A DNA stretch of 32,000 bases from Isorropodon fossajaponicum endosymbiont JTNG4. Its GTDB lineage: Bacteria; Pseudomonadota; Gammaproteobacteria; PS1; Pseudothioglobaceae. The notes below the pieces were generated by a model that worked only from the letters and a program-made list of their open reading frames with translations, did not search any database and was not told where the DNA came from. Of the stretch, positions 1 through 32,000 are shown piece by piece. The stretch covers positions 390,001-422,000 of the forward strand of contig NZ_AP013043.1 of NCBI RefSeq assembly GCF_016592615.1, written 5' to 3'. The translations under genes were made by a program, and so were the position numbers. The first letter of the stretch is position 1. Every line of letters starts with the position of its first letter.

Positions 1-433
1 TGTATTGCCACGACAGAGTCTTTGGCCACTTTCTCAGTTGGGTTGAGTAAGTTAATAGGGTTTTTCTAGGTCTTTTCTTATAGCCCACAATATCAATCTT
101 TGCTGAAGTCAGTGTTAGCTGTTGAGGTCTTTCATTGATTGTTAATAAAATATAATTCAGAAACTCAGTTTCAAAAGCCTTGAATTGCTCTCTCAAATCA
201 TCTGCTGTTAATGAACGAAGTGTATCGTATTGTGCTGAGTTTGGTGCGTCTGTAGTATTTTTATATTGAGTGCCAATGCCAGTTATTAAAGCTTCAAGAC
301 TTAAATCAATCACAATGTTGACTTTTTTATCAGGATAGATTGAGATTTCCACCAAAGCAGGCTTGACCACATCTGCTATTGACACACCGATTAACAGCCA
401 AAATAAGGCGATGACCTTAATCAAATACGGCAT
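1..433 (-). CDS. hypothetical exported protein, 3' end runs off the window
   Basis: My own translation of the minus strand from ATG (433..431) is open to position 1 (144 codons, MPYLIKVIALFWLLIGVSIADVVKPALVEISIYPDKK...). It is absent from the ORF track because it has no stop in the window. The N-terminus is hydrophobic and signal-like. The ATG abuts the stop of the upstream gene (434..436). No family recognised. Confidence 0.5.
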   Translation of the reverse strand, partial: MPYLIKVIALFWLLIGVSIADVVKPALVEISIYPDKKVNIVIDLSLEALITGIGTQYKNTTDAPNSAQYDTLRSLTADDLREQFKAFETEFLNYILLTINERPQQLTLTSAKIDIVGYKKRPRKTLLTYSTQLRKWPKTLSWQY

Positions 434-928
434 TTATTTTTTATTTTTCTTATCTAGACGCTGTTGTTTTTTGCGCTTAACCTCATCCCAATCAATATTC
501 TCACAAGCCTCACAGTGGCGGTTGACAATGCCTATTTTAACCAACAGCGCATAGATTTTACAACCGGCACAAAAACCCACAATTGCCTCTAGCCACATAA
601 ATAACAAGCATATCCACACTAAGTTAAGCGCCAACCAGGAAGGCACATAATTTTCATCAACAGGAATATTAGTGCCTAATAAATTGTTAACCCAAAGTGC
701 AACTGCGTCTGGATTAAAAAAGACAATACACACAGAAATGAAACTCGCCCCTATTATCCAAGCACAACGCTTAGGACCGATAGGCTTCCATTCAGGCTTT
801 CTACCAATCACTAAAAAACTGACTAATAAAATCGTGGGAGAAAATCGTGCGCCAATAGTTGACATACCTAGTAGCATTTCAATCAAAGCATAAACCAGCA
901 ATTTGGTTTGAAAAGAATAGTCAAACAC
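434..928 (-). CDS. DUF4395-like integral membrane protein
   Basis: 164-aa ORF with several hydrophobic helices and a C-terminal GFCAGCKIY...CEAC cysteine pattern that I associate with DUF4395. The tail is basic. The family call is from memory and unverified. Confidence 0.55.
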   Translation of the reverse strand: MFDYSFQTKLLVYALIEMLLGMSTIGARFSPTILLVSFLVIGRKPEWKPIGPKRCAWIIGASFISVCIVFFNPDAVALWVNNLLGTNIPVDENYVPSWLALNLVWICLLFMWLEAIVGFCAGCKIYALLVKIGIVNRHCEACENIDWDEVKRKKQQRLDKKNKK

Positions 929-1188
929 TCTTTTTGTTACCTCTACTTGATAAATAATATGATCGTCCTAATCGGTTTCAAAGGTGTCCACTGAGGTGGT
1001 ATTGAGTACCGCATCAATCAAAGTGAAGATCATATAAATCGGGATAATCAACAAAATACCTACACGAACACGTACGCAGTATCATTAATATGTATAGGAT
1101 TCTCGCCTAGGTCGCGAAACCAAAGATTTTTAATGGTATTTTTTAGTTTATCTAACACGCTAAGACTATAATAATATTTATTGAAAAT

Positions 1189-3078
1189 TTAAATCAGTTT
1201 GCCATCATAGTTTTCAATACCAGGGTTGTTGTTTACGCCCTTAATGGTCGGATGATTAACTTTAGTCAAATTAAGATGCTTTTGTTTGCGTAAATAATCT
1301 GCTGCCACATCCCACATTAAACGACCATTGCCAACACTGCCTACCTGTGCCCAACCTGATACTTTATAAGATTTATTCGGATCAATAGGTGTGCCCTCAT
1401 CATCTTTCATATTGCTAATACGCTGACCAAGACCTAAAGCTGGGTCAATCGTATAATCCATACCACCCATGCGCACCATATCGCCACCTGACTGTAAATA
1501 TGGGTCTTGTACAAATAAGTTCTCAGCAATACCTTCTAAGATTTCTTTAAGTTGTGAGCCTTTTAACTCATTCACGTAAGTTTCACCATAAGTCATTGAA
1601 GTGTTGGTCATTAAATCTTCCATTGTTACGTCGTGCCCTGCTGGTACGCTGGTACCCCAACGAACACCTGCTGACATAGCAAAGTCTGCATCGTGCTCTT
1701 CACGTAGTGAATTAACCAGCACTTGATCCCAAGTACCCATAAAATTACCACGACGATATAGAGTTTGCTCGGTGGTGCATAATTTTTCCGTCAAAATTGC
1801 ATCATAGGTTTTACCAACGCGATCAGGGTTGTTTGACATCTTAGCACTACGTGCTTCGACCACATCTTTGTCATATTTAGTAGTACGCATTTTATTAATA
1901 AACGACACCATGGCTGCATCAGGCTTAATAAAGTCAGTCAAAATAGGCAACATTTTGTATTCATAGCCTATAACCTTATGGTCTTTAATGTTCAAATCCA
2001 TGACGCCAATATACTTACCCGAACAGCCTGCATTAGTAACAACAGTAACGCCACCTGCATTTTTAACCTCAACTGGCGTAGGCATACCATCATGCGTATG
2101 ACCACCAAAAATTGCATCAATACCACTAATACGTGATGCCATTTTGATATCAACATCCATACCATTATGCGAAATTATAATAATGGCATCTGGTTTTTCA
2201 TTTTTACGAATATCAGCAACCAACTCGCTCATTTCATCCTCACGTAAACCAAACGACCAATCTGGAAAGAAATATTTTTTCGGATTGGCATTTGATGTTC
2301 TTGGAAAAGCTTGACCAATCACTGCAATACGATGACCACCAACATTTTTAATCGCATAAGGCTTGAATGGCAGCCCCTCATCCTCATCAAACAGACCGTT
2401 ACCGCCATACTTTTCAGTCATGGTGATGTACTCATCACCCATTAATGCATCTTCTATAATGCGTACATTTTGACCTAAAAAGTCACCTTTAAAAAAGCCA
2501 ATGTTTTTTAGTGTTTCTTCTTCTTTATAAGTAAACTCCCAATGGCCAACCATAACATCTACCCCTAGAATATTACAAGCTTCAACCATATCAGCACCAC
2601 GCGTCCAAAGTGACGTGCCTGAGCCTTGCCAGGTATCGCCACCATCTAAGGTGAGTGTATTTTGTATGCCACCTGCGCTTTCACGCAATGAATCTAGCAC
2701 GGTTTTAATTTGACCAAAACCACCTGTCTTGCCGTATTTAGCTGCTAACTCTTCAAAGTTGTTGTAAGTAAAAGCATAAGCATCAGCTGAACCTGCCTTA
2801 ACGCCAATTTGCTTAAGTAGTTTGTTGCCCACAACATGTGGCAATTGCCCAAAGGTAGGACCAAAACCTAGATTAATATTAGGCTCACGAAAATAATTAG
2901 GGAGTAAGTTACCATGAGTATCAGTGATATGCAAAATACGGGCATTGCCTGTTTTTGCCACCTCGTATCTATTGTCTTGAGAAGACAACTTATCTGCATC
3001 ATTCCCACAACCACTAATCAAACCTGCTGCCGAACCAGCACCCAATACTTTAATAAAATCTCTACGTGTTAACGCCAT
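1189..3078 (-). CDS. soxB: thiosulfohydrolase SoxB (metallophosphoesterase / 5'-nucleotidase fold)
   Basis: 629-aa ORF. The N-terminal twin-arginine signal (TRRDFIK) is followed by LISGC. Metallophosphoesterase motifs are present (HITDTHG, GGDTWQG, GHWEF, SHNG, GGHTH), followed by a 5'-nucleotidase-like C-terminal domain. Confidence 0.9.
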   Translation of the reverse strand: MALTRRDFIKVLGAGSAAGLISGCGNDADKLSSQDNRYEVAKTGNARILHITDTHGNLLPNYFREPNINLGFGPTFGQLPHVVGNKLLKQIGVKAGSADAYAFTYNNFEELAAKYGKTGGFGQIKTVLDSLRESAGGIQNTLTLDGGDTWQGSGTSLWTRGADMVEACNILGVDVMVGHWEFTYKEEETLKNIGFFKGDFLGQNVRIIEDALMGDEYITMTEKYGGNGLFDEDEGLPFKPYAIKNVGGHRIAVIGQAFPRTSNANPKKYFFPDWSFGLREDEMSELVADIRKNEKPDAIIIISHNGMDVDIKMASRISGIDAIFGGHTHDGMPTPVEVKNAGGVTVVTNAGCSGKYIGVMDLNIKDHKVIGYEYKMLPILTDFIKPDAAMVSFINKMRTTKYDKDVVEARSAKMSNNPDRVGKTYDAILTEKLCTTEQTLYRRGNFMGTWDQVLVNSLREEHDADFAMSAGVRWGTSVPAGHDVTMEDLMTNTSMTYGETYVNELKGSQLKEILEGIAENLFVQDPYLQSGGDMVRMGGMDYTIDPALGLGQRISNMKDDEGTPIDPNKSYKVSGWAQVGSVGNGRLMWDVAADYLRKQKHLNLTKVNHPTIKGVNNNPGIENYDGKLI

Positions 3079-3297
3079 AACCCCCCAGAAAACTATTTGT
3101 TAAAAAAATAACATAAAATTCTAACTGATTTTTTCACCTAAAAAGATACACTAAAAAATAACACCTTTGTTTAAAATCAAGAAAAAAACACCAGAGTTAG
3201 TGTGGAGTATAACGAAAAGTGTGCAATTTAAAAATAGTTTTATAAAAAATATTTACAGTGTCGCTATATAACTTGTAAAAAATCTTATAATACCGGT

Positions 3298-4722
3298 ATG
3301 AATATTGCCCAGCTTTTAGCCAACATTGTACAAACTAAAATAGACATAGAGATAAAAGGTCTGTGTCTTAATACTCAAAGCGCACAACCTGGCGATTTGT
3401 TTATCGTCCTCCAAGGAGAATCGGCACACGGTGCTGATTATATCAGCCAAGCGATTGACAAAGGCTGCGTTGCTATATTAGTTGACTCAAAAGAGATAGA
3501 ATGCGCCATCCAATCTATTTGCATTGACAACTTATCTCAATATTTACAAACACTGGCAAGCACTTTTTATAGCAATGCCACAAAAGTTAATATCACAGGT
3601 ATTACAGGCACAAATGGCAAAACTTCTGTCGCCCACTTTGTCTCGCAATTACTAACCAAACTTGGGGTTAAAAATGGCTTGATTGGCACTTTGGGTATCA
3701 CTCATAGTCAGCAGTCGTCCCTTAATACAACGCCGGATATTTTAACGCTTTACCGAACATTAGATAATTACTATCAGGACAATATCCACCACGCCGTACT
3801 TGAAGTTTCTTCGCATGCACTCGCTCAAGATAGAATTGCTGGACTGACTATTAAACAAGCAATATTTACCAATCTTACTCAAGATCATCTTGATTATCAT
3901 CACACACTTGATGAATATCAAGCAAGCAAGCAAAAATTATTCGCTCTTGATTGTGTTGAATCCGTTATTCTTAATCAAGATGATAGTCATTACAAACATT
4001 TTCTAAATGCTGCTAAAGGCAAAAAACAAATCAGCTACTCTCTAAGTGATTTTGACTCAGTCAAAATCATTGAACAAGGCTTTTTAGTACAATTAGACCA
4101 TTATGTTTTTGAAATCCCATTTTTAGGTGAATTTAATTTGCTGAACGTTTTAGCAGCATTAAGCAGTGTTGAAACGCTTGGATTTAAACGCGATGATATT
4201 ATTCCGCTACTTCATCAACTATCGCCACCACCCGGTAGAATGCAGAAAATTGACCCTCATCTTACTTGGATAGACTACGCCCACACACCCGATGCCATTG
4301 AGAACGCCATCAGCACTTTGCAAAAACACTATCCAAACTTTAAAATTCGCATTGTCTTTGGCTGTGGTGGTAATCGAGATAAAGACAAACGCGCAAAAAT
4401 GGGCAAGATTGCCTCAAAACTAGCAGATACCATTATTTTAACCAACGACAATCCTAGGTCTGAAAACCCAAAAGCTATTATTGAGGACATCTTAAGTGGT
4501 ATTGACGATAGTTATGAATTAGACATTATTGAAGACAGACAGTTCGCCATTGAAACAGCTGTTATCACTTTGGGTGAAAACGAATGTCTACTCATTGCCG
4601 GGAAAGGTCATGAAACTACCCAGACATTCAAAGACAAAACCATTGAATTAAACGACAAAGACATTGTTCTCACTGCAATTATTGAAGGCAACAGATTAAA
4701 AAAGATAAAAAACAGACAATAA
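3298..4722 (+). CDS. murE: UDP-N-acetylmuramoyl-L-alanyl-D-glutamate--2,6-diaminopimelate ligase
   Basis: 474 aa. Mur ligase P-loop GITGTNGKTS is present. The DNPR motif (TNDNPRSENP) is typical of meso-DAP-adding MurE, and GKGHE lies near the C-terminus. Confidence 0.95.
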   Translation: MNIAQLLANIVQTKIDIEIKGLCLNTQSAQPGDLFIVLQGESAHGADYISQAIDKGCVAILVDSKEIECAIQSICIDNLSQYLQTLASTFYSNATKVNITGITGTNGKTSVAHFVSQLLTKLGVKNGLIGTLGITHSQQSSLNTTPDILTLYRTLDNYYQDNIHHAVLEVSSHALAQDRIAGLTIKQAIFTNLTQDHLDYHHTLDEYQASKQKLFALDCVESVILNQDDSHYKHFLNAAKGKKQISYSLSDFDSVKIIEQGFLVQLDHYVFEIPFLGEFNLLNVLAALSSVETLGFKRDDIIPLLHQLSPPPGRMQKIDPHLTWIDYAHTPDAIENAISTLQKHYPNFKIRIVFGCGGNRDKDKRAKMGKIASKLADTIILTNDNPRSENPKAIIEDILSGIDDSYELDIIEDRQFAIETAVITLGENECLLIAGKGHETTQTFKDKTIELNDKDIVLTAIIEGNRLKKIKNRQ

Positions 4723-4728
4723 AGCCAA

Positions 4729-4751
4729 ACAAATAACATTTGTCTTTTTTT
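4729..4751 (+). terminator. weak candidate intrinsic terminator after murE
   Basis: ACAAAT-AAC-ATTTGT is a 6-bp AT-rich stem followed by C and a T7 run, immediately after the murE stop. The stem is weak. Confidence 0.3.
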
Positions 4752-4845
4752 ATTTAACTGTTATTCTAATTATGGCAAAACCTTTGAAAATATCCAGCGT
4801 CTACGCAAACGCTATTACCAAGCCTATCAAGGCAAGCAAGCCTTA

Positions 4846-5610
4846 TTGGATTTAATTTCAGAAACCGAGGTTGGAGAGCAAGTTTATAACTCAAACGCCA
4901 TCGAAAACTCCACACTAACTCTAGGTGACACCGAAAAAGTTTTATTACAAATTGATTTAGATAAATATATTTCTGAGCGAGAATTATTTGAGGCAAAAAA
5001 TCTTGCTAGAGTGGTGAACTATCTTAACAAAAAAGCCACACAATCAGAACTCACTTTGGAGGTTATTTTATTATTACATCAAATGTTGCTGGCTAACATT
5101 AATGATAGTTTTGCTGGTAAATGGCGAAATAAAGACGAATGGGTAAAAGTCGGTAACTATATTGCCATTGCTCCTGAGCAAATTATCGATAAATTACACA
5201 AAGTGTTGACGGATTATTTTGCGACAAATAACGAACATATCATTAAACGCATCGCTTTATTGCATTTACAATTTGAGCAAATTCATCCCTTTGTTGATGG
5301 TAATGGACGCATTGGCAGAGCGCTAAATAATTACTTACTGATACGTGATGGCTTTGTGCCGATTAACATTAAGTTTATTGATAGAGCGGATTATTACACT
5401 ACCTTTAATGAATTTAACGAGACTGGCAAAACCAAAATTATGGAAAGCATTATCGGTAAAGCACTCACTAATAGTTACCACAAGCGCCTGACATATTTAG
5501 AGGGCAAAGAGATTGTCTCTCTAGTAGATTATGGCAAAATATCACACTCTAACCTTATCAACAAAGCCAAACGCCAAACCACTGAAGCCTTTTCAGAAAA
5601 AGGTAAATAG
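4846..5610 (+). CDS. Fic family protein, class II architecture (N-terminal inhibitory helix plus HPFxDGNGRxxR core)
   Basis: The canonical Fic motif HPFVDGNGRIGR is present. The inhibitory-helix motif (S/T)xxxE(G/N) is present as SNAIEN upstream of the core. The listed ORF starts at a TTG. The same frame stays open back to the murE stop (4723..4845) and encodes plausible Fic N-terminal sequence (TFENIQRLRKRYYQAYQGKQALL). The only nearby ATG (4772) is one base out of frame. Confidence 0.8.
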   Translation: MDLISETEVGEQVYNSNAIENSTLTLGDTEKVLLQIDLDKYISERELFEAKNLARVVNYLNKKATQSELTLEVILLLHQMLLANINDSFAGKWRNKDEWVKVGNYIAIAPEQIIDKLHKVLTDYFATNNEHIIKRIALLHLQFEQIHPFVDGNGRIGRALNNYLLIRDGFVPINIKFIDRADYYTTFNEFNETGKTKIMESIIGKALTNSYHKRLTYLEGKEIVSLVDYGKISHSNLINKAKRQTTEAFSEKGK

Positions 5611-5677
5611 AAAACTGCTGACAAAAACAACCAATAAACCGCGCTTATCAGTTTGACAATATTATAGTAATATCCAT

Positions 5678-5705
5678 AAAAAGCCCCATTTTTCACAGGG
5701 CTTTT
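5678..5705. terminator. bidirectional stem-loop between the convergent Fic and OMP genes
   Basis: AAAAAGCCC - 11-nt loop - GGGCTTTTT. It has a GC core and is flanked by A and T runs on both sides. It overlaps the stop codon of the minus-strand OMP gene. Confidence 0.5.
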
Positions 5706-6175
5706 AATAAAAAGCATTAATTTTACCGTCTACACCAACACCATAAAACACATCAGTCCCATCCGTTTTTGCTGATACGCTAGTATTGTTATTTATAGCA
5801 GTAATATCCCAAGAATGAGCACCTAACTTAACAAAGGGTGAAAAATCTGATTGTGGATTAAAATGATACAAGCCAGCCACACCAATACTACTGCCAGACA
5901 TTGCTACTACTGTAGCAACATTATTTTCCGTTATATTTTCTTTAGCAAAATCAGCATATTGTAATTCAATAGCTATACTATCGCTTAAACGTTTTCCAAT
6001 TAACGCCCTGTAATTATTTTTTTTTATACTTTAAAGCGTAGTTTGTTCCGCTAATATTAACACTACTTTTTGATGTTGTTTCATTAAACCCAATGCCAAA
6101 ATATAAATCACTTTGTGCATATACTGACGAAGATAGTAAGCCTGCCAATACTAATATTTTTATCTTATTTTTCAT
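5704..6175 (-). pseudogene. small outer-membrane beta-barrel protein (OmpX/Ail/OmpW-size) interrupted by a +1 frameshift in an A9 tract
   Basis: A GGAG Shine-Dalgarno lies 5 nt upstream of ATG 6175. The signal peptide is MKNKIKILVLAGLLSSSVYA/QSD. Alternating beta-strand-like sequence ends in an aromatic C-terminus (...GKINAFY). Frame 1 stops at 6016..6014 directly after the coding-strand A9 run (6017..6025). The second frame continues to 5704. Removing one A fuses both parts into about 156 aa. Confidence 0.65.
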
Positions 6176-6235
6176 CTTTTCTCCTATTATTGTATTAATA
6201 AAAAACTACTATAGTAAATATTACTATAGAGATTT

Positions 6236-6474
6236 TTGTTGGATATAAACATTAGCAAAGCATACTTAACTATTGGAAAAAATGTTAAAAAACAACGCAT
6301 AAAAAAGGCATACCACAATTAGCACTGGCATTAGAAATGGGGTATGAATCTGTTAGTATCGTTTCTATGTCTGAAGTTGGTGCAAGAGATAAGCACTTTA
6401 ATATTGAACATTTGTTAAAAATTTCTAAAATTTTGCAAATAGACGTTTGTTGTTTCTTTGAAGACGTTTTATAA
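6236..6474 (+). pseudogene. XRE-family helix-turn-helix regulator, frameshifted
   Basis: The N-terminal piece (...LTIGKNVKKQRIKK) and the downstream piece (GIPQLALALEMGYESVSIVSMSEVGARDKHFNIEHLLKISKILQIDVCCFFEDVL*) together match the XRE/Cro HTH pattern. They lie in different frames and join at an A6 run (6301..6306). The first frame hits TAG at 6320..6322. Confidence 0.6.
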
Positions 6475-6499
6475 TGGAACAAACTAATCACAAACCCTC

Positions 6500-7753
6500 A
6501 TGCTACAAACTACCACAAACACCATTGCCCAAGTATTAAAAACAGATTGTGCTACCGATGTTGAATTTAAAGGTGTTTGTACCGACACTCGTAAACGCAT
6601 GGATGGTGCACTGTTTTTAGCCTTAGTTGGTGATAACTTTGATGCGCATGACTATATTGACCAAGCACAACAGATGGGCGCAGTGGCAATTATTGCTAGC
6701 AAATCTGTAGACAGTCAACTGCCAACATTGGTGGTGGATGACACACAAATTGCACTGAGTACAATTGCCAGTTGGCATCTTAGAAACATCAAACCTATTG
6801 TGGTTGCTATTACAGGTAGTAACGGTAAAACCACCACCAAAAACATGCTAGCAAATATCTTAAATTTGCAAGCGCCAACGCTAAAAACTCAAGGTAATTT
6901 AAATAACCATCTGGGCGTGCCAATGACCTTATTAACACTGGAAGAGCAACACCAATATGCAGTGATTGAAATGGGGGCTAACCATTTGGGAGAAATTGCA
7001 CATCTTTGTTCCTTAGTTAATCCTGATATTGCCCTTGTGACCAATACGCTTGATGCACATATTGGTGAGTTTGGCGGGTTTGATAATTTAGTCAAAGCCA
7101 AAAGTGAGATTTACTCAAATAACTCGCAAAACATTGTTAATACTCAAAGCACTTTTATGGGTGATGTTAGTTTTGGTAAAGGTGGTGATATTTTTGCTAG
7201 CAAACTTGTTAATAACAAATTTGATTTAAATATTCATCAGCAAAAAATATCAGTCACACTTAACCTGATTGGTGCGCATAACATTGAAAATGCCTTGGCA
7301 GCTAGCGCCTGTGCTTATGCACTAGGGATTGATATTAATCTAATCAAGCAAGGTTTGGAAGCGACGAAGGCAGAACATGGCAGATTAGAAATTATCAACA
7401 CCAAAAAATTTAGAATCATTGATGATACTTACAATGCCAATCCACATTCTACAACTGCCGCCCTTAAAGTGCTACAAAATTTTTCTGGAGAAAAAATTGT
7501 CGTACTCGGTGCTATGGGAGAATTAGGCAGTGATTCGGAAGCACTCCACCTTAAAATCGGACAGCTAGCCAAAAAATCTGTCGATACTCTTTATAGCTAT
7601 GGCAAGACAGCGAAGCACTACTGTGGTATTCACTTTGACAGCAAACAGCAATTGGCCAACCACCTGTTAGCCAACCATGCCAACGCTACTGTACTAATAA
7701 AAGGCTCTAGAATGGCAAAGTTGGATGAGTTGGTTGATTTACTAAAAAAATAA
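6500..7753 (+). CDS. murF: UDP-N-acetylmuramoyl-tripeptide--D-alanyl-D-alanine ligase
   Basis: 417 aa. It has the Mur ligase P-loop ITGSNGKTTTK and the DDTYNANP motif characteristic of MurF. Confidence 0.95.
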   Translation: MLQTTTNTIAQVLKTDCATDVEFKGVCTDTRKRMDGALFLALVGDNFDAHDYIDQAQQMGAVAIIASKSVDSQLPTLVVDDTQIALSTIASWHLRNIKPIVVAITGSNGKTTTKNMLANILNLQAPTLKTQGNLNNHLGVPMTLLTLEEQHQYAVIEMGANHLGEIAHLCSLVNPDIALVTNTLDAHIGEFGGFDNLVKAKSEIYSNNSQNIVNTQSTFMGDVSFGKGGDIFASKLVNNKFDLNIHQQKISVTLNLIGAHNIENALAASACAYALGIDINLIKQGLEATKAEHGRLEIINTKKFRIIDDTYNANPHSTTAALKVLQNFSGEKIVVLGAMGELGSDSEALHLKIGQLAKKSVDTLYSYGKTAKHYCGIHFDSKQQLANHLLANHANATVLIKGSRMAKLDELVDLLKK

Positions 7754-7765
7754 ACTCAATTGACC

Positions 7766-7794
7766 TTGACCTTTAATGCAAATATAGCGATAAT
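7766..7794 (+). promoter_or_regulatory. candidate sigma70 promoter for tRNA-Arg
   Basis: TTGACC (7766..7771), a 17-nt spacer, then GATAAT (7789..7794). The tRNA 5' end lies 12 nt downstream. Confidence 0.45.
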
Positions 7795-7806
7795 AACGCT
7801 CTTGAT

Positions 7807-7884
7807 GCGCTCGTGGCTCAATTTGGATAGAGTACTCGGCTACGAACCGAGCGGTTGCAGGTTCGACTCCCGCCGAGCGCACCA
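7807..7884 (+). tRNA. tRNA-Arg (anticodon ACG)
   Basis: Cloverleaf folded by hand. The acceptor stem is GCGCTCG/CGAGCGC, followed by discriminator A and an encoded CCA. The anticodon arm is CTCGG-CTACGAA-CCGAG and the T-loop is TTCGACT. There is one A.C mismatch in the T stem. It is near-identical to the core of E. coli tRNA-Arg(ACG). Confidence 0.9.
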
Positions 7885-7920
7885 TATATATTTTTCAACA
7901 CTTGTCATAACAACCAACCT

Positions 7921-8505
7921 ATGACCACAATTCCAAACATTCTAACCCTGTCAAGAATTTTTCTAATTCCAGTGTTTGTAAGTTTGTATTATTTTCAGCC
8001 CGCCTACTCTACAACACCTGTGTTTACTTGGATTAATTTCTTGCTTACAAGCACTTACGCACTCATTAGTGCAACGGATTATTTTGATGGCTACCTAGCA
8101 AGAAAGCTTAATATGACCTCACAACTTGGCGCTTTTTTAGACCCTGTTGCGGATAAACTCATGGTCTCCACTGCGCTCATCCTTTTAGTGGACTTCTACC
8201 CAACTGACACACATTGGTATATTAGCGTTTGTGCGCTTATTATTATTTCACGTGAAATTCTAGTCTCGGCACTTAGAGAATGGATGGGAACTATTGGACA
8301 AAGATCAAATGTCAGTGTTTCCTGGATGGGCAAAGTGAAAACTTTTGTACAAATATTTGCCATTTTATTTTTGTTGTACCAGCAACCTTTTTTTGGACTG
8401 CAAAGTTTTGAAATTGGTGTTGTTTTATTATTAGTGGCAACTTTTTTAACCTTATGGTCTGGGTTTATCTATCTAAAAGAAGGACGCAAAACTTTTAATA
8501 ATTAA
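7921..8505 (+). CDS. pgsA: CDP-diacylglycerol--glycerol-3-phosphate 3-phosphatidyltransferase
   Basis: It carries the CDP-alcohol phosphatidyltransferase motif DGYLARKLNMTSQLGAFLDPVADK. I place the start at ATG 7921 (MTTIPNILTLSRIF...) because the track start at 7855 lies inside tRNA-Arg. Confidence 0.9.
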   Translation: MTTIPNILTLSRIFLIPVFVSLYYFQPAYSTTPVFTWINFLLTSTYALISATDYFDGYLARKLNMTSQLGAFLDPVADKLMVSTALILLVDFYPTDTHWYISVCALIIISREILVSALREWMGTIGQRSNVSVSWMGKVKTFVQIFAILFLLYQQPFFGLQSFEIGVVLLLVATFLTLWSGFIYLKEGRKTFNN

Positions 8506-8518
8506 TGCTAAATCTAAC

Positions 8519-8546
8519 TTGACTATTATCTAAAAAACACTATAAT
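8519..8546 (+). promoter_or_regulatory. candidate sigma70 promoter for tRNA-Gly / tRNA-Cys
   Basis: TTGACT (8519..8524), a 16-nt spacer, then consensus TATAAT (8541..8546). The tRNA 5' end lies 11 nt downstream. Confidence 0.55.
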
Positions 8547-8557
8547 TCATCACCTAT

Positions 8558-8633
<76 letters not shown>

Positions 8634-8705
8634 AATTTAAAGGCTTTTTTCCAAAAAAAGGATGAGTACAGGTCTTTTTATTATCGCCTTTGCAAGTGTT
8701 AACAT

Positions 8706-8779
8706 GGCTGGGTAGCAAAGCGGTTATGCAGGGGCCTGCAAAGCCTTACAGACCGGTTCGACTCCGGTCCCAGCCTCCA
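8706..8779 (+). tRNA. tRNA-Cys (anticodon GCA)
   Basis: The acceptor stem is GGCTGGG/CCCAGCC. The anticodon loop is CTGCAAA and the T-arm is CCGGTTCGACTCCGG. CCA is encoded. Length is 74 nt. Confidence 0.9.
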
Positions 8780-8857
8780 ACAAACACCTCATTTGATTTT
8801 TTTATTCTAAATCAAGTATTACACAGTCCAATCCTGCTTAACCCAAAAAAGCATGTA

Positions 8858-10069
8858 CTACTTTAGCGCCTTAAGACGCAAGCGCAATGCATTGAGCTTG
8901 ATAAATCCAGCAGCATCTTTTTGATTGTATGCGCCTTCATCGTCCTCAAAAGTGGCAATTTTTTCGCTGAATAAACTGTCCTTAGATTGTCGACCTACAA
9001 CAGTGACATTGCCCTTGTAGAATTTAAGGCGAACAATGCCATTGACTGTTTCTTGAGTGTTGTCAATGGCAGCTTGTAGCATTTCACGCTCTGGCGCAAA
9101 CCAAAAACCGTTATAAACCATTTCGGCGTATTTGGGCATTAGTTCATCCTTAAGATGTGCTGCTGCACGATCAAGGGTGAGTGATTCCATGGCGCGATGC
9201 GCCTTTAGTATGACAGTACCTGCAGGTGTTTCATAACAACCACGAGATTTCATACCCACAAAACGATTTTCCACAATATCATCACGACCAATACCATGTG
9301 CACCTGCACGTTTGTTTAAATCTTCCATCACTGAAGCGGGGCTCATTATTTCGCCATTGATGGCTACAATATCGCCTTTTTTGAAAGTAATTTCAACATA
9401 TTCTGCCTTGTCAGGCGCATTTTCAGGTGAAACTGTCCAACGCCACATATCCTCTTCAGGCTCTGCCCAAGGGTCTTCTAAAATATCGCCTTCATAAGAA
9501 ATATGAAGTAAATTTGCATCCATTGAGTAGGGGGGTTTTTTTGATTGCTTTTTGTAATCAATCTCAATACCGTGTTTTTGTGCATAATCCATTAAACTTT
9601 CACGCGAGGACAAATCCCATTCACGCCACGGCACAATCACTTGAATATGTGCATCCAGTGCATAAGCATTCAACTCAAAGCGAACTTGATCATTGCCCTT
9701 GCCTGTTGCACCGTGGCTGATTGCATCTGCACCTACCTGATGAGCGATTTCTACTAAGCGCTTAGAGATAAGCGGACGAGCAATGGAGGTACCTAATAAA
9801 TATTCACCTTCATAAATAGCATTAGCACGAAACATTGGGAATACAAAATCACGTGCAAATTCTTCACGCAAATCTTCAATGTAAACCTCTTTGACACCTG
9901 CAGATTTTGCCTTAGCGCGTGCAGGTTCTACCCCCTCACCTTGACCAATATCAGCTGTGAAGGTAACCACTTCACACTGATAAGTATCTTGTAGCCATTT
10001 AACAATAATGCTTGTATCTAGTCCGCCCGAATAGGCGAGTACCACTTTATTTATGTTTGTTTTGTCCAT
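8858..10069 (-). CDS. argG: argininosuccinate synthase
   Basis: 403 aa. It has the N-terminal [11 protein letters not shown]-loop, and the remainder is typical type-I ArgG sequence. Confidence 0.95.
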
Positions 10070-10094
10070 GTTTTCTTTTAAAGCAAATACGACT

Positions 10095-10488
10095 TTACTC
10101 GTCTTTCTTTTTATATATGAATGTTTTGGTTAATAAAATTTCATTTTGTTGATTGAGCACTTCAACTTTCCACTCTCCTGTCCATGTGTGCCAAATATTT
10201 TTATTGACCACACACGCCAACGTTTTCCTTTAATGTTAAAACCAATCTCAGCTTTAACCTTGTCCTTATAACTCCAGCGATGTGTGATTTTATCGCCTGT
10301 TAAATTGCGAATATTAGTAAAAAAGTAAATTTTACCTAAAGTATCATCGGTCTCTGTAATTACCTCATGGGTACTCTATCCTTAATTGATCTGGCAAAAA
10401 CAGCATTTTATATATGCTCATGCGGCCAGCTTGCCAAAGTAGCATTAGCCAAAAACCCTAATAGTAATAATATATATTTTTTCATCAT
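10095..10488 (-). pseudogene. DUF2914-like exported protein with multiple lesions
   Basis: Hand translation gives the signal peptide MMKKYILLLLGFLANATLA. An in-frame TAA follows at 10410..10408. A frameshift lies near 10365..10372, before VITETDDTLGKIYFFTNIRNLTGDKITHRWSY...KGKRWRVWS. A second frameshift at a 5-nt homopolymer (10198..10202) precedes [27 protein letters not shown]. The G.RWR.WS.K...G.W.V.V pattern is what I recall for DUF2914. Confidence 0.55.
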
Positions 10489-10934
10489 TTCACCCGGTTA
10501 ATTATATGTAAATCAATCTCATCTTCATCTAACTCATTATCTAAAAAAGTGCGCCCACGTACAGAAATACCTGCTAAATGTACAGTTTCTACATCGCCAC
10601 TAATGAGTAGATACTAATCAAACAATGGCTTTTTCTCATGCAAAAGTCGATAGACATATGTACTTGGTAGCCGATTAAATTTATGACCCCAATCTGGGCT
10701 AATGGTTAAACAATCTGGCACCAGTTGTTGACGCATCTCATAATGTGGGCATTGGTAACTTTGCTCGTCTATATAACGACAAACCACATCAGTAAAATAA
10801 ATATCGCCCGTGTCTTCATCTTCCAGTTTGTGCAAACAACAACGCCCACAATTATCGCATAAGGACTCCCACTGTGAGTGTGTCATATCTTCTAATGCTG
10901 TATCTTCCCAAAAATTTGAAACATTGGTTGTCAT
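10485..10934 (-). pseudogene. ycgN: YcgN/UPF0260 cysteine-cluster protein with an in-frame amber codon
   Basis: The ORF 10614..10934 carries WESLCDNCGRCCLHK and ends at TAG 10616..10614. The same frame continues for 38 more codons (YLLISGDVETVHLAGISVRGRTFLDNELDEDEIDLHIINRVK*). These align with the C-terminus of E. coli YcgN as I remember it. The TAG sits where E. coli has Trp, so TGG to TAG is plausible. Confidence 0.7.
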
Positions 10935-10941
10935 AAAAAAT

Positions 10942-12939
10942 TTATAAATTAGCGATTAAATATAACAAAATACGTTTGCCTTGTTGGCTACCCTTTCGCG
11001 TTGTTATGCTTGCCCAATAATAAGCCTTATTGTAATCTGTCTGTACACCAACACCCTTCATATACATGATGGCCAAGGCGTTTTGTGATTGAGTAATGCT
11101 TTGGTTGGCAGACTGGCGCATGAGTATAAATGCCGCTCTATTATCTTTACGCACAACCTTGCCTTTGCCATAAAGCACACTTAAATTATATTGAGCAATA
11201 GGATTACCTTGTTCAACACTAACAAGTAATGCTTCCAAATTAGTACTTGAATTGGTATTGTAACTAAGCGACTTAGCAATCTCATTTTGATTGGGAATAA
11301 GACGGTTTATGTTGCCAAATAGTTGCTCGTTAAAATTAAAAATAGGATGTTGGGATGTTTTTGCCATAATTGGCTCGATAGTGATCACTGGCTTGATAAC
11401 GCTTTGAATGGTGCTTTTTTCTTGCTCATTCTGCACTGCTTGTTGCAATTTAGATGGTAACTTTTTCAACAATTTAACCGCTGATGCATTATTTTGATTA
11501 GCCGCTAATTCTAAATAATAAGTCGCCTCTTTAACCATGTCCTGATTAAGAAAAATTTTTCCTAATTGATATTGAGCTTTAGCATATCCTGCCTTTGCCG
11601 CTTTAAGTAAATAAGTTTTGGCTAACATCTCATCCTTAGCCACAGCGCTACCCTTGTTATAAATCAAATACAATTGATACTGCGACACTTGATGACCCTG
11701 TTCAGCCGCTTTTTGATACCAATAAGCAGCTTGTTTACTGTCTTTTTTAACACCTTGAGTCAATTGATAACGTAGTGCTAATGAATACTGCGCCAGCTTA
11801 TGCCCCGCTTGAGCGGCTTTTAATAGCCACTTTACTGCCACTTGATAATTTTTTTCAACACCTTCACCAAGTAAATATCTAAGTGCTAACGAGTATTGTG
11901 CACTTGTGAACCCTTGCTGGGCAGATTTTGTATATAGATCAAGAGCTTGATGGGTATCTTTTTCAACGCCATCGCCATTTAGATATAAAGTTGCTAAGTT
12001 GTATTGCGCTTGTGCGTGACCATTTTTCGCTGCTTTTTCATACCAAGCAACGGCACTGGATAAATTATGCTCAACTTTGGCACTTTTTCGATAAATTACA
12101 CCCACTAAAAATTGTGATTGCGCATCATTTTGATTAGCCGCCATTAATGCCCAATATAGAGCCTTAACATCATCTTGTTTGACCAAATAACCAATTCGAT
12201 ACAAGGCTGACAATCTAGCTTGTGCATCAACAAAACCCTGATCTGCAGATTTTTTATAATAATCTAATGCCTTACTAGAACCCCCTTCACGCTCATAAAA
12301 ATCAGCCAAGTAAAATTGTGCTTCAGGGTCAAATTGATTGGCCGCTGCTTCATACCACCGCTGTGCTAACGTTAAATCTCTATCAACACCAATACCTACT
12401 TCATATAACTTAGCAAGACTAAGTTGTGCTGCCCCATATCCCAATAATGCTGCTTTTTCATACCAATACAAGGCCTTAACATTATCAACGGATGTACCCT
12501 TACCAAGACGATACATCATCGCTAAATTATACTGCGCATTCACAAAATCTTGTGTGGCTGATTTTTCATACCAATATAATGCTTGTTCTAAATCTTTACC
12601 GACCCCTAAGCCATAATAATAACTATTAGCCGCGTTAAATTGCGCGCTTGCATAACCTTGTTCAGCCACCTGCAAGTACCAATAAAAAGCCAATTTATCG
12701 TCTACTATTACAGTAATACCATTATGATACATATTGGCTAAACTAAATTGCGATCTAGCATCGCCACGCTTGGCTGATTTTTTTAATTTAGTTAGTAACT
12801 GTTTAGCAGACAATGGTGCGTCTAATTGAGGTGCGTCTAATTGCTGTTGGACAGCTTGATTATCATCAATAGGTTGTAGAATTTGCAATGCCTGTATTGG
12901 CAAAGAGAATAAAAGAACAAGGTAGATAAATTTAATCAT
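10942..12939 (-). CDS. secreted Sel1-like (SLR/TPR-family) repeat protein
   Basis: 665 aa with the signal-like N-terminus MIKFIYLVLLFSLPIQA. About a dozen tandem repeats of roughly 36 aa follow the pattern A.YWY.KAA.QG...AQ..L..(M/L)Y..G.GV..D. A non-repeat Q/N/S-rich linker of about 90 aa follows, then 2-3 more Sel1-like repeats at the C-terminus. Confidence 0.9.
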   Translation of the reverse strand: MIKFIYLVLLFSLPIQALQILQPIDDNQAVQQQLDAPQLDAPLSAKQLLTKLKKSAKRGDARSQFSLANMYHNGITVIVDDKLAFYWYLQVAEQGYASAQFNAANSYYYGLGVGKDLEQALYWYEKSATQDFVNAQYNLAMMYRLGKGTSVDNVKALYWYEKAALLGYGAAQLSLAKLYEVGIGVDRDLTLAQRWYEAAANQFDPEAQFYLADFYEREGGSSKALDYYKKSADQGFVDAQARLSALYRIGYLVKQDDVKALYWALMAANQNDAQSQFLVGVIYRKSAKVEHNLSSAVAWYEKAAKNGHAQAQYNLATLYLNGDGVEKDTHQALDLYTKSAQQGFTSAQYSLALRYLLGEGVEKNYQVAVKWLLKAAQAGHKLAQYSLALRYQLTQGVKKDSKQAAYWYQKAAEQGHQVSQYQLYLIYNKGSAVAKDEMLAKTYLLKAAKAGYAKAQYQLGKIFLNQDMVKEATYYLELAANQNNASAVKLLKKLPSKLQQAVQNEQEKSTIQSVIKPVITIEPIMAKTSQHPIFNFNEQLFGNINRLIPNQNEIAKSLSYNTNSSTNLEALLVSVEQGNPIAQYNLSVLYGKGKVVRKDNRAAFILMRQSANQSITQSQNALAIMYMKGVGVQTDYNKAYYWASITTRKGSQQGKRILLYLIANL
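12815..12844. repeat. 15-bp tandem duplication inside the Sel1 gene (encodes QLDAP QLDAP)
   Basis: GGTGCGTCTAATTGA followed by GGTGCGTCTAATTGC, 29 of 30 positions consistent with a perfect duplication. It is in frame and lies just after the signal peptide. Confidence 0.8.
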
Positions 12940-12988
12940 GGGTTTTTTGTTTTTGGCTAATTAAAATCATCCCTATTTTAATCTGAGT

Positions 12989-13870
12989 TCAGCTAATTTG
13001 TGTTAATAATCGATTAATGCCTATCGCCACACCCGCACATTGAGGCAAAGGCTTGTTAAGCTTAGATAAAAATGAGTCATCAATCTGTAGTATAGGCTTG
13101 CCAAGCTGCTTGCGTTTGGTGATTTCACATGTAAAAACTTGCTGGTATTCACCCTTAGTTTGCAACTCGTCATAGCCATTTGCCACTTCAATGCCATTTA
13201 AATACAATTCAAAACGATGTGCCACTTGGTTTTTAACTTTGGCAAGTGCAGATTGTGATTCGGGATAATCATAAATAAAGCACAGGGGTAGATTTTTTAA
13301 CTTCGGCTCAACTAAATGCACAAATAGCAACATTTGCAACTCTTCAATCCATGCAAAATCAGTGCCCAAACCTAATTTCGAAGCGATTACTTTAAGCGCA
13401 TCAAAATCAGTATTTAAAACATCAATATCTGCGTATTGACTAAAAACTTGAGCATAGGATAATTGATGCACTTTATCTTGAAGGCCTAATGCTTGCAACA
13501 AATTAACCATATCAGCCATTAACTGATGAATATCAAAACCTAAGCGATAATATTCAAGCAAAGTAAATTCATTAGAATTACGCTCACCGTATTCGTTATC
13601 ACGGAACACTTGGCAAATTTGATAAATATCCCCACTACCTTGCGCCAACAGCTTTTTCATTTCTAACTCTGGGGAGGTGTGTAGATACTGAATGCTTTGC
13701 ATGCCGATATCAGCGTTCATACTCAATGAAATACTGTCAATATAAACATCACTCGTTGGTGCGTTTATCAGTGTTGGTGTGTGAACTTCTAAGACTGCTT
13801 GTTGTTCAAAGAACTGTCTAATTTTTTGAATAACTCGCCGTCTTTTAATCAGCCCTGATTTACCTTGCAT
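12989..13870 (-). CDS. epmA: elongation factor P--(R)-beta-lysine ligase (class II LysRS paralogue)
   Basis: 293 aa resembling EpmA/PoxA/GenX (RRRVIQKIRQFFEQQAVLEVHTP..., class II aaRS motif-like FRDNE and GVAIGINRL). It lies next to efp, whose PGKGQAF loop carries the modifiable Lys. Confidence 0.85.
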   Translation of the reverse strand: MQGKSGLIKRRRVIQKIRQFFEQQAVLEVHTPTLINAPTSDVYIDSISLSMNADIGMQSIQYLHTSPELEMKKLLAQGSGDIYQICQVFRDNEYGERNSNEFTLLEYYRLGFDIHQLMADMVNLLQALGLQDKVHQLSYAQVFSQYADIDVLNTDFDALKVIASKLGLGTDFAWIEELQMLLFVHLVEPKLKNLPLCFIYDYPESQSALAKVKNQVAHRFELYLNGIEVANGYDELQTKGEYQQVFTCEITKRKQLGKPILQIDDSFLSKLNKPLPQCAGVAIGINRLLTQIS

Positions 13871-13930
13871 GCTTTAATCATTAAATAAAAATTTCATTTT
13901 CTAGCGAACCATACAAGAAAAAATTGACCA

Positions 13931-14494
13931 CTACACACGCCCTGTATATTCATTAGTACGCGTATCTACTTTCACTTTATCACCAATACCAACAAAAAGA
14001 GGCACTTGCACCACAACCCCTGTGTTCATTGTCGCTGGCTTACCACCTGTGCCCGCAGTATCACCTTTTAAGCCTGGATCAGTATCGAGCACTTCAAGAA
14101 TAACATGATTAGGCGGGGTCACTGAAATAGGATTATCATTCCAAAGCGTCACCGTACACATGTCCTGTTCAACCAAATAACCTTTAGCATCACTCATAGC
14201 AGTACCATCAATGGCATATTGCTCAAATGAGTCTAGGTCCATAAAATTCCATGCACTGCCATCATTATAAAGATATTGTAAATCCAATTCCATTACATCA
14301 GCACCCTCTAAAGACTCACCAGACTTAAAAGTTTTAATCAGTGTTTTGCCAGTAATTAAGTCTTTAAATTTAACTCGATTAAACGCTTGACCCTTACCAG
14401 GTTTAACAATTTCGTTATTCACAATCGAGCAAGGATTACCATCTAGCATAAGTTTTAAGCCGTTTTTGAATCGGTTGGTAGCGTAATTTGCCAT
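13931..14494 (-). CDS. efp: translation elongation factor P
   Basis: 187 aa of typical EF-P sequence, with KPGKGQAF and the C-terminal [14 protein letters not shown]. Confidence 0.95.
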
Positions 14495-14548
14495 TTTTTA
14501 AAAAGTTTGCGTGTAAAATTATTAGACGTTTTATTTTACTCATTTTTC

Positions 14549-15709
14549 ATGCACATACACGAATACCAAGCTAAAACATTATTTAGCCATAGACACATTC
14601 AAATTCCCAAAGGCATTCTTATTGATAGAACTGCCAAAGCTAGCGGTGCTTGCAAGGCCTTGGGGGGTGATGTTTGGGTTGTTAAAGCTCAAGTTCATGC
14701 TGGGGGGCGTGGCAAGGGTGGTGGTGTTGTTTTGTGTCGTAGCGTTGAAGAGGTTGAGCATGCGTGTAGTCAACTATTAGGCTCGCAACTTGTCACGCCA
14801 CAAACAGATGTTAAAGGGTTGCCAGTAGGTCAATTATTAATTGAAGCGGGGCAAAATATTGAGTGTGAATTGTATCTTGGTTTGTTAATTGACAGGCAAA
14901 CGCAAAAAATAACTGTTTTGACCTCTACTGAGGGTGGCATAGATATTGAAAAAGTTGCCAGTGAAACGCCTGATAAAATCATTAAATTTGGTATTGATCC
15001 ACTGGGCAGTTTATCTGTGCAAGATTGCACCTTAATAGCAGAAAAACTAGGACTTAATGTTGAACTCACTAAACAATTTAACAGCACTCTTTTGGGCTTG
15101 TATGAAATTTTTACTCAAAAAGATGTTAATTTGATTGAAATTAATCCACTTATTGTTACTCAAGAAAACCAATTATTGGCACTTGATGGCAAGATTGATT
15201 TTGATGATAATGCGCTGTATCGCCATGAAGATATTGCCAAATTACGCGATATTTCACAAGAGGACGAAAAAGAAAGACTTGCCAGTGAATATCAACTTAA
15301 CTATATCTCGCTTGATGGCAGTATTGGTTGCATGGTGAATGGTGCAGGATTGGCAATGGCAACAATGGATTTAATTGAGCATTTTGGTGGCTCACCTGCT
15401 AATTTTTTAGATGTGGGTGGTGGAACCACTGCTGACAGGGTTGCTAAAGCCTTTGAACTGATTCAAACTGAGGTGAATGTTAAAGGCATTTTGGTGAATA
15501 TTTTTGGCGGTATTGTACGCTGTGATTTAATCGCACAAGGTATATTACAAGCCATCAAAACAGTTGGCTTAACCCTACCAATTGTAGTGCGCTTGGAAGG
15601 CACTAACGCCCCAGAAGGGTTAAACTTACTTGGTAAGTCCGAATTTAATATCCATGTAGAATCTGATTTAACCAAAGCCGCTATAAAAATTGTGGAGTTG
15701 ACTAAATGA
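14549..15709 (+). CDS. sucC: succinate--CoA ligase (ADP-forming) beta subunit
   Basis: I place the start at ATG 14549 ([12 protein letters not shown]..., matching the conserved M.LHEYQAK start). The track start at 14507 adds 14 non-homologous residues. ATP-grasp and ligase-CoA domain sequence runs throughout. Confidence 0.95.
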
Positions 15710-16575
15710 GTGTTCTAATTGACAAAAATACACGAGTAATCACTCAAGGCTTTACAGGTAAACAAGGCACATTCCACTCGCAGCAATCCATTGCCTATGG
15801 CACACAATTTGTCGGTGGCGTAACGCCAAACAAAGGCGGGCAAAAGCACCTAGATTTGCCTGTTTTTAACACAGTAGCGCAGGCGATGAATGAAACGGGT
15901 GCTAATGCCAGCATGATTTACGTGCCACCCCAATTTGCTTATGCCTCAATACTTGAAGCTATTGAAGCACAAATACCCGTGATTGCTTGCATTACTGAAG
16001 GCATTCCCGTGCAAGATATGCTTAAAATTAAAGCCATTTTAAAAACATCAGATTCAATGTTGATTGGCCCTAACTGTCCAGGTGTCATTACACCTGATGA
16101 GTGCAAATTAGGCATTATGCCTGGCAACATTCACCAAACTGGTAGTGTTGGTGTCATATCTCGCTCAGGCACACTAACCTATGAAGCCGTACACCAAACC
16201 ACCCAAGCAGGCTTAGGGCAGAGCACTTGCATTGGCATTGGCGGCGACCCCATTCAAGGCATGAGTTTTATTGATTGCCTAGCCCTATTTGAGGCCGACC
16301 CACAAACCCAGTCCATCATTATGGTGGGTGAAATTGGTGGCTCAGCTGAAGAGGAAGCAGCGGAATACATCCAATCTCATGTGTCCAAACCTGTGGTGTC
16401 TTATATTGCAGGGCTGAGTGCGCCAAAAGGCAAACGTATGGGGCATGCAGGTGCAGTGATTAGTGCTGGCACTGGCAAAGCAATCGATAAAATCAACGCC
16501 TTAAAAAAAGTCGGCGTAGCAATTGCGCCCACACCCGCAACCATGGGCAAAACCTTACTTGAAGTATTGGCATGA
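15706..16575 (+). CDS. sucD: succinate--CoA ligase alpha subunit
   Basis: 289 aa with [12 protein letters not shown], the phosphohistidine loop MGHAGAVIS, and an ATGA overlap with sucC. Confidence 0.95.
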
Positions 16576-16760
16576 AAAACCCCATTGTTATCTTAGGTAT
16601 TGGTGAGTTGGTGAGTGTTTTCTCTCGTGGTTTTTTAAAGAATAATTACCCTGTTTACCTCATCACCCGACAAACTAATATTGATGAGTTGGCAAATACC
16701 ATCAGTCCAGAATTTATCTTAGTTTGCACAGCAGAAGCTGATTTACAAACCCCACTGTGA
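16572..16760 (+). pseudogene. probable 5' remnant of a Rossmann-fold gene (62 codons only)
   Basis: The start overlaps the sucD stop (ATGA coupling). The sequence [33 protein letters not shown]...FILVCTAEADL looks like the beta-alpha-beta N-terminus of an NAD(P)-binding protein of about 250-300 aa. It terminates where the truncated queA arrives from the other strand. Confidence 0.3.
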
Positions 16761-17501
16761 TTTCAGCCTGGTTTGAAAAAAAGATACGCCCACCATTTGC
16801 CTTGGTTTGGTTAATTTTGTTAATGGTTGCTTGGCTAATCTCAAACGTCTCGCTGTGCATAACATGGTCTTTAATGTTGTCAGTTTTGACAGGGACAAAC
16901 GTACCTGCACCAACATGCAGTGTAACAAATGAGTGATTAATGCCTTGTTTTTTAACTCTGTTAACAATTTATCATCAAAATGTAGCCCTGCGGTTGGCGC
17001 ATCTTGGGATGCGTACACAGTTTGGTAGCGGCTTAAGTCTTGAGCATTATCTGCTCTTTCAATATAAGGGGGTAATAGGGTATGGCCAATATTACCAAGC
17101 AAATCAAGTAAAGAATTGGTTTTAAATATTAGCGTATAAAAGCTGTTGTTCTTTTGCTGAACTGTGACGTGAACGCCATTTTCTAAAATAATGTAGCTGC
17201 CGACTTTAGGTGCCCTGCTGACCCTAATCATTGCTAGTGCTTGATTTTCATCTAAAAGGCGTTCAATCATAATTTCAACTTTACCGCCTGTTGCTTTTGC
17301 ACCAAACCAGCGCGCTGGAATAACTTTGGTATTATTCATTATCAGTAAATCACCTGATTGAAGAAAATCGCCTATTTGATTAAATTGTGCATCTATAATG
17401 CTTGATTGCTTGACTAAAAGTCGTGAATCTGTTCTATTTTTTGGTGGATTTTGGGCGATAAGTGAGGCGGGTAAATCAAAATCAAAATCTTTTAATTGCA
17501 T
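16743..17501 (-). pseudogene. queA: S-adenosylmethionine:tRNA ribosyltransferase-isomerase, frameshifted and 3'-truncated
   Basis: The N-terminus MQLKDFDFDLPASLIAQNPPKNRTDSRLL... is typical QueA up to ...PTAGLHFDDKLLTELKNK. After a 6-nt homopolymer (16948..16953) the homology moves to another frame (GINHSFVTLHVGAGTFVPVKTDNIKDHVMHSETFEISQATINKINQTKANGGRI). All similarity stops near 16790, and the expected IAVGTTS... and the last ~110 aa are absent. Confidence 0.8.
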
Positions 17502-18099
17502 GGTTTTTGCTAAGTAAGCAAGGCTCGTTTAGTAGCTCTAAAACTTGATAAGTAGCAGTAACAATAGCGCGTGGGGTAATGGTTGCACCAGTAAACGCGT
17601 CAAATGTACCGCCGTCTCGTTTCACTTTCCAATCTGTCTTACCTGGATTTGAGAGTGAAAGCCCAAGAAATTGCTTAATCCAATTTGATTTTTTAAGCTC
17701 AACTTTATCACCCAAGCCCGGGGTTTCTTTATGTGTTATAATGCGAACACCTAGAAGTTTTTTGTCAACACCCACGCCTGTTAATAGGCGAATATCACCG
17801 TTATAACCATTGGGGTAGGTGTGTTCAATCAAATAGGCAAATATTTTATGATTTTTTTTTGCTGGATAGATATTAACAACTTGTGTTACGTTGTGTAATT
17901 TAAGCGTTTTGGTGTATTTATCTGCCAATATATCATTACTATAATCACTAACCAGCTCACCCAAACGTTGGATTAATAATTGCTTTTCATTGTAAGCAAT
18001 AACGTCTTTGGTGTTGGTTTGTGTCAGTGAGACAAAAAATACACTCACCACTGTGAATACAAACAATAAAACCCCTGATTTTAAAATAGCACGTAACAT
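17482..18099 (-). CDS. rnfG: Rnf/Rsx electron transport complex subunit G
   Basis: 205 aa with an N-terminal membrane anchor and the FMN-attachment motif TGATITPRA. It lies directly downstream of rnfD. Confidence 0.9.
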   Translation of the reverse strand: MLRAILKSGVLLFVFTVVSVFFVSLTQTNTKDVIAYNEKQLLIQRLGELVSDYSNDILADKYTKTLKLHNVTQVVNIYPAKKNHKIFAYLIEHTYPNGYNGDIRLLTGVGVDKKLLGVRIITHKETPGLGDKVELKKSNWIKQFLGLSLSNPGKTDWKVKRDGGTFDAFTGATITPRAIVTATYQVLELLNEPCLLSKNHAIKRF

Positions 18100-19046
18100 T
18101 ATCTCCCAAATACCTTGGGTTGCGTAAAGCTATCAATAAGTGGTGCGGTCATGTTCATTAATAATACTGCAAAGGCAATACCATCAGGATAGCCACCAAA
18201 AGTGCGGATGATAACAATTAATACACCTATCAAAAAGCCATAAATTATTCTGCCTTTGGGTGTGGTGCTGGCAGACACTGGGTCGGTTGCAATAAAAAAT
18301 GCACCTAACATCGTACCACCGAGCATAAGATGATTTTGAGTAGGCAAGTATAAATCAGTGTTGCTAACAAACAATAATATTGAACTAATCACAATACCTG
18401 CTAAAAAAGCCACCGGAATTTGCCAAAAAATAACCTTTCTGAGTAGTAAATACAAACCACCCAATAAAAACCCTGCATTAATCCACGCTTGAGAGGTTGA
18501 ATGTAGATCTAATTGTTGAATTGAGCCTGCGAGTGACAAGCCGTTTTTTACCTCATCCAGTTTTGTTGCGCCACTAATGACATCAATATTACTTAAATCA
18601 AACACCACGTCTAAAGTTTGACTAAGGCTTAAAAAATCAACCTGCCAAGTGCTCATTTGTAGCGGATAAGAAATCAGTAAAAATACGTAGCCTAGCATGG
18701 CAGGATTAAATGGATTATTACCCAAACCACCGTACAACTGCTTGCCAAAAATAATCGCAAAACTCACCCCCACTACAATCACCCACCACGGTGCAATACT
18801 AGGAATAGAAATGGCGAGCAGGATTGCTGTGAGCACTGCTGAGCCATCACTAATTGAGCTGATAACATCACGACCTCTAAGTGCTAGAAATGCTGATTCA
18901 ACTACCATAGCTGTGACCACACCCAGTGTTATTTGCAACAAAATACCCCAGCCAAAGAAATAATAAGCCGCCATCACACCTAATACTAAGGCATAAATTA
19001 CTTGGCGCATCATCCATGAAGTTGAGCTAAATATTGATATCATCAT
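18099..19046 (-). CDS. rnfD: Rnf/Rsx electron transport complex subunit D
   Basis: 315-aa polytopic membrane protein with the SGATKLD FMN-binding-type motif, in the NqrB/RnfD family pattern. Confidence 0.9.
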   Translation of the reverse strand: MMISIFSSTSWMMRQVIYALVLGVMAAYYFFGWGILLQITLGVVTAMVVESAFLALRGRDVISSISDGSAVLTAILLAISIPSIAPWWVIVVGVSFAIIFGKQLYGGLGNNPFNPAMLGYVFLLISYPLQMSTWQVDFLSLSQTLDVVFDLSNIDVISGATKLDEVKNGLSLAGSIQQLDLHSTSQAWINAGFLLGGLYLLLRKVIFWQIPVAFLAGIVISSILLFVSNTDLYLPTQNHLMLGGTMLGAFFIATDPVSASTTPKGRIIYGFLIGVLIVIIRTFGGYPDGIAFAVLLMNMTAPLIDSFTQPKVFGR

Positions 19047-20563
19047 TTCTTATCCTTTGCTTGTTGTACTCGCTGTATTGCCTCAGCAATTTTTTGTTTT
19101 TGAGACTGTTCTTTTGCCATTTTTTCTTTTAAGGCTTTTTTCTTATCTGCCATCATTCGAGCGCGCTCAAGCTTATTGCGCTCTAGACGATATTCTCTAA
19201 ACTCAAATCTTTCTCTAGCAATGTTAATTCTAACCTGCTCACGAGTTTGTTGCTTGTTAAGCGCCTTAGCAAAAGAAAAATAGTTTGCCAGTGGTATATG
19301 ACTCGGACATACATAATCACAACAAGCGCACTCAATACAATCAAGTAAATTATAATTTAAAGCTTTCTCAATATTCTCACTTTTAGCATGCCAATAAAGC
19401 TGCTGAGGAAGTAGTCCTACAGGGCAAACTTCTGAGCATTGGCCACAACGAATACACTCTTGAATAGCAGGCTTTTGTATATGATTGTTCACAAAAATAG
19501 CATTGGTAATCTTACAAATAGGGGTTTGGATATCAGCCACATCAACACCCATCATCATACCACCCATACGATAATCATGCACTTTTTGACTAGGACTAGC
19601 CATTGAAATAAGGCTTTCAAACGATGTACCCAAGCGCACCTCAAAATTATTAGGCTTAACACCACTGCCTGTAACCGTAACAATACGTGATACTAATGGC
19701 TTATGATTAACCACTGCATCAAATATTGCCTTAGTAGTGGCTACATTTTGGCAAGCAATACCCCTGTCCATAGCAAAACCTCCTGATGAAATTTCAATAC
19801 CAAGCAAAGCCTTAATGAGTAGTTTTTCAGCACCAGAGGTGTATTTAGTTGGGATTTGATTAATGCTAATTTTGTCATTATGATTAAACATTAATAATGC
19901 TTGATAAGCCGCTTGTTTATCATCCTCAATGGCAACAATCGCACGCTTTGCACCACAAATATGTAGCAAAATTTCTACACCACGAATAATTTCTCTTGGA
20001 TGAAGCTGCATCAAGGCATCATCACACATAACCCCTGGTTCGCACTCAGTACCATTAATAATTAAGGTATAGCATTGTTTAATTTTGCCAAGTTTGGCGT
20101 GCGTTGGAAACCCTGCACCACCCAAACCCACAATACCTGATTTTTGAATATAATCAATAATAGTCTGTGCCGAGCAATGCAAAAAATCAATACTGCAGCC
20201 TGAATTATCTATCCATTTGTCTTGGCCATCAGATTCAATCGTAATACACTGAGATTTAAGCCCTGATTTATGCGGTATCACTTGCTTATCAATACTTAAA
20301 ACCACACCAGAAACTGAGGCATGAATAAACACACCAAAACTGTCTTCAGTACTAGCAATTACCTGCCCAGTAAGCACATAATCGCCAACACTCACGCAGG
20401 GCTTAGCCTGCTCACCAATACGCTGCTGCAAAGGTATGATTACTTTTTTTGGTAATGGTGCTTGGATAATCTCCACCTTATCCACTGGATAAGGATTTCT
20501 AATCACAATACCACCATTAAATGAATAATCAGCCATGTTTAACCTTGGATATATCGGGTACAA
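19043..20563 (-). CDS. rnfC: Rnf/Rsx electron transport complex subunit C
   Basis: 506 aa with FNGGI near the N-terminus, [10 protein letters not shown], two CxxCxxCxxxCP ferredoxin motifs and a Lys/Glu-rich tail. An alternative start at Met-10 (ATG at 20536) would shorten the overlap with rnfB. Confidence 0.9.
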
Positions 20564-21086
20564 ATGTGGTTAATGCAGGCTCAATTTCTTGCACATGAAT
20601 ACAATCAACAGGGCACACAGGAATGCACAAATCACACCCTGTGCATTCATCAATAATCACTTGGGTCATCACCTTAGAAGCACCCACAAATGCATCTACA
20701 GGACAGGCCTGAATGCACAAAGTACAGCCAATACAAATAGCCTCATCCACAAATACCACATGATTAGGCTTAAGTTCCCCGTGTCCGGCATTTAATGCCA
20801 AAGTCTCAACTCCTAAAAGCTCTGCCAAAGCATCAGCACCTTCTTGCCCGCCTGGTGGGCATTGATTAATTTGCGCCTCACCACTAGCAATTGCTAGTGC
20901 ATAAGGGCGACACCCAGGATAATCGCATTGACCACATTGAGTTTGCGGCAAAATGGCATCTATCTGGTCAACCAAAGGATTGCCCTTTAACTTAAATTTA
21001 ATCCCAGCATATCCTAGCACTAAACCCAATACTAGTGTCAAAGCAGAGAAAATTAAAACTGAATCAAACAACTCAGGCAAGTCCAA
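20529..21086 (-). CDS. rnfB: Rnf/Rsx electron transport complex subunit B
   Basis: 185 aa with an N-terminal anchor, the [18 protein letters not shown] cluster and two 4Fe-4S ferredoxin motifs. Confidence 0.9.
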
Positions 21087-21648
21087 TAAAGCCCATAAAC
21101 GCCATCGACATCAATCCTGCTGTAATCAGCGCAACAGGCGCACCTTTAAAAGCTTCTGGCACATCTGCCACGTCAATCCGCTCACGCATAGCTGAAAACA
21201 ACACCAACACAAATGAAAATCCAATAGCAGCACCAAAGCCATAAACGCCCGATGCTAAAAACCCATTGTCCTGATTAACATTTAACAATGCCACACCTAG
21301 CACAGCGCAGTTAGTCGTAATCAAGGGCAAAAATACACCTAAAGACTGATGTAGAACAGGGGAAGTTTTATTAACCACCAACTCGGTAAAGCCAACCACA
21401 CCAGCAATGGTCACAATAAAAGCAATGGTTCTTAGATATTCCATTTCAAATGGAACTAAAATATAGGTGTTAATCAAATAACTAGAAATACTCGCCAAAG
21501 TCAGTACAAAAGTCGTGGCAAACCCCATACCAATTGCGGTGTCAATTTTTTTTGAAACGCCCATAAACGGGCACAACCCTAAGAACTTAACTAAGACAAA
21601 ATTATTGACTAAAATTGTACTCACTAAGATTAAGATATATTCATTCAT
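21073..21648 (-). CDS. rnfA: Rnf/Rsx electron transport complex subunit A
   Basis: 191-aa six-helix membrane protein in the typical RnfA/NqrE pattern ([19 protein letters not shown]). It contains an in-frame 8-nt homopolymer at 21546..21553. Confidence 0.95.
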
Positions 21649-21779
21649 AATGATGATTTTAACCTAATTTTAATTGGTGTTTAATGCATAGCAAACCCCT
21701 GACATTAGCTCATCAACCTGGCAGTTAAATATCGTGCGCTCAAAGTCTTGAGGAGAGAGGTTTGTTTTAACCCTTCAAA

Positions 21780-22266
21780 GACCCTGTAAACCAGATTGTG
21801 TAAACCCTCATATTTTATAATCCCCGAAAAGGAGAAAAAACATGAGTAACACAATACCAAGAAACAAAAAAAAAGCAACTTAACAACACAGGCATCAACC
21901 AGAAAAAGCTCCGTGCTTTTGCTGATGAACTTGCCAAAGACATCCACACCCAAGATGATTTAGCAGATCTATCTGCTTCACTGGTTAAAATGACCATTGA
22001 AGCAGCATTAGGTGCTGAGATGGAACATCATCTTGGTTATCCAAAATATGGGCAAAATAGCAGCGAGCTTAATACAGACAGCAATGCTCGTAATGGCTAT
22101 TACCCTAAAACCGTCAAAGGCAATCATGGTGAAGTTGAACTTGCTATCCCAAGAGACCGCAGAGGTAGCTTTGAACCTTTAATTATTGAAAAAGGTCAAA
22201 CGCCGATTGGGTGCTTTTGATAGTCAGATATTAAGCCTATATGCCAAAGGCATAGGTACCCGTGAT
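21780..22266 (+). mobile_element. IS256-family (Mutator-type) transposase gene, 5' fragment only; left boundary approximate
   Basis: AGGAG precedes ATG 21842 (MSNTIPRNKKK). An A9 run at 21866..21874 shifts the frame into ...GINQKKLRAFADELAKDIHTQDDLADLSASLVKMTIEAALGAEMEHHLGY...NARNGYYPKTVKG..ELAIPRDRRGSFEPLIIEKGQT. A second shift near 22205 leads into RLGAFDSQILSLYAKGIGTRD. This is the conserved N-terminal third of IS256-type transposases. GATTGTGTAAA near 21794 resembles the IS256 end sequence. The fragment is cut at 22266 by the IS3-family insertion. Confidence 0.7.
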
Positions 22267-22293
22267 TGCAATAGTCTAATTTTATTGGACACA
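22267..22293. repeat. IS3-family left inverted repeat
   Basis: TGCAATAGTCTAATTTTATTGGACACA compared with the reverse complement of 23541..23567, TGCAATGCTCTAACCTACTTGGACACA. Confidence 0.75.
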
Positions 22294-22331
22294 AAGATAG
22301 CCTTATAATACAAACCATAAGGAGGTCAGTA

Positions 22332-22684
22332 ATGACACAATATAAATCAAGAAAACAACGAGTGACTTTTACCGTTGAACATTCTGTTCAATACCCCCTT
22401 GAGGGGGGGAACACTAGATTATGCCAAACTCATGGTGCATGAGAATTACACCAATAAAAAAAATCATGATAATATCAGGAGCTTGCTCCTCAGCAGTTAG
22501 CAGATGGAGAAAACAATACCTAGCAGAGCTTGGTGGACAAACACCAGAGTCAGGCAAAGCGCTGACTTCTGAACAACAAACAATACAACTGCTTGAGAAA
22601 CAACTTTGGCGCGCACAAAGGGACAATGAAATCTTAAAAAAGGCAACAGCCTTGTTCGCTGTGGACAATCACCAAGTGATATGA
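22332..22684 (+). pseudogene. IS3-family orfA (HTH / leucine-zipper protein), frameshifted
   Basis: AAGGAGG precedes ATG 22332 (MTQYKSRKQRVTFTVEHSVQYPLEGGNT...), which stops at 22438..22440. Typical OrfA sequence (SSAVSRWRKQYLAELGG...LTSEQQTIQLLEKQLWRAQRDNEILKKATALFA) resumes in the frame of ORF 22421..22684. Getting between the two needs at least two shifts, around the C5/G7 palindrome (22394..22409) and an A8 run. Confidence 0.7.
22636..22642 (+). promoter_or_regulatory. A_AAA_AAG programmed -1 ribosomal frameshift heptamer (orfA to orfB)
   Basis: In orfA phase the sequence reads tta aaa aag. A -1 slip reads through ...KKGNSLVRCGQSPSDMIIKINK into the orfB frame. This heptamer is the classical IS3-family signal. 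Confidence 0.65.
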
Positions 22685-23538
22685 TTATCAAGATAAACAA
22701 GGCTTGCCAACAATACAATACTAAAGAATTATGAGCATTACTCAAACTTCCTCGCAGTAGTTATTACTATCAAGTCAAAGATAAGCGAGTAAACAACAAC
22801 ACCAATGCTATGATTAAATTAATCAAACAAACTGCTATTGAAGTTGGATACACCTATGGCAAACGCAGAATGCGGGTAGTTTTGAATAACCAAGGTTATA
22901 ACATTGGTATTTACCAAACCGCAACGCTAATGAAAAAAGCCAATGTAGTTGCCATACGCCCAAGAAAGCGTCATTATTACCCTAATACTAGATTGATGTT
23001 TAAAAAGGCAAAAAACCTATTAAATCGTGTGTTTGAGCAGCAATCAATTAATACGCATTGGGTTGGTGATATTACCTATATCAAAACCTATCAAGGTGGG
23101 AGTTATTTAGCCAGTGTGTTGGATTTAGGCTCAAGACAAGTTGTTGGTTGGGCATTGTCAAAACAGCCTAATGCTCAGTTGGCAAAGGATGCGCTTAGTA
23201 ATGCTGTGTCTAGACACCAGCCCAATACAAATAAACACATGTTCCACTCTGATCAAGGGACTCAATACTCTTCTAAAGTTTTTATTGATTATTGCAACAA
23301 GAACAACATTACTCAAAGCATGAGCAGGCGAGGTAATTGTTGGGATAATGCGGTCATGGAGCGTTTCTTTAGAAGTCTGAAGACTGAGAGATTAAATTAT
23401 CAAAGTTTTGCAAATCATAGTGAAGTCGTGCAAAATGTAGAGGGTTATATCTACTTGTATAATTACAAAAGGATTCATTCAGCGATTGGGTATTTAACAC
23501 CTGCTCAAAAGATGGCTGAATTGAAAAAAGCGGCTTGA
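22681..23538 (+). pseudogene. IS3-family orfB (DDE transposase, rve domain) with a premature in-frame TGA
   Basis: ATG 22681 overlaps the orfA stop (ATGA). The reading MIIKINKACQQYNTKEL-TGA(22732..22734)-ALLKLPRSSYYYQ... places the TGA where IS3 OrfB proteins usually have Cys (..LC..L.VSRS.YY). The rest of the frame (track ORF 22810..23538) is intact. Confidence 0.75.
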
Positions 23539-23540
23539 AA

Positions 23541-23567
23541 TGTGTCCAAGTAGGTTAGAGCATTGCA
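23541..23567. repeat. IS3-family right inverted repeat
   Basis: Partner of 22267..22293. It starts 3 nt after the orfB stop. Confidence 0.75.
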
Positions 23568-23856
23568 GTTTGAATACATTAGCCAAGCATTAAGAGACTG
23601 GGTACAAGCCTTAGGTATTGAGTTAATGTACATCCAACCAGGTAAGCCAACTCAAAATGCCTACATTGAGAGATTTAACCGTACAGTAAGACAAGAGTGT
23701 TTAGATCTGCATTTGTTTGATTCTGTTGAGCAAGCACAAGATGCAACCACACAGTGGTTATGGGTTTATAATAACGAACGACCGCACTTTGCCCTAGGTG
23801 GCGTGATAAGATGACTAGCCTCTACTTTAGAGTTGTATGGAAAATTGGGGTATTAC
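23568..23856 (+). mobile_element. 3' fragment of a second IS3-family element (C-terminal rve domain only); right boundary tentative
   Basis: It begins immediately after the IS3 right repeat. The sequence FEYISQALRDWVQALGIELMYIQPGKPTQNAYIERFNRTVRQECLDLHLFDSVEQAQDATTQWLWVYNNERPHFALGG has its stop at 23812..23814. This is the conserved tail of IS3-family (IS407/IS2-like) OrfB. A possible ...CA terminus lies at 23856. Confidence 0.65.
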
Positions 23857-23859
23857 AGC

Positions 23860-24105
23860 AATGCAAGAAGTTAAATTGATGATAGATGGTAAAACTCCAT
23901 CAAGACCTGCTAGAGGTTTATTAGATGAAATTTGATATTGAAATAACCGATAAATTTTCAAAATCATTTAAGAAGCTTGCCAAAAAATACAAAAAACATT
24001 AGACAAAATTATAAATACCTGATTGAAATTTTAGAATCTGCCGGATTACTGAAGCAAGGAAGCAAAAATATGGATGCTAAATTAAAAGAGATAATAAAAT
24101 TATGA
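23860..24105 (+). pseudogene. remnant of a type II toxin-antitoxin pair (antitoxin tail plus RelE/ParE-like toxin N-terminus)
   Basis: A 24-codon ORF (23860..23934, ...GKTPSRPARGLLDEI*) overlaps by 11 nt an ORF starting MKFDIEITDKFSKSFKKLAKKYKKH*. The second ORF continues in other frames as LDKIIN / YLIEILESAGLLKQGSK. The F.K.FKKL.KK...L.KI pattern is RelE/ParE-like. It is broken by at least two shifts and truncated. Confidence 0.4.
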
Positions 24106-24935
24106 AAAAATTTAATAAAAATGATTTTATAGAAGAGTTATTCAACTCTAAAATGAATGATAAAACATTTGATAAATGGATGGATAACCCAGAAAACTTT
24201 AATGACAAAGGGGAAAATAATACTAGAGAAAGAGGGCATGGGAAATATTGAGACAAAATAAGAAATTTATTTAATCAAGTTCATAATGGAGCAAGATTAT
24301 TTCAGGCAGAAGAGGTAAGGAGAATAGATGATGAATTTTTGAGAGACATTACACATGATAGTTATTTTAGTAGACTGTCAAAGGCATCAATGAGTAATGA
24401 GATTTTTAAAAGTATAGAAGAAAGTAATAATAAAGATGCAGTTTTTGATTTATCGAAAGCAAATAATAATTTATTTATTCTTAATAATATCAGAAATGAT
24501 ATAAATAAAATTCACGAAAATAAGCAAACAAAAAACAAAATATATTTGCATGGGTTAAGTGGTTTGGTGAATTAGTAACAATCATTAGTAGTGAAAATCA
24601 AAATACACTACTTTTGAAAAATAACGATGTTGAATATCAAGTTAAACATACTGATTTTTTAATTGACGACATAATTATTGATAGTAAATACAAGACAAAA
24701 TACAAAAATACACATGTTAACGATGATATTGCACGGCTTGCTAGATATGGCAGAAATAAAGCCATTCGTGAAGGTGTTAAACTTAGATGAAAAAATTGCA
24801 AAATGTTTAATTATCTATCCTAATAGAATAGGTGAAGAGCTTTTAGATAGAGATTTATGGCAACAAGCAGAGGAAATAAAGGCATTTAAAGCGTTTAAAA
24901 AAATTGCCATCAAACTCCCATCTTTTGATGCATAA
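24102..24935 (+). pseudogene. PD-(D/E)xK nuclease-like (McrC / restriction-endonuclease-like) gene remnant
   Basis: Very AT-rich. Frame 0 from ATG 24102 has an in-frame TGA at 24249..24251 and stops at 24573..24575. After an A6 run (24530..24535), another frame reads QNIFAWVKWFGELVTIISSENQNTLLLKNNDVEYQVKHTDFLIDDIIIDSKYKTKYKNTHVNDDIARLARYGRNKAIREGVKL. That stretch gives a D...D-x-K nuclease signature. A third frame gives DEKIAKCLIIYPNRIGEELLDRD...FDA*. The family call is tentative. Confidence 0.4.
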
Positions 24936-25884
24936 ACTCTCAGTAGCGCCAATGATGGATTGGACGGATAGGCATTGCCGATATTTTTATCGGCTGATGT
25001 CAAACAATGTTCAACTTTGGACTGAAATGGTAACAGCTAAAGCGATACTTTATGGGGATAAAAACCGTCTGTTGGGTTTTAATGCGTGTGAACATCCGTT
25101 GGTGTTGCAATTGGGTGGTAGTGAGCCAAAAGAGATGCTACAAGCAGCAAAAATAGCGCAAGATTGGGGTTATGATGAGGTTAATATTAATGTGGGCTGT
25201 CCTTCTGATAGAGTGCAATCAGGCAGTTTTGGGGCGTGTTTGATGCAAACGCCGCAGGTGGTGGCGCAATGTGTTGATGCAATGAGGCAAGTGGTAGATG
25301 TGCCAATTACGGTTAAGTCACGTATTGGTGTGGATGATATGGATAGCTACGGTGAATTGGTTAATTTTGTTGCAACAGTTGAAAGTTCGGGTTGTGATAA
25401 TTTTGTGATTCATGCCAGAAAGGCTTGGCTAAAAGGTTTGAGTCCTAAGGAAAATCGTAGCGTGCCAAAGCTTAATTACGGCTGGGTGTATCAGATTAAG
25501 CGAGACTTCCCCCATCTTGTCATTGGTATAAATGGTGGCATTATGGACATGGAAAGTTCATTGCAGCATTTAGAATATGTGGATAGCGTTATGTTGGGCA
25601 GGGCAGTGTATCATCAGCCTTATTTGTTAAGTGAGGTGGATGGTTTGATTTACCAGCAAAAATCATCAATATTGAGTCGTGAACAAGTATTATTAGCATT
25701 CATTGAATATATGAAAGTTCAACATGCTAATTCTGTACCAATTAGATCCATGACACGGAATATTTTGGGTTTGTATCATGGGCAAAAAAATGCTAAAAAA
25801 TTTAAACGTTTGTTAAGTGGTAAAACAGTTGGGTTTGAGCACCTGTATGAATGGTTAGAATATATGGATAAAAACAATGGCTAG
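24928..25884 (+). CDS. dusA: tRNA-dihydrouridine(20/20a) synthase
   Basis: I place the start at ATG 24928 (MHKLSVAPMMDWTDRHCRYFYR, the conserved DusA N-terminus). The TIM-barrel Dus motifs NINVGCP and VKSRIG are present. The track start TTG 24904 adds 8 unrelated residues. Confidence 0.9.
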   Translation: MHKLSVAPMMDWTDRHCRYFYRLMSNNVQLWTEMVTAKAILYGDKNRLLGFNACEHPLVLQLGGSEPKEMLQAAKIAQDWGYDEVNINVGCPSDRVQSGSFGACLMQTPQVVAQCVDAMRQVVDVPITVKSRIGVDDMDSYGELVNFVATVESSGCDNFVIHARKAWLKGLSPKENRSVPKLNYGWVYQIKRDFPHLVIGINGGIMDMESSLQHLEYVDSVMLGRAVYHQPYLLSEVDGLIYQQKSSILSREQVLLAFIEYMKVQHANSVPIRSMTRNILGLYHGQKNAKKFKRLLSGKTVGFEHLYEWLEYMDKNNG

Positions 25885-27094
25885 TGATAATTTCTTTGCA
25901 AGTATTGATATAGGCACAAGCAAAATTGCGGTGTTAATTGCTGATGAGGAAGATGGCAAAATAGAGGTATTTGGTCATGGCATTGGTTTGTCAGACGGGG
26001 TGAAAAATGCGCTGATTGTTGATATTGATAAAGTGGCAAAAGCAATATCAAAGGTGGTAGAAACTGCTTATCTTAGTTGTAATACTAGAATCCATAATGT
26101 ATCCACCAATATTTGCGATTTGCATCTAAGTACGATTAATCAAGATAGGCAAATACCGGTTAGCGGTAAAAAAATCACCAAAGAGCATGTTATTGCGGCA
26201 ATTAATTCGGCATCAGCCACACCTACGCCTGCTAATAAGCAAACGCTAAGTGCGAGTATTAATAGCTTTACCATTGACCAAGATACAACAGCAGTTGACC
26301 AACCAATTGGACTTGAGGCAACTCTTTTAGGTGCTCAAGTACATGTGAGCATTGTTTCAAACCAAGCCATGAGTAGCATCCATCAAGCGGTTGAAAAAAG
26401 TGGACTAGGGCTTAGTGAAGTTGTTTTGGATTCTATAGCCAGTAGCAGGGCTTGCATTACTCAGGATGAGAAAGACAATGGTGTTTGCTTGCTTGATATG
26501 GGGGCGGGTGTGAGTAATATTTCTGTGTTTATGGGTGGCGGTATTACTTATAGTCATGTTTTTAAAATGGGTGGTAATCAAATTACCCAAAATATTGCCA
26601 ATGCCTTTAGCGCCTCATTTAAAGAAGCGGAAAGACTCAAAATTGAATATGGTTATGCCCAATTAAAGATAACACCAGTGGATAAATTAATTCAGTTTAA
26701 ACAGCTGGATTCTATTGAAAATCGCTATTTATCATTACACAATTTGGTTGAAGTTATAGAAAATTCTTATTTAGATATTTGCCGTATGGTTAAGCAAAAT
26801 CTAAAAACTAAAAAGTTAGATAGATCGCTTAAATCAGGATTTGTGTTAACAGGTGGTGTGTCCTTAATAGAGGGTTGTGAAGGGTTGTTTGTTAATACTT
26901 TTAGAATAAGAACCAAGCTGGCTAAAGTTAATGTGAATAAAATCACAGGTAAAGATATGATTGTTTCTAACCCTATTTATACATGCGCATTAGGTTTATT
27001 GATGCATGCTGATAATAACGCTTATTTAGAAACGGTGCAAGCGCACCAACAAACTAACTTTGTGAGTAAAATAAAATCATTATTGGAACTATAA
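25877..27094 (+). CDS. ftsA: cell division protein FtsA (actin-like ATPase)
   Basis: 405 aa. It has phosphate-1 DIGTSK, a phosphate-2-like [14 protein letters not shown] and the adenosine motif [10 protein letters not shown]. The C-terminus has an amphipathic helix, [11 protein letters not shown]. The ATG overlaps the dusA stop by 8 nt. Confidence 0.9.
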
Positions 27095-27099
27095 ATATT

Positions 27100-28011
27100 A
27101 TGATCAAACAAAGAACCATTAAAAAAGAAGTGAAAGCTAGAGGTGTTGGTATTCATAGTGGCAGTGTTGTAAATATGACTTTAATTCCTGCCAAAGAAGA
27201 TCATGGCGTGGTGTTTAGGCGCATGGATGTGGGTGGTAAATTGGTGCGTGCGCACAGTGCGTTTGTTAACGAAGTAGTACTTTCTACGGGGCTTGAAAAT
27301 CAAGGCGTTAAAGTGTCAACGGTTGAACATTTGATGAGCACATTTTCAGCCCTTGGGATTGATAATGTTTTAGTAGAACTTGATTCGTTTGAAGTGCCAA
27401 TCATGGATGGCTCATCTGCTCCTTTTATTTTTCTAGTTCAATCTGCTGGCATTAAAGAGCAAGATGCCCATAAAAAGTTTTTTGTCATTAAAAATACTAT
27501 ACGGGTAGAAAATGGTGATTCATGGGCACAAGTGTCTAAATATGAGGGTTTTAAGGTGTCACTTGAGATTGATTTTGATCATAAAAAAGTTAAAGAAAGT
27601 GGGCAGAAGCTGAGTATTAATTTTTCCAAACAGTGTTACTTAAAAGAAATCTCACGTGCTAGAACTTTTGGTTATATGAAAGATGTAGAAATGATGCAAA
27701 GGCAAAATTTGGCACTAGGTGCCAGTATGGACAATGCAATTGCTTTGAGTGATGATGACGTTTTAAATGAAGATGGCATGCGTTATCAAAATGAATTTGT
27801 TAAGCATAAAATTTTGGATATTGTTGGTGACTTGTATTTATTAGGTGGCAATCTAATTGGGCACTATGAAGGGTACAAAACAGGACACCTGCTTAATAAT
27901 CAATTATTATCAGCCATTTTAGCAAAACCAGATACATGGTCTATTGAGACATTCGAAAAAGAAGCCACACCTATTCAATTTTATTCTGAAGATTGGAAAA
28001 ATTTCTTGTAA
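27100..28011 (+). CDS. lpxC: UDP-3-O-acyl-N-acetylglucosamine deacetylase
   Basis: 303 aa beginning [21 protein letters not shown]. It carries the TVEHLMSA-type motif (TVEHLMSTF) and [19 protein letters not shown]. Confidence 0.95.
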
Positions 28012-28053
28012 TAGAAGGTATAATTAACGGGTTTTACGCTCACACTGAAAATA

Positions 28054-29787
28054 ATGAAGTTAAATGGTGCTCAAATATTAATTAACAGTCTTAAAAGTGA
28101 AGGGGTTGAGCACATCTTTGGCTATCCTGGCGGTGCCATTTTACACATTTATGATGCATTAAATATGTGCAATGAGATTAAACATATTCTTGTTCGCCAT
28201 GAGCAGGGCGCTGTACATGCAGCAGACGGCTATGCACGCACCAGTGGCAAGTGTGGCGTAGTGCTTGTTACCTCAGGACCGGGGCTTACTAATGCAGTAA
28301 CAGGTATTGCTACAGCCTACATGGACTCTATTCCTATGGTGGTCGTTTCAGGTCAAGTTTCTTCTGTAGTTATCGGCAATGATGCTTTTCAAGAGGTTGA
28401 TGCGGTTGGTATTACTCGTTCGTGTGTTAAGCATAATTTCTTAGTAACAGACATTAATGATTTGGCAAATGTTGTTAAAAAAGCATTTTATATCGCGACT
28501 ACAGGTCGCCCTGGTCCTGTTCTTATTGATATTACCAAAGACACAACGATTGCTGAGATTGAGTTTGACGGCTATCCTAAATCAATTGATATGCGTTCGT
28601 ATCAGCCTGAGATAAAGATTGAAGCAGATCAAATCACCAAGGCGGTTGCGTTAATTGTTCAAGCAAAAAAACCTATTATTTATTCAGGTGGTGGCAGTGT
28701 GATTGGCAATGCTGATAAAACACTGCGTATTTTTACTCGTCATACAGGTTTTCCAATTACCCAAACTTTAATGGGATTGGGTGCTTATCCTGCAAGTGAT
28801 AAACAATCATTAGGCATGTTAGGCATGCACGGCACTTATGAGGCCAACATGGCAATGCACGATTCAGATTGTATTATTGCTGTAGGTGCGCGTTTTGATG
28901 ACCGTATTACTGGTAACTTAGACAAATTTTGCCCTTATGCAAAAATTATTCACATTGATATTGACCCATCTTCTGTAGGCAAAACTGTGGGTGTTGATGT
29001 GTCGATTATCGGGCAAGTTAATGATGCTTTGGGCGCATTAACACGAGCACTGAAAAACAAGCAATTGGCTGATATTACTCAATGGTGGGCGCAAATTGAG
29101 ATGTGGCGTGGTGTTGATTCATTGGCGTATCAAACCAAAGTAGGTGTGATTAAGCCACAAAGCGTAATTGAAGCTTTATATGAAGTAACCAAAGGCGAGG
29201 CGATTGTTACCAGTGATGTTGGACAACACCAAATGTGGGTAGCGCAATATTATCCATTTGATAAGCCACGCCGTTGGATTAACTCTGGCGGCCTAGGCAC
29301 AATGGGCTTTGGACTACCTGCGGCGATGGGTGCAAAATTAGCAATACCTGAGATGGATGTCGCTTGCGTAACAGGCGAAGGTAGTATTCAAATGATGTTA
29401 CAAGAACTTTCTACTATGTTGCAATACAACACTCCGGTAAAGATTATAAATTTAAATAATGGTTATTTGGGCATGGTGCGCCAATGGCAAGAGTTTTTTT
29501 ATGACAAACGTTATTCAATGTCATACATGGATGCGTTGCCTGATTTTGTAAAACTAGCAGAAAGTTATGGGCACATAGGTATTAAGGTCGAAAAAGAGCT
29601 GGATTTAAAACCAGCATTGATTGAAGCATTCAAGCAAAAAGACAGAACGGTATTTTTAGATATTTTGACCGACCCTACAGAAAATGTATTTCCAATGATT
29701 CCATCAGGTGCAGGACACCACGAAATGCTGTTAGCAGGTCGTGATAAGATGGCGTCAACTAATGACAAAGGCTTGAATTTAGTATGA
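28054..29787 (+). CDS. ilvI: acetolactate synthase (acetohydroxyacid synthase) large subunit
   Basis: 577 aa with the ThDP-enzyme pattern (GYPGGA, RHEQGA.HAADGYAR, GGLGTMGFGLPAAMGA). It is followed by the small subunit with an overlapping stop/start. Confidence 0.95.
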   Translation: MKLNGAQILINSLKSEGVEHIFGYPGGAILHIYDALNMCNEIKHILVRHEQGAVHAADGYARTSGKCGVVLVTSGPGLTNAVTGIATAYMDSIPMVVVSGQVSSVVIGNDAFQEVDAVGITRSCVKHNFLVTDINDLANVVKKAFYIATTGRPGPVLIDITKDTTIAEIEFDGYPKSIDMRSYQPEIKIEADQITKAVALIVQAKKPIIYSGGGSVIGNADKTLRIFTRHTGFPITQTLMGLGAYPASDKQSLGMLGMHGTYEANMAMHDSDCIIAVGARFDDRITGNLDKFCPYAKIIHIDIDPSSVGKTVGVDVSIIGQVNDALGALTRALKNKQLADITQWWAQIEMWRGVDSLAYQTKVGVIKPQSVIEALYEVTKGEAIVTSDVGQHQMWVAQYYPFDKPRRWINSGGLGTMGFGLPAAMGAKLAIPEMDVACVTGEGSIQMMLQELSTMLQYNTPVKIINLNNGYLGMVRQWQEFFYDKRYSMSYMDALPDFVKLAESYGHIGIKVEKELDLKPALIEAFKQKDRTVFLDILTDPTENVFPMIPSGAGHHEMLLAGRDKMASTNDKGLNLV

Positions 29788-30266
29788 GACACATTATTTC
29801 AGTATTGTTAGAAAATGAAGCGGGCGCTCTTTCTAGAGTGGCAGGGTTGTTTTCTGCTCGCGGATTTAACATTGAGTCACTCACAGTTGCAGCAACTAAT
29901 GATTCAACTCTATCACGCATGACCATTGTCAGCATTGGTGATGATAGTATTATTGAACAAACTGTTAAGCAACTTAACAAGTTGATTGATGTGGTCAAAG
30001 TAACAGATTTGACCGCAATTGAGCACATTGAGCGTGAATTATTACTGGTTAAAGTGGATGTTAATCAACAAACACAAGCTGATATTGACAAACAAATTGA
30101 TATTTTTTCGTGCAAAATAGTTGATGTATCAGAAGATACTTATACAATTGAGTTGGCAGGAAAAAGTCAAAAAATTAATGACTTTTTGGCAAGTTTAGAT
30201 GTGTCAAAAATTTTAGAGGTTTCTAGAACAGGCGTGACTGGCGTTTGCATGAAAAGAACAAGTTAA
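29784..30266 (+). CDS. ilvH: acetolactate synthase small (regulatory, ACT-domain) subunit
   Basis: 160 aa beginning MRHIISVLLENEAGALSRVAGLFSARGFNIESLTVA, the typical IlvH/IlvN N-terminus. Confidence 0.9.
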   Translation: MRHIISVLLENEAGALSRVAGLFSARGFNIESLTVAATNDSTLSRMTIVSIGDDSIIEQTVKQLNKLIDVVKVTDLTAIEHIERELLLVKVDVNQQTQADIDKQIDIFSCKIVDVSEDTYTIELAGKSQKINDFLASLDVSKILEVSRTGVTGVCMKRTS

Positions 30267-30295
30267 TAAAGACGCATTAAGCATTAAAAAAATAG

Positions 30296-31309
<1,014 letters not shown>

Positions 31310-31362
31310 TTATTCTTTAATCAATGCCTAATTTGATTGGGTATTTTAGCGAATAACATATA

Positions 31363-32000
31363 ATGGAAAGAAAAGCAAAAAGGGGTATTTACTTACTGCC
31401 CAATATTCTCACAACATTTGGGCTATTCTCTGGTTTTTTTGCTATTATTCTTGCTACTAAAGGTCAGTATACTGATGCTGCTATTGCAATATTTGTTGCC
31501 ATGTTATGGGATGGGCTTGATGGTCGCGTAGCTCGCTTAACCAACACTCAAAGTGAATTTGGCGCACAGTACGATTCTATGGCAGATATGATTTCATTTG
31601 GCGTGGCACCCGCGCTATTGATGTATTTTTGGCTGTTGTCTGATTTAGGAAAAATTGGCTGGCTGGCTGCTTTTGTCTATGTGGTAGCAGGTGCACTTCG
31701 TTTGGCGCGCTTTAATACTCAAATTGGTATTGAGGATAAGCGTTATTTTCAAGGATTGCCTTCCCCTGCTGCTGCTGCATTAATTGCAGGTTTGGTTTGG
31801 ACCTTTGATGTGATTGGTGCAACTGATTATGATCAATATTTAATTTTAGCCAGTTGGATTATTCTGGTTGGCTCTGGTGTGTTAATGGTTAGCAACGTTC
31901 GTTATAACAGTTTTAAGGAGATTAATCTAAAAGGCAGATCCTCATTTAAATTATTGTTATTTACCACTTTAATTATTATTGTCGTCACTTTAGAGCCTAG
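31363..32000 (+). CDS. pssA: CDP-diacylglycerol--serine O-phosphatidyltransferase (CDP-alcohol type), 3' partial
   Basis: My own translation from ATG 31363 is open to the window end: MERKAKRGIYLLPNILTTFGLFSGFFAI...DGLDGRVARLTNTQSEFGAQYDSMADMISFGVAP. This contains the D-G-x2-A-R-x8-G-x3-D-x3-D motif. Confidence 0.85.
   Translation, partial: MERKAKRGIYLLPNILTTFGLFSGFFAIILATKGQYTDAAIAIFVAMLWDGLDGRVARLTNTQSEFGAQYDSMADMISFGVAPALLMYFWLLSDLGKIGWLAAFVYVVAGALRLARFNTQIGIEDKRYFQGLPSPAAAALIAGLVWTFDVIGATDYDQYLILASWIILVGSGVLMVSNVRYNSFKEINLKGRSSFKLLLFTTLIIIVVTLEP

Follow-up and report, generated by a model that had tools for sequence, protein, structure and literature searches.

In the window (the whole stretch of DNA analysed, 32,000 nt) ftsA stands directly between dusA and lpxC, and ftsZ and ftsQ are both missing from their canonical positions. 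We propose a single account of this locus, to which we give a probability of about 0.8: the DNA would come from a JTNG4-like source in the Ruthia clade, the dcw cluster would have been broken up in an ancestor, and ftsA would have been retained as an FtsZ-independent division scaffold. The window belongs to the SUP05/Thioglobaceae clade. Its FtsA is 100% identical to BBB23713.1 (P0130) of the Isorropodon fossajaponicum endosymbiont JTNG4, which falls in the Ruthia clade, 99.3% identical to that of Ruthia sp. Asou_11_S2, and 89-92% identical to the Ruthia/Ruthturnera FtsAs, whose loci are syntenic with it.

The features of the locus are collected in Table 1. The dusA stop codon (TAG, 25882-25884) falls inside the first codons of ftsA, whose ATG is at 25877, and the ftsA stop codon (TAA, 27092-27094) is followed by atatt and then by the lpxC ATG at 27100. 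Profile scores and the base-level reading of both junctions confirmed the gene identities and junction coordinates that an earlier note on this DNA had given. For dusA, the ATG at 24928 is a likelier start than the TTG at 24904, because homology with the relatives begins at 24928-24933. The 8-nt overlap between dusA and ftsA is consistent with translational coupling, and, judging from the spacing alone, the compact dusA-ftsA-lpxC-ilvIHC block is probably co-transcribed. A scan of 23.8-28.3 kb gave 17 promoter-like sites where 19.6 would be expected by chance, detected no plus-strand terminator between the genes, and carries no information on operon structure.

Table 1. Coordinates of the features in and around the ftsA locus of the window.
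Feature	Position	Strand	Evidence or remark
Two IS3-family transposase fragments	22810..23814	+	NF033516 258.9 bits; rearrangement boundary upstream of dusA
3' remnant, truncated and frameshifted, of a 398-aa gene	24605..24932	+	tblastn; the gene lies upstream of dusA in L001
dusA	24904..25884 (probable start 24928)	+	tRNA-dihydrouridine(20/20a) synthase; NF008774 483 bits, cutoff 269
dusA/ftsA overlap, 8 nt, ATGGCTAG	25877..25884	+	read directly from the sequence
ftsA, 405 aa, divergent yet intact	25877..27094	+	TIGR01174 276.7, cutoff 175.85
SHS2 (1C) subdomain, ftsA codons 83-157	26123..26347	+	PF02491 SHS2_FTSA, E = 1.1e-10
Long 2B/2A helix, ftsA codons 287-311	26735..26809	+	FtsZ C-terminal-peptide contact residues sit here in canonical FtsA
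Predicted C-terminal amphipathic helix, ftsA codons 394-405	27056..27091	+	candidate membrane-targeting sequence
ftsA-lpxC spacer, 5 nt (atatt)	27095..27099	+	read directly from the sequence
lpxC, UDP-3-O-acyl-GlcNAc deacetylase	27100..28011	+	TIGR00325 341 bits, cutoff 187
ilvI-ilvH-ilvC	28054..31309	+	downstream of lpxC

As in the canonical distal dcw order, lpxC comes after the division gene ftsA in the window. Directly upstream of ftsA there is dusA instead of ftsQ, and the 5 nt between ftsA and lpxC hold no ftsZ; this spacer stands where canonical clusters have ftsZ and its flanking intergenic regions, the distance from ftsA to lpxC being 1312 nt in E. coli. When the E. coli FtsZ, FtsQ, FtsW, FtsI, FtsL, MraY, MurD, MurG, MurC and DdlB proteins were used as tblastn queries, no match was found in the window, nor in eight related loci of about 21 kb (best E-values over the window and the eight loci, 1.2 for FtsZ and 0.27 for FtsQ). 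The spacer, the upstream dusA and the blank tblastn result in the window thus uphold the claim of the earlier note that ftsZ and ftsQ are not at their canonical positions. Its description of a gap of two genes is correct at this site and incomplete beyond it, since scattering of the dcw cluster is clade-wide and affects the whole cluster, not only ftsQ and ftsZ. For example, murE-murF are followed by pgsA and argG both in the window and in Ca. Thioglobus sp. L012, a genome from a metagenome assembly in which the order is hupE / murE-murF-pgsA / argG, as in the window.

The junctions of the window recur across its family. In all nine of the other intact SUP05/Thioglobaceae loci, clam, mussel and scallop symbionts among them, ftsA adjoins lpxC, with a gap of 1-16 nt across eight genomes. 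The order dusA-ftsA-lpxC-ilvIHC is found in Ruthia/Ruthturnera (L001-L004), Ca. Thioglobus perditus (L005), Thioglobus sp. (L006 and L007, the former a Ca. Thioglobus sp. genome out of a metagenome assembly) and the Bathymodiolus septemdierum symbiont (L008). Of seven further intact loci with junctions read, six (L001-L003, L005, L006 and L008) show a comparable overlap of dusA and ftsA; in the Catillopecten scallop symbiont (L017) three genes lie between them and the overlap is absent, and ftsA-lpxC-ilvIHC is kept. Every SUP05 locus examined has ilvI-ilvH-ilvC after lpxC, where E. coli has secM/secA, and the same junctions are present in the closed chromosomes CP072533, CP125320, AP013042, CP138327 and AP009247. 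The outgroup P0093, the one non-SUP05 FtsA match whose context was checked, carries murG-murC-ddl-ftsQ-ftsA-ftsZ(PF00091)-lpxC-secA, an order like that of E. coli.

Since the ftsA/lpxC adjacency is kept in nine other intact loci, the gene order is not due to a recent excision, and not to misassembly either, and since the junction is found throughout SUP05/Thioglobaceae, the deletion of ftsZ would date to the ancestor of the family. The clean excision of ftsZ, one of two options in the earlier note, is therefore not specific to this lineage. In the proposed ancestor the dcw cluster would have been broken up, ftsZ deleted from between ftsA and lpxC, and ftsQ with everything upstream of it replaced by dusA. 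The dusA-ftsA-lpxC-ilvIHC block would be what was left over, and the window would represent its ordinary inherited state.

The FtsZ-less state of the SUP05 clade is already known from the literature of 2007-2019, and a gammaproteobacterium with ftsA and lpxC and without ftsZ has thus been published for this clade. PMC4164004 and PMC6952346 (citing Newton 2007, Kuwahara 2007, and Bernander & Ettema 2010) list ftsZ as missing from both R. magnifica and V. okutanii, and the summary of Kuwahara 2007 in PMC1974822 says the same for V. okutanii; these match the clam symbiont without ftsZ that the earlier note had mentioned. FtsZ is likewise missing in the free-living isolate Ca. Thioglobus autotrophicus EF1 and in SUP05 genomes (Shah et al. 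2019, mBio, PMC6509183). Because the free-living EF1 shares the absence, ftsZ was lost before symbiosis arose, and its loss is no indication of host-driven division, which had also been considered for this organism; the FtsZ-less state is no signature of host control, being found in free-living relatives too.

Less familiar is that ftsA is kept by selection family-wide though the FtsZ-contact residue is gone. The dN/dS values (ftsA 0.12-0.18, similar to ilvI and to dusA, with 0.13-0.19; lpxC 0.025-0.07) show purifying selection on the FtsA protein, and not merely an open frame. The published EF1 proteome includes FtsA (405 aa), FtsK and MreB, with FtsA detected by 6 spectra only. These data bear on the possibility that ftsA is a non-functional relic whose ORF is kept for the transcription or translational coupling of the essential lpxC. 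A relic would fit the 5-nt spacer, so short that a promoter would have to lie inside the ftsA coding sequence, the absence of a plus-strand terminator between the genes in the scan, and the fact that ftsA evolves faster than any other gene of the block (FtsA identity between SUP05 genera is 38-54%, that of LpxC 84-89%) and is lost in some symbionts. However, the dN/dS values indicate selection acting on the protein sequence, the fold, nucleotide motifs and tail are kept over family-deep divergence, and the protein is detected in EF1.

Decay of ftsA, where it occurs, also argues against a relic kept for lpxC. In L004, a Ruthia genome, ftsA is a pseudogene with a 43-nt deletion and a frameshift, and in V. 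okutanii AP009247 and in CP072535 an intact lpxC is preceded by eroded remnants of ftsA and dusA; for V. okutanii this erosion agrees with Kuwahara 2007, as given in PMC1974822. In both V. okutanii and L004 lpxC is intact (94-95% identity) beside the broken ftsA, and hence lpxC expression is independent of an intact ftsA ORF. We consider the relic explanation improbable. Loss of ftsA is confined to those intracellular symbionts that are most reduced, where its function may have become dispensable, leading to decay of the gene; in the lineage of the window it is probably no dying relic.

R300 of E. coli FtsA is taken as an FtsZ contact on the basis of the Thermotoga FtsA:FtsZ-peptide structure reportedly solved by Szwedziak and co-workers in 2012. 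It has reportedly been linked to FtsA self-interaction as well. This position holds R in 29 of 30 canonical FtsAs and S, A, G, P or T in all 88 SUP05 FtsAs; the window has S297 (26765-26767) in its place, and its D300 aligns with E. coli E303. R300 lies one helical turn away from E303, a spacing consistent with a role in FtsZ contact. E303 is within the FtsZ-binding region of FtsA (PMC13423804), and E or D occupies the position in 30/30 canonical versus 49/88 SUP05 FtsAs. Compared with E. coli FtsA, the window protein shows R300 changed to S, an unconserved E303 and loss of P299, together with T215 to V, G151 to A and loss of N170. The earlier note had the organism keeping the FtsZ membrane tether; the candidate membrane tail is indeed kept, whereas the Arg of the FtsZ-peptide helix is not.

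A global relaxation of subdomain 2B after the loss of FtsZ was considered and rejected: conservation of 2B is 0.53 within SUP05 versus 0.41 in canonical FtsAs. Its conservation in SUP05 thus equals or exceeds that in canonical proteins, and the change in FtsA is residue-specific. For the four FtsA subdomains overall, conservation within SUP05 matches that of canonical FtsAs, 1C being the least conserved in SUP05 relative to them (0.41 vs 0.45).

The loss of the contact Arg also bears on the possibility that ftsZ, with or without ftsQ, was relocated and that a normal Z-ring is encoded elsewhere in the 1.45-Mb genome. IS elements are present in the genome and rearrangements lie right beside the locus, our inspection covered 32 kb, and in the Galperin summary (PMC1974822) ftsQ is not among the missing V. 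okutanii genes, so that ftsQ may sit elsewhere. Yet the closed genomes of R. magnifica, V. okutanii and EF1 have been published as lacking ftsZ, the ftsA/lpxC junction is identical family-wide, and the conserved FtsZ-contact Arg is gone from all 88 SUP05 FtsAs. Relocation of ftsZ is thus very unlikely, and from the relatives and the literature we infer that ftsZ is absent from the JTNG4 genome as a whole.

The divergence of the window protein raised the question of whether it is FtsA or a PilM/MreB-like paralogue that sits beside lpxC. It scored below the gammaproteobacterial equivalog PRK09472 (194.8 bits, cutoff 409), as a highly divergent sequence, it shares no more than 27-28% identity with E. 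coli FtsA, and it has weak PilM_2 and MreB_Mbl Pfam matches. Nevertheless, it passed TIGR01174 and the FtsA Pfam cutoffs (PF14450, 83.4 vs 31.8; PF02491, 42.1 vs 25.4), it has the FtsA-specific SHS2/1C insert, and it sits immediately upstream of lpxC, in the slot that was ancestrally that of ftsA. Its AF2 model (pLDDT 90.9, pTM 0.87) gave Foldseek TM scores of 0.87-0.93 against the E. coli and Vibrio FtsA structures 7Q6D, 7Q6F and 7Q6I, with an rmsd of about 2 A, versus 0.55-0.65 against PilM and MreB (PilM about 0.6, MreB 0.55), and predicts an actin fold in which subdomain 1C (SHS2) replaces 1B. The paralogue reading is very unlikely. That ftsZ was dropped by an error of assembly or annotation, at a junction that was collapsed or chimeric, can be set aside, since we found no evidence for it and the same junctions appear in other species, in assemblies made independently by different laboratories, from different hosts and with different sequencing methods.

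Like canonical FtsA (E. coli 7Q6D; Vibrio maritimus 7Q6F/7Q6I), the window protein combines the four-subdomain actin fold and its 1C insert with the phosphate-1 (DxG) and adenosine (GG) motifs, a predicted C-terminal amphipathic tail and a slot at the lpxC end of the cluster; unlike it, it is only 27-29% identical to those proteins and lacks both ftsZ downstream and ftsQ upstream. Invariant residues are D11, G13, D207, G209, G326 and G373, while at least 90% of the sequences have G327. In the phosphate-2 motif (DxGxGT), 85% of SUP05 FtsAs have Val in place of the Thr (E. coli T215), a change that could alter or abolish ATPase activity. The tail pattern (F/L)xxK(I/M)Kxx(L/F)xx(F/L) is kept across SUP05 FtsAs; AF2 places a helix at residues 394-404 with low pLDDT, and the hydrophobic moment of the tail is weakly above that of shuffled sequences (0.48, with shuffles averaging 0.29; p about 0.1), so that the case for the tail is made from the conserved pattern.

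In the account that we prefer, with ancestral dcw break-up and ftsA retained, FtsA would be an actin-like scaffold, anchored in the membrane and binding nucleotide, that organises or activates envelope synthesis in FtsZ-independent division. It would probably act alongside MreB and FtsK, with the 1C domain and the remodelled surface of 2B serving non-FtsZ partners. More tentatively, and with the odds against it, SUP05 FtsA might be a retooled division organiser, independent of FtsZ, that lost its Z-ring docking residue upon deletion of ftsZ and whose 2B groove, conserved to this day, and 1C domain recruit other partners, for example a PBP N-terminal peptide, FtsK or MreB/RodZ. If this were true, the SUP05 family would be a natural model of a divisome that has FtsA and lacks FtsZ, with a free-living proteobacterium that can be cultured among its members.

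Chlamydiae are not known to have FtsA, whereas SUP05 retains FtsA besides MreB and includes free-living members. In other respects the two are alike: both are FtsZ-less Gram-negatives with peptidoglycan precursor genes, MreB and FtsK, and in both an actin-family protein is proposed to organise division, which in Chlamydiae is MreB/RodZ-directed (Ouellette 2012; reviewed in PMC10591338). The FtsZ-less division described for EF1/SUP05 (PMC6509183) concerns the same family and the same absence of ftsZ, and the L006 block is identical in order to that of the window. The main text of that paper uses the term FtsA 0 times and explains division by MreB and the S-layer; what is worked out here is the order of the genes, how selection acts on ftsA, and the loss of the FtsZ-contact residue. 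The V. okutanii locus AP009247 shares the bacA … lpxC-ilvIHC synteny and the absence of ftsZ. It differs in that ftsA and dusA are eroded to uncalled remnants, whereas in the window both are intact and under purifying selection. An orphan FtsA that is structurally intact, expressed in a cultured isolate and devoid of the conserved Arg offers a testable handle on SUP05 division, and makes the family a natural experiment on FtsZ-independent functions of FtsA.

Upstream of dusA, the NF033516 match of the transposase fragments spans only positions 137-367 of 369, with a separate 83-aa rve_3 ORF downstream, and the limits of blastn synteny place the edge of the rearranged block at the remnant of the 398-aa gene.

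Downstream of dusA the window carries ftsA and lpxC in direct succession, followed by ilvI-ilvH-ilvC. On direct reading dusA and ftsA overlap by 8 nt, and both junctions (the overlap at 25877 and the atatt gap before 27100) lie where an earlier note had placed them. With dusA upstream of ftsA and so short a spacer downstream, ftsZ and ftsQ are missing from their canonical positions, as that note had claimed; its gene order is confirmed, and its interpretation is supported in part. DusA matched model NF008774 (483 bits, cutoff 269), LpxC matched TIGR00325 (341 bits), and FtsA matched TIGR01174 (276.7 bits, cutoff 175.85) and also contains the FtsA-specific SHS2 domain. FtsA scored below the cutoff of the gammaproteobacterial equivalog model PRK09472 (194.8 vs 409), signalling unusual divergence. 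The protein is 100% identical to BBB23713.1 of the Isorropodon fossajaponicum endosymbiont JTNG4, and this match, with its identity to FtsA of Ruthia sp. Asou_11_S2 (99.3%) and of four other Ruthia/Ruthturnera genomes (89-92%), assigns the window to a thioautotrophic symbiont of vesicomyid clams within SUP05/Thioglobaceae.

Features of the window discussed in the text
Feature	Position	Strand	Remarks
Insertion between murE and murF	4723-6499		1.8 kb
Fic-domain gene	4846-5610		in the murE-murF insertion
OMP beta-barrel gene	5716-6175	-	frameshifted; in the murE-murF insertion
HTH gene	6239-6471		frameshifted; in the murE-murF insertion
YcgN-like CxxCxxCC gene and adjacent DUF2914 gene	10165-10934	-	YcgN-like gene shortened to 106 aa (149 aa in relatives), DUF2914 gene frameshifted
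Sel1/TPR-repeat protein	10942-12939	-	665 aa (508-525 aa in L010, L011, L012)
queA	16743-17501	-	252-aa ORF; its match to the QueA model (346 positions) is confined to positions 1-201
IS3 transposase fragments	22,810-23,814		two
dusA	start probably ATG 24928, not TTG 24904; stop TAG 25882-25884	+	ORF listing and direct reading
ftsA	ATG 25877; stop TAA 27092-27094	+	ORF listing and direct reading
ftsA-lpxC spacer		+	5 nt, atatt; lpxC ATG at 27100
ilvI	28054-29787		

The order dusA-ftsA-lpxC-ilvIHC is common to four Ruthia/Ruthturnera clam-symbiont loci (L001-L004), Ca. Thioglobus perditus (L005), a Thioglobus sp. genome (L006/L007) and the Bathymodiolus septemdierum symbiont (L008, AP013042). 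The Catillopecten gill symbiont (L017, CP138327) has kept ftsA-lpxC-ilvIHC, with three genes inserted between dusA and ftsA. Across the SUP05 loci compared the ftsA-lpxC spacer measures 1-16 nt, and the dusA/ftsA overlap was read in L001-L003, L005, L006 and L008, not in L017. The context of P0093, a non-SUP05 FtsA serving as outgroup, is murG-murC-ddl-ftsQ-ftsA-ftsZ-lpxC-secA, which matches the E. coli order. When sixteen E. coli dcw proteins were used as tblastn queries against the window and eight SUP05 loci, only MurE, MurF, FtsA and LpxC were matched, with no sign of FtsZ or FtsQ. Scattering of the proximal dcw genes is family-wide too: both the window and Thioglobus sp. L012 have pgsA and a divergent argG after murE-murF, with no ftsL or ftsI upstream and no mraY downstream. 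This comparison of synteny, which the earlier note had suggested, revealed the same ftsA-lpxC junction in clam, mussel and scallop symbionts and in Thioglobus. Since the junctions are shared family-wide they must be ancient, and a misassembly, which that note had contemplated, is most improbable. Its idea of an ftsZ excision holds in that ftsZ was deleted between ftsA and lpxC; the event was family-wide and not local. An ancestral ftsZ deletion, together with replacement of ftsQ, most likely produced the compact dusA-ftsA-lpxC block.

Ca. Ruthia magnifica and Ca. Vesicomyosocius okutanii are both tabulated among the ftsZ-less bacteria (PMC4164004) and so described in the introduction of PMC6952346, citing Bernander & Ettema 2010, in agreement with the loss of ftsZ that the earlier note mentions for at least one clam symbiont. 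The column by Galperin (2007; PMC1974822) includes a recap of Kuwahara et al. on V. okutanii lacking ftsZ. Shah et al. 2019 (PMC6509183) reported that SUP05 genomes, including that of the free-living Ca. Thioglobus autotrophicus EF1, lack FtsZ, and proposed that division proceeds without FtsZ in an uncharacterised way, with MreB and the S-layer taking part; FtsA is unmentioned in their main text, and their EF1 proteome table contains a 405-aa FtsA (6 spectra), FtsK and MreB. The FtsZ-less state of SUP05 and vesicomyid symbionts is, then, a phenomenon already described. Because free-living EF1 also lacks FtsZ, the loss is older than symbiosis, and the host-driven division previously envisaged is not implied. 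We infer that ftsZ is absent from the JTNG4 genome; its relocation elsewhere in the genome is unlikely, given the SUP05 genomes reported without FtsZ (PMC6509183).

The AlphaFold2 model of the window FtsA (66 homologues; pLDDT 90.9, pTM 0.87) superimposed on FtsA of E. coli, Vibrio and Xenorhabdus with TM scores of 0.86-0.93, compared with ~0.6 for PilM and ~0.55 for MreB. The predicted fold is that of a genuine FtsA, and there is little chance that the gene is a non-FtsA paralogue. The protein is a divergent family member, FtsA-like in sequence, fold and 1C, that falls short of the gammaproteobacterial equivalog threshold and lacks the FtsZ-contact residue. Among clam symbionts, dN/dS (Nei-Gojobori) was 0.12-0.18 for ftsA, 0.13-0.19 for dusA, 0.07-0.14 for ilvI and 0.025-0.07 for lpxC, indicating that ftsA is under purifying selection on a par with dusA and ilvI and weaker than that on lpxC. 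Across genera ftsA evolves by far the fastest in the block (38-54% identity, vs 84-89% for LpxC).

We compared 88 SUP05 FtsAs with 30 canonical FtsAs, the identity within each group being 0.47 and 0.42, respectively. The SUP05 proteins keep the phosphate-1 motif, the phosphate-2 DxG and the GG adenosine motif, their C-terminal tail is conserved, and conservation in all four subdomains is similar to that in canonical FtsAs. Some canonical invariants are substituted, most strikingly in the 'IEPRxxE' helix. The position of E. coli R300, which reportedly (Szwedziak and colleagues, 2012) pairs with the FtsZ peptide's conserved Asp, is Arg in 29 of the 30 canonical FtsAs and S, A, G, P or T in all 88 SUP05 proteins (S297 in the window). 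The E303 position is E or D in 30/30 canonical and 49/88 SUP05 FtsAs. A 2026 study (PMC13423804) places E303 within the region binding the FtsZ C-terminal peptide and predicts a salt bridge with FtsZ R379, mirroring the Thermotoga complex. This pattern fits an FtsA that no longer docks FtsZ and whose 2B surface is still constrained.

Loss of ftsA is under way in the most reduced of the symbionts. In Ruthia sp. Plio_17 (L004) a 43-nt deletion has removed the conserved KEAERLK…GYAQ segment of ftsA and shifted the frame, and dusA is broken as well. V. okutanii AP009247 and CP072535 are annotated with no gene in the bacA-lpxC interval, where tblastn and blastn nonetheless located eroded remains of ftsA and dusA, the lpxC downstream of them being intact. 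FtsA is thus dispensable in some strictly intracellular lineages (L004, V. okutanii and CP072535); the window's lineage has maintained it, as have the other SUP05 lineages covered. As lpxC stands intact beside broken ftsA it can do without an unbroken ftsA ORF, which, with the purifying selection on ftsA, makes it improbable that ftsA is a relic ORF retained for lpxC expression. The product of ftsA in the window is an intact FtsA under selection that has kept a putative membrane tail and the nucleotide motifs described above and has lost the conserved FtsZ-contact Arg. The 8-nt overlap and 5-nt spacer suggest that dusA, ftsA and lpxC are co-transcribed and translationally coupled. Bound to the membrane and actin-like, FtsA may, with MreB and FtsK, scaffold or activate envelope synthesis in FtsZ-independent division. 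That FtsA acts as an FtsZ-independent division organiser is a more interesting, tentative reading, to which we give a probability of about 0.3. The conservation of the orphan ftsA, the retooling of its 2B helix and its decay in particular lineages are undiscussed in the literature searched; they are a lead and not a new kind of discovery.

Decay also touches the neighbouring genes. Ruthia sp. Cpac_8 (L002, CP072533) has frameshifted dusA (9038-9999) and ilvH (13906-14407) alongside an intact ftsA; the broken dusA of L002, L004 and Vesicomyosocius points to independent decay in several clam-symbiont lineages. In the window, the shortened YcgN-like gene and an adjoining frameshifted DUF2914 gene add to the evidence that genes are still decaying in JTNG4. 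Thioglobus sp. L012 has murE and murF overlapping by 8 nt; the genes that lie between the two in the window are intact in the related MAG L010. The length of the Sel1/TPR-repeat protein, together with the lack of any L010 nucleotide match to 12,046-12,557, suggests repeat expansion.

Between 16,750 and 24,605 lies a block that is not syntenic with relatives on either side: synteny with L010, L011 and L012 stops inside a 276-aa gene (~16,750-16,780), and that with L001-L004 begins at 24,605, inside a truncated 398-aa gene. This block contains a truncated queA, probably a pseudogene, whose ORF overlaps the end of rnfG, as well as rnfGDCBA without rnfE and the IS3 fragments, and looks like an IS-associated rearrangement through which murE-murF and ftsA-lpxC came by accident to lie within 18 kb of one another. 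IlvI falls into two clam-symbiont classes (window, L002 and L004 vs L001 and L003) that are only 78-82% identical (dS >1), against 91-99% for the flanking LpxC, IlvH and IlvC; the window IlvI is nearer to that of the B. septemdierum symbiont (87%) than to L001 (82%), and ilvI may have recombined or been replaced. Integrative elements are known to target dusA, and the DNA around this gene varies across SUP05, with a type III restriction-modification system in L008 (4062-8944), RelE and DUF2806 in L006 (7450-9053), McrBC upstream of dusA and RelE with a 490-aa ORF between dusA and ftsA in L017 (461-5871), and the IS3 fragments in the window.
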